DNA from: an uncultured Acidobacteriaceae bacterium
GTDB lineage: Bacteria; Acidobacteriota; Terriglobia; Terriglobales; Acidobacteriaceae
Reading direction: 5' to 3'
Assembly: GCA_963808805.1 (NCBI GenBank)
Contig: CAWEGN010000011.1
Span: 34,583-98,582, forward strand
Length of the DNA: 64,000 nt
Part shown: positions 1-64,000 of the stretch, one piece after another
Layout of the letters: each line of letters opens with the position of its first letter
Numbering within the stretch: the stretch's first letter is position 1
Notes under the pieces: generated by a model
Database searches by the model: none
What the model was told of the DNA's origin: nothing
What the model saw: the letters and a program-made list of their open reading frames with translations, nothing else
Program-made: the position numbers and the translations under genes

Positions 1-1304
1 TTGCGGTTGCTCGTCGAGGCGCAGCGTTCGCCCGGCAACAGAATGTCGGGATTCATGCCCAGGCACATGGAGCAGCCCGGCTCGCGCCAGTCGAATCCCG
101 CCTCGCGGAAGATGCGGTCCAGGCCTTCCTTCTCCGCCTGCGCCTTCACCTGCTGCGAGCCCGGCACCACCATCGCGCTTACGTGCGCGCTCACTTTGTG
201 GCCCGCGGCAATCTTTGCCGCCGCGCGCAAATCTTCAATGCGCCCGTTGGTGCAGGAGCCGATAAAAACGCGATCGATCTCGATCTCCTCGAACGGAGTA
301 CCGGCCTTGAGGTTCATATACTCAAGCGCCCGCTCTTGCGATTTGCGGTCGATCTCGCTTTTCGCATTCGCCGGATCGGGCACCTTTGCCACCACCGGCG
401 CCACCATGCCGGGGCTTGTTCCCCAGCTCACGTAAGGAACCAGCGTGGCCGCGTCGATCGTCAGCTCGCGGTCGAACTTCGCGCCGGGATCGGACGGCAG
501 CTTGCTCCACTCGGCCACTGCTTTGTCCCAATCCGCGCCCGCCGGCGCAAACCGCCGCCCCTTCAGGTACGCAAACGTCGTCTCGTCCGGTGCGATCATG
601 CCCGCTCGCGCTCCTGCTTCGATGCTCATGTTGCAGACGGTCATGCGGCCTTCCATCGAAAGCGCGCGAATCGCCGAGCCCGCGTACTCGATCACGCAGC
701 CCGTCGCGCCATCGGTGCCGATCTTGCCGATGATGGCCAGAATCACGTCCTTCGCCGTGACGCCCAGCGGCAGCTTGCCTTCGACCGCGATGCGAAAGGT
801 CTTCGGCTTCGATTGCGGCAGCGTCTGCGTGGCCAGCACGTGCTCCACCTCGCTGGTGCCGATTCCAAAAGCTAAAGCCCCGAACGCGCCGTGCGTCGAC
901 GTGTGCGAGTCTCCGCACACAATCGTCATGCCCGGCTTGGTCAGTCCCAGCTCCGGCCCGATCACGTGCACAATGCCCTGCTCGCGCGAGTCCACATCGT
1001 AGAGCTCGACGCCGAAGTCCGCGCAGTTCTTGCGCAGCGTGGCGATCTGCACGGCCGAGATCGGATCCACGATGTTCAGCCGTCCCTCGATGGTCGTGGG
1101 CACGTTGTGGTCAACAGTGGCTATCGTCCGATCCGGCCGCCGCACCTTGCGACCCGTCAGCCGCAGCCCTTCAAACGCCTGCGGCGAGGTCACCTCGTGC
1201 ACCAGTTGCAGATCGATGTAGAGCAGCGTGGGCTCGCCCTTCGGCTCAACCACCACATGCTGCTCCCACACCTTTTCGAACAATGTTTTCGATTCGCTAC
1301 TCAT
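1..1304 (-). CDS. leuC: 3-isopropylmalate dehydratase large subunit (3' end cut by window edge)
   Basis: Not in the supplied ORF track. Reverse-complement translation from ATG at 1304 reads [16 protein letters not shown]. It contains the aconitase-family motifs [24 protein letters not shown] and [21 protein letters not shown]. One frame stays open to position 1. Adjacent to leuB. Confidence 0.9.
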
Positions 1305-1317
1305 GAAACTCCTAAAC

Positions 1318-1471
1318 GCTAGCTTCTAGCCTCTAGCCTCTAGCTGCTAGCTTGTTCCTACCCATTCAAAGCGTCACGACTTTTATCGAAAACCGCGCCC
1401 TTCTCGATGACGACGTTACCGTTCGTTCCAGCACGACGAGCTAGAAGCTAGCGGCTAGGAGCTAGAAGCTG
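1318..1471. repeat. Inverted CTAG-heptamer arm pair (arms 1318-1354 and 1438-1471) around an ~83-nt core
   Basis: Left arm is GCTAGCTTCTAGCCTCTAGCCTCTAGCTGCTAGCTTG. Right arm is GAGCTAGAAGCTAGCGGCTAGGAGCTAGAAGCTG. They are imperfect reverse complements built of 7-nt CTAGNNN units. The right arm encodes the last codons and the TAG stop of leuB. Confidence 0.85.
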
Positions 1472-2545
1472 TTCTTTCACCGCTTCCCGCACCTTCGCGC
1501 CCATCTCCCGGGTTCCCAGCACGGTCAATCCCTCCGGATTGGTGCGCGCCAGGTCCTGCGTGCGGAAGCCTCGCTCCAGCACCTTGCGGACCGCCGCCAC
1601 AATCGCATCTGCCTCCGCGTAAAGCCCGAAGGAGTGGCGCAAAAGCATCGCGCCGGTCAGGATCGTGGCCAGCGGATTGGCGATGTTCTTTCCCGCGTGC
1701 TTGGGCGCGGAGCCGTGGGCCGGCTCATACAAATTGATCTTGCCGCCGACGGTCGCCGAAGGCAACATGCCCAGCGAGCCGGTAATCACCGAGGACTCGT
1801 CGGTCAGAATGTCGCCAAACGTGTTCTCCGTTACGATCACGTCGAAGTCGCGCGGCCGCTTCATCAGGTGCATCGACATGGCGTCGACGAACTGGTGTTC
1901 CAGCGTCACATCGGGGAACTCCTTGGCCACCTCGGTCACCGTATCACGCCAAAGCTGCGAGACTTCGAGCACGTTGGCCTTGTCCACGCTGGTCACCAGC
2001 TTGCGGCGCTTCTGCGCTAACTGGAAGGCTACGCGGGCCACGCGGACCACTTCATCGCGCGTGTAGTACATCGTGTTGAAGGCTACGCCCTTTTCCTTGT
2101 TCCACTCCCGCGGCTTGCCGTAGTAGAGGCCGCCGAGCAGCTCGCGGACGAATAGGATGTCGGTGCCCTCGATAATCTCCGGCCGCAGCGGGCTGTTGAC
2201 CGTGATTTCCTTGAAGGCGAACACGGGGCGCAGATTGGCGAAGCCGCCCAGCGCGGCGCGCAGTTGCAACAGGCCCGCCTCGGGGCGCTTGCTCGCCGGG
2301 AGAGCATTGAACTTGTCGTCACCCACGGCGCCCAGGAAAACCGCTTCGGAATCCAATGCGGCAGCAACGGTGTCGGCGGGCAGAGGCGTGCCATCCCGCT
2401 CAATCGCCACGCCGCCAATACGCCGTTCGTCCAGCTCCAGTGTGTGGCCGCTCACGTCCGCCGTTTCCTGCAATACCGCGATGGCCTGCTCGGTGATTTC
2501 AGGGCCGATGCCGTCGCCGGGCGTAACCAGAATCTTCAGTTTCAT
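1448..2545 (-). CDS. leuB: 3-isopropylmalate dehydrogenase
   Basis: 365-aa ORF starting MKLKILVTPGDGIGPEI, with NLYEPAHGSAPKHAGKNIANP, typical of the isopropylmalate/isocitrate dehydrogenase family. Lies between leuC and the leuA-like gene. Confidence 0.92.
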   Translation of the reverse strand: MKLKILVTPGDGIGPEITEQAIAVLQETADVSGHTLELDERRIGGVAIERDGTPLPADTVAAALDSEAVFLGAVGDDKFNALPASKRPEAGLLQLRAALGGFANLRPVFAFKEITVNSPLRPEIIEGTDILFVRELLGGLYYGKPREWNKEKGVAFNTMYYTRDEVVRVARVAFQLAQKRRKLVTSVDKANVLEVSQLWRDTVTEVAKEFPDVTLEHQFVDAMSMHLMKRPRDFDVIVTENTFGDILTDESSVITGSLGMLPSATVGGKINLYEPAHGSAPKHAGKNIANPLATILTGAMLLRHSFGLYAEADAIVAAVRKVLERGFRTQDLARTNPEGLTVLGTREMGAKVREAVKEQLLAPSR

Positions 2546-2608
2546 TCTTGTCTTCTTCTCCTCATCGTCGATTGTTTATTGCAATTCGCACTTCACTCAG
2601 GGGAAAGT

Positions 2609-2657
2609 GATCTCTGATCTCTGTTCTCTGATCTCTGTTCTCTGATCTCTGTTCTCT
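2609..2657. repeat. Tandem heptamer array (GATCTCT/GTTCTCT) x7
   Basis: Exact 7-nt periodicity read directly. Fills the spacer between the leuB start and the leuA-like stop, ending 5 nt before that stop. Confidence 0.9.
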
Positions 2658-2662
2658 GGCGC

Positions 2663-3860
2663 TCAATCCAGTTCGCTCACCGGCTCGCTGCGCCGTTCGC
2701 GAATGTTGTCAGGCAGCAATCCGACCAAATCCTGATCGTAAATATTCTTCTTGCGATCGGCCAGGGCCACAAAACGGTAGTAGACGTGCTGCAGCTCGTC
2801 GCGGCTCACCGTGAAGCCGAGTTGCTCCAGCCGATGGCGCAGTGCGGCGCGTCCGGAGTGCTTGCCCAGTACCAGGTGCGTCTTGGCCACGCCCACCAGT
2901 TGCGGCGTCATGATCTCGTAGCACAGCGGATTCGCCAGCATACCGTGCTGGTGAATGCCCGACTCGTGCGCGAACGCATTGGCCCCCACCACCGCCTTGT
3001 TGGGTGACGGCTTGAAGGTGATGAGCTGGCCCAGCACCTCGCTGGTGGGATAAAGCTGGTCGAGTTTTATGCTTGTCGTCACGCCGAAGCGGTCCCCGCG
3101 CACGTAAAGCGCCGCCGCAATCTCCTCGAGCGCCGCGTTGCCCGCCCGCTCGCCGATGCCGTTGATCGTGCACTCCACCTGCCGCGCGCCCGCCTGGATT
3201 GCGGCGAGCGAATTTGCCGACTGCGAGCCCCAGATCGTCGTGGCAGTGCGCCGAAAGCACTACGCCCTTTTCGTCGATCGCGGGAACCCGCTCGCGCACC
3301 TCGCGGAACATCTGCCCATACTCCTCCGGCGTGATGTAACCCACGGTATCGGGCATGTTGATCGTGGTCGCGCCCGCCTCGACCGCAACGCGCACCATTT
3401 CCACCAGGAAGTCGCGATCCGATCGCGTCGCATCCTCGGGCGAAAACTCCACGTCGTCGGCCAGCGACCGCGCCAGCCGCACGCTCTCGCCGCACTGCTC
3501 CATCGCCTCCGCGCGGCTCATCTTCAATTTGTATTCCAGATGCAGGTCGCTCGACGCCAGAAACACATGGATGCGCGCCCGATCGGCAAACTGCAGCGCC
3601 CGCGCCGCCATCTCGATGTCCTCGGTTTTTGCCCGGGCCAACGACGCGATACGCGGCTTCCGTATGGCCTGCGTGATGGTCGCTATGGCCGCAAAGTCGC
3701 CCTCCGAGGCCATGGCGAATCCGGCCTCGATGATGTCCACGCCCAGGTCGTCGAGGGCATGGGCCATAGTGAGCTTCTCCTGCGTGGTCATGCTGCAACC
3801 GGGCGACTGCTCGCCGTCGCGCAGAGTGGTGTCGAAGAAAACTACACGATCGCTGCTCAT
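2663..3860 (-). pseudogene. leuA: 2-isopropylmalate synthase / citramalate synthase family, short form (~399 aa), frameshifted as assembled
   Basis: Two overlapping minus-strand ORFs (2709-3860 and 2663-3178). The first carries FDTTLRDGEQSPG and HCHDDLGLAV. The second continues [18 protein letters not shown] and AHESGIHQHG. Shifting one base at the TTT run 3213-3215 restores ..GLAV.[19 protein letters not shown]. Confidence 0.85.
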
Positions 3861-3969
3861 CTGTGTGCCTGCTGGAACAACTTGCCTCGTCCAGACATTT
3901 CATTGTCGCCTATCCGGGCCGTATAAGGCAAAGTTATAATTCTTTGAGAATGAATTAGTATTGCTTATA

Positions 3970-4218
3970 GAAGCAGGGACCAGGTATTAGGGAATAGGGA
4001 ACAGAAAGCAGGCGCATAGGGAACCCTTGAACGAGTCGATGTTTGAAAGGGCACGACTTCAGTCGTGCCGTAAATGCGGTGAGACAAAGGCGGGCTTCAG
4101 CCCCTGAGGAACGTTCACCACGCAAATTGGAATTGTTCGGAGGTCTCTTAGGCAAATGCGGCGGGAGGGCCGCTTAGCTTCTTTCTACTCCCTATTCTCT
4201 ACTCCCTATTCCCTGCGC
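3970..4218. repeat. Composite repeat: inverted TAGGGAA/TTCCCTA-type heptamer arms flanking a core with GGCACGAC-TTCA-GTCGTGCC and GGGCTTCAGCCC hairpins
   Basis: Left arm (~3976-4015) reads ..GGTATTAGGGAATAGGGAACAGAAAGCAGG. Right arm (~4176-4216) reads ..CTTTCTACTCCCTATTCTCTACTCCCTATTCCCTG. They are reverse-complementary by eye. The core hairpin at 4049-4069 recurs at 12130-12150 and 12268-12288. Confidence 0.8.
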
Positions 4219-4233
4219 TCCAAAGGAGCGCAT

Positions 4234-5157
4234 ATGGAACTCAGCCAGCTCGAAACCTTTCTCGCCGTGGCCGAAGAGCGCAGCTTTTCCCGCGCCGCCC
4301 AGCGCCTGCATCGCACGCAGCCCGCCGTCAGCCAGGTCGTCCGCAAGCTTGAAGCAGCGGTGGGCGAAACACTTCTTGACCGGTCCGCGCGCGACGGCTC
4401 GCTCACCGCCGCCGGCGCTCTGCTGCGCGACTACGCGCTGCGCCTCCTGGCCCTGCGGCGCGAGGCTTCGAGCGCCCTCGACGAGCTGAAGAACCGGGAG
4501 CGCGGCCAGTTGCAACTGGGCGCCAACGAATACACCTGCATGGTCCTGTTGCCGGCCATCGACGCCTTCCGGCGCGAGTTCCCTAACGTGGGCGTCACCG
4601 TGCAGCGCATGTTGGCCTCGCGTATTCCCGAGGAGCTTAATCTGCGCACCTTCGAGCTGGGCGTCATCTCCTTCCGCCCCGACCCCGCGCAGATCCGCAC
4701 CATTGCCGTCTATGGCGACAGCCTGGCCTTCATTGTGGGCCCGAGCCATCCGCTGGCCAGGGCAAAACGCGTCTCCATCCGCGACCTCGGCAACGAGACC
4801 TTCATCGCTCACAACGTAGCCTCGCCGCTGCGCCGCAAGGTCATTGAGGCCTTCCAGCGCTACCGCACTCCACTGCACATGGGTATTGAACTGCCCACCA
4901 TTGAGGCCATCAAGCGTTTTGTGGCCATGGGCAACGGCGTGGCCCTGGTTCCCCACCTCACGGTGGCGCGCGAGCTGGAAATCGGCGACCTGGTGCGCGT
5001 GCCGATCGATGAGTTGGACGTGCGCCGTGTGCTCCGCCTGGCTCACCGCCGCCAGGCCACGCTCTCCTACGCCGCCAAGGCCTTTTTGCACACGCTCAGA
5101 ACCCTGGCCAAAGAGATGGGACCGCCGTTTTACTACCATGTCGAGCGTGTCGGCTGA
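4234..5157 (+). CDS. LysR-family transcriptional regulator
   Basis: N-terminal HTH FSRAAQRLHRTQPAVSQVVRKLE and a LysR substrate-binding-like remainder. AAGGAG sits 6 nt upstream of ATG 4234. Divergent from the leuA-like gene. Confidence 0.85.
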   Translation: MELSQLETFLAVAEERSFSRAAQRLHRTQPAVSQVVRKLEAAVGETLLDRSARDGSLTAAGALLRDYALRLLALRREASSALDELKNRERGQLQLGANEYTCMVLLPAIDAFRREFPNVGVTVQRMLASRIPEELNLRTFELGVISFRPDPAQIRTIAVYGDSLAFIVGPSHPLARAKRVSIRDLGNETFIAHNVASPLRRKVIEAFQRYRTPLHMGIELPTIEAIKRFVAMGNGVALVPHLTVARELEIGDLVRVPIDELDVRRVLRLAHRRQATLSYAAKAFLHTLRTLAKEMGPPFYYHVERVG

Positions 5158-5367
5158 AGAGACAGGGAGCAGGAAACCAGTCCCTCTTTCCTCTTCCCGC
5201 TCCGCGCGTCTATAGCTTTAGAAGTTTCCATGCAGGCCTTAACCCGCCCCGGCCAGTTACAATGCTGAGAGCGGGGCCCGGAACCATCCGGCGCGCCGGA
5301 CCAGTGCGCGGAAATCGCTAAGATTTTGCCAGCCGCACGGTTGTGCAGTCATGAGGATCAGGATCGA

Positions 5368-5976
5368 ATGAAGAAGATCGCTTTTTTAATCTTTCTGCTG
5401 GCCGTGGGTGTGGCCGCAGGCCGCGCTCAGGAAAGCCGCCAGGACATCAGCCTGAGCGGTATAGGGCTGATTGAGCCGTTCATGGCTTCTTCCACCACCG
5501 TTCAGGTGCATTCCACCACCGCCTATGGCGCCATGCTCAGCTACCGCTTCATGCTCACGCCCACCAGCGCCGTTGAGGCCAACTACGGCATAACCTACCA
5601 GAACAGCCTCGGCTACCACGTTACCCCCAATCAATATAAAGTCTTGACTCGCACCCAGGAGATCTCCGCCGCTTACGTCCGCTCCTTCGTATTCAAAAGC
5701 TTCAATCCCTTTGTGGAAGGGGGAGCCGGGGGATTCATCTTCTTACCTATCCGCAATTCGGGCACCACCAATCTCGACGTCAAGCAGCAGACGCAGATTG
5801 GCGCCATCTTCGGCGCCGGGATCGCCTACGAGGTCAGCCCCAGCTTCGATATCCGCGCGGAGTATCGTGGATGGGTCACCAAGGTCCCTACCTTCGGCGA
5901 CACCCAATTCACCACCAACCGCTGGTACAGGCCCTGGATCAGCGTACCCACCATCGGCGTGGCCTACCACTTCTAA
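5368..5976 (+). CDS. Outer-membrane beta-barrel protein (OmpW/OmpA-like small barrel)
   Basis: Signal peptide MKKIAFLIFLLAVGVAAGRAQ, alternating hydrophobic beta-strand pattern, aromatic C-terminus ..GVAYHF. Confidence 0.65.
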   Translation: MKKIAFLIFLLAVGVAAGRAQESRQDISLSGIGLIEPFMASSTTVQVHSTTAYGAMLSYRFMLTPTSAVEANYGITYQNSLGYHVTPNQYKVLTRTQEISAAYVRSFVFKSFNPFVEGGAGGFIFLPIRNSGTTNLDVKQQTQIGAIFGAGIAYEVSPSFDIRAEYRGWVTKVPTFGDTQFTTNRWYRPWISVPTIGVAYHF

Positions 5977-6069
5977 ACACCCGCTTCCGGGTCAAGCTCA
6001 AAACAAGGGGACCGGCCAACGCCGATCCCCTTTTTCCTGCTCCGGGATTCCACAATCACTCGGCTCCCA

Positions 6070-6906
6070 TCAGGGGTTTCCGGTCTCCACGCTGCGCGCC
6101 TCCCGGTAGCGGCCCAGTTCCTTCACCATGCCGCAGTGCGCGCCCAGCGCCTCCCGAGCGCGCGTTCCCTCCTCGTTTGAGCCAATCTGGTAATCCGCAT
6201 AGAAAATGTACTCCCACGGCTTGCCCTGCACCGGCCGCGACTCGATCTTGGTCAGGTTCGTCCCCATCGCGCTCAACGCGCTCAACGCCGCCACCAGCGA
6301 GCCCGCCCGGTGCTCCAGCGTAAAGGCCACGCTCATCTTGTTCGATTCCGGATCGGTCTCCGCCTCGCTGCTGCGCCGCACCAGAAAGAACCGCGTGTAG
6401 TTCTCCGCATCGTCCTCTATCCCGCGGGCAAGAATCTCCGCGCCGTAGTACGCCGCCGCCTGCTCGCTCGCAATCGCCGCCGCATGTTGATCGCCCAGAC
6501 CCACCAACTGCTTCACGCTGCCCGCGGTGTCGTAAAAGGCAACGGCCTTCATCTTCTTGTGCTCGGCCAGGAAGCGCCGGCATTGGGCCAGCGCCACGGA
6601 ATGCGAGTACACGCGGTCGATCTCGCCCAGCGACGCGCCCGCGACGGCGATCAGGTTGTGCCGGATGCGAATCAGCGTCTCCCGCACCACCCTCACGTCG
6701 TGATGCAGCAGCAAGTCAAAGTGCTCCAGCACCGACCCCGCCAGGCTGTTCTCAATGGGAATCGCCGCGGCATCGGCAGCGCCCTCGTCCAGCTTGGCAA
6801 ACACCTCCGCAGAAAGCGCGCACGGAACAATCTCCGCGTCCGGTACGAGCTTCAGCGCCGCCTCGTGGCTGAACGAGCCCGGCTCACCCTGAATGGCGAT
6901 CTTCAT
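6070..6906 (-). CDS. pheA: Prephenate dehydratase
   Basis: 278 aa starting MKIAIQGEPGSFSHEAA, plus a C-terminal ACT region with TKIESRP..PWEYIFYAD. Confidence 0.88.
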   Translation of the reverse strand: MKIAIQGEPGSFSHEAALKLVPDAEIVPCALSAEVFAKLDEGAADAAAIPIENSLAGSVLEHFDLLLHHDVRVVRETLIRIRHNLIAVAGASLGEIDRVYSHSVALAQCRRFLAEHKKMKAVAFYDTAGSVKQLVGLGDQHAAAIASEQAAAYYGAEILARGIEDDAENYTRFFLVRRSSEAETDPESNKMSVAFTLEHRAGSLVAALSALSAMGTNLTKIESRPVQGKPWEYIFYADYQIGSNEEGTRAREALGAHCGMVKELGRYREARSVETGNP

Positions 6907-7035
6907 GCTGTCGTCTCTTGCCCTCGGCTCCGCGTGGCGAGGGACAAAGCCTCATCCGCGCTTCCATTTCGCACCATAACACGGCAGCTTATACAATCCA
7001 GACAAATCTGCTCGGAAAACGGAGACTGTGCATCC

Positions 7036-8553
7036 ATGTTGAATAGGGTAAAACTCGCAAGCACAACCGTGATCCTGATGCTGCTCAACGTCCCTCCTCA
7101 CGGCGATGCGCAAACGTTGGAAGCAGCCCTCGATAGTTATCTTTCGCAGATTTCCAGTGAGGCGAAGCAGCCGGCTCCTGCGAACATTTCGGAGTGGTCG
7201 GCGAGGCACCCGGGCGAGACCGTCGAAACACCCGGAGCCGGCGGCAAAAATACCGAATCCGAAGGTGCGCGGGACGCACAGGTCCGGAAATGGGAAGGGC
7301 GCTGGTGCCTGCGGTCCACTGCCAACATTGATTTTGCCCGCGGCGTACACGTTCGCCGCATCGCCCTCTTTTATCAGCCGCTGGTCGAGCAAATCTACAA
7401 TAAGCCCCTTCCGCCCCTCCCCGCCGAAACGGAGGGCGCTCTGAGGCAGCACGGGTGCAGACTGGTCAAAATCCTCAGCGAATTCGAAGGAAACACCAGC
7501 CCTCAGGACCTGGCGGAGACCATTGCCAGGCGACTGCCAGGCGAACGCTCCGAAGAACCCGGCAAATTCATCGATCGCTCTTCGTGGAGTGATTTTTGGA
7601 AGCCCGTCTATTCCTTCGCTAACCTTACCCGCGCCAGCCGGGGCTTCTACTTCCTCTTCACCCATGGTTTTGCCGACCATCCCGCCGTGCTTTTGGAGTG
7701 GGAAGCGGGAACCCTGGACTACGGAGAGCCATCATCAAAGGACATCGACCCTGAGGCGGGACAGCCCTGGCTCGCCCTGCGCGCCGCCATGCTTGCCCGG
7801 CTGCCCGAGGCGCCCACGCTCGAAATGTTCTCGTTTCTTGCCCCGCAGGCTGGCGACCGATGGGAGCAGCCCCGATTTTTCTGCGACAGGCAACTCGTCC
7901 CCGTTTTGCGCAGTTGGTTTACCCTTGCCGCTCGAAACGCGCCGGAGCAGCATGCCGCTGCTCTGCTTGTCGCCGATGCGGTCGCCGATCGACTCTCTGA
8001 CTGCGAGGAATTTATCGATTCGAATGACTACGTTCCCCCCGAAGTGGACAAGTTGCTAGACGGAAGTTACGACGATTTGAAGAAGAACCTGGCGGAACTG
8101 GGCATTAAGACAGACAAATCTGCGCGGCCCGGCCCGGAGTACTACACCGGTAATCTGATTGCGCAGGCGCGCAAATTGGCGCCCACCGGAGTCGTGAACG
8201 AGCTTTCGTGGATCGCCACTCTGGACCAACGCTGCCAATGGTCCGCGATTTCCGATGCGGACTGCGCAGACTTCATCCAATCGGGGGAGGGTTTTCTGTC
8301 ACGCTTTCCAGCGGACGAATGGACACCGAGCGTTCATCTGCTCCTTGCCGAGGCCTACTCGATTACCGCAGCACAGGACAGCGAGAATGCCCTTGCGAAC
8401 TCTGAATTCCTGAGCAAGGCGGCGGCACACTATCGCGCGTGGTACGCCACAAGCACCAACGAGCGGGACCGCGCGCTGGTTTGGGAGGAAATCTGGGGCA
8501 TCGAGGCCGGTCTGGGCCCGCGGTTGATGGTGCCCGGGCAGTTGCGACAGTGA
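7036..8553 (+). CDS. Secreted hypothetical protein
   Basis: Long ORF. The internal ATG at 7036 gives a signal-like N-terminus MLNRVKLASTTVILMLLNVPPHGDAQ. The track's upstream extension (from 6310) is antisense to pheA. No family recognised. Confidence 0.6.
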   Translation: MLNRVKLASTTVILMLLNVPPHGDAQTLEAALDSYLSQISSEAKQPAPANISEWSARHPGETVETPGAGGKNTESEGARDAQVRKWEGRWCLRSTANIDFARGVHVRRIALFYQPLVEQIYNKPLPPLPAETEGALRQHGCRLVKILSEFEGNTSPQDLAETIARRLPGERSEEPGKFIDRSSWSDFWKPVYSFANLTRASRGFYFLFTHGFADHPAVLLEWEAGTLDYGEPSSKDIDPEAGQPWLALRAAMLARLPEAPTLEMFSFLAPQAGDRWEQPRFFCDRQLVPVLRSWFTLAARNAPEQHAAALLVADAVADRLSDCEEFIDSNDYVPPEVDKLLDGSYDDLKKNLAELGIKTDKSARPGPEYYTGNLIAQARKLAPTGVVNELSWIATLDQRCQWSAISDADCADFIQSGEGFLSRFPADEWTPSVHLLLAEAYSITAAQDSENALANSEFLSKAAAHYRAWYATSTNERDRALVWEEIWGIEAGLGPRLMVPGQLRQ

Positions 8554-8603
8554 GGTTTGCCAGGCACCGCTCCCTCCGCAACTCATCGCGGCCTAAACGC
8601 CGC

Positions 8604-9470
8604 TTATCTTCTCATCCACACGTCCGCCGACACAAACCCCAGAAACACCATCGCAATCACCCCGTTCATGGTGAAGAACGCCGCATTCAGCCGGCGCAGG
8701 TCGCGCGGCGAGACGATGGCGTGTTCGTAACTCAGCAGCAGCCCCACGGCGCCAACGCCCAACCAGCCGGCCATTCCAAAATCGAAGAGCCGCCCGAACC
8801 ACACCAGCAGCGCCAGCATGGCCACATGCATCCCGCGCGCCGCCCAAAAAGCAACTGCAAGCCCCGACGCCTGCGGCAGGCTGTGCAGCCCTGCAGCGCG
8901 GTCGTGCTCGTAGTCCTGGCAGGCATACAGCACGTCGAACCCCCCGGCCCACAGCGTCACAGCCGCGGTCAGCACCAGGATGCGCACGTCCAGGCTACCG
9001 CGCACTGCAATCCACGCCGCCGTGGGCGCCAGCCCCAGCGCCAGCCCCAGCCCCAGGTGCGACCACTGCGTCACTCGCTTCAGATAGCTGTACCCCAGCA
9101 GCACCGCCAGCGCCACTGGCGCCAATTCCAGCGTCAGCCGGTTCAGCTCCGCTGCCGCCACCAGGAACACCGCCAGCGCGACGCACGTAAACCCCAGCAC
9201 AAACTGCCGGCTCAGCAGCCCCGCCGGAATCGCCCGGTTCCGCGTCCGGGGATTCTCGGTGTCCAGATCCGCGTCGGCCCAGCGGTTAAAGGCCATCGCA
9301 GCCGACCGCGCCGCCACCATGGCCACTACGATCCACGCCACGGTCCGCCACCCCGGCAGCCCGCCTGCCGCCAGCAGCATCGCCGTCAGCGCAAAGGGCA
9401 GCGCAAAGATCGAGTGCTCCCACTTGATCATCTCCAGCGTCGTCCCGATCTCGTTCAGAATGCCTGCCAT
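8604..9470 (-). CDS. UbiA-family aromatic prenyltransferase (4-hydroxybenzoate polyprenyltransferase-like; possibly menaquinone-pathway)
   Basis: NRWADADLD (NxxxDxxxD) motif and about 8 hydrophobic segments; 288 aa. Confidence 0.8.
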   Translation of the reverse strand: MAGILNEIGTTLEMIKWEHSIFALPFALTAMLLAAGGLPGWRTVAWIVVAMVAARSAAMAFNRWADADLDTENPRTRNRAIPAGLLSRQFVLGFTCVALAVFLVAAAELNRLTLELAPVALAVLLGYSYLKRVTQWSHLGLGLALGLAPTAAWIAVRGSLDVRILVLTAAVTLWAGGFDVLYACQDYEHDRAAGLHSLPQASGLAVAFWAARGMHVAMLALLVWFGRLFDFGMAGWLGVGAVGLLLSYEHAIVSPRDLRRLNAAFFTMNGVIAMVFLGFVSADVWMRR

Positions 9471-9664
9471 GCGCTTTTCCTGTCCCCAGTCTAGCGGAGC
9501 CGGACGCCCTCTCCGGCGTCACCGCCAGCCAGGGTTTGCCCCGCCGTCTCGCCCATTTCGTGCACCGCTCCGTTCTGTTGACCCGGCGAGCGTGACGCGG
9601 ATCACATAATCCCGTATTCCTTCAGTGAAATCATGATCGCGACGCTCGTTACCGGCGCACCTTG

Positions 9665-10105
9665 ATGAACGTTTCATCTACCAACGGACGGTCTTTCGTG
9701 CAACTTGATTCAACCGCATTTGTCGGCGATCAGGAGCTGATTGAGGCGCTCGGCGCGCATTCCACCCCCGTTTCGTGCGGCTCGGACTACGTTCTTTTCC
9801 GCCAGGGCGACCCCGCCGCCGGACTCTACATCGTCCGCCAGGGCGCGGTCACGCTGAGCATGATTTCGCAGGACGGCAAATCGCTCTTTGCCGTGCATGC
9901 GCTTCCCGGCTCCCTGCTCGGACTCCCCGGCGTCATTAGCGGCCAACCCTACTCGCTCAGCGCAACCGCCCGCGCCGGCGCGCGGATCAGCTTCGTCGGC
10001 CGCGATGAATTCACCGCGCTCATGAACGCGCATCCGCTCCTGTCGCTCAAAATGCTCAAAGTCCTCGCCGCGGAGGTCCGCAGCGCCCGCAAAGCCCTCT
10101 ATTAA
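9665..10105 (+). CDS. Stand-alone cyclic-nucleotide-binding domain protein (no HTH)
   Basis: cNMP-binding beta-roll pattern: FRQGDPAAGLYIVRQGAV ... GLPGVISGQPYSLSATA. Only 147 aa. Confidence 0.6.
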   Translation: MNVSSTNGRSFVQLDSTAFVGDQELIEALGAHSTPVSCGSDYVLFRQGDPAAGLYIVRQGAVTLSMISQDGKSLFAVHALPGSLLGLPGVISGQPYSLSATARAGARISFVGRDEFTALMNAHPLLSLKMLKVLAAEVRSARKALY

Positions 10106-10114
10106 TCTGGAAGC

Positions 10115-10861
10115 ATGTTTGCACTCGCCGTCGCGCCCTACATCACGGGAATGCCCGGCTCGCGAGCGGCCCACATAGCGCGGCAGCGCGCCGTCGCCGC
10201 GCCCCCTCACCTGCTAAACTCACACGTTGTGCTCCTTGCCGGTCTTGCCATCGCTGCCGCCGCGTACCTCCTCGGGTCCATCCCCACGGGATACCTGCTC
10301 GTCCGCCTTTTCCGCCGTCAGGACATTCGCTCCATAGGCAGCGGCAATATCGGCGCCACCAACGTCCTGCGCTTCGGAGGCAAAGCTCTGGGCGCCGCCA
10401 CCTTTGTCCTCGATGTCCTCAAGGGCTCCGCCTCGGTCTGGCTCGGCGGCGTGCTCGGCGCGATCCTAATGCCCGCCGTTCCATTGCGCTCCGCTCAGGC
10501 CATCGCGGCTCTCTGCGCCGTACTCGGCCACATGTTCCCCGTCTGGCTCAAGTTTCGCGGCGGCAAGGGCGTGGCTACCGGCTTTGGCGTTTTTCTCGTC
10601 GCCGCCCCTTCGGCCGCTCTGGCTGCCATAGGCGTATTTGCCATCCTGTTCGCCCTCACCCGCTACGTCTCGATCTCGTCCATCGTCGGCGCCGCCAGCT
10701 TTCCCGTCTTCGCCTGGTTCCTGGTCGCCGGGCCGCGCCCGCCTGTTTTCTTCGCCGTCCAATGCATGGTTGCCCTGCTCATCGTTGCCCGCCATCACCA
10801 GAACATCCGTCGCCTGCTCGCCGGCACGGAATCCCGATTCGGAGCGAAAGAGCCCGCATGA
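10115..10861 (+). CDS. plsY: Glycerol-3-phosphate acyltransferase PlsY (start uncertain; ~40-aa N-terminal extension in this ORF)
   Basis: LLGSIPTGYLL and GSGNIGATNVLR motifs in a polytopic membrane protein. The stop overlaps the gpsA start (ATGA). Confidence 0.85.
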   Translation: MFALAVAPYITGMPGSRAAHIARQRAVAAPPHLLNSHVVLLAGLAIAAAAYLLGSIPTGYLLVRLFRRQDIRSIGSGNIGATNVLRFGGKALGAATFVLDVLKGSASVWLGGVLGAILMPAVPLRSAQAIAALCAVLGHMFPVWLKFRGGKGVATGFGVFLVAAPSAALAAIGVFAILFALTRYVSISSIVGAASFPVFAWFLVAGPRPPVFFAVQCMVALLIVARHHQNIRRLLAGTESRFGAKEPA

Positions 10862-11904
10862 GCCGCATCGCCATCTTAGGTTCCGGCGCCTGGGGAACCG
10901 CCATCGCGCTCTCCCTCCACCGCCGCGGCGGCCACCAACTCGCTCTCTGGGCCCACACCCCCGAGCTCGCCCGCCAGATCCTCGACGCCGGCCAAAACGC
11001 GCAGTTCCTTCCCAGCTTTCCCATCCCTTCTGCGATCGCCGTCACCGCCGGTTTTGAAGCCATCACCACCGCCGATATTCTGGTCTCCGCCATTCCCTCG
11101 GAGTTTCTGCGGCCCACACTCCTTCGCATCCGCGCGCATCTGCGCAACGGCCAATTCGTCGTGAGCGCGACCAAGGGCCTTGAGGACCGCACCCTCTGCC
11201 GCATGACCGAAGTCCTCGCCAACTGCCTGGCTCAGGGCTCGTCCCCAACTCCGCTAACCCAGCTAACTCCGCTAACTCCGCTGCCTCTTTTCATCGGCGC
11301 GCTCTCCGGCCCCAGTTTCGCTCTCGAAGTCGCCCAGGGCCAGCCCACTGCAATCACTGTGGCCTTCAGCGACCCGCAAGTCGCCGCTCTCATCCAGCAG
11401 GAGTTCTCCTCCGAATCCCTCCGCCTCTACACATCCACTGATGTCATTGGCGTCGAGCTCGGCGGCGCGCTCAAAAACGTCATCGCCATCGCCGCCGGCA
11501 TCGCCGTCGGCGTGGGCCTGGGTCACAACTCCACTGCCGCGCTCATCACCCGCGGCATCGCCGAAATCACGCGTCTCGCCGTGGCCTGCGGCGCGCGCCG
11601 CGAAACCCTCGCCGGCCTCTCCGGCGTGGGCGACCTGGTGCTCACCTGTACCGGCTCGCTCAGCCGCAACCGGACCGTTGGAGAACAACTCGGCCAGGGC
11701 CGCAAACTGCCTGAAATTCTCGAATCGCTCGGCGGCAAAGTGGCGGAAGGCGTCCTCACCACCCACGCCGCTCTAGGCCTCGCCCGCAAGCACGGCGTCG
11801 AGATGCCCATCGCCGAGCAAATGGAGCTCATCCTCAACCAAGCCAAAGACCCCCGCGAAGCCATCCGCGACCTCATGCTCCGCCCCGGCAAAGAAGAACA
11901 CTGA
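10858..11904 (+). CDS. gpsA: NAD(P)H-dependent glycerol-3-phosphate dehydrogenase
   Basis: Rossmann N-terminus MSRIAILGSGAWGTAIA; LSGPSFALEVA; GALKNVIAIAAG. Contains an in-frame 9-nt repeat tract at 11246-11284. Confidence 0.9.
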   Translation: MSRIAILGSGAWGTAIALSLHRRGGHQLALWAHTPELARQILDAGQNAQFLPSFPIPSAIAVTAGFEAITTADILVSAIPSEFLRPTLLRIRAHLRNGQFVVSATKGLEDRTLCRMTEVLANCLAQGSSPTPLTQLTPLTPLPLFIGALSGPSFALEVAQGQPTAITVAFSDPQVAALIQQEFSSESLRLYTSTDVIGVELGGALKNVIAIAAGIAVGVGLGHNSTAALITRGIAEITRLAVACGARRETLAGLSGVGDLVLTCTGSLSRNRTVGEQLGQGRKLPEILESLGGKVAEGVLTTHAALGLARKHGVEMPIAEQMELILNQAKDPREAIRDLMLRPGKEEH

Positions 11905-11970
11905 TCTCCCTGTTCCCTGTTCCCTGTTCCCTGTTCCTTGTTCCCTGTCCCTGTCCACCGTCCACCTCCC
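11905..11970. repeat. Tandem heptamer array (CCCTGTT-type)
   Basis: TCCCTGTTCCCTGTTCCCTGTTCCCTGTTCCTTGTTCCCTGTCCCTGTCC starts immediately after the gpsA TGA. Confidence 0.9.
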
Positions 11971-11978
11971 AATGAAGT

Positions 11979-12345
11979 GTCATCCTGAGCGGAGCGCGCT
12001 TGGGGCCCCGTGATCGCAACGCGATCATGGGGTAGCGGCCCGACGCTGGGGGGAGCCGAAGGATCTGCTTCTTGAAATTCTGGCGAAGGGTGGGATACCA
12101 CGAACCTCACCTCCACGAGTCTTGTATCAGGGCACGACTTCAGTCGTGCCGCAAACTGCCACCACCCTCTTAAGAAATAAAGTACGCGGCGAAGCCGCGC
12201 CCGACCCCGCCCACTGTCATCCCGAGCGTAGTCGAGGGATCTGCGGTTGCTTTTCGCTGTTTTGAAAGGGCACGACTTCAGTCGTGCCGCAAACCGCCAC
12301 CACCCTCGTAAGAAACAAAGTACGCGGCGAAGCCGCGCCCCTTGA
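11979..12345. repeat. REP/MITE-like cluster: two GTCATCCYGAGCG...GGATCTGC units and two ~80-nt GGGCACGACTTCAGTCGTGCC...GCGCGGCGAAGCCGCGC units
   Basis: GTCATCCTGAGCG..GAAGGATCTGC at 11979-12074 has an internal 12-bp hairpin. A short copy lies at 12216-12250. The near-identical units at 12126-12205 and 12266-12345 each contain two perfect hairpins. The 338-aa minus ORF across this region is an artefact. Confidence 0.85.
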
Positions 12346-12471
12346 CCTCCAAGGTTCACCCGCTCGCCGCGCCGTCTCCGCTGTGCTACCCTCAACCCAT
12401 CGCAAAACCAGAGACTTCCCGGCGCGAAGCCGATACACTCAAGTCGACGCGACCACCAGGGAGCGGCGACA

Positions 12472-14163
12472 TTGAAGACAGACAAACGGGAAACTCCTTC
12501 TCTGGTTTTGCCGGAAACCGTGACCACCGAAAAAAACAAGCTCTACTACGGCGACAACCTCGATGTCCTCCGCAGGTACGTCAAAGACGAGTCGGTCGAT
12601 CTCGTCTACCTCGACCCGCCCTTCAACTCCCGCCAGGACTACAACGTCCTATTCGCCGAAAAAGACGGCTCCCAATCCAGCTCCCAAATCCACGCCTTCG
12701 AGGACACATGGGAGTGGAACACCGACGCCATGCGCGCCTATGAGGAGATCGTCGAGCAGGCCGGCCGCGTCGCCGACACCATGCGCGCCTTCAAAACCTT
12801 CCTCTTTAACACCGACATGATGGCCTATCTCGCCATGATGGCCCCGCGCCTCGTCGAGCTCCGCCGCGTCCTCAAGCAAACCGGCTCCATCTATCTCCAC
12901 TGCGACCCCACCGCCAGCCATTACCTCAAGGTTCTGATGGACGCCGTGTTCGGGCCGCAGTTCTTTCGTAACGAAATCACGTGGAAGAGATCGCACGCAC
13001 ACAGTGACGCCAAACAGGGCGCTCAGCACTTCGGCAGAATCACGGATATCCTATTGTTTTACTCAAGAGGTGACAGAGCGATCTGGAATCCGCTGTACAG
13101 GCCGTACGACGAAAAGTACGTTGAACGCGATTACCGCAGGGTGGACGAGAATGGGAGACGGTATCGAATTGGCGATTTGAGCGGCCCCGGCGGCGCAGCG
13201 AAGGGAAACCCTAAATATGAAGTGATGGGAGTAACGCGTTATTGGCGGTATTCGAAGGAGAAGATGGATCAGCTTATAGCGGAGGGGCGCGTGATTCAGA
13301 CCCGTCCCGGTGCGGTCCCACAGTACAAGCGATATTTGGACGAGATGCCAGGCGCACCGATCCAGAACCTTTGGGACAACCTCCCTCCGCCGAATAATCG
13401 ATCAAAGGAAATGCTCGGTTACGCGACCCAAAAACCCGAAGCCCTCCTCGAACGCATCATCAAAGCCAGTTCCAACGAAGGCGACCTCGTCCTCGATCCC
13501 TTCTGCGGTTGCGGCACTACCGTCCAGGTCGCGCAGCGCCTCAATCGTCGCTGGATCGGCATCGATATTACCCATCTCGCCATCGGCCTCATCAAGAAGC
13601 GCCTCTCCGACGTCTTTGGACCCGAAGTTAAAAGCACCTACGACGTGATCGGAGAACCCACTGATTACGCAGGCGCGGCGCAACTGGCCGAAGAAGACAA
13701 ATATCAATTTCAGTGGTGGGCGCTCGGCCAAGTCGGCGCGCGGCCAGTCGATCAGAAGAAGGGCGCCGACCGCGGCATCGATGGTCGCCTCTACTTCCAC
13801 GACAACGATTCCGGCAAATCGAAGCAGATCATCTTTTCCGTCAAGGGCGGCCACATCACCGCTTCGCAGGTACGCGATCTTGCCGGAGTTCTCAGCCGCG
13901 AGAAGGCCGAGATCGGCGTCTTTTTGACCTTCGATGAACCCACCCGTCCCATGCTCCGCGAAGCCGCCGAAGCCGGACTCTACAAATCCTCTGACGGCAG
14001 CACCTACCCGCGCCTGCAAATCCTCACCATCCAGCAGATATTGGACGGTAAGCAACCCGACTATCCTGCCCACCGCCGCGATGCCACTTTCAAAAAGGCC
14101 CCGCGCAGCCGCCCCGCCCCCGCCGAAAACCTCACACTACCCCTGCTCCCCGGCGATGATTGA
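12472..14163 (+). CDS. Beta-class N6-adenine/N4-cytosine DNA methyltransferase fused to a C-terminal Mrr-like (restriction-endonuclease-fold) domain
   Basis: Motif IV is [11 protein letters not shown] near the N-terminus. Motif I is [16 protein letters not shown] later, which is the beta-class order. The C-terminal ~130 aa carry GADRGIDG ... IIFSVKGG, resembling the Mrr catalytic core. TTG start. No partner restriction gene nearby. Confidence 0.8.
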
Positions 14164-14284
14164 GACTGAGGCGCACTGCCCCCGCCACTCCGCCAACCCC
14201 GCTAACTCCGCTCTCCTCCTGGACTGCACCCCTAAAGTGAGACAAATTGTATCTTGACAGTTTGCAGTGAAGGGAGAACTGCAA

Positions 14285-14620
14285 ATGGGCCAAAGGTATG
14301 TGAAATACAGCAGAGAATTCCGGGAGTCGGCGCTGCGCCGCTTGGCGCTGGCGCCGAACGTAGCGCAGTTGTGCCGGGAGTTGGGTGTCTCGCGGCAGTT
14401 GTTATACCAGTGGCGGGATACCGAGCAGCGTGAGCAGCAAAAGCAGCTTCAGGGGGCCGAGCAGCGCCTGCGCCAGGAAAACGCTCAGCTCAAAAAAGCG
14501 CTGCTGAAGAGGACCCTGGAAGTGGATTTTTTGAAGGCTGCCTGCGAAAAGGTCGAGGCTCTGCGCCGGGCCAGTACCGGCTTTGGCGCAATGGCATCTG
14601 GAAAGCGATCCGGGAAATGA
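14285..14620 (+). CDS. IS3-family transposase OrfA (HTH + leucine zipper)
   Basis: MGQRYVKYSREFRESALRRL.. followed by coiled-coil LRQENAQLKKALLKRTLEVDFLK. Contains A6G (14492-14498) and the in-phase T TTT TTG (14527-14533). Confidence 0.85.
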   Translation: MGQRYVKYSREFRESALRRLALAPNVAQLCRELGVSRQLLYQWRDTEQREQQKQLQGAEQRLRQENAQLKKALLKRTLEVDFLKAACEKVEALRRASTGFGAMASGKRSGK

Positions 14621-15687
14621 TGCCGACCGCAGACAGCCTTGGTATAGAGCCGATGTGCCGGCTGGCTCAGGTCAGCCGCGCCGGATACTACCGTTTTCTC
14701 CAACCGCGCTATCCCGGCGAGGAAGAGATGGAAGTGCGCAACGCCATCCAGCAGATCGTGCTTGAGCATCGGGGCCGCTACGGCTACCGGCGGGTCAGCG
14801 CCGAACTCGGCCGCCGCGGCATGCGTGTCAACCACAAGCGCGTGCTGCGGCTGATGCGCGAAGACAACCTGCTGGGCGTCCAGCCCACGGCCTTCGTTGC
14901 CACCACCGGCTCGGACCACGACCGGCAGGTCTACCTGAACCTGGCCAGCCGCATGAAGCTGACCGCCATCAACCAGTTATGGGTGGCCGATATCACCTAC
15001 ATCCGGCTCGGCCAGGAGTTCGTCTACCTGGCCGTGGTGCTGGATGTGTTCTCGCGCAAAGTGGTCGGCTGGGCGCTGGATCGCACCCTTACAGCGCGGC
15101 TGCCGCTGCTGGCTCTGGAGCGCGCCATCACCCTGCGCCAGCCCGCGCCCGGTCTGGTGCACCACTCCGATCGCGGCATCCAGTACGCCTCCGAGCAGTA
15201 CACCACCCTGCTCGAAATCCACCGCATCCTGCCCAGCATGAGCCGCCCCGGCAACCCCTACGACAACGCCTTCTGCGAGAGCTTTATCAAGACCCTCAAG
15301 CGTGAGCAGATCTCGGCCCACCGGTACCAGTACATCGATGAGCTGAACGCCCATCTGGAACAGTTCATCGAGCAGTACTACAATCGGCTCCGGCTGCACT
15401 CGGCACTGGGCTACAGAACCCCGGAGGAGTTCGAAGCCGCGTGCTCCAACCAAACTGCCTCGGCAGGGCCGAGCGTGAGTTTTCCAAGGCATGAGGTAAT
15501 CTATCGATCCTGGAAAAAGCGCCGAGGCCGGCCGCCGAAAGCAAGCGGGGAGCCGGTTCCACCCAGCTCCCCAACTCACCCGATCGATGAGTCACCAGTT
15601 GGCTATTCCTTGACAGGTTGGTCTCCACCAGAGCCTGTCTCCGCTTCACCAACCGAAACCGAGTCTGCCGCAGAGGCAACAAAATGA
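14617..15687 (+). CDS. IS3-family transposase OrfB (DDE integrase core)
   Basis: DDE triad context WVADITY, HHSDRGIQY, NPYDNAFCESF. The -1 frame is open upstream back through the slippery sites. Confidence 0.88.
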   Translation: MMPTADSLGIEPMCRLAQVSRAGYYRFLQPRYPGEEEMEVRNAIQQIVLEHRGRYGYRRVSAELGRRGMRVNHKRVLRLMREDNLLGVQPTAFVATTGSDHDRQVYLNLASRMKLTAINQLWVADITYIRLGQEFVYLAVVLDVFSRKVVGWALDRTLTARLPLLALERAITLRQPAPGLVHHSDRGIQYASEQYTTLLEIHRILPSMSRPGNPYDNAFCESFIKTLKREQISAHRYQYIDELNAHLEQFIEQYYNRLRLHSALGYRTPEEFEAACSNQTASAGPSVSFPRHEVIYRSWKKRRGRPPKASGEPVPPSSPTHPIDESPVGYSLTGWSPPEPVSASPTETESAAEATK

Positions 15688-15892
15688 ACAGCACTTTACA
15701 GCAAACGGCAAACTGTCAAATTACAAACTGTCTCACTCAAGGGGTTCACCTCATCCCGTGTCAACCCCCTCCCACGCCCCCAATCCCCGCAACCCGCACA
15801 AAACACTCGCTAAATTCCCTTCCCCAACTTTGCCGATCATTTCTTCCTCCCGGCGCATACTCATTCCATGAGTGTTCAACCAGGCCTCCTCA

Positions 15893-15948
15893 CTGGCTTC
15901 TGGCTACTGGCTTCACTGATCCCTGACCCCTGATCCCTGATCCCTGTC
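15893..15948. repeat. Tandem heptamer array (CTGGCTN then CCCTGAT units)
   Basis: CTGGCTTCTGGCTACTGGCTTCACTGATCCCTGACCCCTGATCCCTGATCCCTGTC; 7-nt period read directly. Confidence 0.85.
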
Positions 15949-16126
15949 TTTAACTCCTTTGCTGTCTAGACTCTGTAAAGAAGTGGTTTAGAATCAATTG
16001 GTTATAGCGAAAGGCATACGCTAACCTCATGAATCCATGGAACTTATTTTCAGAGATGGGGGGAGGGGGGGCGGGGGTACCAAGTAGTCAACACCGGCGC
16101 GCCGCCTCAAGGGAGGCGCTATTTCT

Positions 16127-16173
16127 GATCTCTGATCCCTGTTCTCCGTTCTCTGTTCTCTGTTCTCTGTTCT
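16127..16173. repeat. Left part of the (GTTCTCT)n heptamer array interrupted by the IS4-family element
   Basis: GATCTCT GATCCCT GTTCTCC GTTCTCT x3 GTTCT, then the IS terminal repeat begins. Confidence 0.9.
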
Positions 16174-17484
16174 CTACTGTCCGGTTAAAAGTCGAACAGA
16201 GTCAGTTGGTTGGGATCGGGGATGGTTGCGATTGTGTAATCGGCTTGCTGAAGGGCCTGTGAAATGGGCATTTTCTCGAACAAGGTGACTGAGAGCACCT
16301 GGAGAAAAGTGTAGAGAGAGCCGGGTAGTTGAAGGCGTTTTTTGATGATGGCAACCAGCAGATAGACCGAGACGGCGATCCAAATCTGCGTTTTGACGGC
16401 GTTCTCGGTGGTGCCGTAGAAAGCTTTGATGCGCAAGTGCTGCTTGATCCATTTGAAGAACAACTCGATGCGCCAGCGGCTTTTGTAGAGGGCACAGATG
16501 GTCTTGGCAGGCAACGTGAACTGATTGGTAAGGAAGACCAGCCGCTTGCCGGTTTCCGGATCGTGAAAGCGGATGCGGCGCAAGTGAGAAGGATAACCGC
16601 GGTGGGTTCGGAACACCTCCAGGCTGACGAGCTGATCCACCATGATGCCGCTGGGCTTGTCGGCGGGACGGGAATAGACGCGGCGGACGCGCTGATCGCT
16701 GCGGGCGCGGGTGACGAAGAACGCTCCGGCGAGGTGGATGCGATGGAGGCGGAAGAAATCCATATAGCCGCGGTCCATGACGTAATAGGCCCCGGGCTCG
16801 ATCAGGATCTCATCGAGCGTGTTGACATCGTGTCGATCTCCGCTGGTGACGCGGATGAACGCGGGGATGGAGCCGCGCAGATCGAGCAGCGTGTGCACCT
16901 TGATGGCGGACTTGGCGGAACGGAAATGCGCCCAGGGAAACAGGCTCAGGCAAAGGTCGATGGTGGTCGAGTCCAGCGCGTAAGCGGCGGCATCGAGATC
17001 GATACCGAGGCTTTCGCTGGCATAGAGCCTGCGTGCCTGCGCCATCAGCCGTTGCGCCAGCTCGGCGTAGATGCGCCAGTCGCGCAGATGGTTGGCATCG
17101 GCCAGGGTAGAACGGCGCAGCGGTGCGCGAAAGCCCATGGCGTAGAGCTTGTTGGGTTGCGCGTTCAGACACGCTTCGATGTCGCGCAGGCTCTCGCGGT
17201 AGGTCAGTTGCGCGAAGGCCATGGCGCGATACTGCTCGGTGCAAGTCAACACACGGACGCGAACATCGCCGTCGTAGCGGGCCACGCTGCGTGCGAACGA
17301 GGTCCAGGGCACGAAGTCCATCAACTGCGCAAACAGCACCTTGCCGGCATTCATCGCTGCCTCCAGAGCAAATCTCTGGAATCAGCATCGCGGCAATTTC
17401 AAATCGACACCACTCTAAAATGTCTGCAACTGCGCGCACATCAGCAGCTTGCAAAATGAAACGCATCAGTTAACCGGACAGTAG
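16174..17484 (-). mobile_element. IS4-family insertion sequence (1311 bp)
   Basis: Perfect 15-bp terminal inverted repeats: CTACTGTCCGGTTAA (16174-16188) and TTAACCGGACAGTAG (17470-17484). One transposase ORF. Both flanks are the same heptamer array, so the target duplication is ambiguous (6, 13 or 20 bp all fit). Confidence 0.88.
16185..17354 (-). CDS. IS4-family DDE transposase
   Basis: 389 aa. The N-terminus FAQLMDFVPWTSFARSVARYDGD...AMAFAQLTYRESLRDIEACL is typical of IS4-group transposases with a DUF4372-like N-domain. This is recollection, not a search. Confidence 0.8.
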   Translation of the reverse strand: MNAGKVLFAQLMDFVPWTSFARSVARYDGDVRVRVLTCTEQYRAMAFAQLTYRESLRDIEACLNAQPNKLYAMGFRAPLRRSTLADANHLRDWRIYAELAQRLMAQARRLYASESLGIDLDAAAYALDSTTIDLCLSLFPWAHFRSAKSAIKVHTLLDLRGSIPAFIRVTSGDRHDVNTLDEILIEPGAYYVMDRGYMDFFRLHRIHLAGAFFVTRARSDQRVRRVYSRPADKPSGIMVDQLVSLEVFRTHRGYPSHLRRIRFHDPETGKRLVFLTNQFTLPAKTICALYKSRWRIELFFKWIKQHLRIKAFYGTTENAVKTQIWIAVSVYLLVAIIKKRLQLPGSLYTFLQVLSVTLFEKMPISQALQQADYTIATIPDPNQLTLFDF

Positions 17485-17611
17485 TGTTCTCTGTTCTCTG
17501 TTCTCTGTTCTCTGTTCTCTGTTCTCTGTTCTCTGTTCTCTGTTCTCTGTTCTCTGTTCTCTGTTCTCTGTTCTCTGTTCCCTGTTCCCTGTTCCCTGTT
17601 CCCTGTTTTCT
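17485..17611. repeat. Right part of the heptamer array: 13 x GTTCTCT, 4 x GTTCCCT, 1 x GTTTTCT
   Basis: Counted directly. The array ends 1 nt before the stop codon (17612-17614) of the ThiS/MoaD-like gene. Confidence 0.92.
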
Positions 17612-17938
17612 TCACCCTCCGGCAATCGCGCCCAGAATCAGCAGCGGCTCCCGTCCCGCCGCGACCGCATCTGGCAACGCTTTGTCCGGCGATTCCAGCG
17701 ACCAATCTTCTTCGCAAACAAAGAAGCGCAGAAACGCGCGCCGCTGGCCGGTCGAGTAGTCGCGAATCGTCCCGCGCAGCATGGGATAGCACGCTTCCAG
17801 AGCATCGAGCACGGCGCGCAGCGTAACCGGCGGACGCACTTCGACGTGCACATCGCCCTCGACGCACGCCAAATTGCGCAAATAATACGGCAGCCCCACG
17901 CGCACCGCCGCCGCACTCGTCTTCGCCGCCTCTCTCAA
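17612..17938 (-). CDS. MoaD/ThiS-family ubiquitin-like small protein ending in Gly-Gly (start uncertain; a GTG near 17905 is plausible)
   Basis: C-terminus ..[10 protein letters not shown]-stop. About 95-108 aa. The beta-grasp-like pattern [12 protein letters not shown]...VHVEV. Confidence 0.65.
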
Positions 17939-17964
17939 GGCATGGACCTCCCCAAGATTGCCTT

Positions 17965-17990
17965 CCTGTTCTCTGTTCTCTGTTCCCTAG
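17965..17990. repeat. Short heptamer array (GTTCTCT/GTTCCCT), containing the stop of the upstream gene
   Basis: CCTGTTCTCTGTTCTCTGTTCCCTAG. The TAG at 17987-17989 (minus strand) terminates the BNR protein. Confidence 0.85.
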
Positions 17991-19168
17991 TTCACCGTCT
18001 GCACCTCAACCGACAGCACCGCCGGCAGATCGCGCACGATCGGCGCCCAGTTATCGCCCGCGTCGGCCGAGGCATAAACCTGGCCGCCCGTGGTGCCGAA
18101 GTAGACTCCGCATTCGTCGAGCGTATCCACGGCCATCGCGTCGCGCAGCACGTTGACATAGCAATCCTTTTCCGGCAGCCCCTTGGCCAGCGGTTCCCAC
18201 TCGTTGCCGCCCGCGCGGCTGCGGTAAACCCGCAGCTTGCCATCCAGCGGAAAATGCTCCGAGTCGCTCTTGATCGGCACAACATAGAGCGTCTCCGGCT
18301 CGTGCGCATGCACGTCGATGGCGAATCCGAAGTCGGTGGGCAGGTTGCCGCTCACCTCGCGCCAGTTCTCGCCGGCGTCGTCCGACCGCATCACGTCCCA
18401 GTGCTTCTGCATGAAGAGCACATCGGGCCGCGAGTGGTGCATGGCCACGTGGTGCACGCAGTGGCCGATCTCCGCGTTTGGATCGGGAATGTATTGGCTG
18501 CGGAGCCCCTTGTTGATCGGCTTCCATGTGGCGCCCCCATCGTCGGTGCGGAACGCCCCCGCGGCCGAGATGGCAATGTAGATTCGCTTGGGATTGCCGG
18601 GATCGAGAAGTATCGTGTGCAGCCCCATACCGCCCGCGCCGGGCTGCCACTTTGGCCCGGTTCCGTGCCCGCGCAACCCGGCAAATTCGTGCCAGTTCTC
18701 CCCGCCGTCAGTGGAACGGAACAGCGCCGCGTCTTCCACGCCGGCGTAGACAGTGTCCGCATCGGTGAGCGACGGCTCCAGATGCCAGACGCGCTTGAAC
18801 TCCCATGGATGCTGCGTGCCGTCGTACCACTGGTGCGTCGTCAGCGGCTTGCCCGTCTCCGGCGAAGCGTCGTACACGAACCGGTTCGGCAATGCAGCCG
18901 GCGGGCCCGGAGGAGGAATCGCTTCATGGGGCACGCCCGGCTGGTGCCACGTCTTGCCGCCGTCATCCGATCGCTGAATCAGCTGTCCGAACCACCCGCT
19001 CGTTTGCGAAACGTAAATCCGGTTGGGGTCCACCGGCGAGCCCTTCATGTGGTAAATCTCCCAGCCGGCGAAGAACGGCCCGCTCACCCTCCAGTCCTTA
19101 CGCTTGCCATCTGAGTTGAGAACGAACGCGCCCTTGTGCGTTCCTACAAGTACTCGCACACTGCTCAT
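17987..19168 (-). CDS. BNR/Asp-box repeat beta-propeller protein (sialidase-fold / Ycf48-like), cytoplasmic
   Basis: Five SxDxGxTW-type Asp boxes: [45 protein letters not shown] lies upstream of ATG 19168. No signal peptide. Confidence 0.8.
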
Positions 19169-19483
19169 CTCGACCTCCTGTTTGTTTCCTTCCAACGATC
19201 TGGCTTTTTCCGGCGATGCGGGCCGGAAGTCCAGCCCCTGGGGAATGCCGCACGGCTATTCTTTCCAATTTCCCTTGCAAATTACAAGTATTTTTGTGGC
19301 GCCTCTCAACTTACTTCGCGGGCTGCAGCCCAGCCACGGAGATCAGGCGCACCGGCCCGAGCAGCCCCGGCGGTAACTGCCGTTCATCCAGCGCCGCCAC
19401 GCGCGCGGCCGCTGGTGCAACCGCGCGTGGAAAAGGTGAACACGGCGCACTATGGCTAGGTTCGTTTGGTGTTACGGCCGAGT

Positions 19484-21175
19484 TTAGAACGTGAAGGCGA
19501 GGCCGGCGCGCACGCTGCGCTGATTCGTTGCGAACAGGAGCAGGGAACCATCGCTCAGCAGATACGGGCGATAACCCTCGGCCAGTAGATTCCTCACGTC
19601 CAGCAGAGCCTCCAGGCCGCCCGACCCGTCGCGCGTCACATGAATAGGCTGGCTCAGGTGAAGGCTGAAAAACGGCGCGGCCGCATCTTGCGCAAAGGCG
19701 GCGACCTCCGTCACGGCATCGTCAGGCTGCCAGCGGTAGCTGGCGCTCCAGTGGGTTCCGGTGCCGTCCAGAGTGCCAGAAAGCGCGATCGCGTAGGTCT
19801 GCATGTGCCGCGGACGGACGGAAGCGAGCACCTCGCTGAGCGGAATGGCCTGCGGCAAAGCGGGCATCACCAACGCGCTGCCGCTCGCATAGCTCACCTG
19901 GATACGATTGCCGCCGGGTAAACGATGGTCCACGCTGGCCTGCAACCCTTCGGAAGAGAACGCCGGTCCTGCGGCGCGGAGCAGGTTGCTCGCCCGGTCG
20001 AAGAGCACCTGATCTGTCGTCGGGAAATCGCCTTCTGCAAAATGGCCCAGCGCCTCGATCACAGGATTGTCGAGGTCGTCCGAGTAAATCGCAACGGCCG
20101 CGCCCGAAGCGTCCGTATGCCTCTCCCAGCCAATCTCCTGGTGAAGACCACGTTCCACCACCAATTTGCCGCCGCGCTCCGCCATCGCCGGCAGCCACGC
20201 GCCCGCCTCGGATTCGTCTTCTCCGGCCACATGGCTCTGAACCATGGTGGCCATCCGGTAGCTCACAGCATTGGCGCCGCCGCGCCAAGTAACCGTAGCA
20301 AAGGGCAGCATGGCGGTAGCCATTTCCGGCGAAGGCCCGCCAAGGCGCCCCAGCACAGCGGTTGAACCTACCTCGGCCTCGATCGCTTCGCCCAGATGCA
20401 TCATCTCAGAGCTGTGCACCACCGCTTCGTTCAGCCCCTCGTCTCCCGACCCCTCCACCTCCGGCTCAACCCGCACGGCCGCTACGGACTGTACTGAACC
20501 CGCAAACCCCAAATCTTGCCGGAAGCCCAGCATCGACTCCATGCCGGCATCGGTGCCGGGCGCAAAATCCACACGCGCCAGCAACTCCCGGCTGTTGGCT
20601 GGCGTATCTTCTACTGCCGCCGTAAAGCGTTCGCCGCTCTCGCCGAAGGTTCCCGCCTGGCCGGTCGCCATTAGGCGAGCCTTCAGCTTTGGCTTAACTC
20701 CCGTGCCATCGGAAACCACCACCAACGGCCCATCCTCAAGCCAGCGCAGCAACGGCCGGTTCGCTGCGGACCGCAGCGTCCACGCCCAGTCGTCCTTTTG
20801 CGAGTTGCCGGCGCGTGGCTCAGCCGGAAGCCATTGAATGACCTCATACAGGGTGTTCAGCGTGAGGTTCACCACGACGGCGCCGCGGACCTTGACGTTT
20901 TCCCGCAGTGCGGGCAAAAAGTCGGGCCCCATCGCCTTCAGAGCGTAACGTCCTGGCTCTAGCGACGAAATCAGAAAGCGGCCTTTGCTGTCGGTATATA
21001 CGCTGGTGACCACGCTTAAGTCGGGCCGCAGAAGCTGAACTTCCGTGCCGATCTGAGGCACGCCTGCCGAGTCGTGGACGTAGCCCGACACAGACGCCGC
21101 CGCCGCTCCAAAGGCTGGAGCGGCCCCAAAAACGATCAGCACGGCCAAACCGGCGAGATGGGTGCAAAGCTTCAT
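19484..21175 (-). CDS. Carboxypeptidase-regulatory-like domain outer-membrane protein
   Basis: Signal peptide; N-terminal GYVHDSAGVPQIGTEVQLL..TDSKGRFLISSLEPGRYAL; C-terminal ..RAGLAFTF, typical of beta-barrels. Confidence 0.65.
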   Translation of the reverse strand: MKLCTHLAGLAVLIVFGAAPAFGAAAASVSGYVHDSAGVPQIGTEVQLLRPDLSVVTSVYTDSKGRFLISSLEPGRYALKAMGPDFLPALRENVKVRGAVVVNLTLNTLYEVIQWLPAEPRAGNSQKDDWAWTLRSAANRPLLRWLEDGPLVVVSDGTGVKPKLKARLMATGQAGTFGESGERFTAAVEDTPANSRELLARVDFAPGTDAGMESMLGFRQDLGFAGSVQSVAAVRVEPEVEGSGDEGLNEAVVHSSEMMHLGEAIEAEVGSTAVLGRLGGPSPEMATAMLPFATVTWRGGANAVSYRMATMVQSHVAGEDESEAGAWLPAMAERGGKLVVERGLHQEIGWERHTDASGAAVAIYSDDLDNPVIEALGHFAEGDFPTTDQVLFDRASNLLRAAGPAFSSEGLQASVDHRLPGGNRIQVSYASGSALVMPALPQAIPLSEVLASVRPRHMQTYAIALSGTLDGTGTHWSASYRWQPDDAVTEVAAFAQDAAAPFFSLHLSQPIHVTRDGSGGLEALLDVRNLLAEGYRPYLLSDGSLLLFATNQRSVRAGLAFTF

Positions 21176-21280
21176 CAGCAGATCGGAAAACCCGCCGCGT
21201 CCCTGGCATCTTCCCTATAAACAAAAACCCGACAGCCCACCGAATTCTCCGGTTCAGTTGGTGCTTGTACGGATTGCTTC

Positions 21281-23029
21281 TTATTCGACGACAAAAGGAG
21301 TCGATTGTGCAATCTCTTGTTTTGAGATCGCATCATCGAGCTTCACTATCACCTTGTACTTGCCGGGCCCCAGACCGGCAATATTGAGGGACTTCTCGAC
21401 CGTAAGCTGGTCGCTGTGTGCCCCTAAATCTTTTGATTCCAATTGCTTCTGAAGAATCACAGTCCCAGCCGCATCGGTAATCTGGTAGGTAACCGTGGCT
21501 GAGTTACTCTTGGTAGCTTCGTCAATCCCAAGGTTATAAAACTGCATCCAGAAATTCAGGTTCTGGTCGCGCTTGAAGCTTACCGGAGTAGCCGGGTTCG
21601 AGGCCACTCGCGGCCGGATAAACGTATTACTGATGATGAAGTTGCCGCTGCCGATCTGCCGTGAGGAAACCGTGTTCATTTCGTCCGCCAGAATCAGCGA
21701 CGAAGCCCCGAGTTTATCGTCCTGGTACATCGGAACATCAATTCCTCTTCCGTAAATTCCGATGTGATCCGGATTGTTCACGTCTTTAATCGCGATATCC
21801 AGACGGTAGAGGCCGGGCGGAAGAGGCAGCGCCTTCCAGTAGAGCGATTTGTGATCGAGGGTCTTCTCCAATAGCTCGGCAGGCTGATCGATCTCCACCG
21901 TGTCTTCGAACGTCTGCACCGTCTTGTGCATAATCGTGGTTACTTTGCCCAGGATGTTCACCACACCCTTGGAGACTCCGTCCTTGGTCACGAAAGTGAC
22001 GTCGCGGTTGCGGATCTGGATGGTAATTGGCACCAGATCCATGCTGTCGGTCACCTTGACAAAATCCGTGCGCACATCAAATGGAAAAGGCGGGCCGGTG
22101 AGCACCTTGTGCTCGGAGACAAAAGCATCCAAATCCTTGAACTGGATCGGTGGGGGCGCGAATAGCTTGGCGGCCAACTCGATGCGGTCGAACTCCTTGG
22201 CCTCCTGGCCCTGGCCCTTAAACATCGGGTTAGCGCCGAACTGTTCGATGCCACCACCTTCGAGCCGGTCCGACTTGTCCGGGTTTTTTTCCATCGATTC
22301 ATACTGGGTAAGCCCTGCCTGAGGCACCTCCTTCAGCGCGTCTTTCTCGGTGCGGTCGATGGTAAAGTGGTAGTCGCCGCACTGGCAGGTGTCCACGAAC
22401 TCGATGTCGATGTTTTCGCCGATGCCCTCCAGATAGCGATAGTGCCAAGTCTCGAACGGGTACGTGGATGTCACGCCGCCGCCCTCTTCCTCCGGTCGCT
22501 CATACTCTCCGCCCGAGGAATGGGAATCGATCGAGTCCGGTGGACCCCACATGATGTAGATGCGCCCGCGATCCGTCTTCCATCCCGGCTTGCCCGCTGC
22601 ATAGTGATCGTTGGCGTATTGAATGCGCCGGTAGTGTTCGTCGCGGAACTCATTTTCCGGTGAGTCGGGATTGGGGTTGCGCCGCTGCCAGAAGTTCTCG
22701 ATAAACGCCTCGCGCTCCTCATCGTTGCTCAGGTTCAGAAACGCTTTACGCTCATCGTCGGTAATAATGTAGGGCACTTCCTCGTTGAGCCAGGTCTTGT
22801 AGGTGCCCTTCAACTCCTGGCGCAGTTCCTTTTGCTGCTTGTATCTTTCTTTATCCGAGAGCGGCCGGTTGAGGGGGTTTGCTTCCTGATCCTGATCGCT
22901 CGCGGGCGCTTGCGCCTGACTTGCGGTAGGCGCCGCGTCGTTATGCTGCGCCAAAACCCCGGTCGCGGGCATGAAAACCAGGCCGCAACCAAGGGCAGTG
23001 AAAAGAAGACGGCGGCTGAAGAACGTCAT
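21281..23029 (-). CDS. GWxTD domain-containing secreted protein
   Basis: Signal peptide and the GWKTDRGRIYIMWGPPD motif. Visibly lower GC than its neighbours. Confidence 0.75.
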   Translation of the reverse strand: MTFFSRRLLFTALGCGLVFMPATGVLAQHNDAAPTASQAQAPASDQDQEANPLNRPLSDKERYKQQKELRQELKGTYKTWLNEEVPYIITDDERKAFLNLSNDEEREAFIENFWQRRNPNPDSPENEFRDEHYRRIQYANDHYAAGKPGWKTDRGRIYIMWGPPDSIDSHSSGGEYERPEEEGGGVTSTYPFETWHYRYLEGIGENIDIEFVDTCQCGDYHFTIDRTEKDALKEVPQAGLTQYESMEKNPDKSDRLEGGGIEQFGANPMFKGQGQEAKEFDRIELAAKLFAPPPIQFKDLDAFVSEHKVLTGPPFPFDVRTDFVKVTDSMDLVPITIQIRNRDVTFVTKDGVSKGVVNILGKVTTIMHKTVQTFEDTVEIDQPAELLEKTLDHKSLYWKALPLPPGLYRLDIAIKDVNNPDHIGIYGRGIDVPMYQDDKLGASSLILADEMNTVSSRQIGSGNFIISNTFIRPRVASNPATPVSFKRDQNLNFWMQFYNLGIDEATKSNSATVTYQITDAAGTVILQKQLESKDLGAHSDQLTVEKSLNIAGLGPGKYKVIVKLDDAISKQEIAQSTPFVVE

Positions 23030-23410
23030 TGCCTTGAATACTCCTGCTATGACTTCATTTTACGGCTACGTGAGACGTCGGGCAAGGTTCAGTGCACAGC
23101 CTTTCGCCTGTTGGACGTATCAGCGGCGTCAATGTCACCGGTTCAGCGGCTGGCAAGAGTGGGAATTCACACGATTCGTGACCTGAATGGCTCGCTGGAA
23201 GGGCCTCCCGACGTCCAACCGTCAGGCTTGTATCTGCCACGCTCCACACGCCTGGCAGGCAGACGGGCATCCAAACGGGCGATGTTTCATCGGTACTCGC
23301 GGTTGACAGGCAGCTTGTGCGGCCGGGAACGGCATTTCAGCCCCTTAGGAACCATTCGCCGCGCGGGCGCGTACACTGGATTGTAGAAAAAACTGGGATT
23401 CGATGCGCTC

Positions 23411-24784
23411 ATGAAGAAAATTCTTCTTATCGCTCTGGTTGTGCTTGTGGCCGCCGGATTAGTAGCCTTCATGGTCATCAAGCAGCAGTCCGGCTATACC
23501 AAGGTCTACACCGCCGCCTTGACGCGCGAGGACCTGTCCACCATCGTCAGCGGCACCGGCCAGATCAAGCCCAAGAGCTACGTGAACGTGGGAGCCACGT
23601 CATTTGGCCGCATCACCCACTTCTTCGTGAAGGAGGGCGACCGCGTAAAAAAAGGCGAGATGCTGGCCACGATCGAGAATGTGCAGCAAGAGTCAACGGT
23701 CAACGCGCAGCAGGCCACCATTGACGCCGCCAGGACCGACATCGCCTCATATATCGCCGCTGAGAAAACCGCCCAGGCCAATGTCGAGCACGCTCAGGCC
23801 GACCTCGAGCAGAAAAAGCTCGACTGGGACCGCGCCCAGGCCCTCTACAAAGACGGCATCATGGCCAAGCAGGACTACGACGCCAAAAAGGCCGCCTACG
23901 ATCTCGATGTTGCCTCGTTGGGCCAAGCCGTCGCCGGACTCAATCAGGCCAAGGCGCAGACTGATTCAGCCCGCGGCCATCTGCAGACGGCTATCGCGAA
24001 CCTCCGCGCCGACCAGGATCTCCTCAACAAGACCATCGCCACGGCTCCTTTCGACGGCATAGTGACGAACGAACCTGTCCGCGAAGGCGAAACCGTTGTC
24101 ACAGGCATCCAGAACAGCGAGGGCTCCACGCTGATGACGCTCGCCGACATGAGCATCATCACCGCCGAGGTTAAGGTCGACGAAACCGACATCATCAACG
24201 TGCAACTCGGCCAGCCCGCCGAAGTCACCGTTGACGCTCTGCCTAACAAAGTGTTCAAGGGCCACGTCACCCTGGTCGGCGATCAGGCTCTGTTGCGCTC
24301 CACGGGTGTGGCCACATCGCAGTCCACCACGGGCACCGAGGAAGCCAAAGACTTCAAGGTCGTGGTCACGCTCGACAATCCCTCCGATGAGCTTCGCCCC
24401 GGCCTTTCGTGCTCTGCCAAAATTACCACCGCGCATAAGACCAATGTGCTCGCACTGCCCATCCAGGCTCTCACCATGCACGATCCGGCCACCGACGTTG
24501 CCAAGCCGGGCGGCGGTGTTCAGGCAGCGTCTGCTCCCGTGAAGTCCAACCCCGTGCAGGGTGTCTTCGTCGTTCAGAAGGATCCGCACGGCAGGCTGCG
24601 CGCCAGATTCGTTCCCGTTACCACCGGCATTACCGGGGCCACCGACATCGAAGTGCTCTCCGGCCTGAACCAGGGTGAAGAAATCGTCACTGGCCCCTAC
24701 AAAACTCTGCGCGACCTTAAGGGAGGCGCTTTGCTCAAACGCGACAAGTCCGCACTGGCGTTGTTGACGGGCAGCTCCAGTTGA
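23411..24784 (+). CDS. HlyD/MacA-type periplasmic adaptor (membrane fusion protein)
   Basis: N-terminal TM anchor, long alpha-helical hairpin region (..AQANVEHAQADLEQKKLDWDRAQALY..), beta-barrel C-terminal part. Directly upstream of an ABC ATPase. Confidence 0.8.
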   Translation: MKKILLIALVVLVAAGLVAFMVIKQQSGYTKVYTAALTREDLSTIVSGTGQIKPKSYVNVGATSFGRITHFFVKEGDRVKKGEMLATIENVQQESTVNAQQATIDAARTDIASYIAAEKTAQANVEHAQADLEQKKLDWDRAQALYKDGIMAKQDYDAKKAAYDLDVASLGQAVAGLNQAKAQTDSARGHLQTAIANLRADQDLLNKTIATAPFDGIVTNEPVREGETVVTGIQNSEGSTLMTLADMSIITAEVKVDETDIINVQLGQPAEVTVDALPNKVFKGHVTLVGDQALLRSTGVATSQSTTGTEEAKDFKVVVTLDNPSDELRPGLSCSAKITTAHKTNVLALPIQALTMHDPATDVAKPGGGVQAASAPVKSNPVQGVFVVQKDPHGRLRARFVPVTTGITGATDIEVLSGLNQGEEIVTGPYKTLRDLKGGALLKRDKSALALLTGSSS

Positions 24785-24838
24785 CGCGCTGGTGCGCTGG
24801 CTGACTGCAGTTCAATTTCGAAAGAGGATGAGTCTTAG

Positions 24839-25591
24839 ATGGCTTTGAACGGTATCGGCATTGAGGAACTACCGCGGACCACGGTCGTCAACGCGAACGA
24901 CATGATCGTCGTCGAGGATCTGTGGCGCACGTACGATATGGGCTCGGAACAGCAGGTGCAAGCCCTGCGCGGCATTTCGCTACGCATCCGCCACAACGAA
25001 TATGTGGCCATCATGGGGCCCTCCGGTTCGGGCAAGTCCACCCTGATGAACCTGATCGGCTGCCTCGACACCCCATCAAAGGGCCGCTACTGGCTAAACG
25101 GCCAGTTGGTCAGCGATCTTGACAACGATCAGCTCGCGCGCATTCGCAACAAGGAGATTGGCTTCGTCTTCCAGACCTTCAATCTGCTGGCCCGCGCCAC
25201 TGCGCTGCACAATGTGGAGCTGCCCCTTATTTACAACGGCACCCCGTCTGCCGAGCGCATCGCGCGCGCCAAGCAGACCCTCGCCGACGTGGGGCTGGAA
25301 TCGCGCATGATGCACAAACCCAACGAGCTATCGGGCGGCCAGCGCCAGCGTGTCGCCGTCGCCCGTGCCCTGGTCAACAATCCGTCGATCATCCTCGCCG
25401 ACGAGCCCACGGGAAATCTCGACTCCAAGACCGGCCTCGAGATCATGGCCCTCTTCGATCAGCTCCACGCCCGCGGCAACACCATCGTACTCGTTACTCA
25501 TGAGGCTGATATCGCGCAGTTCGCCCATCGCGTCGTTCACATCCGCGACGGCCAGATCTTCTCTGATGAAGCTTCTTCGCGGCGTAGGTAG
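24839..25591 (+). CDS. ABC transporter ATP-binding protein (MacB/LolD-type ATPase); the start may be ATG 24902
   Basis: Walker [10 protein letters not shown], signature [15 protein letters not shown], Walker [14 protein letters not shown]-loop VTHE. Confidence 0.9.
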
Positions 25592-26107
25592 GCTCACCCC
25601 GCGCCGTAGCCGGACGAGCAGCGCAACGGCGTGCGCGCCCGCGTTTTTCACAGGAAGACAGCCATCCTTGACGGAAATTTCATCAATTTGTCTTGACAGG
25701 AGAAAAAATTAGAGGCAACATTTCCACAGAAGGTAAGGGGATTGACGCAGGCGGTCAGGGTGACCGCTAGCGCACGTAGAATCATATCCTGGCTTTCCTT
25801 CTTTTCCCCTCCTCGATAGCTGAGGTTGTTGCGCCCTGGTTCTTCAGCCGGTGTTACTGCGCCGTCACTCGAAACTGTTCAACGGTTTGGCGCTGAGGGC
25901 TTGAGCGCGTCGCAGGCCTCTATCGGTGCGCATGCTGGCACCCGCCGATCCTGCAGGTTTAGACGGCTTTCCGCTTTCGACCGGATCTTCGCCGGCTGGC
26001 GCATGCAAGATGCAGATTCCGCGGGAAATCCGCAGTGCGGGTTTCCTCTCGCGGTGGTTTTCTTTCACCATCGCCCTCAACCGTTAAGGCGCTGAACGGA
26101 GGGTTCT

Positions 26108-26449
26108 ATGGTCGTCACTTCACAATGCATCGGGCGCAGGGTGACAGGGCTCTATGTGGGCGCCAGCAATGTGCGCCGCTACTTCCGCAAGGGCATCACC
26201 GAGATTGAATTGCAGCTCGATCACCTGCGCATCGAGTGCGGGCTGGCGCCGAATTTCTGGCGGGACCAGCCGGAGATTCACGACCCCCGGTTGTGCCTCT
26301 GGCTGGAATCGAAGCATCGCAACGGAAACGGGCACGCGACGATCCCGATGGCCATGATCCCGTCGGGAAAAAACTCATTCATCCTTGGCCCCGCCGGCAT
26401 GAGCGCACAACAGGCGGGCGATAAAAGCGGAGACTCCAATGACAACTGA
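26108..26449 (+). CDS. Hypothetical protein (113 aa)
   Basis: ORF with coding-like composition. Overlaps the next ORF by 11 nt. No family recognised. Confidence 0.45.
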
Positions 26450-26975
26450 TATGGCCCCGACCGAGTTGGGAGCGCGCGCTGCCGAAGCTTTGGCGGCGCT
26501 GCTCACCCGGTTTTCCGGTATCAGGCTGAAAGAAATGAGACGTGAATCCCCAGCCGGTGGCCGGGCCGTCGAGATCGTGGCCCGCATCGATGTCTTCGGT
26601 CACACTCATACATTGGCATGTGAAGTGCACTCCGACGGAGAACCGGGTCACGTGCGCACAGCGTTGCACGGTTTACGCGACAGTGCAGCTCATCTCCCCG
26701 CCAACACTACACCTGTCCTCATCGCGCCTTATCTTTCACCCGAAGCGCAAGCATTCTGCAACGAAAATCAAGCTGGATTCCTCGATCTCGAAGGCAATGC
26801 CCGCCTGACTGTGGGCGAGGTCTTCATCGGCACGCGCTCGCTTCCCTGCCATGCTATCGGTCGCCTATCCGCTGCATACCATCAGCCCCCTGCCCGTTCC
26901 CCTGCGAATGAGATTGTCCATGACGGCTTGCGCAGGCCTTCGCGATCTCACACAGCATCTGCGCTCGTAGCCTGA
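26439..26975 (+). CDS. Hypothetical protein, possibly a truncated PD-(D/E)XK-like fold protein
   Basis: The segment [55 protein letters not shown] loosely resembles D..ExK nuclease-fold proteins, with K replaced by H. The C-terminal third looks degenerate. Based on memory only. Confidence 0.35.
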
Positions 26976-27122
26976 AGCATATGCGAAGCTGCATTCTGGA
27001 ACGTCCATCCCAGCAAACCGCGCCTTGCCCGCCTGTTCCGCCCGAGGCGAAAACGCTATCCACCGCCTCTGTTTGCCGCGTGCGAAACCACATCGATTGT
27101 CATGTGAACGTCACGCCGCCGC

Positions 27123-28777
27123 TCAGATCTCCAGAATCACCGGCATGATCATCGGCCGCCGTCCCGTGCTCTTCTGGATCAGCCGCTTCAGCTCCACGCG
27201 CACCCGCTCATTCACGACGCCGTAGTCTGACTTCTGCTCTGTGCTCAGCCCATCCAGCGTCTTCAGCACCGTCTCTCGCGCCTGGTCGGTAATGTCCGCG
27301 CCGCCGAACCCACGCATCAGCACCTCCGGCTCGCGCTCCACCTTGCCCGTCCTCTTGTTGATGGCCATCACCGCCAGCACCACGCCGTCTTCCGACAGAA
27401 TCCGCCGGTCGCGAATCACCAGGTCCTCCACCACGTCGATCGACGAGCCGGAATCGATGAGGATTCGTCCCGCCGTCACCTTCTCTTGTTTGCGCGCATC
27501 GTCCTTATCCAGCTCCAGCACGTCGCCGTCTTCGAGCACAATGGCGTGGTCCACCGCGCCCGTCTCCATGGCCACCTGCGCGTGCCTCCGCAAAAAACGG
27601 TAGTCACCGTGAATGGGGATGAAAAACTTCGGCCGCACCAGGTTAATCAACAGACGCATCTCCTCCTGGCTGCCGTGACCGCTCACATGGATCAGTCCAT
27701 GCTGCCCGTCGTCGTAAATTACGTTCGCTTCGCGCCGGCTCAGGTGGTCGATCACGCGGAAGATCCCCTTCTCGTTCCCGGGAATAATCCGCGAGCTCAG
27801 CACCACCGTGTCGCCCGGCTCGATCTTCGCGTGCTTGTGATTGTCCACAGCGGCGCGGCTCAGGCGCTCAGCGGCTCGCCCTGCGTTCCGCTGATCAGCA
27901 CCATCATCTGCTCCGGCGGAAAGTCCCGGATCTGCCCGGGATTCACGATCAGCCCCGGCGGCACGTCGATGTAGCCGAGATCCTGCGCGATCTCCGTGCT
28001 CTCCATCATCGAACGGCCCACCACGGCCACCTTGCGCCCGTGCTTGCGCGCCAGTTCCATGGCAATGCGAATGCGGTAGATCGAAGACGAAAAACAACTG
28101 AAGAACAGCTTCTTCCTGGTCTGCGTGAACACCTCGTCCAGCCGCGGAATCACCGCCCGCTCGCTGGGCGTGTACCCCGTCCGCTCAACGTTGGTCGAGT
28201 CCTGCAGCAGCGCCAGCACGCCCCGCTTGCCATACTCGGCAAAGGTGTGCAGATCGAAGGCCTTGTCGTCCAGCGGCGCCAGGTCGATCTTGAAGTCGCC
28301 GGTATGAATAACGATGCCGACCGGCGTTTCGATCGCCAGCGCCACGCAATCCACCAGCGAGTGCGTCACGCGGATGGGCTCGATGGTGAACGGCCCAATC
28401 GTGAACTTCGCCTTCGGCTCGATCTCGATCAGTTCCGCTTCGTCGAGCAGTTCGTGCTCCTCCAGCTTGTCTTCCACGTATGCCAACGTGAACTCGGTGG
28501 CGTACACCGGCACCTTCAGCTCGTTCAGCATCCACGGCAGCCCGCCGATGTGGTCCTCGTGCCCATGCGTCAGCACGATGGCCCGAACGTGCTTCTTGTT
28601 CTCAATCAAATAGGTGATGTCGGGCACAACAATGTCCACGCCGAGCAACTCCGTCTCGGGGAACATCAGGCCCGCGTCGATCACAATGATGTCGTCTTCC
28701 CAGCGCAAAGCCAGGCAGTTCATACCGAACTCGCCCAGCCCGCCAAGGGGAATGATTTGCAGCTTTTTTGTTTGCAT
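27123..28777 (-). pseudogene. rnj: Ribonuclease J (metallo-beta-lactamase/beta-CASP), frameshifted as assembled
   Basis: ORF 27860-28777 carries HGHEDHIGG and ends ..GTQGEPLSA-stop. ORF 27123-28097 continues LSRAAVDNHKHAKIEPGD...HVSGHGSQEE. Adding one C to GCCTG at 27861-27865 (giving GCC CTG) joins them. Confidence 0.88.
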
Positions 28778-28842
28778 CGGTCAACTTCGATGCTACCACT
28801 GTTGGCCTTTGCGCGATCCTAGCGGCGCCGAGTCAAGCGTCG

Positions 28843-29403
28843 TTATGCGTGTGGCGCGTAGACCGGCGGGACGGTTGCGGCCGAATTCCGATCCAGCATC
28901 CGAGAGCAACTCGCGATCTTGCTCCAGTAAATGATCCAGAGAACCAGATACGCGAGCGCCGAGAGCAATCCGATGAAAATCAGGAAGATTACCGGGATGG
29001 CCCAGGTCGGAATGTCCGTTGTCGCTGACTGGCTGTCCACCTTACTCAGTAGGAAAAAAATTAAAAAGGGAAGGATCGCGCACACTGTACAGACGCTCAT
29101 GGCCATGCCAACCGACATCCCCGGTCCGGACTGGGGACTCGGAATCCTCCGCGTCTGAAACTCGTTACCGAGCGATCGCGCCAGCCCCAGCACAACAAAG
29201 AATTGCCAGATGATATTGAACAGTGGTATCAACATCAACCAAACCATCCCCGGCCGCATCGTCCTCGATGGCGCAGAGCATTTCTTGAGCGCCTTGGAAA
29301 GCGTAAGAATGTAAAGAATTCCCAGCACCATCCAAAGCAGGCAGATGATCTTGACGCTCGTGCGAAGGCTCTCGACAAGTTGCACAACGTGGCCTAAGTT
29401 CAT
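28843..29403 (-). CDS. Hypothetical polytopic membrane protein
   Basis: 186 aa with 4-5 hydrophobic segments. Markedly lower GC than the flanks. Confidence 0.55.
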   Translation of the reverse strand: MNLGHVVQLVESLRTSVKIICLLWMVLGILYILTLSKALKKCSAPSRTMRPGMVWLMLIPLFNIIWQFFVVLGLARSLGNEFQTRRIPSPQSGPGMSVGMAMSVCTVCAILPFLIFFLLSKVDSQSATTDIPTWAIPVIFLIFIGLLSALAYLVLWIIYWSKIASCSRMLDRNSAATVPPVYAPHA

Positions 29404-29483
29404 CGTGGTCTCCTTCTATTTTGGAATGTTGCGCGCCATCCTAGTGTGGTGTCCCCGAATTTCGTGACAAAATGAGCGAAGAA

Positions 29484-29543
29484 CAACCGCAGATCCTTCG
29501 ACTCCGTTTGGCCGAAAAACGGCCAAACTCCGCTCAGGATGAC
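29484..29543. repeat. Inverted copy of the GTCATCCTGAGCG...GAAGGATCTGCGGTTG repeat family
   Basis: CAACCGCAGATCCTTCGACTCCGTTTGGCCGAAAAACGGCCAAACTCCGCTCAGGATGAC, with internal hairpin TTTGGCCG-AAAAA-CGGCCAAA. Confidence 0.8.
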
Positions 29544-29737
29544 AACTGGATTTATGATGCGAACTTTGGAGACACCACACTAGCACGGTCCCGCATGTCA
29601 GGCAAACGAATTCGGCGTTGCATGGGTCCGTAAGAAGGGGTACGTCTCGAAATCTTCAAAAGGGGCTTGGCCCCAGGCTGGGTCATAGAATTCGCGGATT
29701 TTGCGAAAAGCACGCGCCAGGAGTTTTTCGGGCCAGC

Positions 29738-29764
29738 AAAAAGCCCGCTGATTCAGCGGGCTTT
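29738..29764 (-). terminator. Rho-independent terminator downstream of tRNA-Glu
   Basis: On the minus strand: GCCCGCTG-AAT-CAGCGGGC followed by TTTTTGCTGG. Confidence 0.7.
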
Positions 29765-29777
29765 CGCGGCCAGTCTC

Positions 29778-29852
29778 TGGTAGCGCTACCGGGAATCGAA
29801 CCCGGGTTTTAAGATTGAGAATCTCACGTCCTAACCCCTAGACGATAGCGCC
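29778..29852 (-). tRNA. tRNA-Glu (anticodon CUC), CCA encoded
   Basis: Folded by hand: acceptor GGCGCTA/TAGCGCT (G1-U72 wobble), D arm GTCTAGGGGTTAGGAC, anticodon loop TTCTCAA, T arm CCGGGTTCGATTCCCGG. Confidence 0.85.
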
Positions 29853-29950
29853 ACTCATTGTGTGGAAGCTGCCTGCGAACGCAGGCAACTCTCTTACTTT
29901 AGCAAAAATACCGCGTCAATCCAATGGCATGACGTGAGATGAAATGCCGC

Positions 29951-30256
29951 TCAAATCCCCAGCTTGCGCACTTCCTCGTTGTAGTACTTGCGGTACAGAA
30001 TGTCCCACTCCTGTGAGCCTTCCAGGATGATCTTCCTCTGGTTGGCGATCTTCTGCCGCGCCATGGCGTCGATCTTCGCCTCCTCGGTGAGCAGAACCTC
30101 CAGCGCCTTGCGCGACTCCTGGCGGATCGTGTTGCGATCCTCGAGGAACCCCACCTGGTCGATCTCGGCCAGCGTGTCGGCAACCGTGTGGGCCATCTTG
30201 TTCAGCTTGTCGCGGCTGATCCTCATGGCGCCGCTCTGCGCTTCCCCGATCCTCAT
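29951..30256 (-). CDS. DUF507-family protein (start possibly ATG 30226)
   Basis: Small helical protein. Tandem with a second DUF507-like ORF, overlapping by 4 nt. Family assignment is from memory. Confidence 0.6.
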   Translation of the reverse strand: MRIGEAQSGAMRISRDKLNKMAHTVADTLAEIDQVGFLEDRNTIRQESRKALEVLLTEEAKIDAMARQKIANQRKIILEGSQEWDILYRKYYNEEVRKLGI

Positions 30257-30531
30257 AGCACCGCCTTGTACTTCTTGGCCAACTCGGTCTTCACTTTTTT
30301 GAACATTTCGGCGTACTGCGCCCCGCTCCTGCGCATCTCCTCGGAGTAGGCGTCCAGAATCACGCGCACTTCCTCGTTGATGCGGTCCTCCAGCGAAAGC
30401 TCGTCGAGCAGGGCCGCGTTGACGCGCTCCTCCGTCACCTTCAGATCGCTGGTAGTGATCATCTTGGCGTCGATGAGGTGCTTGACCGTACGGCGGGCGA
30501 GATACCCAATGTAGTCGCGGGAAAAGATCAT
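30253..30531 (-). CDS. DUF507-family protein
   Basis: 92 aa starting MIFSRDYIGYLARRTVKHLIDAKMI. Paired with the downstream paralog. Confidence 0.6.
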   Translation of the reverse strand: MIFSRDYIGYLARRTVKHLIDAKMITTSDLKVTEERVNAALLDELSLEDRINEEVRVILDAYSEEMRRSGAQYAEMFKKVKTELAKKYKAVL

Positions 30532-30577
30532 GGGTTATAGCTCAGGATAGCGCATTGCACCTCTGTCTGTACATCTG

Positions 30578-33385
30578 TTAAAGGGCATCTTTGTCAGCGT
30601 TTTGCGGCTCGGCGGACGTTTGCGCTGCACTCCTGCCGCTTCTTGTCAAACTTCGCCCCCGCCGCATCAACGCGTAGTATGGCTGGTTCGAAAGCGTCGC
30701 ATTGAATAACGGTTCGAGCCGCGTGGCGCCGTTTTTTGCCTCCATGTCGAAGTAGTATTCGAGTGGAAAATCGGACTGCGTGTAGTCGGCCGGAATCGCC
30801 GCGGTGAAGCTCTCTCCATCCTGCTGCATGTCCACCTGCTTCCACCGCTCGGCCTGGTCGGTATGCCGGTAGTGCAGGCGCATCGAGGTGACTTCGCCCG
30901 CGACCAGGACCGCCACCGGCAGCGCAAGCGGTGCGCCGGCCTCAAAGCTCACCGGCGGGTAATGCACGCACGCTGCGAGCGGCCGGCCCGGCCTGCCGGT
31001 TGCGGCGCCGATCGCGATCCGTGTATCTTCGGTTGATACATCGGTTCGTCCCACACTCTTGATCTGCTCCGCCAGCGCCTCGAGGTCCTTGTCGATCTCG
31101 CTCAGCCGGTCGCTCCAGTGCCCGCGCCGCATGGGTACGCTGCCATACGAAATGTCCGCCCGATAGACAACTGCCGCGCGCGCCGCCATGTCCGCCCACG
31201 CTTCGCGCGCCATCCTGTACTCGTCCAACGCTTCCCGGCCCGCGTTTATATCCTGCGACTGCTCAAATATCGCGTACAGCACGCCACCGCGCAGCTTGGT
31301 CGCAAAAAAACGTCCCAGCCCGATCTGAATCTCCACGTCCGCTTCCATCCGCCGGAACGCCGCCGACCGCCGTGCAATGGTCCTGCGGCGCGCGTCATCC
31401 AGCGCAGTGCTCGCGGCGTTCGCGCAATCCTCCATCCACTGCGCCACCTCGATCGGCGAGTACCTGGGATTCGCGGCGTTCGCGAGCAGATCCGCGGCGT
31501 GATCGTCGATGGTCGCGAATAGTTGCGGATCGAGCGGGCTCACGGTTCCGAAACACCTGGGCTCCGGCGTGTCGCTATACGGCGAAGGCTCGCTGCCGCG
31601 CACGATCGGCATATTGGCGTAAATCTCGGGCCAGAACGAGTGATTCGATGCCGAAGGCAGGTGCGCCGAGGTGAGCAGCGGCAGAATCCGGCTGGCATTC
31701 GCGACGGCTGTCTCCGCCGCCATCGTACCCGCTCCAAACTGCGTCCGCATCCAGCGCCGCCACGCCTCAGGGTTTGCGTCGGGATCGTAGAGCCGCCGTC
31801 CCCACACGCGATAGTAGAGCTCGAACTTCTGCCAATCGTATTTGGGATTGAGCGCCGCATCGGCATACGCGCATCGCCCACCGGGTTGCCCTGAGCCTTC
31901 CCTGCCCTTGAAGGTCAACGGCTCCATCAGATCCAGCCCTACGGCGCCGCAAAAATGCGCCGTGCGCCCGTAGGCCGCCGCCATCTCGGGATCCGCACTC
32001 AACAAATGCCGCTGCGTACCTGGCCACAGGCGGAAGAGCAACTTGTAGGGTGCGCCAGCCGTTAGGAAATCCGCGTAGCCGTAGCGCGTAAACGAGCGCG
32101 CGCCCGAGCTCAGGCTGAACGGTCCCTCGCCTGTGTGCCCGGGTTTGGGAATCTCCAGCGCGCGGATGTCGGCCTGCTGGTAGCCGAGGCTCTGGTGCTC
32201 GGCCGCATACTTCGCGCCCAGCTTCACCGGCATGCCCGTAGCCACGGCGATCGAGATCATCTTCTCGTCCACGCCTTTGGCGTGCATATCAATCTCGATG
32301 GTGCGGCCGCAGCCCGTGACAGCCTCGAACAGCGTCTGCCAGAAATCGTAACGGCCCTCGGGTATGCCGCTCTCGCCGTGCACACGCATCGTCAAACCCT
32401 GGATCTCAGGACATTCCTTCAGCAGCATCGCCAGCGCGTCGCGGCAGTAATTCGCATGCGTATCGGAAGTGAGTCCTTCGATGCGGTGATAGGCATTGGG
32501 GCTGTCGGTCCACTGGTAGGCGTGCGTCCAGATTCCCAGCTGGAAGTGCAATCCGCGCGCCGCGGTCTGCGCGGCAATGAATTTGAGCGCATCCAGATTC
32601 ATCTGCCGTTCGTGATCGCTGAGCACAACCGGCGCCGGCAGCACCGTGCCGTCAGGCGCGGCAAGCTGCATCACGTGCACGCCGTACCCTGGAACCTTGA
32701 GGAGATACGGATAAGGAAAGTGCAGATAATCGTCCGTGACCCCCTTCGGGAAGTCATATTCGATCCCGAACGCAAGACAGAAGCGGTTGAAGCGGCTCGC
32801 CGCAAGCACGTCGAGATACCCGATCCAGAAATCGCGGTCGTAGAGCCACGGCTTGTCTTCCACTTCACTGCAGAAGTAGCGTCCCACGCTACGCAGTTCG
32901 TTGGCCGGCTTCTCCAGAATCGGCTGCGCCATATGCAGCGCCACGCGCGGATCGGCTCCGAACGCAACGCGCTCCGCGAGTTCCAGCAGCCCATAAACGT
33001 AGCCGCGCACGTCACCGCCGGAGACGATTGTTGCCGGCATCCCGGCAAACCGGCCCGGCGACAAGCTAAAACTCTCAGCGCCGGCCTGCCATCCGGGCGC
33101 GTGCGAGGCGTTCTGCGGCGGCACAAGTCCCGTGGAGTTCACCAGCACATAGAACCCCGTTCCGTACACGCGTTCAGTGGAACTCGTTATCCGGCACGAT
33201 CTGCCTTTAGCGGCAATTGCTCCGCGGAGCTGGTCCGCGGCCCATCGCACGGCCGGCGCGCCGGCCACGGGATCGTTCCCGTCGATTGCAATCGCGTAGC
33301 CGTGTCCCGCCTGCGCCAGCGCGCCCTCCGCAACGCTCGCCGCCGAAACCGCCGCCGCCACCTTCAAAAATTCTCTGCGCTTCAT
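30578..33385 (-). CDS. Tat-signal secreted large protein, putative glycoside-hydrolase-like (function unknown)
   Basis: Twin-arginine signal MKRREFLKVAAAVSAAS; 935 aa. The central region looks like a TIM barrel. Only a weak recollection of GH67/GH20b-like architecture. Confidence 0.5.
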   Translation of the reverse strand: MKRREFLKVAAAVSAASVAEGALAQAGHGYAIAIDGNDPVAGAPAVRWAADQLRGAIAAKGRSCRITSSTERVYGTGFYVLVNSTGLVPPQNASHAPGWQAGAESFSLSPGRFAGMPATIVSGGDVRGYVYGLLELAERVAFGADPRVALHMAQPILEKPANELRSVGRYFCSEVEDKPWLYDRDFWIGYLDVLAASRFNRFCLAFGIEYDFPKGVTDDYLHFPYPYLLKVPGYGVHVMQLAAPDGTVLPAPVVLSDHERQMNLDALKFIAAQTAARGLHFQLGIWTHAYQWTDSPNAYHRIEGLTSDTHANYCRDALAMLLKECPEIQGLTMRVHGESGIPEGRYDFWQTLFEAVTGCGRTIEIDMHAKGVDEKMISIAVATGMPVKLGAKYAAEHQSLGYQQADIRALEIPKPGHTGEGPFSLSSGARSFTRYGYADFLTAGAPYKLLFRLWPGTQRHLLSADPEMAAAYGRTAHFCGAVGLDLMEPLTFKGREGSGQPGGRCAYADAALNPKYDWQKFELYYRVWGRRLYDPDANPEAWRRWMRTQFGAGTMAAETAVANASRILPLLTSAHLPSASNHSFWPEIYANMPIVRGSEPSPYSDTPEPRCFGTVSPLDPQLFATIDDHAADLLANAANPRYSPIEVAQWMEDCANAASTALDDARRRTIARRSAAFRRMEADVEIQIGLGRFFATKLRGGVLYAIFEQSQDINAGREALDEYRMAREAWADMAARAAVVYRADISYGSVPMRRGHWSDRLSEIDKDLEALAEQIKSVGRTDVSTEDTRIAIGAATGRPGRPLAACVHYPPVSFEAGAPLALPVAVLVAGEVTSMRLHYRHTDQAERWKQVDMQQDGESFTAAIPADYTQSDFPLEYYFDMEAKNGATRLEPLFNATLSNQPYYALMRRGRSLTRSGRSAAQTSAEPQNADKDAL

Positions 33386-33422
33386 CGCAAATCCCGGCTC
33401 CGGCTTGCTCCGCTCCTTAGCG

Positions 33423-33457
33423 CCCTAGTCCCTATGTCCCTATGTCCCTAGTCCCTC
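33423..33457. repeat. Heptamer array (CCCTAGT/CCCTATG units)
   Basis: CCCTAGTCCCTATGTCCCTATGTCCCTAGTCCCTC. Supplies the stop codon and last codons of the ferredoxin gene. Confidence 0.85.
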
Positions 33458-33831
33458 TTCCGATGCGGGCAGCTCTTCGTATTCAGGCACTCTTCGGCCA
33501 TGCGCAGCCGCTCTACCGGCCGTCCGCCTACCAGATGTTCCTGCACGATCTCCTCGGCATCCTCTGGCCGCACATTCGAGTACCACACCGCCTCCGGGTA
33601 CACCACCACCGTCGGTCCGTGCTCGCACTGGTCCAGGCAGCCGGACTTGTTGATCCGCACCCTGGCGCCCAGCCCAGCCTCGCGGCAGAGTTGCTGCAGC
33701 CGCGCATGCAGTTCGCTTTTTCCATCGGCGGTGCAGGAGGGCCGTGGCGCTCCAGCGGGGCGGGTGTTGTGGCAGACAAAGACATGGTACTCAAACGCGG
33801 GCAAGCGTCGATCCTCCTCGATTAAGTCCAC
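33448..33831 (-). CDS. Thioredoxin-like [2Fe-2S] ferredoxin
   Basis: Cys pattern FVCHNTR..SC....GCLDQCEHGP, typical of the 2Fe-2S thioredoxin-like family; 127 aa. Confidence 0.75.
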   Translation of the reverse strand: MDLIEEDRRLPAFEYHVFVCHNTRPAGAPRPSCTADGKSELHARLQQLCREAGLGARVRINKSGCLDQCEHGPTVVVYPEAVWYSNVRPEDAEEIVQEHLVGGRPVERLRMAEECLNTKSCPHRKRD

Positions 33832-34132
33832 TCCAGAGTAACAACTTCGCGCCGCGCGCGGTGCCCAGTTCCGAGCGAGTTTGAATTTGCTTTGAAGGGT
33901 GCGGGCTTCATCCGTACGTCAAGCCACTCGAAAGGAAACAGACTTTAGGCCTTGTGGAAATGCCGCATCAAAGCTCCGGCGCCCCGGAATTGCTCCGGCG
34001 GCGTTTTTACTGCCCCTTTAGCCCGCCTTGGCCAATCGAGCCTTTCCACAGCCGCTACCCTCCAAACTGGCAAAGTTTCTCTTTCATCCCATGTCCCACC
34101 CCGCCCCCATCTGCGAGAATGAGGGATTGACG

Positions 34133-34612
34133 ATGAGCACCGACAACCTACTCTCGCTGAAAGACGACATGGTGGCCTTTATTGAGGGCCACGGCTTGCG
34201 CCGACTGCCCGGCTACGTCACCGAGGACATTCCCTCCATCCTCTGGGAGGGCCGCGGCAATCCTGACGCATGGAAGGACTTTGTGGAGATGGCCAAACAC
34301 GCGGGCGCTCCCTTTATCACCTTTAGCGAAATGACGCTGGACCTTGAGGAGCTCGACGCCCTCATCGAGGAAGCCGGCGAGATGAACTTCCCCGACGAGG
34401 AAGCCGCCGAACTCGTCGAAGCCAATTGGCTGCGCAAGTACGCCGGCAAGCTCGGCTACATTCAGCTTGGCTTCATCTACCAAGGCATTATCTTTCTACA
34501 CGAAACCACCACCGAGTGGTATGAGCGTTACCAGGCGCTGCTCGAAAACATCGAGAGCTTTCACGACATCGTCATCGACGACGCCCACTCGCACGACGAC
34601 GAGGACGAGTAA
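34133..34612 (+). CDS. Hypothetical acidic cytoplasmic protein
   Basis: GAGGGA lies upstream of ATG 34133. 159 aa with an acidic tail ..HSHDDEDE. No family recognised. Confidence 0.55.
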   Translation: MSTDNLLSLKDDMVAFIEGHGLRRLPGYVTEDIPSILWEGRGNPDAWKDFVEMAKHAGAPFITFSEMTLDLEELDALIEEAGEMNFPDEEAAELVEANWLRKYAGKLGYIQLGFIYQGIIFLHETTTEWYERYQALLENIESFHDIVIDDAHSHDDEDE

Positions 34613-34617
34613 TCCGT

Positions 34618-36531
34618 GTGAGCGCAGCCGGGGCTGGGAATCAAACTACTGCCGCAAATGGCGACCGCAGGCCCTCGAATGGACCGCCGCAGCGCTGGAT
34701 CCTCGCCGAACCGCACCCCGAACAAGCCGCTGTCCTCGCCCGCGAAGCGCGTCTGCCGCTCGTCCTCGCGGAACTCCTCGTCGCGCGCGGCATCGCTTCA
34801 GCCGCTGAGGCTTTCGCTTTCCTGAGCCCCGAGCCCGCCCATCTTCACGACCCGTTTCTCATGCTCGGTATGTCAGCCGCCGTCGAGCGCCTTGAATGCG
34901 CCGTCGCCGCGCACGAGCCTATACTTCTCTACGGCGACTACGACGTGGACGGAACCGTAGCCGTCGTCCTGCTCAAAACCGCCATCGAAATGCTCGGCGG
35001 CGTGGTGCGCTTCCATGTTCCCCATCGCCTGCGCGAAGGCTACGGCATGCAGTCGAGCGTGCTGGAAGCGGCCTACGCCGAGGGCGTCCGCGTCGTTGTC
35101 ACCGTCGATACCGGCATGAGGGCCTTCGCTGAAGCGGAAACCGCGCGCCGCCTCGGCCTCGACCTCATCGTCACCGACCATCACCTGCCGGCCGGAGCCG
35201 GGGCGCCATTTGGGCCAGACAGGTCTTCGTCCGTGGGGAGTGGTGCCGCCCACGACGCCGTTCCCGCCGCGCTCGCTATCCTCAATCCCAATCAGTCCGG
35301 CTGCTCCTACCCGGAGAAATCCCTCTGCGGCGCCGCCATCGCGCTCAAGCTCGCGCAGGCCTTGCTCGAGCGCCGCGATCCAACCCGCGCACGCGAGAAG
35401 ACACTGCCTAGTTTTCTCAAGATGGCGGCCATCGCTACCATCGCCGACGCCGTTCCCCTCTGCGGCGAAAATCGTACCATCGCCGCCCTCGGCCTGCGCG
35501 AGCTGCGCCGTCCCGTTGGCGCAGGCCTCCGCGCGCTCTTCGCCGCCGCCGCGCTCGACCCCGCCTCGAAGCAGCTCACCGGCTTCGACGTCGCCTTCCG
35601 CCTCGCCCCGCGCATCAACGCCGCCGGCCGCATGGACGTCGCCACCGACGTCGTCGAGCTTTTCTCCACGCGCGACTCCCATCGCGCTGCCGATCTTGCC
35701 GCCAAGCTCGATCGCCTCAACCGCGAGCGCCGCGACGTCGAGGCCGCCGCGCTCACCGCCATCGAGGCCCGCCTCGCGTCCGACGCCGAGATCGCAGCCG
35801 ACCGCCTGCTCGTCGTCGACGGCGAAGGCTGGCATCGCGGCGTCATCGGCATCCTCGCCTCGCGCGTTGTCGAGCGCACCGCCAAGCCCGCCATCGTCGT
35901 CAGCGTCGAGGATGGCATCGCCTATGGCTCTGGCCGCTCTGTCAACGGCTTCCCGCTCCTGGCCGCCATCGAATCCTGCGCAGATCTTTTCACCCGCTTC
36001 GGCGGCCACGCATTCGCTGTCGGCTTCGCCTTGCCCGCGGAAAAGCTTCCCGGCCTCAGGCGCCGCCTGCGCGCCTACGCGGAAGAGCACCTCGCCGCGC
36101 GTGAGCCCGAGCGCCTTTTGCGCATTCACGCCGAACTGCCGCTCGACCGCATCACGCCCGTGCTCGCCGGATTCCTCCGCAAACTCGAACCCCTCGGCCA
36201 CGGCAACCCCGAGCCCGTATTCCTCGCCCGCGGCGCGCGCCTGCTCTCCGCGCCGCGCATCATGAAGAGCCGCCACCTCGCGCTCGACCTCGCGCAGGTC
36301 GCCGCGGCGACCGCATCCCCGCCCGACGGTTCCTCAACTCGCCTGCCCGCCAGCCCAGCGCCCTCGAGCTCCATTCGCGCAGTCGGATGGAACCTCGCCG
36401 AGCGCGCCATGGTACTCCGGCTTGAGCGAGGCAGCCTCATCGATCTCGCCTACCGCATCCGCGAAAATGACCATCCCGACTTCGGCGGCCTCGAGATCGA
36501 GATCCTGGGAATCGAACCGGCGCGTGCGTGA
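34618..36531 (+). CDS. recJ: Single-stranded-DNA-specific exonuclease RecJ
   Basis: DHH-family motifs GDYDVDG, VVTVDTG, IVTDHH, plus the DHHA1 region GGHAFAVG. GTG start assumed. Confidence 0.88.
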   Translation: MSAAGAGNQTTAANGDRRPSNGPPQRWILAEPHPEQAAVLAREARLPLVLAELLVARGIASAAEAFAFLSPEPAHLHDPFLMLGMSAAVERLECAVAAHEPILLYGDYDVDGTVAVVLLKTAIEMLGGVVRFHVPHRLREGYGMQSSVLEAAYAEGVRVVVTVDTGMRAFAEAETARRLGLDLIVTDHHLPAGAGAPFGPDRSSSVGSGAAHDAVPAALAILNPNQSGCSYPEKSLCGAAIALKLAQALLERRDPTRAREKTLPSFLKMAAIATIADAVPLCGENRTIAALGLRELRRPVGAGLRALFAAAALDPASKQLTGFDVAFRLAPRINAAGRMDVATDVVELFSTRDSHRAADLAAKLDRLNRERRDVEAAALTAIEARLASDAEIAADRLLVVDGEGWHRGVIGILASRVVERTAKPAIVVSVEDGIAYGSGRSVNGFPLLAAIESCADLFTRFGGHAFAVGFALPAEKLPGLRRRLRAYAEEHLAAREPERLLRIHAELPLDRITPVLAGFLRKLEPLGHGNPEPVFLARGARLLSAPRIMKSRHLALDLAQVAAATASPPDGSSTRLPASPAPSSSIRAVGWNLAERAMVLRLERGSLIDLAYRIRENDHPDFGGLEIEILGIEPARA

Positions 36532-36580
36532 CCGTCAAGGAGCGCCGCCGTCCGCCCGCTCGGCATTATTCGCCCCCACC

Positions 36581-36625
36581 AGAAACAAAAAGGCCCTCCG
36601 CATCGCGGAGAGCCTTCCGTTTCCT
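36581..36625. terminator. Bidirectional hairpin terminator between convergent recJ and rplK
   Basis: GGCCCTCCG-CATC-GCGGAGAGCC at 36592-36614. It has an A-run upstream and TTCCGTTT downstream, giving a T-tract on the minus strand (..GGGCCTTTTTGTTTCT). Confidence 0.6.
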
Positions 36626-36643
36626 GCCAGACGAAGCAGCCGC

Positions 36644-37081
36644 TTATGCCACCACTTCAATCCCCATTGATCGCGCCGTCCCCTTGATGCTCTTCACCGC
36701 CGCGTCAACTGACGCCGCGTTCAAATCCGGCATCTTCTGCGTGGCGATCTCGCGCACCTGTTTCTCCGTCACCTTGCCCTTCTTCTCTTTGTTCGGAGTG
36801 CCCGATCCCTTCTCGATCCCCGCCGCCTTCTTCAGCAGCACCGCTGCCGGAGGCGTCTTGGTCACGAAGCTGAAGGTGCGATCCGCGTAAACCGTGATGA
36901 CGACCGGAATAATCAGCCCGGCCTGGTCCTTGTTCTGCGTCTTGGCGTTGAACTGCTTGCAGAACTCCATGATGTTCACCTGCGCCTGGCCCAGCGCGGG
37001 GCCGACCGGCGGCGCCGGCGTCGCCTTCCCGGCTTCGATCTGCAACTTCACATAGCCAGTAATCTTCTTCGGAGGTGCCAT
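36644..37081 (-). CDS. rplK: 50S ribosomal protein L11
   Basis: [32 protein letters not shown]. Confidence 0.95.
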
Positions 37082-37096
37082 TTTGTTCCTTCGGAA

Positions 37097-37237
37097 CCAG
37101 CTTCCAGCTTCTAGCCGCTAGCTGCTAGCTCATCCTTTTTGTTACAAATTTTGAGATCGAAACCCTCAGCTTTGCCCCAACCGGCCCCGCTAGACGATGA
37201 ACCGGCTAGAAGCTAGGAGCTAGAAGCTAGAAGCTCG
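37097..37237. repeat. Inverted CTAG-heptamer arm pair (37097-37131 / 37204-37237) with ~72-nt core
   Basis: Arms are CCAGCTTCCAGCTTCTAGCCGCTAGCTGCTAGCTC and GGCTAGAAGCTAGGAGCTAGAAGCTAGAAGCTCG. Occupies the nusG-rplK spacer. Confidence 0.88.
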
Positions 37238-37239
37238 CT

Positions 37240-37890
37240 TTACTCAATCTTTTCCACCTTGCCAAACTCCAGTTCCACCGGCGTCGACCGCCCGAAGATC
37301 GTCACCATCACCTTCAGTGTCTCGCGGTCTTCGTTGATCTCGTCCACCACGCCGTTGAAGTTGGCGAACGGCCCGTCGGTGATGCGCACCTGCTCGCCCT
37401 TCTCAAACTTGAGCTTCATCCGCGGCTTGTCTTTGACCGTCTCTGAGCGGAAGAGAATCGAACTCACCTCTTCCTCGCTCAGCGCCACGGGCTTGTCGCC
37501 GGTGCCCAGAAATCCCGTTACCTTGGGCGTGTCCTTCAGCACGTGCCAAAGGTCGTTGTCCAGTTCCATCTCCACCAACACGTAACCGGGCAGAAACACC
37601 CGCTCCACAGTGCGCTTCTTGCCGTTGATGATCTCCGTCACCGGTTCGGTGGGAATCATCACGCGCCCCACGCGTTCCTTCAGCCCAAAGGCCTGCACGC
37701 GGCTCTCGATCGACTCCCGCACCTTGCGCTCGAAGCCCGAGTAGGCGTGCAGTATGTACCACCGGAAGCGCTCGTTCCGCTGCGGCCGCGCCTCTGCTTC
37801 GCCCGCCTGCGCCTCCGCCTCGGCCTGCGTTTCTACCGCTGCCGGTGCTTCTACCTGCGCCTCTACGGGTTGTTCCAACTCATCTGCCAT
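37240..37890 (-). CDS. nusG: Transcription termination/antitermination factor NusG (acidic N-terminal extension)
   Basis: NGN region WYILHAYSGFERKV and KOW motif GEQVRITDGPFANFNGVV. Confidence 0.93.
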   Translation of the reverse strand: MADELEQPVEAQVEAPAAVETQAEAEAQAGEAEARPQRNERFRWYILHAYSGFERKVRESIESRVQAFGLKERVGRVMIPTEPVTEIINGKKRTVERVFLPGYVLVEMELDNDLWHVLKDTPKVTGFLGTGDKPVALSEEEVSSILFRSETVKDKPRMKLKFEKGEQVRITDGPFANFNGVVDEINEDRETLKVMVTIFGRSTPVELEFGKVEKIE

Positions 37891-37917
37891 TCTGCTCTCG
37901 ATTCCGTGCTGCGCCGG

Positions 37918-38226
37918 TTACTGCGATCCGCCCAGCAGGCTCAATATCCCATGCGGCCCCATTATGGCGGTTTTGAAAATGAAGTCGACGATGAAGAAGA
38001 ACAACCCAAACAGGAAGGTCGCCACGATCACCACGCCCGTCGTCACCCTCACTTCCTTCCACCCTGGCCAAACCACCTTGCGCATCTCCGCGCGTACATC
38101 GCGCAGAAAGTCCGTAAACTCGCTCCACTTGCTCAGCGCGCCGCCCCCAAACTCGGCCAGGGCCCCAGGCTCCTGCCGTTTCGCGGACCGTTCTTCGCCT
38201 CTCTCGATTGCCGTTTTCGTCGCCAT
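37918..38226 (-). CDS. secE: Preprotein translocase subunit SecE
   Basis: ..FLRDVRAEMRKVVWPGWKEV followed by a single C-terminal TM. Conserved tRNA-Trp/secE/nusG synteny. Confidence 0.88.
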   Translation of the reverse strand: MATKTAIERGEERSAKRQEPGALAEFGGGALSKWSEFTDFLRDVRAEMRKVVWPGWKEVRVTTGVVIVATFLFGLFFFIVDFIFKTAIMGPHGILSLLGGSQ

Positions 38227-38239
38227 ATTTCCAACCCTT

Positions 38240-38349
38240 CTTCAGCCTTCAGCCGTCAGCCTTCAGCTTCATCCCGCTTGCGCTTGCCTCATCCGCTCCA
38301 TCCACCGTTGCAAAAGCTGAGAGCTGAAAGCTGACAGCTAATAGCTGTC
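38240..38349. repeat. Inverted heptamer arm pair using CTTCAGC / AGCTGAN units
   Basis: Left arm at 38240-38270 is CTTCAGC CTTCAGC CGTCAGC CTTCAGC. Right arm at 38315-38349 is AGCTGAG AGCTGAA AGCTGAC AGCTAAT AGCTGTC. They are complementary by eye. Confidence 0.88.
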
Positions 38350-38357
38350 TCTCAAAC

Positions 38358-38433
38358 TGGCAGGGGCGGAGGGATTCGAACCCCCAAGTCCGGTTTTGGA
38401 GACCGGCAGTTTAGCCGTTGAGCTTACGCCCCT
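38358..38433 (-). tRNA. tRNA-Trp (anticodon CCA), CCA encoded
   Basis: AGGGGCG acceptor, anticodon loop CTCCAAA, T arm GGGGGTTCGAATCCCTC; 76 nt. Confidence 0.9.
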
Positions 38434-38438
38434 GAAAT

Positions 38439-38544
38439 CAGCTCTTAGCTTCTAGCCTCTGGCTTCTAGCTTGGCCGGGGGAGAACCGAATACTAAACCT
38501 CCCGATACCGGAGCTAGGAGCTAGAAGCTAGCGGCTAGAAGCTG
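38439..38544. repeat. Inverted CTAG-heptamer arm pair with ~35-nt core
   Basis: Arms are CAGCTCTTAGCTTCTAGCCTCTGGCTTCTAGCTTGG and GGAGCTAGGAGCTAGAAGCTAGCGGCTAGAAGCTG. Occupies the rpmG/tRNA-Trp spacer. Confidence 0.88.
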
Positions 38545-38546
38545 CC

Positions 38547-38696
38547 TTACTTCGTTTCCTTATGCACCTGGTGCTTGCGGCAGCGCTTACAGAACTTCTT
38601 CAGCTCGAGACGGCCCGTGACCGTCTTCTTGTTCTTCGTCGTCGAGTAGTTCCGCTCTTTGCACTCGGTGCACTCCATTGTAATGATTTCCCGCAT
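38547..38696 (-). CDS. rpmG: 50S ribosomal protein L33
   Basis: Not in the ORF track (49 aa). The reverse complement reads [49 protein letters not shown]-stop, with two CxxC pairs. Confidence 0.9.
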
Positions 38697-38708
38697 CTCA
38701 AACCCCTT

Positions 38709-38810
38709 CAGTTCTCAGTTCTTAGTTCGTAGTTCTCAGTTTCCGCTGCGCCGCTCATCCCGTCGCCAGCCACAGTCGCGTCAACTGTAAACTGCGAACT
38801 ACGAACTTAC
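38709..38810. repeat. Inverted heptamer arm pair using CAGTTCT/TAGTTCG and AACTGNN/AACTACG units
   Basis: Left arm at 38709-38743, right arm at 38783-38810, with a ~20/22 complementary core stem. The right arm contains the tuf stop codon. Confidence 0.88.
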
Positions 38811-39994
38811 TTGATAATTTCCGAGATCGTGCCCGCGCCCACCGTCCTGCCGCCCTCGCGGATGGCGAACCGCAAACCCTTCTCCATGGCCACCGGCGTG
38901 ATCAACTCCACTTCCAGCTCCACGTTGTCGCCCGGCATCACCATCTCCACCCCCGCCGGCAGCTCCGCCACTCCCGTCACGTCCGTGGTGCGGAAGTAAA
39001 ACTGCGGCCGGTAGCCCTTGAAGAACGGCGTATGACGCCCCCCCTCTTCCTTGCTCAGCACGTACACCGAGCTCTTGAAGTTCGTGTGCGGCGTAATCGA
39101 TCCCGGCTTGGCCAGCACCATCCCCCGCTCCACGTCCTCCTTCGGCGTGCCGCGCAGCAGAATCCCCGCGTTGTCCCCCGCCAGTCCTTCGTCCAACTGC
39201 TTCTTGAACATCTCCACGCCCGTGCACACCGTCTTGCGCGTCTCGCGGAATCCCACAATCTCCACGTCCTCGCCCACCTTCACCTTGCCCCGCTCGATGC
39301 GGCCGGTGACCACCGTCCCACGTCCGGAGATAGAAAAAATATCCTCGATGGGCATCAGGAACGGCTGATCCACCGCGCGCTCCGGCCGCGGCACATACTT
39401 GTCCACCGCATCCATCAGCTCGTCGATCTTCGCCTCCCACTCCGCCTCCCCGTTCAAGGCGCCCAAAGCCGATCCCCGAATCACCGGCACGTCGTCGCCC
39501 GGAAACTGGTACTTGGTCAGCAGTTCCCGCACTTCCATCTCCACCAGGTCGATCAGCTCGCCGTCTTCCACCGCGTCGCACTTGTTCAGGAACACCACGA
39601 TGCAGGGCACCCCCACCTGCCGCGCCAACAAAACGTGTTCTTTAGTTTGCGGCATCGGGCCGTCCGTCGCCGCCACCACCAGAATCGCTCCGTCCATCTG
39701 CGCCGCGCCGGTGATCATGTTCTTGATGTAGTCCGCGTGACCCGGGCAGTCCACGTGCGCGTAGTGACGGTTCTTGGTCTCGTACTCCACGTGCGCCGTG
39801 GCGATGGTGATGCCCCGCTCCCGCTCTTCCGGCGCGTTGTCGATGGAGTCGAACGAGCGGAACACAATCTTGGGATTGTGCTTCTGCAATACCTTGGTGA
39901 TGGCCGCCGTCAACGTCGTCTTGCCGTGATCGATGTGACCGATCGTCCCTACGTTCACGTGCGGCTTGCTGCGATCAAACTTTTCCTTCGCCAT
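38807..39994 (-). CDS. tuf: Elongation factor Tu
   Basis: [21 protein letters not shown]; 395 aa. Confidence 0.97.
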
Positions 39995-40082
39995 AAAGCC
40001 TCAAGTTCCTTTCCTCGTGTTACTGCCTTCTCCACACCGGGGGCGTTCGCCGCCGCGAACTCCAGCCCCCAAAACCTCAAAA

Positions 40083-40203
40083 GCTGCTTCTAGCTTCTAG
40101 CCTCTAGCTACTAGCTACTAGCTACTAGCTCAATCCTGCTTCTGCAAGCCACATCGGCTCAATCTCCCACCCTACAAGCTAGAAGCTAGTAGCTAATAGC
40201 TTG
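40083..40203. repeat. Inverted CTAG-heptamer arm pair with ~46-nt core
   Basis: Left arm ends (CTAGCTA)x4. Right arm is AGCTAGAAGCTAGTAGCTAATAGCTTG. The core aligns to the cores at 40.66 and 40.87 kb. Confidence 0.88.
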
Positions 40204-40266
40204 CCTTTCTCATTTCCCCTGCGCCCGGCCGATGATCTCGTCGGCAATCATGCGCGGCGCCTCAAA

Positions 40267-40299
40267 CTGTTCCCTGATCCCTGATCCCTGTTCCCTGCC
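40267..40299. repeat. Heptamer array (GTTCCCT/GATCCCT)
   Basis: CTGTTCCCTGATCCCTGATCCCTGTTCCCTGCC, ending 4 nt before the stop of ORF 40304-40612. Confidence 0.85.
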
Positions 40300-40303
40300 T
40301 TTC

Positions 40304-40612
40304 TCAGTAGTACGCGTACGCCTTCAAATACCTCTGCCTCAGTTCCAGCGGCACCGCTTCCACAAGTCTCAAATACCGCTCTCGCGTCAGCGCCTGGTCT
40401 GAAACCGGCAGCGCCTGGTACAAACCGATCGCGTCCTTACCCAGCAACCCGCGATCGAGAATCCCCTCGTAATCGCGGATGCGCCGCTTGGCCTTGCTCA
40501 CCCGGTTCAGGAAGACTTCCACGTCGCGCGCATCGAACGCTGCATCGATGAGCGCGTGAAGCCTCTGATATCCCGGCTCATCCTTGACCGCGATCGCTGC
40601 CTGCTCAAACAT
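40304..40612 (-). CDS. Hypothetical protein (102 aa) embedded between tRNA-Gly and tuf
   Basis: Clean ORF with host-like codon bias, bracketed by heptamer elements. No family recognised. Confidence 0.5.
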   Translation of the reverse strand: MFEQAAIAVKDEPGYQRLHALIDAAFDARDVEVFLNRVSKAKRRIRDYEGILDRGLLGKDAIGLYQALPVSDQALTRERYLRLVEAVPLELRQRYLKAYAYY

Positions 40613-40628
40613 CCTTAAACCTCAAAAA

Positions 40629-40741
40629 CAGCCTCTAGCTTCTAGCCACTAGCTTCTAGCTCGATCTTGCCGCCTCAAACCTCAGAGGTTCAACCTGCCA
40701 CTACAAAAGCTAGAAGCTAGGAGCTAATAGCTAGTAGCTTG
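40629..40741. repeat. Inverted CTAG-heptamer arm pair with ~45-nt core
   Basis: Arms are CAGCCTCTAGCTTCTAGCCACTAGCTTCTAGCTC and AGCTAGAAGCTAGGAGCTAATAGCTAGTAGCTTG. Confidence 0.88.
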
Positions 40742-40745
40742 TCTC

Positions 40746-40820
40746 TGGAGCGGGAGACGGGACTCGAACCCGCGACCAACAGCTTGGAAGGCTGTGACTC
40801 TACCACTGAGTTACTCCCGC
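40746..40820 (-). tRNA. tRNA-Gly (anticodon UCC), CCA encoded
   Basis: GCGGGAG acceptor, anticodon loop CTTCCAA, T arm GCGGGTTCGAGTCCCGT; 75 nt. Confidence 0.9.
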
Positions 40821-40829
40821 CCGTAAAAC

Positions 40830-40939
40830 CAGCCTTTAGCTTCTAGCCACTAGCTTCTAGCCCGACCGTTCCGCTTCAAGCCTCGGCGGCTCGTCCGCCG
40901 CCGCCAAGCTAAAAGCTAGAGGCTAGTAGCTAGAAGCTG
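40830..40939. repeat. Inverted CTAG-heptamer arm pair with ~44-nt core
   Basis: Arms are CAGCCTTTAGCTTCTAGCCACTAGCTTCTAGCC and AGCTAAAAGCTAGAGGCTAGTAGCTAGAAGCTG. Confidence 0.88.
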
Positions 40940-40944
40940 ACTTC

Positions 40945-41020
<76 letters not shown>

Positions 41021-41036
41021 CCGCTAAACCCACAAA

Positions 41037-41151
41037 AGCCAGCCACTAGCTTCTAGCCGCTAGCTTCTAACTCCGTTCTGCTCGCCCGTGCCTCGTCGCC
41101 TCGATCTTGCACTACCGAAGCTAGAAGCTGGGAGCTAGCAGCTAGGAGCTG
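41037..41151. repeat. Inverted CTAG-heptamer arm pair with ~46-nt core
   Basis: Arms are AGCCAGCCACTAGCTTCTAGCCGCTAGCTTCTAAC and AAGCTAGAAGCTGGGAGCTAGCAGCTAGGAGCTG. The right arm encodes the last codons and stop of ORF 41142-41369. Confidence 0.88.
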
Positions 41152-41369
41152 TCTTTCTCCCTGCGAATCTTCTCCGCATGACGGGCCAAAACCGTTCTCA
41201 ACGCCAGCCCGCCAATGATGAAGAGCGGAACCAGCCTTAACTCCACCGGTCTGCCAAACACGAGTACCGAACCGTCGCCCATCGTCAGCCAAGCCAGAGC
41301 CGCCAAAACCGCGAACATGGCCAGCGCCGCCCAGAACTTCCGGTCTAAATCCGCTTCGGCGCTCATCAC
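41142..41369 (-). CDS. Hypothetical small membrane protein (75 aa) embedded between tRNA-Tyr and tRNA-Thr(GGU)
   Basis: Two hydrophobic segments (FWAALAMFAVLAALAWL and LVPLFIIGGLALRTVL) and a basic tail. Confidence 0.45.
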   Translation of the reverse strand: MMSAEADLDRKFWAALAMFAVLAALAWLTMGDGSVLVFGRPVELRLVPLFIIGGLALRTVLARHAEKIRREKDSS

Positions 41370-41384
41370 TGCCCGCTACCCGCT

Positions 41385-41420
41385 GATCCTTGTTCCCTAG
41401 TCCCTAGTCCCTAGTCCCTG
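41385..41420. repeat. Heptamer array (CCCTAGT x4)
   Basis: GATCCTTGTTCCCTAGTCCCTAGTCCCTAGTCCCTG. Confidence 0.88.
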
Positions 41421-41426
41421 CTTTTC

Positions 41427-41515
41427 TGGTGCACAGGGGAGGATTCGAACCTCCGTAGCTCGCAAGGAGCGGCAGATTTACAGTCTGCTGCCATTAACCG
41501 CTCGGCCACCTGTGC
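41427..41515 (-). tRNA. tRNA-Tyr (anticodon GUA), long variable arm, CCA encoded
   Basis: GCACAGG acceptor, anticodon loop CTGTAAA, variable-arm hairpin GCTC-CTTGC-GAGC, T arm GGAGGTTCGAATCCTCC; 89 nt. Confidence 0.88.
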
Positions 41516-41778
41516 CCAAATCACAAACATCGGCAACCCTGAGTGCCCTCCTCGCCGCCTGTCTTTTTTTGCGGCCAGGGTGGGAAACTCCAAAATATCC
41601 ACGCAACCAAAATGCCCGTTCAGCCCGCTTCCGCGCACGCCGCAACCTCCGGAGTGCCTCCGGACCTTGCGATCCTGCGCCTGAAGTGGAATCACTGTGG
41701 TGCCGAGGTCCGGCGTCCGCCACTCGCGCCCGCCGGTAAACTCTGCCGCTTCCGTCTCCGGTTCGGGTTTCTTTCTTG

Positions 41779-41854
41779 TGGAGCTGGCGAAGGGATTTGA
41801 ACCCCCGACCCTCTGATTACAAATCAGATGCTCTACCAGCTGAGCTACGCCAGC
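41779..41854 (-). tRNA. tRNA-Thr (anticodon UGU), CCA encoded
   Basis: GCTGGCG acceptor, anticodon loop TTTGTAA, T arm GGGGGTTCAAATCCCTT; 76 nt. Confidence 0.9.
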
Positions 41855-42203
41855 TCTCCGGCGCCCGCCATTGCGGACCACCATCCCACGGGAAACCTTC
41901 CCGGAGGCCGAAAAGTACGCAGACACACTCCCATTTTCCGCGTAGACGGCACAGAAATCAAGGTTAGCACAGCGCCGCAGCCGGAGCAAACGCGGAAAAG
42001 GCACGGAACGTCCGGCCCATGGCTCGGCAGAACACAGCGAACGGAATCGGGGGCCGGCCTAAAGACAAGGCAGTGCAAATCCAGGTGCGCCGGCCGCGCA
42101 ACCCTCCAGAGTTGTATTGCTGAACTACCGCTCTACAGTGGATCATTTTCTTGGTACCCTGCAACACATTTCTCTGTCCCGATTGACGACTGGAGGCTCC
42201 TTT

Positions 42204-43007
42204 ATGCGCAAGGCCGTATGCGCGTTTCTGTTCCTGGTGTTTTGCCCGTTCCTCATCGCCCAGCAGGCGCTGAACAACGACTCCATCATCAAGATGGTCA
42301 AGGCTCAGCTCTCCGACGACGTCATCGTCACCACCATCAATGCCTCGCCGGGCGCCTTTGACACCTCGCCGGACGGCCTCATCGCGCTCAAGCAGGCCGG
42401 CGTCAGCGACAAAGTGATTGCCGCCATCGTGGCCAAGGGAGCAGCCGCTGCACCCGATTCCGCCGCGCCCCCCACCCCCGATGCCTCCGCGCCCGCAACC
42501 CCGCTCCCTCCCGGTGTCGAAAACATCGGCGCTTACTACAAAGACAGCGGCGGCAATTGGCAGCCGCTTCCCTCTGAGGTGGTCATCTTTCAATCCGGCG
42601 GCCTGGTCAAGCACGTCGCCTCCGCCGGCCTCATGAAAGAGGATCTGAACGGCCTCGTCGGGGGCATGCGCAGCCGGCTCGTCGTCAGCACCCCCGTCAC
42701 CTTCATACTCCACGTCCCGCAGGGCCGCACCGCCAACGGCTACGAGCTGGTTCGCCTGCATGTGGCAGGCAATAACCGGCAGTTCCAGTCCGTCGCCGGA
42801 GGCCTTGAGCTTCAGCATGGATCCGCCAGCTCGCTTCGCGACGAGATCGATTTCTCCAGCAAGCAAATCGGCCCGTCCGCCTACCAGATCGTGCTGGGCT
42901 CGGAGATTGGCGAGGGCGAATTCGGTTTTCTTGAGCCGCAAGACACCGCCTCCTCAAAAGCCCCTCCCAGCTCCGGCAAAATCTTCACCTTCGCCATCGT
43001 CAACTAA
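42204..43007 (+). CDS. Secreted hypothetical protein (paralog family with N-terminal NNDxxIKxVKAxLSDDxIVTTIN motif)
   Basis: GGAGG lies upstream of ATG 42204. Signal peptide MRKAVCAFLFLVFCPFLIAQQ. Paralogous to 43871-44655. Confidence 0.7.
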   Translation: MRKAVCAFLFLVFCPFLIAQQALNNDSIIKMVKAQLSDDVIVTTINASPGAFDTSPDGLIALKQAGVSDKVIAAIVAKGAAAAPDSAAPPTPDASAPATPLPPGVENIGAYYKDSGGNWQPLPSEVVIFQSGGLVKHVASAGLMKEDLNGLVGGMRSRLVVSTPVTFILHVPQGRTANGYELVRLHVAGNNRQFQSVAGGLELQHGSASSLRDEIDFSSKQIGPSAYQIVLGSEIGEGEFGFLEPQDTASSKAPPSSGKIFTFAIVN

Positions 43008-43187
43008 GCCGAGCCCTGCAACCACCGGCGCGGCGCCTTCCCCCCGTTTCAATGGGGCTGCGAGTGGCCTGCAAATCAACAAACTCTTGCGCAAACCGGC
43101 GATTGGGTAGATGATTCGGGTACGATTCCAAAGCACTTTCTCTCGTTCCAAACACCAAGGGCGGTCGTGTGTTGAAAGGGGTAAAAG

Positions 43188-43655
43188 GTGAACAAGCTAC
43201 TAGCCATCCTTCTTTGTGTTTTATTTCCAATCAGCGCGTTTGCCGGCGATATCGGTTACAAAATCGTCTATGACGGCGGGTCCCTTCCCACCTCCAAGGC
43301 CGGGACGGACATGAAGCTGTACATTGAAGGCGCAAACATCCGGATCATGAGTCGCGGGTCTGAAGTTGCGGTCATTCCGGCCGCATCTGTCACCGAAATA
43401 AGCTACGGACAGGATGTGCACAGGCGCGTAGGCGCGGCCATCGGTGTCGCCGTGGTTTCGTTCGGTCTGGGAGCCCTGCTAGCCCTGTCCAAATCGAAGA
43501 AGCACTTTGTCGGCATCACTTGGGATAACAACGGCCAAAAGGGTGGAATCGCGTTTCAAGCCGACAAGAGCGATTATCGTGGCCTGCTAGCGGGACTTGA
43601 AGGGATCACCGGCAAGAAAGCCGTTGACTCCGACACGATGACTGTGAAGAACTGA
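43188..43655 (+). CDS. Secreted or membrane-anchored hypothetical protein
   Basis: GTG start, signal peptide MNKLLAILLCVLFPISAFA, one internal TM (AAIGVAVVSFGLGALLAL). Lower GC than the flanks. Confidence 0.55.
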   Translation: MNKLLAILLCVLFPISAFAGDIGYKIVYDGGSLPTSKAGTDMKLYIEGANIRIMSRGSEVAVIPAASVTEISYGQDVHRRVGAAIGVAVVSFGLGALLALSKSKKHFVGITWDNNGQKGGIAFQADKSDYRGLLAGLEGITGKKAVDSDTMTVKN

Positions 43656-43683
43656 CCCATTCATGTCCCGCCCCTGCCGGGTG

Positions 43684-43737
43684 CCGGGGTACCCCGCCCA
43701 AGCCGGGCTTGGGCGGGATAAGGTCAGCGCAACACCC
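43684..43737. repeat. REP-like hairpin repeat (copy 1)
   Basis: CCGGGGTACCCCGCCCAAGCCGGGCTTGGGCGGG...GCGCAACACCC, with a perfect 11-bp stem at 43693-43717. A diverged copy lies at 44702-44755. Confidence 0.7.
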
Positions 43738-43870
43738 ATTGCGCCTGCCGTCCATTCTTGCCTCCTCAGCCTACAACGAAAGTTCTCTTGCGGAAATCCG
43801 CATTTCGTTAGATGATTCTGTTGCAATCCTGCACTGGTTTTTCCAGTTCGGAAACCTATGGAGAAGCTTC

Positions 43871-44655
43871 ATGCGTAAATTTCTGTTTGCCGTGTTCTTT
43901 CTGCTTATCTGCTCGTTCGCGTTCGCTCAGCAGGCCATGAACAACGATGCCGTCATCAAGCTGGTCAAAGCCGGCCTCTCCGACGATCTCATCGTCACCA
44001 CCATCAACTCGTCACCAGGTACCTACGACACCTCCGCGGATGGGATCATAGCCCTCAAGACCGCGGGCGCCAGCGACAAGGTCATCGCGGCAGTCGTTGC
44101 CAAGGCTGCGGCGCCTTCCACGCCGCCTCCCGCCGCCTTTGCGGTTCCAGCGTCCACCGGCCGCCCCGCTGGCATCGATGATGTCGGCGTTTACTACCGG
44201 AGATAAGAACGGCGCGTGGACCTCTCGAGCCGGAGATCGTGAACTTTAAGACCGGCGGCTTCCTCAAGAGCATCGCCACAGATGGCCTCGTCAAAGGTGA
44301 CGTCAACGGCCACATTCAGGGCAAGAGCTCGAAGAACGTCCTGACGTTTCCCGTCATTCTTGCGGTCTACGTGCCCGAGGGCGTCAACATCGCCGAGTAT
44401 CAACTGCTGCGTCTTCGCCTAAGCGGCAATGCGCGCGAGTTTCGCTCCGTCACTGGCGGCGTCATTCACTCCTCCGGCGGTGCAACCCGCGACAACGTCC
44501 AGTTTCAATCGCAGAAGATCGCTCCTCGCGTCTACCAGATCACCCTTGATCAATCGCTGGGCAAGGGCGAATACGGCCTCCTGCCTCCCGGCTCCTACAC
44601 CAGTTCGAACATGGCCAGCGGAGGCAAAATCTACTCCGTAAGCATTCCCGAGTAG
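43871..44655 (+). pseudogene. Paralog of 42204-43007, disrupted by at least two indels
   Basis: Signal peptide MRKFLFAVFFLLICSFAFAQQ and the shared N-terminal motif. Frame A ends ..VGVYYRR-stop at 44204-44206. An intermediate frame reads DKNGAW. A third frame continues PLEPEIVNFKTGG.. to 44655. The paralog has YYKDSGGNWQPLPSEVVIFQSGG at this point. Confidence 0.75.
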
Positions 44656-44701
44656 CGCAGTCCCTATGCGGCTCGTTCAGGACTTGTTGGCCGATCACTT
44701 C

Positions 44702-44755
44702 GCCGGGTACCCCGTTAAGCTCGGCTTGCGGCTGTGCTTGGTTCGCGCAACACCC
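44702..44755. repeat. REP-like hairpin repeat (copy 2, diverged)
   Basis: GCCGGGTACCCCGTTAAGCTCGGCTTGCGG...TTCGCGCAACACCCG, aligned by eye to 43684-43737. Confidence 0.6.
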
Positions 44756-44876
44756 GCCGCACTATACGCAGCACGCCCTCATCCAGTCCGCGGTCCCACT
44801 GTGACGGGGATTACGTCACAAAACTATAAAGGGGAGTAGCATCGTGGCCGATCCTTGCTGTGAGGGCAAACTCGCC

Positions 44877-45676
44877 ATGAAACACCTTGCGCCGCTTTTT
44901 CTTTCGCTCGCCATTCTCATTGCAGCCGCGCCGCTGTCCGCCAAAGAGAGCCAGCCGCCCAATACAAAACCATCGTCGTCAAGCACTTCATCAACTCCAA
45001 CGGGGCCGGCCAGTCGCAGGAATTCATCAATTATTTCTGCGACTCACTGGTCGTCCAACTGGAGAAGATCAAGATTGCCGGCCAGGTTGTTGAAGAGGGA
45101 GCCACGGTGCCCGCCGCGGATGCCGCCGCCTCGATCGTGATCGAAGGCAAGTTCACGGAATTCAGCAAAGGCGGCTTGTTCGCGCCCGGCAGCCTCGGAG
45201 TGGAGATTGACATCTATCGCCTGAGCGATCGCGCCCTGGTGAAGACCACCACGGCCAAGGTCCCATTCAAGTCATCTCCCGGCAACAAGGACAAGAACGT
45301 AGCCGAGTACACGGGCGCACAGACCGCCTATCTCGTCAGGCAGGCCCTCAAAGGCGTCAGCTTGTCCAGTATTCCTCCTGCGGCGCCCGGCTCCAGCCCC
45401 GCAGCGTCCGGCGCTGCCGCCGCGCCGTCTTCCGCAACCGCTCCTGCCGGCCCTGACGCTGTCGCTTCCGTCCAGTTGTCATCCGACCCCACCGGAGCCG
45501 AAATCACAATCGACGGCAACTACGTGGGCAGCACGCCAAGCACCGTCAACCTCAAACCCGGGGCCCACTCCATCAAAATGACCCTGTCCGGATATACGCC
45601 CTGGGTGCGGTCCATTGAAACCCAGGGCGGCGAGTCGCGCAACCTTGCAGCGGAGCTCGAACCGGCAAAGCCATGA
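44877..45676 (+). pseudogene. Secreted PEGA-domain protein, frameshifted as assembled
   Basis: The signal peptide MKHLAPLFLSLAILIAAAPLSAKE is in one frame. The mature part, KTIVVKHFINSNGAGQSQEF...PEGA-like SDPTGAEITIDGNYVGSTPSTVNLKPGAHSIKMTLSGYTPW, is in another. Adding one A to the A4 run at 44966-44969 joins them. Confidence 0.75.
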
Positions 45677-45746
45677 CCGCGCGCTGACACGTCCCCCAGC
45701 CGGCAGTGATAGGCTCATTCCTGATGGTTTTGCCTAGCCTTCAAGA

Positions 45747-46718
45747 ATGAACCGACGCACGCGCAAAACGCTTCTCATCGTTGCCGCGATCCTGCTTTTG
45801 CTGGGCGTGGCCGTCTTTTTGCGCTCCAAGGCCCCGCCCGAGGCCGCGCGCCTGCTGCCTGAGTCCGATGGCATCGTCTACATCAACCTCAAGGCCATCC
45901 GCACCATCTTCCACAGGGAGATCAAGCCGCCCAACCGCGTCCCCGAGTACCAGCAGTTCATCGACGCCATCGGCATCGATCCCGAACGCGACCTCGACCA
46001 GGTGGCCATCGGCCTGCATCGCATGCCCGATCCCAATGGCCCCAATGGCCCCGTCGCCTACTCTATGGTCCTGGTCGGCAAAATCACCGGCAAGCGCCTC
46101 AACGCGTGGCTCGACGCTCACGCCACCTCGCGCGAGACCTACGTCGGCCACACCATCTACAGCATCCTCTCCGAGGGCCGCACCGTTCGCGTCGCGCAAA
46201 TCGGCTACGACATGGTGGCCGTCTCCAACACCCCCACCACCGAGCAGATCCACTCCATCCTCGACCGCCATCGCGCCGCCGCTCTGCCTTTCGCCGGCTC
46301 CTCGCTCCTCGAGCACCACTACCACGACGTGCCTCTGCTCTCGCTCGCCTGGGGTGTCGGCCAAATCGGCCTTCCCTTCTCCGAGAGCGGCTCCATCCAC
46401 GTCTTCGGCCTCGCCCTGCCCCTCCAGCAGGACTCCACCATCGTCGCCAGTGTCGCGCCCGCCTTCCCCGTGCCCGGCTCCTTCGGCGCCCTGCGCTTTC
46501 GTGTCGAAGACATCGCCCCCAGCGTAGACAAGGCCGCCAGCGAAGCCGCCGCCCTCGCCACTCTCGTCACTCTCGCCCGCGGCCTCGCCCAGCCCCTCGC
46601 CGATACCACCGCAAACAACGCCTTCAAGGAACTTCTCAAGACCGCCGAAGTAAGCCAGCACGGCGAGCGCGTCATCGTCACCGCCACGCTACCCGCCGGC
46701 TCCCTCGCAGGTTACTAG
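45747..46718 (+). CDS. Membrane-anchored hypothetical protein
   Basis: N-terminal anchor MNRRTRKTLLIVAAILLLLGVAVFL; 323 aa. No family recognised. Confidence 0.6.
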   Translation: MNRRTRKTLLIVAAILLLLGVAVFLRSKAPPEAARLLPESDGIVYINLKAIRTIFHREIKPPNRVPEYQQFIDAIGIDPERDLDQVAIGLHRMPDPNGPNGPVAYSMVLVGKITGKRLNAWLDAHATSRETYVGHTIYSILSEGRTVRVAQIGYDMVAVSNTPTTEQIHSILDRHRAAALPFAGSSLLEHHYHDVPLLSLAWGVGQIGLPFSESGSIHVFGLALPLQQDSTIVASVAPAFPVPGSFGALRFRVEDIAPSVDKAASEAAALATLVTLARGLAQPLADTTANNAFKELLKTAEVSQHGERVIVTATLPAGSLAGY

Positions 46719-46908
46719 CCCGTCCCTCCGGCAATCCAAAATAAGCGGCCGTTCGACCGCGAGGATCGCTCCTCGCCCGCTCGCTGATCCACCGGTTTCT
46801 GACTTGCTCCCTCTCTTCTTTGCTCCTTCCCCGCCTTCCCGTGCATCTGAAACAATGGTTCTTGGCTTTCCGATCCGCCTGTTCCACTTCCCACCCCCGC
46901 GAGGTTCC

Positions 46909-48264
46909 ATGACAAATCCGCATCGATTCTTGAAAGCTCCGGCGTTTCTTAGTCTCGTCGTTCTTGCATCCGCTCTCATCGCTCCCTCCGGCTCCGCCAA
47001 GTCCGTCCCCAAACAACCCGCGCCTGCCCAGCCCGTCCTCACCGGCCAGGCCGCCTTCACTGACGCGGCCCACGAGTCCCCCGGCATCCGCCGCCATCTC
47101 ACCGTCGCCGACCTGCCCGAGCCTGCTCCCGACCAGTCCGTCGATAACGGCCCGAACATTGTTCCCCGCCCCGCCAACGCATGGCCCGTCGCGCCCAAAG
47201 GCTTCAAGGTCGAGCTCTACGCAGCCAATCTCGACAACCCACGCCTCATCCGCTTCGCCCCCAACGGCGATCTCTTCCTTGCCGAAAGCGAAACCGGAAA
47301 AATCAAGGTCTTCCGCGGCGTCGACGCGAACGGCAATCCCCAACAAGCCTCCGTCTTCGCCGCCGGCCTGCACCAGCCCTTCGGCATCGCCTTCTATCCC
47401 CTCGGCCCCAATCCGCAGTGGGTTTACATCGGCGACACCGACGCCATCGTGCGCTTCCCCTACCACAACGGTGACCTCACCGCCCGCGGCCCCATGGAGC
47501 AGCTCGCCGAGCTGCCCGGCGGCGGACGTCTGCGCGGCGGCGGCCACTGGACCCGCGACCTCGCCTTCTCCCTCGAAGGCTCCAAACTCTTCGCCTCCGT
47601 CGGCTCGCACTCCAACGTCGACGACTCCGACACCCACCCCGAGGAATTCCACCGCGCCGACGTGCTCGAATTCACGCCCGAGGGCAAATTCGTTCAGGTC
47701 TACGCCTGGGGCCTGCGCAACTGCGTGGGCGAGGCCATCAACCCCATCACCGGCGAGCTCTGGTGCTCCACCAACGAGCGCGACGCCCTGGGCAACAACC
47801 TCGTCCCCGACTACATCACCCACGTCCAGGAGCACGGCTTCTACGGCTGGCCCTGGTTTTACATGGGCGGGCACTGGGATCCGCGCCTGCAGGGCAAGCA
47901 CCCTGAGCTGCGCTCCAAGGTCATCACGCCGGACATTCTGTTAGAGCCTCACTTCGCATCGCTCGAGATGACTTTTTATGAGGGCTCGCAGTTCCCCGCC
48001 GAGTTCAAGGGCGACGCCTTTGCCGCCGAGCACGGTTCCTGGAACCGTGCCCAGCGCGCAGGCTATGAAGTCATCCGCCTGCCCATGCGCAACGGCCACG
48101 CCACCGGCGAGTACGAGGACTTTTTGACCGGCTTCACCGTCGGCAGCGGCGACGGTGATGTCTGGGGCCGCCCCGTCGGCGTTGCCGTCGCCAAAGACGG
48201 CTCCCTCTTCGTATCCGACGACGGTTCCCGCTCCATCTGGCACGTCATCTACACCGGCAAGTGA
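46909..48264 (+). CDS. PQQ-dependent sugar (glucose/sorbosone) dehydrogenase-like beta-propeller
   Basis: Signal peptide after ATG 46909. FKVELYAANLDNPRLIRFAPNGDLFLAE and the later propeller repeats resemble the sorbosone dehydrogenase family (recollection). Confidence 0.6.
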   Translation: MTNPHRFLKAPAFLSLVVLASALIAPSGSAKSVPKQPAPAQPVLTGQAAFTDAAHESPGIRRHLTVADLPEPAPDQSVDNGPNIVPRPANAWPVAPKGFKVELYAANLDNPRLIRFAPNGDLFLAESETGKIKVFRGVDANGNPQQASVFAAGLHQPFGIAFYPLGPNPQWVYIGDTDAIVRFPYHNGDLTARGPMEQLAELPGGGRLRGGGHWTRDLAFSLEGSKLFASVGSHSNVDDSDTHPEEFHRADVLEFTPEGKFVQVYAWGLRNCVGEAINPITGELWCSTNERDALGNNLVPDYITHVQEHGFYGWPWFYMGGHWDPRLQGKHPELRSKVITPDILLEPHFASLEMTFYEGSQFPAEFKGDAFAAEHGSWNRAQRAGYEVIRLPMRNGHATGEYEDFLTGFTVGSGDGDVWGRPVGVAVAKDGSLFVSDDGSRSIWHVIYTGK

Positions 48265-48427
48265 CCGCGCCTTCCTCAACTCAAACGCGGGTTGCCTGTC
48301 AGCGATGGCCTCATGCATGCCGGCAAAAAAGCCTGCCTACACCAACCCTGCGAATTCGACTCCGCGCATTGAAAAGGCATGAAGCGCCTGAAGACACTGC
48401 CAGGGGGGGGATGCAAAGCGCGCCGCG

Positions 48428-48955
48428 CTACCGGCCCACGGCGGCCTCGATCGTCGAAAGCTTCTGCTGGATCTCTTTCACGCCAGCGGAGAAGAAGTGA
48501 CGTTCAATGGTCACCCTCCCTCCGGCCTGCAACTCGATCCGCAACTCGGCCGACACGGGAATCAGGTTGATTCGGTGCGTGAAGTGAATCAATTGCTTGA
48601 TCTCGTTCCAGCGAAGGTTGTACTCGACCAGCCGGAAACGCCCGAACCACCCCTGTTTGGGCAGGCGGATCGCGATCCCATCCGGCCCAACCTTGAAGTA
48701 GCAGTTCCGAGCCAGGGCGCTCACGATGCGCCCCAGTCCGCCGCTAACAAAGCAGAAGCCGGTAAACGACAGCGCCGCGCCCACCAGATACATCCACCAC
48801 ACCGGCATATCTCCCGGCTGGGTCGGTTTCATATCTCCGCCCCACGTGGCCCAGATGGCAATTGCTCCCATGAGCCCGATCAGCAATCCGAAAATCGTTC
48901 GCATCACGGCCAGCAGCACAATCCGCACCGGCGCATAGCTGGTCACGGTTTGCAT
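48428..48955 (-). CDS. Hypothetical membrane protein
   Basis: Start taken at MQTVTSYAPVRIVLLAV. Three hydrophobic segments, then a soluble C-domain. Confidence 0.5.
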   Translation of the reverse strand: MQTVTSYAPVRIVLLAVMRTIFGLLIGLMGAIAIWATWGGDMKPTQPGDMPVWWMYLVGAALSFTGFCFVSGGLGRIVSALARNCYFKVGPDGIAIRLPKQGWFGRFRLVEYNLRWNEIKQLIHFTHRINLIPVSAELRIELQAGGRVTIERHFFSAGVKEIQQKLSTIEAAVGR

Positions 48956-49116
48956 TCCCGTCGCGTCAAAGTTCTCCAAGCGCAGACCCTCCCTGAGATG
49001 GCTGCACACAGCGTATCCACAAAGTGACCCGCGCGGCAAGTTGCGACGGTGAAACGAGGCGCGCCGGCGCGGTAGTATATGGGTTGACCGCGGCGCTCGC
49101 GCGCGCGGAAAGAACG

Positions 49117-49344
49117 ATGTCCGCCCAGAAAAAATCCGCAAAGCTCCTGCATTGCCCCACCTGCGGCATGATTGTCCGCCCCCAGGACGAGGACTTCCCT
49201 TTCTGCAGCGACCGCTGCCGCAAGATCGACCTGGGCAAATGGGCGATGGGCGTATACAAGATCAGCTCGCCGGTCATCGATCCCGAAGTTCTTGAAGACC
49301 TCGGCGGCTTGGGCACAAATCGCGGCGGAGGCTCGCATGAATGA
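49117..49344 (+). CDS. yacG: DNA gyrase inhibitor YacG (zinc-finger)
   Basis: CPTCG..(x)..PFCSDRCRKIDLGKW. Confidence 0.8.
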   Translation: MSAQKKSAKLLHCPTCGMIVRPQDEDFPFCSDRCRKIDLGKWAMGVYKISSPVIDPEVLEDLGGLGTNRGGGSHE

Positions 49345-49849
49345 CATTTCCGTCCCGCCGGTCCAAGACCAGCCTTCAAAAAAGAGCGGATGGGCCTTCG
49401 CCATCGCCACCTTCTTCGGCGCAGGTTACTTGAAGCCCGGCCCGGGCACTTGGGCCTCGGCAGCGGCTGTTCTGCTCTGGGCCGGCGCGGCCTGGAGTTT
49501 GCGCCTCTCGGCGCATGGCCTCTTTTTGGTTTTGGCCATTGGCATCGCCCTTGCGCTGGTCTTCGGCATTCCCGCGGCCACCATCGCCGAGCGCGAAAGC
49601 GGCCGCCACGATCCCGGCTTCGTGGTTATCGACGAGGTCGCCGGACAATGGATCGCGCTGCTCGCGAGCCCCGCCGATTGGCGCCACGGCCTGATCGCGC
49701 TCGTGCTCTTTCGCCTCTTCGATATCGTCAAGCCGTTTCCCGTGCGGCGGCTGGAGAGGCTGCCTGCCGGCTGGGGCATCGTCTTCGACGATGTGGCTGC
49801 CGGCCTGTATGCTTTGCTTGTAGCGTCTATTTTGCGCATCTGGGTTTGA
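49337..49849 (+). CDS. pgpA: Phosphatidylglycerophosphatase A
   Basis: ATFFGAGYLKPGPGTWAS, VVIDEVAGQW, FRLFDIVKPFP. The start overlaps the yacG stop. Confidence 0.85.
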   Translation: MNDISVPPVQDQPSKKSGWAFAIATFFGAGYLKPGPGTWASAAAVLLWAGAAWSLRLSAHGLFLVLAIGIALALVFGIPAATIAERESGRHDPGFVVIDEVAGQWIALLASPADWRHGLIALVLFRLFDIVKPFPVRRLERLPAGWGIVFDDVAAGLYALLVASILRIWV

Positions 49850-49859
49850 TGGAACCTAT

Positions 49860-50909
49860 ATGGGTCGCACTTCCCCTCAATCCGCTGCTGGAACCACCCA
49901 GTTGCCCCGCGTTGACGACGTCGTTCCCTCGGCGGCTTTGCCCCACGGCGAAGTGGAACTGACAGGAGTGTTTCTCGGCCCCAACGGCTTTGGCCTGCCA
50001 TCCGTTTCAGTCGACGGCCATCCAGCCCGTGTACTGATGAGCCGGCCCACGCGCGTGGTTTTTCGCGTGCCGGAGCAAGCTTCTACCGGCCTGATTGAGG
50101 TCCGCACCCCGGTTGGGCTGGCCAACGCCGCGGGGTTGCGCGTAGCCCGCCAACTGAATGATGGACTGCACCCCGTCACCAGCCCCGCCGTCAGCCGTTC
50201 CGGGATGGTTTACGCGACGATCTCCGGCCCGCGCGGCAAGCAGACCACTGTTTCGGTAGTGCGCGTGAGCCCCGATGGCCGGGCCACTCCGTTCGTCACC
50301 GGGATCCTGAATGCGACCGGGCTGGCCTTCTCGCCCGACGGCGGCCTGTTTGTCACCTCGCGCGCCGAAGGCAACGTGTACCGCGTGGACGCGACCGGTG
50401 ACTTCACCGTCTACGCCGAAGGCATGGGGGTGGCGACGGGCGCGGCTTTCGACGCCGAGGGTAACTTGTATGTCGGCGACCGCAGCGGCACCATTTTCAA
50501 GATCAATACGGAGCGGAAGATCTTTGTCCATGCGACGCTTGAGCCGAGCGTAGCGGCATATCACTTGGCGGTAAACGCCACTGGCACGCTTTTCGTCACT
50601 GCGCCGTCTCTCTCCTCGAACGACGCCATTTGGGCAATCGAGTCAAACGGCGACACCCGCGTGTGGTACCGCGGTCTCGGGCGTCCGCAGGGCCTCGCCA
50701 TCTCCCGCGAAGGCGATGTCTATCTGGCTGCATGCCTGCATGGGCGGCATGGGTTGGTGCGTGTGACGCCCAAAGGCGAGGCGTCACTCGTCCTGGCCGG
50801 ATCGAACCTGGTGGGCGTTGCGTTTTCTCCTCTTGGCACAACGATCCTCGCCACCAACGACGCCGTTTATGATGTGAACCTGGGAGTGGAAGGACTGAGC
50901 CTGTTGTAG
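49860..50909 (+). CDS. IPT/TIG + NHL/SMP-30-like beta-propeller protein
   Basis: N-terminal Ig-like segment (GEVELTGVFLG..IEVRTPVG), then repeated ..G.AF...G.L.V.. blades. Confidence 0.5.
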   Translation: MGRTSPQSAAGTTQLPRVDDVVPSAALPHGEVELTGVFLGPNGFGLPSVSVDGHPARVLMSRPTRVVFRVPEQASTGLIEVRTPVGLANAAGLRVARQLNDGLHPVTSPAVSRSGMVYATISGPRGKQTTVSVVRVSPDGRATPFVTGILNATGLAFSPDGGLFVTSRAEGNVYRVDATGDFTVYAEGMGVATGAAFDAEGNLYVGDRSGTIFKINTERKIFVHATLEPSVAAYHLAVNATGTLFVTAPSLSSNDAIWAIESNGDTRVWYRGLGRPQGLAISREGDVYLAACLHGRHGLVRVTPKGEASLVLAGSNLVGVAFSPLGTTILATNDAVYDVNLGVEGLSLL

Positions 50910-51058
50910 CTTCCTGCAGCCGCCTTTCAGCCTCCAGCTTGTGTGGCGGAAATACAGGCGTTTCCGCCACTCCCCGAACCGATGCGGAAAAGCCGGGACG
51001 CGCTGGCAAAGCCCGCGTTGAGAGCATCGAGCGAGAAGCCAGGAGCTGATTGCTTTTT

Positions 51059-52303
51059 ATGAAAGCCGAAATCATCGCCGTCGGTTCTGAGATGCTCACA
51101 CAGTACCGGCAGGACACCAACTCCCTTTACCTCACAGAAAAGCTCAATGGAATCGGCGTCGCCGTCGCTTTCAAGACCGTGGTAGGCGACCGGCGCAAGG
51201 ATTTGGTCAACGCCATTCAGACGGCTCTTGGCCGCATCGACATTCTCATCCTGATGGGCGGTCTGGGCCCCACGGAAGACGATCTGACCCGCGAAGCCGC
51301 CGCCGAGGCTCTTTCGCTGACCCTCTGCCGCGACGCTAAACAGGTTGCTGCGCTTCATGCCCGCGCCGCTACGTGGCGCATTACCATGCCGCAGAACAAT
51401 CTGAAGCAGGCAGACGTATTGCAAGGAGCAACTCTGCTGTCCAATCCCAATGGCAGCGCTCCGGGCCAGTGGCTCAATATGACCTTCGGCGGTTATCGCA
51501 AGCTCGTGATGCTTCTGCCCGGACCACCCCACGAGTGTGGGCCGTTGTTTGACTCCGAATGCCTGCCGCGGCTGCGCCAAATCGTTCCTCCGCGGTTCAT
51601 CGCGGTGCGCACGCTGAAAGCCGCCATGATTCCCGAGTCGCAAGCCGATAAGCTGCTGGCTCCGATCTACACCGCGTACGCCGACGTCGAAACGACACTC
51701 CTGGCGCATACAGGCGATTTGCAGATCACGCTCGCGTGCTCCAAAGCGAACGCCGAGTCCGCCAGGGAGCGCGTCGATGAGCTGGCCGAACGTATCGAAG
51801 AGACCCTCGAAGACTGGCTTTACTCTTCGCAGGGGGATTCGCTGGAGCAGATCGTGCTCTACTATCTCGGGCTGCGCCAAGCCACGCTTGCCGTTGCCGA
51901 AAGCTGCACCGGCGGCTTAATCGCCCAACGCATCACCAGCGTTCCCGGTGCCTCGCGCTCGTTTCTCGGCGGCGTGGTTGCATACTCCGACGAACTGAAG
52001 ACCTCGTTGGCGGGCGTGCCGGCGGAGTTGATCGCGCAACACGGCGCCGTCTCCGCAGAGGTGGCACAAGCTTTGGCGCAGGGCATCCGCGCTCGCACCG
52101 GAGCAACGTTGGGTTTGGGAGTTACAGGCATCGCGGGTCCTGCAGGCGCCACCGAATCCAAGCCCCTGGGCCTCGTCCACGTTGCCGTGTGCGACGCACA
52201 GGGCGCCGGCACAGTGGAGCGTACCTTCCGAGGCGATCGCAACCGCGTTCGCGAATGGGCCGCGCAGCAGGCGCTCGACCTCGTACGGCGCAGGCTGATG
52301 TAG
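51059..52303 (+). CDS. cinA: CinA-family protein (MoCF-binding N-domain + nicotinamide-nucleotide amidase PncC domain)
   Basis: MKAEIIAVGSEMLTQYRQDTNS.., later LAVAESCTGGLIAQRIT. Confidence 0.88.
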   Translation: MKAEIIAVGSEMLTQYRQDTNSLYLTEKLNGIGVAVAFKTVVGDRRKDLVNAIQTALGRIDILILMGGLGPTEDDLTREAAAEALSLTLCRDAKQVAALHARAATWRITMPQNNLKQADVLQGATLLSNPNGSAPGQWLNMTFGGYRKLVMLLPGPPHECGPLFDSECLPRLRQIVPPRFIAVRTLKAAMIPESQADKLLAPIYTAYADVETTLLAHTGDLQITLACSKANAESARERVDELAERIEETLEDWLYSSQGDSLEQIVLYYLGLRQATLAVAESCTGGLIAQRITSVPGASRSFLGGVVAYSDELKTSLAGVPAELIAQHGAVSAEVAQALAQGIRARTGATLGLGVTGIAGPAGATESKPLGLVHVAVCDAQGAGTVERTFRGDRNRVREWAAQQALDLVRRRLM

Positions 52304-52419
52304 CAAGGGGATGATCGCCTTTGGCGCCCATCTAGGCATCACCGGGAAGCCTCCGACGGCGAACTACACAACTCTCTCACCCGTTCAGGGCTCGTGCGCG
52401 CCCGGCAAACCTGAGACCG

Positions 52420-52752
52420 CTACTTGCTGGCCCCGATCGGTTTGTAGCCCGATGTGCCCGCTTTCCTCAACGCCGACAATCCCTGCGCGATCATGAGCAG
52501 TGGAGTCGTTTTCACGGTCTTACATGAGCCGCCCGGGGCGGCTGCCAGCGCCAGCGCGGCGGCGCCTACGTTGTTCGGCATTTCGATGATCATCACCAGA
52601 TCGTAGTCGCCAAACGCCAGCCAGGACCCGATCGTCTTTCCGCCCAGCTTCTCAATCACCTTGCCCACAACTCCGCTGCGATCGTGCGGTTTCGCAATCA
52701 AAGCGCTCCACGCTTCAGAGGTGTACGACACCTGCACCAGATAGCTTGCCAT
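52420..52752 (-). CDS. GYD-domain protein
   Basis: 110 aa with the AFGDYDLVMIIE motif. Confidence 0.7.
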   Translation of the reverse strand: MASYLVQVSYTSEAWSALIAKPHDRSGVVGKVIEKLGGKTIGSWLAFGDYDLVMIIEMPNNVGAAALALAAAPGGSCKTVKTTPLLMIAQGLSALRKAGTSGYKPIGASK

Positions 52753-52925
52753 GGGGAATCACCTTTCAGGGAAAGTTTCCTTCTTTGGGGGATCGAAGGC
52801 TGACAAAGTATACATCCGCCCTTGCCGCTTTGGCGCATCCACCGTTCCATCGTGCTGCCTGCCCAGATCCTTGGCCACGCCGCCTGAGCTGCTGCGCTGG
52901 CTGCGGCCCAGCTAAAATCGTTTGA

Positions 52926-53621
52926 GTGGCCAACAAAACCAGCCGGAGATTCACCTTCGTACAGCGTCTGGCGCTGGCGGTGGTTCCGCGCGTGGTGTGG
53001 GCGCTGCTGTGGGTCGTGGGCCGAACGTGGCGCTTCGAGGTCATCGCCGAGGAAGGCGTCACGCCCATCCTCCTGGGCGAGAGGTCCCCAGCGAAGATCT
53101 TCTGTTTTTGGCATCAGTGCGTCCTGCCGTGCACGGTATATTTCCGTTATTCGCGCGCCATTATCCTCGTCAGCCGGAGCTTCGACGGGGAATTGATTTC
53201 GCGCATTTTGAAGAGGTTTGGCTACGATACCGTGCGCGGCTCCAGCTCGCGTGGCGCGCGCGAAGGGCTGTTGGGCCTGAAGCACGTGATCGAAAGCGGC
53301 CGCACGGCCATCTTTACCGCCGACGGCCCGCTCGGTCCGATCTTCCGCACTAAGATGGGCCCCATCATGCTCGCTACCATGACAGGCGCGCCCATCGGAG
53401 TCTTCCACCTCCAGCCCGAGCACGCCTGGACCATGCGTTCCTGGGATCGTTTCCTGGTGCCCAAGCCGTTCACGCGCATCGTAGTTAGCTGGGCGCAGTG
53501 GACTTGCGTTCCGGCGGATCTCGCCGAAGACCAATTCGAGCCCAAACGCGAGGAGTTGAACGCGGCCATCGAGAGCGCGCGCATCCGGGCGCTCAAGCAT
53601 CTCGGGAAGACCGTCGAATGA
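52926..53621 (+). CDS. DUF374 / lysophospholipid-acyltransferase-like protein
   Basis: CFWHQC...[31 protein letters not shown] pattern. GTG start. The stop overlaps the queA start. Confidence 0.65.
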
Positions 53622-54709
53622 GCGGGCAACATACTGGTTTGCGCGTCGAAGATTTCGACTGCGATCTGCCCGAGGAGTTGATCGCGCAGCAGCCTCCCGC
53701 GGAGCGCGGCGCAAGCCGCATGTTGGTAATGGACCGTGCAACCGGCGCTTTGGTGGACGGCTCCTTCGCCAGTTTGCGAACATATCTGCGGCCGGGCGAC
53801 CTGTTGGTCCTGAACGAGAGCCGTGTGATTCCTGCGCGCTTGTTCGCGCGACGCACTTTACGCCGCGACCGCGAAAAGCCAACCGGCCGCATTGAGGTGA
53901 TGCTCACCGAGCCGGCGGGCAAAAACCAGTGGCGCGCGCTCGTGCGGCCAGGGCGCAAGATCGCCATTGGCGAACGGCTGGTCTTTCCGGCGGCGAACGG
54001 CGAGATCGTCCTCGAAGCCGAGGTTCTGGAGCGCGGTTTGTACGGCGAGCGGCTGCTTGAATTCGCTCCAGTGGACGATTTTTTTACTGTGCTGGAGCGC
54101 ATTGGCCACACGCCGCTGCCGCCGTACATCCACCGTGACGACGCGGATGCGGATCGCGAGCGCTACCAGACGGTATTCGCGCGCGAGCGTGGTTCGGTGG
54201 CCGCGCCCACGGCCGGGCTGCACTTTACGCCGCAGATGCTTGATGCGCTGGCCGGCAACGGAGTGGAGATCGCGCGCGTTACGCTGCACGTGGGGCTGGG
54301 TACATTCGCGCCGTTGCGAGTCGAGCGCGTGGACGAGGTGCGCCTGCATCGCGAGCGTTACACGATCGGCGAAGAGGCTGCCGGCGCGGTAAATCGCGCC
54401 GCCGCGGAGGGCCGCCGCATCGTAGCCGTCGGCACCACAGTGGTGCGCGCGCTGGAAGCCGCCGCGCTTGAGGCTGGCGGCGTGGGCAGGATCAAACCTC
54501 ATTGCGGAGCAACCGGGATCTTCATCTCGCCCGGCTTCACATTCCGCCTCGTCGGCGCACTGCTGACCAACTTCCATCTGCCCCAGTCGAGCCTGCTGAT
54601 GCTCGTGAGCGCCTTCGCGGGGCGCGAGCGCATTCTGGCCGCCTACGGGCACGCAATTCAGGAAAGATACAGGTTCTATAGCTATGGCGATTGCATGTTC
54701 ATCGCATGA
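53618..54709 (+). CDS. queA: S-adenosylmethionine:tRNA ribosyltransferase-isomerase
   Basis: [38 protein letters not shown]. Confidence 0.92.
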
Positions 54710-54758
54710 TTTTTCAATCCCCGACGAGCGATCTCTGCTCCCTGTTAGACTCTGAATC

Positions 54759-57452
54759 GTGCCCGACCAGTCCCCCAAGCCGCCCGTCTTCCTGCTTGAC
54801 GCGATGTCGTTCATCTTTCGCGCCTATCACGCCATGCAGCACAGCCGGCCCATGTCTACGCGCTCGGGATTGCCGACGGCGGCGACTTACGTCTTCGTGA
54901 ACATGATCAAGAAGCTGCGCCAGGATTTTGCGCCAAAGTATTTCGCGGCGGTCTTTGACGTGAGCGGCGAAGTCTTCCGCGACGAGCGCGCCCGCTCCAT
55001 TGGGACGCTACGCCGGTGGAACAGCAAAACGCAGCGCTTCGAAGACGTGAGCTACGAGGGATACAAGGCCAAGCGCGAAGCCATGCCCGAGGATCTGCGG
55101 CGCCAGATTCCCTACATTCGCCGCGCGCTGGAAGCGCTGCGCATTCCCATTCTGCAGGCCGAGGGTTTTGAGGCCGACGATGTGATCGGCACCCTGGCGC
55201 GCGAAGCGGCCGAACAGGAGCACGAGGTCCTTATCGTCTCCGGCGACAAGGACATGATGCAGTTGGTCACGCCGCGGGTGAAGATTCTGAATCCGCAAAA
55301 GGACAACCTGATTCTCGATCCGGCCAAGGTTACGGAGGCGCTGGGCGTCCCGCCGGAAAAAGTGATCGACGTGATGGCGCTGCGCGGCGATTCCGTAGAC
55401 AACATTCCCGGAGCTCCGGGCATCGGCGACAAAGGCAGCGTAGATTTGATCAAGGAATTCGGCACGGTAGAGGCCGTGCTGGACCGCGCGGCCGAGGTCA
55501 AGCGCAAATCGTATCGCGAATCGCTCGAACAGAACCGGGACGCGGTTTTGCTGTCGAAGGATCTGGTCACGATCGACTGCCATGTGCCGCTGGAGCTGGA
55601 CCTGGGCGCAATGGAGACGCAGCCGCCGGACCTCGAGGCTTGCCGCGCGTTGTTCACCGAGCTTGAGTTCACATCGATGCTGCGCGATCTGGCTCCCGCG
55701 GAGGGCGGGGTTGCGGTTGAGCTGATCGAAGAGCCAACCGCCGGGCAAGCCGCCGCGTTTTACGGCGCTGCGCGTGAGCATGGATTTGCCTTTGCGCTGG
55801 ATGCGGCAGGGCCCCCTGCGGAGAATGCGGAAGACGAAGAACCGGCGGCGCGGTCATTGCTTGACGTCGCTGAGGCCGCTGAGAAAAAGACCAACTTCAG
55901 TCTGGGAGTCTGCGCCGATTCCGCTCGCGCACTGCGTCTGCCGCTCACGCCCGAACTGCGTGCACTTCTCGAAAACGCTGCCATCCCCAAGCGCGTTCAC
56001 GACTGGAAGCTCGCCCTTCACATTCTCGGCGAAATGGGCGTCGAACTGCGCGGCCCGGTGGACGACACCATGCTTCTCTCGTACGCGTTGAACCCCACGC
56101 ACGCAACGCAATCGCTGGCCGATGTGGCCGCGCGCAACGGTCAAGCGCCGCCATCGACGCTGCCTGCGTCGGCTGCGGCGATTCATGCGCTCGTTCCCTC
56201 CCTGCGTGAAGAGGCTGACAAAACCGGGGTTTTACGCGTTTACGCTGAAATCGACTTGCCTCTGGCGCCCGTGCTGTACCGGATGGAAAAAGCCGGCGTG
56301 CGCATTGACACGGGCGTGCTCGACGGGCTGTCCAGGCGTTTCAGCGTGGAGATTGGTCGAGTCGGAGAGCGGATTTTCGAGCTGGCCGGCGAGCGGTTCA
56401 ATATCAACTCGCCAAAACAGCTTGCAGTGGTGCTTTTCACAAAATTGGGGTTGCCCGCTCCGCCAAGCCGCGGGAAGACCAAGGCCGTTTCCACCGCGCA
56501 GGACGTACTGGAATTCCTTTCCGAAAAACACGAGGTCCCTCGCCTCGTCCTCGAGTATCGCCATCTGTCCAAGCTGAAGTCGAATTACGTTGACGCTTTG
56601 CCGCTGCTCGCCGATGCGCAGTCGCGTGTGCACACCACGTTTCAAGCGGCTGCCACGGCGACGGGCCGGTTATCGTCGGTCAATCCAAATCTGCAGAACA
56701 TTCCTGTGCGCACGGAGCTGGGGCGCGAGATTCGTGCGGCATTCACGGCCACGCCGGGCACGCAACTGCTTTCGGCGGATTACTCCCAGATCGAACTGCG
56801 GCTCCTGGCGCACTTCAGCGGCGACCCGCTTCTGAGTCGCGCCTACGCCGAAGGCATCGACATTCATACCTTGACGGCTAGCGAGGTCTTCGGTGTCCCT
56901 GTCGAGACGATGGAAAAGGAGACCCGCAATCGGGCCAAGGCGGTGAACTTTGGCATCGTGTATGGAATCTCGGCATTCGGGCTGGCCGCCCAGCTCGGTA
57001 TTCCACAGGCCGAAGCCAAGGCCTACATCGATCGCTATTTTGCGCGTTATCAAGGCGTCAAAGCGTTTATTGAACGAACCCTCGCCCAGACGCGCCGCGA
57101 GGGCTGCGTGCGCACCATGTTCGGACGAGTGCGGCCCATTCCGGACATTGAGAGCCGCAACCCCAACCAGCGGGGATTTGCCGAGCGCACGGCCATCAAC
57201 ACGCCGCTTCAGGGAACAGCCGCGGACCTGATCAAGCTGGCCATGATCTCTCTCGACCGCAAACTGACGGAGCGCAAGCTGAAAACGCGCATGGTCCTTC
57301 AGGTTCACGACGAGCTGTTGTTCGAGGTGCCGCTCGAAGAAAAGGACGAAGCCGCGGCGCTGGTGCGCGCGGAAATGGAAGGCGTCGTCAAGCTGAATGT
57401 ACCGCTCATCGCTGACCTGTCGTTTGGCCCCAACTGGAGCAATTTGAAGTGA
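54759..57452 (+). CDS. polA: DNA polymerase I
   Basis: 897 aa with a 5'-nuclease N-domain. Motif A DYSQIELR, motif B RNRAKAVNFGIVYG, motif C LQVHDELLFE. GTG start. Confidence 0.95.
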   Translation: MPDQSPKPPVFLLDAMSFIFRAYHAMQHSRPMSTRSGLPTAATYVFVNMIKKLRQDFAPKYFAAVFDVSGEVFRDERARSIGTLRRWNSKTQRFEDVSYEGYKAKREAMPEDLRRQIPYIRRALEALRIPILQAEGFEADDVIGTLAREAAEQEHEVLIVSGDKDMMQLVTPRVKILNPQKDNLILDPAKVTEALGVPPEKVIDVMALRGDSVDNIPGAPGIGDKGSVDLIKEFGTVEAVLDRAAEVKRKSYRESLEQNRDAVLLSKDLVTIDCHVPLELDLGAMETQPPDLEACRALFTELEFTSMLRDLAPAEGGVAVELIEEPTAGQAAAFYGAAREHGFAFALDAAGPPAENAEDEEPAARSLLDVAEAAEKKTNFSLGVCADSARALRLPLTPELRALLENAAIPKRVHDWKLALHILGEMGVELRGPVDDTMLLSYALNPTHATQSLADVAARNGQAPPSTLPASAAAIHALVPSLREEADKTGVLRVYAEIDLPLAPVLYRMEKAGVRIDTGVLDGLSRRFSVEIGRVGERIFELAGERFNINSPKQLAVVLFTKLGLPAPPSRGKTKAVSTAQDVLEFLSEKHEVPRLVLEYRHLSKLKSNYVDALPLLADAQSRVHTTFQAAATATGRLSSVNPNLQNIPVRTELGREIRAAFTATPGTQLLSADYSQIELRLLAHFSGDPLLSRAYAEGIDIHTLTASEVFGVPVETMEKETRNRAKAVNFGIVYGISAFGLAAQLGIPQAEAKAYIDRYFARYQGVKAFIERTLAQTRREGCVRTMFGRVRPIPDIESRNPNQRGFAERTAINTPLQGTAADLIKLAMISLDRKLTERKLKTRMVLQVHDELLFEVPLEEKDEAAALVRAEMEGVVKLNVPLIADLSFGPNWSNLK

Positions 57453-57570
57453 AAGCGTCACTGGGATTCCCTGCCTGCCGTATCGGCGGAAGGTACGCCG
57501 CAATCGGACGAAAGACACTCCGGCGGTGAACAGGGGCAGGGACAGGGCTTCCGTCGCCTCAAAAGAGGCA

Positions 57571-57609
57571 CTTGCATACTTATACGGCAATGATGTATAT
57601 TTATTCAGT
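57571..57609 (+). promoter_or_regulatory. Putative tandem ARG boxes (ArgR operator) upstream of argR
   Basis: Box 2, GATGTATATTTATTCAGT (57592-57609), matches TNTGAATWWWWATTCANW at most positions. Box 1, CTTGCATACTTATACGGC (57571-57588), is weaker. A 3-bp spacer separates them. Confidence 0.45.
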
Positions 57610-57671
57610 CCTGATTTCGTTTGCCGGACTGTACGGTGAATTGGCTCCGGCGGGCCTCGGAAATTGATAAG

Positions 57672-58124
57672 ATGAAGGTTCAACGCCTCAACGTAATCCG
57701 CGAAGTGCTGGCCGGCACGCCTGTCGCCAGCCAGGACGAGTTGCGGCGCAAGCTGCGCCGCCGCGGAATCCATGTGACGCAGGCCACGCTCTCGCGCGAT
57801 ATTCATGAACTGCGGCTTTTCAAGGGTCCGCGCGGATACTCGCTCGCCAACGGCGCGGCGGGCGCGGACGGGGAAGACGATCGGCCGCCTTCCCTGAACG
57901 AGATGATCGATAGCTTCGGCTTGCGGGTGCGCCGTGCAATGAATCAGGTGGTAGTGGGAACGGTGACGGGTGGAGCGCAGCCGGTGGCCGCGGCTCTGGA
58001 CCGCGAAGGCTGGCCGGAGGTGATCGGCACCATCGCCGGTGACGATACAATTCTTGTTGTCTGCCAGGATGCGCGCCTCGCTGGTGACGTCGAAGCCCGG
58101 TTAAGAAAGATGCTCGAAACATGA
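57672..58124 (+). CDS. argR: Arginine repressor
   Basis: Winged-helix N-domain (SQDELRRKLRRRGIHVTQATLSRDI) and C-domain GTIAGDDTILVV. Confidence 0.88.
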   Translation: MKVQRLNVIREVLAGTPVASQDELRRKLRRRGIHVTQATLSRDIHELRLFKGPRGYSLANGAAGADGEDDRPPSLNEMIDSFGLRVRRAMNQVVVGTVTGGAQPVAAALDREGWPEVIGTIAGDDTILVVCQDARLAGDVEARLRKMLET

Positions 58125-59188
58125 CGAAGATCGTGCAAACTGCGGTTGTGGGAGTAACGGGGTACGCTGGCGCCGAGCTGGCGCGGTTGCTGCTTCACCA
58201 TCCTCGCCTCAAAGGCAAGCCGCCCGTTTTTGCCGGGCGCGTGGACAGCAAGGATCTGGCGCGCGGCGGGGTTCCGCTATCGGAAATTCACCCGCAACTC
58301 CGAGATAACAACGAAAGCGGCGGCTGGAAGCTGGAGCCCTTTTCATGGGAACTGCTGGCCGGGCGCGGCGTCGATGTGCTGTTCCTCGCCACCCCGCATG
58401 AACAGTCCCGCGAGTGGGTTCCGGAAGCGCTCGAACGCGGGTTGCGCGTGATCGATTTGAGCGGAGCGTGGCGGCTGAACGAGGCGGCCCATCGCGCTGT
58501 ATACGCTTTTAAGGACGAAGGGACCGAAGTGGCCGTGGCCACGCAGGCACAAGCCGTCTACGGCATGCCTGAGCTGTATCGCAAGCAGATCGCGTCCGCG
58601 CAACTCATCGCCAACCCCGGTTGCTACGCAACATCCGTCATTTTGCCGCTCAAGCCGCTAGTCGCGGCGGGATTGGTCGATCTGGATCGCGGCATTGTTG
58701 CCGACGCCAAGAGCGGCGTAAGCGGCGCGGGCAAGGCTCCCACGGCGAAGACGCATTTTATGTCCGCGGCGGACAATCTTTCGGCCTACGGCATCTTCGC
58801 GCACCGGCACACCGGCGAACTGCTGGAGCAGATCGGCGTTTCCGCGAGCGGGATCGTCTTCACGCCGCATTTGCTGCCGATTCCGAGGGGCATCTTGTCG
58901 ACGATCTACGTACATTTCAGAAAGCCGCAAACACACGAGAGCGTGGCTCAGGTGTATCGCGAGTTCTTTGTTGGCAGTCCAATGGTACGGCTCTACGAGA
59001 AGTCGCTGCCGCAGATTCAGTATTCCGTGCGGACCAACTATGCCGACATTGGGTTTCAACTCGATGCGTGCGGCAGGCGTGTGGTGATTGTGAGTTGCCT
59101 CGATAATCTGCTGAAGGGCGCAGCAGGCCAGGCGGTGCAGAACCTGAATGTCATGTTGGGCTGGCCCGAATCGGAAGGTCTCGCATGA
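58121..59188 (+). CDS. argC: N-acetyl-gamma-glutamyl-phosphate reductase
   Basis: GVTGYAGAEL and the active-site segment NPGCYATS. Confidence 0.9.
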   Translation: MTKIVQTAVVGVTGYAGAELARLLLHHPRLKGKPPVFAGRVDSKDLARGGVPLSEIHPQLRDNNESGGWKLEPFSWELLAGRGVDVLFLATPHEQSREWVPEALERGLRVIDLSGAWRLNEAAHRAVYAFKDEGTEVAVATQAQAVYGMPELYRKQIASAQLIANPGCYATSVILPLKPLVAAGLVDLDRGIVADAKSGVSGAGKAPTAKTHFMSAADNLSAYGIFAHRHTGELLEQIGVSASGIVFTPHLLPIPRGILSTIYVHFRKPQTHESVAQVYREFFVGSPMVRLYEKSLPQIQYSVRTNYADIGFQLDACGRRVVIVSCLDNLLKGAAGQAVQNLNVMLGWPESEGLA

Positions 59189-59210
59189 AATTTGCCGCGG
59201 AGGGCCTGGA

Positions 59211-59993
59211 ATGAAGTACGTTGTCAAACTCGGTGGCGCGGGCCTCGAAACTCCATCGCTGCTTGAAGGCTGCATACGCGCCATCGCCGATCTTGTGCGT
59301 GACGGTAACCAGGTTGCAGTGGTCCACGGCGGCGGCGTGCAGTTGACCAAAACGCTCAAGGCGCTCGGCAAGCAAAGCGAGTTTATTGATGGCCTGCGCG
59401 TGACCGACGCGGAAACCCGCGATACGGCGCTGATGGTTTTCGCCGGCCGCGTGAACAAGGGGCTGGTTGCCGCCCTGGGCGCGCTGGGCCAGCCGGCGGT
59501 CGGCCTTTCCGGCGGCGATGGACTGCTCTTCCGCGCGCGTAAGAAGCGCACCGTGCCCGATCTCGGCTACGTGGGCGAGATCGCCGCCAGCGACCCACGC
59601 TGGATTGAAGCCATCTGGCAATTGAACGGCGTGCCGGTGCTCTGTTCCATGGCCCTCGGCTTCGACGGCGAATACTACAACATCAACGCCGACGAAATGG
59701 CCTCGGCCTGCGCCATCGCCTGCCGCGCCGATGCGCTCGTCTTCCTTACCGACGTTCCCGGCGTCAAAGGAGCCGGCGGCGAGGTTCTGCGCTGGCTCTC
59801 CATCGATCAGATTGCGGAAATGGCCAAAAGCTCAGTCGTCTCCGGAGGCATGCTGCCGAAGTTGGCGGCTTGCCGCGATGCTCTTTTGAACGGCGTCAAG
59901 CGCGTACGAATTCTGCCCGCTGAGGCTGCGGGTTCCTTGCCCGATTTGTGCAGCTCGCGCGTAGCCCAGGGCACAGAAGTGATGGTGGCCTAA
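59211..59993 (+). CDS. argB: Acetylglutamate kinase
   Basis: MKYVVKLGGAG, VVHGGG, NINADEMA. Confidence 0.9.
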   Translation: MKYVVKLGGAGLETPSLLEGCIRAIADLVRDGNQVAVVHGGGVQLTKTLKALGKQSEFIDGLRVTDAETRDTALMVFAGRVNKGLVAALGALGQPAVGLSGGDGLLFRARKKRTVPDLGYVGEIAASDPRWIEAIWQLNGVPVLCSMALGFDGEYYNINADEMASACAIACRADALVFLTDVPGVKGAGGEVLRWLSIDQIAEMAKSSVVSGGMLPKLAACRDALLNGVKRVRILPAEAAGSLPDLCSSRVAQGTEVMVA

Positions 59994-60002
59994 GGAGAGA
60001 AA

Positions 60003-61259
60003 ATGTCGAAACTTGCTGAAATTCAAGCCGCCGAGCAGCGGTTACTCATCCACACCTACGACCGGTTCCCTGTTGTCTTTGTCGCCGGCGAAGACGTATA
60101 TCTGATCGACGACGATGGCAACCGCTATCTCGACCTGCTGAGCGGCATCGGCGTCAACGCGCTCGGCTACAGCTCGAAGACGATTCAGAATGCCATCGCC
60201 GGGCAGAGCTGCAAGCTGATCAACGCGTCGAATTATTTCTTCAACGAAAAAATGGCTCCGCTGGCCGAGCGGCTGGCGCGGCTCACGGGCATGGATCGTG
60301 CATATTTCGGCAACTCGGGCACCGAGGCCGTGGAGGCCGCGTTGAAGCTGGCGCGCGCGCACGCCGGTCTCTTGCGTGAGGAGGGCCGCGCCATCGGCAC
60401 GAAATTTCTCGCGCTCGAACAGAGCTTCCACGGCAGAACCTTCGGCTCCATCTCGGCCACCTACAAGGAAAAATACCGTCTTCCCTTCGGTCCAGTTGTG
60501 CCCGGATTCGAATTCGTGAACTTCAACGACATCGAAGACCTGCGCGCTAAATTCTCCAGCGATGTCTGCGCCATTCTTCTCGAAGCGGTGCAGGGCGAAG
60601 GCGGCGTGCGCCCGCTTACCCCCGAGTTCTTCGCCGAGGCGCGCAAACTGGCCGATTCGACCGGCGCGCTGCTGATCGTCGACGAGATTCAGGCGGGCTG
60701 CGGCCGCACCGGCAAGTGGTGCGCCTATCAGCACTACGACGTGAAGCCCGACGTCACCACGCTCGCCAAGCCCTTGGCGGGCGGCATTCCCATGAGCGCC
60801 ACGCTCTGCACCAACGAAGTGGCGCGCGCCTTCCACGCAGGCATGCACGGCACCACCTTCGGCGGCAGCCCGCTAGCCTGCGCCGCGGCGATCGCCTTCA
60901 TCGATTACGTGGAAAAAGAAAACCTGATGGAGCATGTGACCGAAACCGGTGAGTATTTCCAGCAGCAGTTGCGCGCCCTGGCCCAAAAGCACACCTGCAT
61001 CACGAACGTGCGCGGCAAGGGTCTGATGCTGGCCATCGAACTCGATTCGGCCGATCTGGGCAAGCGCGCCGTCACGGAGTTGCTCAAGAAGCACATCGTC
61101 ATCAACTGCACATCGGACACTGTGCTGCGCTTCTTGCCGCCGTATATCTTCCAGCATCAGCACGTCGATCAGACCGTGGCCGCGCTCGACGAATTCTTTA
61201 CCGAAAACGCCGGCGTGGCAGTCGCGGCCGGCAAGGAAGGAGAAGCAGCTCATGGCTAG
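60003..61259 (+). CDS. argD: Acetylornithine aminotransferase
   Basis: Class-III aminotransferase: GNSGTEAVEAALKLAR, DEIQAGCGRTG, PLP-Lys context DVTTLAKPLAGG. Confidence 0.9.
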   Translation: MSKLAEIQAAEQRLLIHTYDRFPVVFVAGEDVYLIDDDGNRYLDLLSGIGVNALGYSSKTIQNAIAGQSCKLINASNYFFNEKMAPLAERLARLTGMDRAYFGNSGTEAVEAALKLARAHAGLLREEGRAIGTKFLALEQSFHGRTFGSISATYKEKYRLPFGPVVPGFEFVNFNDIEDLRAKFSSDVCAILLEAVQGEGGVRPLTPEFFAEARKLADSTGALLIVDEIQAGCGRTGKWCAYQHYDVKPDVTTLAKPLAGGIPMSATLCTNEVARAFHAGMHGTTFGGSPLACAAAIAFIDYVEKENLMEHVTETGEYFQQQLRALAQKHTCITNVRGKGLMLAIELDSADLGKRAVTELLKKHIVINCTSDTVLRFLPPYIFQHQHVDQTVAALDEFFTENAGVAVAAGKEGEAAHG

Positions 61260-62307
61260 CAAAGTTCTCACCGAGCAGCCCGTGTCCGCTGTTCCCATTC
61301 AACGAGACCCCGATGTTCTTGCCGCGGCTGCGCGCATGGCCGGCGAGGATCTGTGCTCCATCGCCGATCTCTCCAGCGCCGAAGTGCACGCCATCATGAA
61401 ACTCGGTCACGACGTCAAGCGCAATCCGCGCGACTACCGGCATGCCCTGGACGCGAAGCAAATGGTGCTCATGTTCGAGAAGGCCAGCCTGCGCACGCGC
61501 TTGGCATTCGAGGCAGGCATCAACACCATGGGCGGCAACGCCATCTTTGTCGATCAGACCAGTTCGCCGCTGGGCGAACGCGAGACCATTGCCGACGTGG
61601 CGCGGAACCTGGAGCGCTGGGTGGATGTCATCGTACTGCGCACTTATGCGCACGACACCATCACCGAGATGGCCGCCAACTCACGCGTCCCGGTCATCAA
61701 CGCTCTCTCGGACTTCGAGCACCCCTGCCAGGCGCTGGCGGATTTCATGACCATCGAGGAGCATTTCGGCACGGCCGCTGGGCTTAACTTTACGTTTGTC
61801 GGCGACGGCAACAATGTGTGTCACTCGCTGATGCTGACCGGCGCGCAATTGGGCGCCAACGTGACCGTGGCCACGCCGCGCAGCTACTCGCCGGATATCG
61901 AGATCGTGACCAAAGCACGGGAGATCGCTGAGGCCAACCGGTGCGAGATCCGCCTGTTGCAGGATCCACAGGCGGCGGTCGAAGGCGCCGACGCCGTCTA
62001 CACCGACGTCTGCGTGAGCATGGGCTTCGAGCACGAATTGACGAAACGGCAGCCGATCTTCCGGCCGTTCCAGGTGAACGAGGCGCTGATGGCGAGGGCT
62101 TCGAGCCGCGCGGTTTTCATGCACTGCCTGCCGGCGCGGCGCGGCGAAGAGGTGACCGACGCGGTGATCGACAGCCCGCAATCCATCGTCTTCGATCAGG
62201 CCGCGAACCGGCTGCACGCACAGAAGGCGTTGCTGCTTCTGCTCCTGGGCGGATTGGCGAATGTAGCTGCGTTTAGTGAACAGTGGGCAGCGGCAGGGGC
62301 GCACTGA
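61252..62307 (+). CDS. argF: Ornithine carbamoyltransferase
   Basis: SLRTR, HPCQ, VSMG, HCLPA motifs. The C-terminus is about 15 aa longer than usual. Confidence 0.9.
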   Translation: MASKVLTEQPVSAVPIQRDPDVLAAAARMAGEDLCSIADLSSAEVHAIMKLGHDVKRNPRDYRHALDAKQMVLMFEKASLRTRLAFEAGINTMGGNAIFVDQTSSPLGERETIADVARNLERWVDVIVLRTYAHDTITEMAANSRVPVINALSDFEHPCQALADFMTIEEHFGTAAGLNFTFVGDGNNVCHSLMLTGAQLGANVTVATPRSYSPDIEIVTKAREIAEANRCEIRLLQDPQAAVEGADAVYTDVCVSMGFEHELTKRQPIFRPFQVNEALMARASSRAVFMHCLPARRGEEVTDAVIDSPQSIVFDQAANRLHAQKALLLLLLGGLANVAAFSEQWAAAGAH

Positions 62308-62422
62308 TGTGCATCGGTTCGAAGTTCACTACTCGAAAGGTGAGTTTGGAATTCAACGTCAGCAGCGGGTAGGAGCGCGGACAAACTGATCACCGTCCAC
62401 TGCTAACTGATCGCTGCTTTGA

Positions 62423-63776
<1,354 letters not shown>

Positions 63777-63816
63777 GGAATAATGACAAGGAATAGCCAG
63801 AGGTACGCTTAAAGCA

Positions 63817-64000
63817 ATGTCCAACGAACAACAATCCGGGAAGATGTGGTCCGGCCGCTTCCGCGAGCCGCTGGACGCGGAGTTCGAGGCGTGGCAGCGC
63901 TCGATTGTTTTCGATTGGCGGCTTCTCAGCTTCGAAGTCGCCGCCAGCAAGGCGCACGCGTCTGCTCTCTGTCGCGGCAGGAATCTTGTCCAAAGCTGAA
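63817..64000 (+). pseudogene. argH: Argininosuccinate lyase, 5' part (cut by window edge), apparent frameshift near 63968-63971
   Basis: KMWSGRFREPLDAEFEAW...AASKAHASAL is followed by an in-frame stop. The +1 frame reads VAAGILSKAE, which is the expected continuation. Confidence 0.75.

Follow-up and report, generated by a model that had tools for sequence, protein, structure and literature searches.

The window, a stretch of 64,000 nucleotides, comes from a Terracidiphilus-like member of the Acidobacteriaceae and holds ten inverted pairs of heptamer arrays (P1 to P10). A period of seven stands out well above chance: 247 positions of the window score at this period, whereas each of the other periods from 3 to 12 scores 0 to 6. 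P1 (1319-1470, reverse strand) lies in the leuB/leuC spacer, its arms (1319-1353 and 1439-1470) being of the AGCTTCT/AGCTAGA class, 86% complementary and separated by a core of 85 nt. P2 (3973-4216) lies in the divergent leuA/lysR spacer, where TAGGGAA units (3973-4011) face TTCCCTA units (4178-4216) across a core of 166 nt with 79% complementarity, the right arm stopping 18 nt short of the lysR ATG at 4235. All other pairs are on the reverse strand. P3 (37097-37235), in the nusG/rplK spacer, has AGCTTCT/AGCTAGA arms at 37097-37130 and 37205-37235, which are 87% complementary in the window, and a core of 74 nt. P4 (38240-38347), in the tRNA-Trp/secE spacer, consists of 4.7 copies of CTTCAGC (38240-38271) facing units of the AGCTGAN type (38313-38347, five copies in the phase AAAGCTG) around a core at 38272-38312; its RNA fold has -51.8 kcal/mol (z = -4.7). 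P5 (38446-38543), in the rpmG/tRNA-Trp spacer, has an AGCTTCT-type arm (38446-38472) and an AGCTAGA-type arm (38512-38543) that are 92% complementary, and an inner stem GGGAG/CTCCC within the core, the hairpin being followed by TTTC on the sense strand. P6 (38708-38807) begins at the stop codon of tuf and reaches the Shine-Dalgarno sequence of rpmG, with a left arm of CAGTTCT/TAGTTCG units (38708-38741, or 4.9 copies of TCAGTTC) and a right arm of AACTGNN/AACTACG units (38780-38807; fold z = -4.7). Upstream of tuf, P7 (40086-40201) pairs arms of the AGCTACT/AGCTAGT class (40086-40130 and 40172-40201) with 92% complementarity. P8 (40630-40739, arms 40630-40661 and 40707-40739, z = -4.9) separates a tRNA-Gly gene from an ORF of 102 aa, P9 (40829-40938, arms 40829-40861 and 40906-40938, -70.6 kcal/mol, z = -6.2) is in the tRNA-Thr/tRNA-Gly spacer, and P10 (41041-41150, arms 41041-41069 and 41117-41150) lies upstream of tRNA-Thr(GGT). 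The folds of all spacers with pairs reach z = -3 to -6.8 relative to shuffled sequences, on either strand. A preliminary description of this DNA had placed deviating units in the spacers of P2, P4 and P6 and CTAGAAG facing CTTCTAG at most other loci; all four sets of coordinates hold, the last one corresponding to seven further pairs with AGCTTCT facing AGCTAGA.

The same architecture was found in 832 kb of related loci, where 447 of 451 heptamer arrays have a unit composed of YAG and four variable bases. In the consensus Y-A-G-N4-N5-n6-N7, two arrays of 4-6 copies facing in opposite directions flank a core of 20-170 nt, the 5' arm being (YAGNNNN)4-6 and the 3' arm its complement. The polarity is YAG-first in 59 pairs against about 2 reversed ones, and the reading is the same on either strand. 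The lengths of partner arms are not coupled (r = 0.03), because both are limited to 4-6 units. An element typically occupies its spacer, starting at the stop codon or at the end of the tRNA and reaching as far as the Shine-Dalgarno sequence or T-run that comes next. The preliminary description did not mention that the YAG phase is invariant, that arm polarity is strict and that the elements cluster in one operon. Stops in all three frames were considered as a cause of the YAG/CTR motif and dropped, the effect being weak: a stop is present on one strand or both in 74% of the units (67% expected), and ACAG, which is stop-free on either strand, is common among them. The elements also occur in independent Illumina MAGs and in Logan contigs from several soil and peat runs and are therefore not assembly artefacts; sequence matches are confined to soil and peat metagenomes.

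For about half of all arrays no partner was detectable, and these unpaired arrays are YAG-type on the sense strand in 90 cases versus 46. In the window, three of them lie on the reverse strand and are YAG-type on the sense strand: (TGATCTC)x7 just 3' of the leuA stop codon (2608-2658), (CTGATCC)x4 after the 102-aa ORF (40267-40297) and (TCCCTAG)x3.7 after tRNA-Tyr (41394-41419), whose unit number and point variants differ between strains. Besides, (TCCCTGT)x7 follows gpsA (11907-11954), and two arrays of the same orientation (CTGATCC/CTGTTCT) occupy 15893-15946 and 16124-16175 within 15893-16175. A near-pure TGTTCTC array of 18 copies (17485-17611) lies to the right of an IS that interrupts the array, with a second one of 3 copies at 17966-17985.

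Arm matching within and between loci

The preliminary description had claimed that loci differ in their unit but retain complementarity and the 7-nt period, and the orthologous spacers of 80 related genomes bear this out far more strongly than the window itself. More than ten unit classes occur across the relatives at each of the rpmG-tRNA-Trp and tuf-rpmG spacers, the two arms being nearly always matched (permutation z = 9.5 and 12.4). At a given site, the structure is thus the same whichever repeat class builds it, as in the P6b element of Nostoc trnL, and as there the stems are made of complementary 7-nt repeats on both sides. Class is coupled about four times as strongly within a hairpin (+0.10 to +0.155) as between neighboring hairpins (+0.03 to +0.04). 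Among the ten pairs of the window, the assignment of partners also beats permutation (p about 0.001), a signal due to the three off-class pairs P2 (pairing of 0.79 with its own partner, 0.55 with the best other arm), P6 (0.84 and 0.68) and, weakly, P4 (0.72 and 0.69).

Within a class, the matching goes no further. The arms of the seven CTAG-class pairs of the window fit their own partners (0.850) no better than each other's arms (0.858), contrary to the expectation that true partners would exceed random pairings of the same class, and over 120 hairpins true partners score 0.820 versus 0.821 for arms of the same class from other loci. The proposed co-variation of the arms therefore stands for the unit class and fails for the individual bases and the order of the units. 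Pairing at unit positions 1 to 7 is 0.81, 0.97, 0.97, 0.93, 0.71, 0.47 and 0.76, so that position 6 is mostly mismatched while positions 1-5 and 7 pair. The register is tolerant: pairing is 0.81 in the best register and 0.75 after a shift by 7 or 14, with a unit identity within arms of 0.78.

Compensatory change in orthologous spacers, which had been anticipated if the stem is selected, was observed in part. In strains L082 and L085, whose SecE is identical, P5 lacks one 7-nt unit in both arms and its inner stem reads GGAAG/CTTCC, compensated with respect to the window. In L003, both arms are of the TCAG/CTGA type at the P8 site, where the core is homologous; they carry TCAG/CTGA in place of CTAG at the P9 site, between identical flanking tRNAs, and are of the TAGCCAG/CTACNGG type at the P10 site. 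Where the cores are homologous, CTAG is found changed to TCAG, or to GTAG, on both sides of the hairpin. Uncompensated arm switches also occur, for instance between L001 and L002. Indels of 7 nt or multiples of it were found between close strains and within metagenomes, i.e. the copy number is unstable; one example is a 7-nt AGCTAGA insertion at 40190, in P7, seen in two soil metagenomes.

The nusG-rplK element (P3) has arms and core that are conserved across 80 species, with 83.6% of arm positions paired. When its arm pairs were counted against the named structure, RNAalifold having returned an inner core stem and not the arm-arm stem, 61 double-change cells were obtained versus 36.3 in shuffles, and one pair changes from CG to UA in 21 sequences. 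Other elements turn over rapidly: divergence is 0.29 in array-bearing spacers, 0.09 at third codon positions and about 0.05 in array-free spacers. In some very close relatives, elements are wholly different, cores included, which points to replacement and not to gradual change; in close strains with identical SecE, a TAGGGAA array takes the place of P4. In some species the orthologous spacers are short (26-52 nt) and have no hairpin, and the elements are therefore dispensable there.

Strand symmetry, transcription and operon location

Within the window, 8 of 9 spacers of the tRNA/ribosomal-protein operon carry a hairpin and only 2 of 32 elsewhere do (p = 4e-6). Spacer context (co-directional, convergent or divergent) was discarded as a factor, since it is confounded by the shared operon and the sample from outside the operon is too small. 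Metatranscriptome contigs span entire hairpins, among them one across P4 (38203-38371) without any difference and one across the P6 region (38692-38840), although, being contigs, they may include DNA.

Nothing in the pairing distinguishes the sense strand. The hairpins show no excess of G·U over A·C mismatches (345 versus 343), and their folds are no better on the sense than on the antisense strand (z = -6.70 and -6.43, p = 0.23), so that RNA-specific selection is not demonstrated; of the two origins proposed in the preliminary description, selection for a stem, taken as an RNA stem, thus lacks its expected signature. As the constraint on unit pairing is symmetric between the DNA strands, it is not assignable to the sense RNA alone. 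As a positive control for the G·U/A·C ratio, tRNA stems gave no information, since A·C pairs are excluded from any minimum-free-energy fold. An internal contrast is provided by the nusG-rplK core, whose inner stem is rich in U·G with few A·C. A search against Rfam returned only the tRNAs and spurious microRNA-like matches of the sort that long hairpins attract. The spacer location, the absence of an Rfam family and the absence of strand bias set the elements apart from functional structured RNAs such as group I introns.

Origin of the matched arms

The reading that we favor, with a confidence that we would call evenly balanced, is that these elements are slippage-driven, hypervariable intergenic quasi-palindromes that arise from a simple-sequence repeat, are kept paired and are concentrated in a highly expressed operon. 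Within an arm, units would arise, disappear and spread, presumably by slipped-strand replication; what is seen of this turnover is the 7-nt indel polymorphism and the switching of units over whole arms between near-identical strains. What is conserved is that the arms pair with each other, whatever the register, with position 6 free. A unit variant that comes to dominate one arm would persist only if the other arm follows, and this could come about by selection on the long stem together with hairpin-templated strand switching between the arms. The outcome would be that a hairpin has a single class for all of its approximately ten units and that classes differ by locus and strain.

Several other origins have to be weighed against this one. 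Both arms might be generated from one template without selection, by snap-back or hairpin-templated synthesis or by strand switching at the fork (quasi-palindrome correction), and their matching would then reflect recent copying followed by decay. Mismatches and folding that are symmetric between the strands, hypervariability relative to synonymous sites, units lost at mirrored places in both arms and classes switched in both arms over short divergence are all in line with such a process; the many unpaired or degenerate arrays could be its decayed products, and the YAG-first polarity might reflect which nascent strand folds back. We nevertheless regard it as unlikely: complementarity reaches 95% or more in just 1 of 120 stems, so that the young, near-perfect palindromes expected from the snap-back mechanism of the preliminary description are absent as a class and recent copying is not shown. 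Furthermore, the mismatches are concentrated systematically at unit position 6 instead of being even, identity in the mirrored register does not exceed unit identity within arms, and the cores of 20-170 nt include some with conserved content of their own. Whole elements could instead be replaced, either as cassettes swapped by homologous recombination through the ultra-conserved flanks or as MITE- or REPIN-like mobile elements, each family arriving with matched arms. That homologous cores carry switched arms, which is change in place, makes this rather improbable, as do the lack of reuse of cores at other loci (clusters contain orthologous cores only, with 52 singletons), the absence of visible target-site duplications at the element ends and a similarity of the flanking rpmG and tRNA genes that equals background in most replaced cases. 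Moreover, replacement shifts diversity around and leaves the origin of the matched arms of new classes unexplained. It would account well for unalignable elements with boundaries sharp at the hairpin in strains 1.6-3.5% apart, for element types that depart from the gene tree (one common to L003 and L074, another to L001 and L033), for the bimodal divergence of spacers, for a mosaic SNP pattern in rpmG and for presence or absence at one and the same spacer. A MITE proper was rejected, there being no duplications at the ends and no shared internal sequences, and an inverton likewise, as no flipped cores were found among orthologues apart from one weak 20-nt match. Within the window, loops scored 13-15 against each other where shuffled ones reached at most 12, a marginal similarity, and an alignment of seven elements gave a common architecture with only a weak core motif.

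The arrays could also be independent head-to-head runs of a site, phased by YAG, to which a protein binds on single-stranded RNA or DNA or on duplex DNA, complementarity being a by-product. The universal YAG phase, the fixed size of about five units, the strict polarity and the frequency of unpaired arrays, mainly YAG-type on the sense strand, would suit this reading, and protein binding has been proposed for the direct TAACTGA repeats (CAGTTAT in this phase) that precede start codons in Beggiatoaceae and cyanobacteria (PMC4679880). Such a site gives no reason why N4, N5 and N7 are equal in both arms yet variable between loci, with N4 paired in 93% of cases and more than ten classes at one orthologous spacer, and we consider it very unlikely. 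Ordinary intrinsic terminators or attenuators with lengthened stems are highly improbable in our estimation. Hairpins that precede tRNAs do end in CTG(Y)TTTT, and the shortest orthologues are stems of 6-10 bp with a T-run (26 nt in L059, 39 nt in L070 and L071); those preceding protein genes, however, end at the Shine-Dalgarno sequence without a T-run, which follows only the hairpins before tRNAs. The stems are about 34 bp long with cores of 40 nt and stand between every gene of the operon, and the organism has canonical short GC-rich terminators (e.g. 36618-36588), while a terminator scan missed the hairpins.

As to the function of slippage-driven, pairing-constrained quasi-palindromes, their location and their presence in RNA suggest that they most likely act as self-contained stems that sequester or insulate the spacer RNA and so affect its processing or stability. 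Pairing alone does not explain the invariant YAG and the strict polarity. It is tempting to speculate, although we hold it to be decidedly unlikely, that a dedicated lineage-wide process, a property of a polymerase or an enzyme acting on YAG, writes YAG-phased head-to-head arrays into the spacers of highly transcribed operons, rewriting both arms, and neighboring hairpins, in concert, and that it also underlies the heptamers of cyanobacteria, Beggiatoaceae and Bacteroidetes.

Related repeats and significance

Our search for literature on heptamer or palindromic repeats in Acidobacteria returned none. The closest known relative is the P6b stem of the Nostoc tRNA-Leu(UAA) group I intron, whose heptanucleotide repeats of Class I (TDNGATT) and Class II (NNTGAGT) form the same structure, are distributed independently of phylogeny and show 7-nt indels on one or both sides of the stem (PMC4476775). 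A stem of complementary 7-nt repeats, interchangeable classes and 7-nt indels are common to both systems. Whereas P6b is a single stem in a catalytic RNA with two classes, the Acidobacteriaceae have very many intergenic elements per genome and more than ten classes, and theirs display a universal YAG phase, a strict polarity and a mismatch that recurs periodically, with no indication that the constraint is specific to RNA.

Being tandem head-to-tail heptamers located mostly in spacers, the arrays, which TRF also detects, are heptanucleotide simple-sequence repeats and resemble the cyanobacterial STRR and long simple sequence repeats in intergenic DNA. Those are direct arrays by definition, in contrast to the inverted, co-varying pairs around a core described here. 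STRR1 (CCCCAGT) and STRR3 (CAACAGT) can presumably likewise be read as CAG plus four bases. Heptamers are the commonest long repeat unit in prokaryotes and polymerase slippage has been proposed for them (Mrazek 2007, as cited in PMC4679880). The TAACTGA repeats of marine Beggiatoaceae, Cyanobacteria and Bacteroidetes comprise 169 direct sets and one inverted set (MacGregor 2015, PMC4679880). The complement of TAACTGA, CAGTTAT, belongs to the CAGTTNT class found in Acidobacteriaceae spacers; TAACTGA has the orientation of the 3' arms and immediately precedes start codons, among them those of ribosomal-protein genes. It is, however, one fixed unit for which hairpins are not described, and it overlaps the ribosome-binding site, whereas the arms here end just before a normal Shine-Dalgarno sequence.

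REP, BIME and REPIN elements are extragenic palindromes in operon spacers, transcribed and symmetric between the DNA strands, REPINs being inverted doublets that form long hairpins. A REP is one conserved sequence of which a genome has many copies, and it is linked to a RAYT transposase. In our case nothing recurs but the repeat unit, different loci have unrelated cores, and the arms have an internal period; this identity was accordingly rejected for the 64 kb of this genome that were covered. In the Ripley model, from work in E. coli, imperfect inverted repeats reportedly mutate at a high rate, the changes being templated so as to restore complementarity. Such quasi-palindrome hotspots fit with the strand symmetry and the coordinated changes of arms, but they are a mutational mechanism and not a family of elements, and their signature, changes that cluster, are copied from the opposite arm and leave the stem near-perfect, was not seen here. 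Altogether, stems built of heptamers are already known from cyanobacteria, and their intergenic form in the Acidobacteriaceae is a new variant.

The function of the cyanobacterial heptamer repeats has been open for decades. An abundant lineage of soil Acidobacteria offers a natural experiment in this respect, as one spacer with conserved flanks holds more than ten classes whose arms are nearly always matched. It makes testable whether structure or sequence is maintained, whether the constraint acts on DNA or RNA, and whether slippage and strand switching are the source of co-varying arms. In practical terms, the elements fragment short-read assemblies at core genes, and the spacers that contain them are hypervariable strain markers.

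Heptamer arrays and the anatomy of the hairpins

The heptamer arrays that the preliminary description had placed in the secE/tRNA-Trp, rpmG/tuf and leuA/lysR spacers were all located there. Between tRNA-Trp and secE (hairpin P4), 4.7 copies of CTTCAGC (38240-38271) face five of AAAGCTG (38313-38347); between tuf and rpmG (P6), 4.9 copies of TCAGTTC (38708-38741) face AACTGNN/AACTACG units (38780-38807); between leuA and lysR (P2), TAGGGAA-type units (3973-4011) face TTCCCTA-type units (4178-4216); and seven further pairs combine AGCTTCT with AGCTAGA (the CTAG class). Period 7 is beyond chance, with arrays at 247 window positions against 0-6 for any of the other periods in the range 3-12. Each spacer gives a single long hairpin whichever strand is folded (z = -3 to -6.8 relative to shuffles). 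Illumina MAGs obtained independently and Logan contigs from several soil and peat runs also carry the elements, which are therefore no assembly artefacts. Many short-read MAG contigs among the 80 related genomes (L001-L080) end about 1 kb upstream of nusG, within the tuf/hairpin region; such breaks at core genes are caused by the heptamer repeats or by a second tuf copy.

The host is a Terracidiphilus-like member of the Acidobacteriaceae (NusG 94% identical to Terracidiphilus MAGs; window GC content 61.5%). On its minus strand, at 36.6-41.9 kb, lie tRNA-Thr, tRNA-Tyr, a 75-aa ORF, tRNA-Thr, tRNA-Gly, a 102-aa ORF, tuf, rpmG, tRNA-Trp, secE, nusG and rplK, in this order, and hairpins occur in eight of the nine spacers of this operon versus two of the 32 other window spacers (Fisher p = 4e-6). 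rplK is followed not by rplA but by recJ, on the opposite strand. Related strains conserve the two small minus-strand ORFs among the tRNAs upstream of tuf (40304-40612, 102 aa; 41142-41369, 75 aa), for which Pfam records no family.

The nusG neighbourhoods of the 80 related genomes together with the window (832 kb) contain 451 heptamer arrays, among them 120 clearly complementary adjacent pairs, and reveal a universal phase, a strict polarity and other regularities not noticed in the preliminary description. A single phase, Y-A-G plus four bases or its complement, is found in 447 of the 451 arrays. Arms comprise 4-6 units (34 ± 4 nt) around a core of 20-170 nt (median 48). Whichever strand is read, the (YAGNNNN)n arm precedes the (NNNNCTR)n arm (59 pairs vs about two of opposite polarity, the latter limited to arms of two different hairpins flanking rpmG). 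Watson-Crick pairing at unit positions 1-7 is 0.81, 0.97, 0.97, 0.93, 0.71, 0.47 and 0.76, so that the stem consists of runs of about six pairs interrupted by a position-6 mismatch. The element fills its spacer: the 5' arm begins at or just past the stop codon or tRNA end, and the 3' arm terminates at the Shine-Dalgarno sequence of the following gene, or at CTG(Y)TTTT ahead of a tRNA. For roughly half of the arrays no partner was detectable, and on the sense strand of the operon these are YAG-type twice as often as CTR-type (90 vs 46). Arms across a tRNA gene can also be mutually complementary (48 nt, 73%, around tRNA-Gly at 40709-40861 in the tRNA cluster), so that CTAG-class hairpins could also pair in other ways across the tRNA.

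Coupling between arms and change among relatives

The preliminary description had stated that the two arms of each pair co-vary; this holds at the level of unit class and not inside a class. Over the 120 hairpins, complementarity is 0.81 within and 0.46 between pairs, but 0.820 and 0.821, respectively, when arms of the same class are compared. Likewise, left arms in the window match their own right arms better than under permuted assignment (p about 0.001), a signal carried by the three off-class pairs, P2 (0.79 with its own partner, at most 0.55 with any other), P6 (0.84, at most 0.68) and P4 (just 0.72, against 0.69), whereas in the seven CTAG-class pairs foreign arms (0.858) do as well as own arms (0.850). 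In their best register the arms of a hairpin are 0.81 identical, a shift by one or two units lowers this to 0.75, and units within a single arm are 0.78 identical. A hairpin can thus best be seen as some ten variants of a single heptamer, of which five point in each direction.

The strongest evidence for co-variation comes from orthologous spacers, rpmG-tRNA-Trp in 76 genomes and tuf-rpmG in 50, where the unit changes (CAGGGAT, CAGTGAT, CAGTTGT, CAGAGAT, TAGCTTC, CAGCTNT, TAGTTCG, TAGGGAA, AGTGAAN, CGTGAAT and others) and complementarity is kept, just as had been proposed. N4 and N5 almost always agree between arms, and own partners exceed permuted ones with z = 12.4 and z = 9.5. Neighbouring hairpins of one genome show a roughly fourfold smaller excess (+0.03 to +0.04) than the two arms of one hairpin (+0.10 to +0.155), so that the coupling is pair-specific and not mere local homogenisation.

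Compensatory change, for which related strains had been suggested as the place to look, is seen there in part. Among strains with identical SecE protein and genes about 99% identical, L082 and L085 lack one 7-nt unit of the window's rpmG-tRNA-Trp hairpin in each arm, with the missing units at mirrored positions, and their inner stem is GGAAG/CTTCC instead of GGGAG/CTCCC. In L003, both arms of the two hairpins flanking tRNA-Gly (P8, P9) carry TCAG/CTGA in place of CTAG/CTAG and both arms of the hairpin upstream of tRNA-Thr(GGT) (P10) carry GTAG-type units, with cores recognisably homologous to those of the window (roughly 60% by eye) and identical adjoining tRNAs. On the other side, L001 and L002 (1.6% apart) differ wholly in the 5' arm of tuf-rpmG (GGGACTA vs GGGATCA) but not in the 3' arm, and unit indels restricted to one arm also occur among close strains. 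Likewise uncompensated is an extra 7-nt AGCTAGA unit at 40190, an insertion that is polymorphic in two soil metagenomes. Mean divergence is 0.29 in array-bearing spacers, 0.09 at third codon positions of flanking genes and about 0.05 in array-free spacers. The tuf-rpmG spacer of L012 and L043 carries an insertion of about 770-800 nt with ORFs.

Unlike the others, the nusG-rplK hairpin (P3) is stable, its arms and core being conserved in 80/80 genomes. Its arms co-vary modestly (83.6% of cells paired vs 82.2% in shuffles; 61 double-change cells vs 36.3), one arm pair being CG in 44 sequences and UA in 21. The inner stem of its core shows compensatory changes, many U·G and few A·C pairs, a pattern that would be expected of a real RNA stem. 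Across 80 genomes this core (37131-37204; alignment A2 columns 41-74 and 103-108) holds the inner stem GCCGG..CCGGTT and a CAAAAT that never varies; the core could serve rplK as leader, attenuator or promoter. In L033 the nusG-rplK spacer measures 302 nt.

Arrays and repeats elsewhere in the window

An IS lies inside a CTGTTCT array (16124-17611), with a transposase ORF at 16185-17354 (DDE_Tnp_1 and DUF4372) and perfect terminal inverted repeats of 13 bp (ACTGTCCGGTTAA, 16177-16189; TTAACCGGACAGT, 17471-17483); the array portion to the right of this IS holds 18 near-pure copies. Five arrays of a single unit class and orientation within 11907-17985 (at 11907, 15916, 16124, 17485 and 17966), around a DNA-methylase gene and two IS elements (12472-17354), look as if one ancestral array had been split by insertions, and arrays may therefore be insertion targets. 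Among the window's tandem repeats of this kind only one is not heptameric, the period-8 array CCCTATGT x4.5 (33423-33456). A 29-nt inverted repeat (83%; 29436-29464/29560-29588) lies downstream of the minus-strand tRNA-Glu gene and lacks the 7-nt period. leuA (2663-3903, minus strand) reads as two overlapping ORFs (2663-3178 and 3079-3903), owing to either a frameshift or a sequencing error.

Origin, maintenance and possible role

Two readings had been offered, selection for a stem rather than a sequence motif, and generation of both arms from one template by hairpin-primed or snap-back slippage. If an RNA stem were under selection, wobble pairs should be in excess on the transcribed strand and the sense strand should fold better than the antisense; neither was found, transition mismatches being 345 G·U and 343 A·C and fold z -6.70 for sense vs -6.43 for antisense (103 hairpins, p = 0.23). 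Generation from one template predicts young near-perfect palindromes and evenly spread mismatches, but only 1/120 stems reaches at least 95% complementarity, mismatch is concentrated at unit position 6, and the mirrored register matches no better than units within an arm; in its pure form we consider this process unlikely, even though mirrored unit loss does occur. Predictions having failed on both sides, neither reading is demonstrated in pure form, and the earlier interpretation is partly supported. The data require fast within-arm unit turnover, that is slippage; a strand-symmetric constraint or process that holds both arms to one class whatever the register; and a constraint on the unit itself that differs by position (YAG invariant, position 6 free), which neutral concerted evolution would not yield.

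Cassette replacement through recombination or a mobile element is quite doubtful. Certain spacers are replaced entirely, cores included, between genomes 1.6-3.5% apart, with sharp boundaries at the hairpin, and the distribution of element types departs from the gene tree; flank similarity equals background. REP/REPIN and MITE identities were rejected (no shared cores, no target duplications), as was that of an inverton (no reversed cores among orthologues beyond one weak 20-nt hit). Head-to-head arrays of a protein-binding site, to which an invariant YAG might correspond, seem highly improbable beside pairing that is kept while the unit changes. Lengthened terminators are the least probable of the explanations weighed: hairpins ahead of tRNAs bear a T-run, and the shortest orthologues (L059, L070) resemble small terminator hairpins with one or two units per arm, but the organism possesses terminators of the ordinary short, GC-rich type, such as the canonical intrinsic one after rplK (36588-36618, minus strand; 14-bp GC-rich stem and T-run), so that the hairpins are not the general terminators of the organism.

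We give about even chances to quasi-palindromes that would arise by slippage, be kept paired by selection on a long stem in any register, and possibly be helped to match by strand switching between arms. The elements are transcribed, as peat metatranscriptome contigs, which can contain DNA, span P4 (secE into tRNA-Trp) and P6 (rpmG into tuf). Cores are G-rich on the sense strand in 98/111, the sole strand asymmetry found. Several species have short, hairpin-free orthologous spacers, and the elements are therefore dispensable at those sites; elsewhere they may be tolerated or useful as self-contained stems sequestering spacer RNA in a heavily transcribed, tRNA-rich operon.

No Rfam family matching heptamer-built hairpins and no paper on such elements in Acidobacteria were found. 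Among known structures, the P6b stem in the tRNA-Leu intron of Nostoc comes closest; it is built of complementary 7-nt repeats of two classes, whose distribution is at odds with phylogeny and which show 7-nt indels on one or both stem sides (PMC4476775). No other unit length is as frequent among long simple repeats of bacteria as the heptamer, for which an origin by polymerase slippage has been proposed, and in Beggiatoaceae, cyanobacteria and Bacteroidetes TAACTGA repeats stand upstream of start codons (PMC4679880); TAACTGA is the complement of CAGTTAT, a unit seen in the present hairpins. Set beside these known repeats, the present elements form a distinct family of heptamer-built hairpins, marked by a universal YAG phase, strict polarity, a periodic mismatch and an unusual wealth of class switches, found here in one conserved operon of 80 related genomes and in two other window spacers. 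Its invariant YAG and strict polarity are the features likeliest to point to something new.
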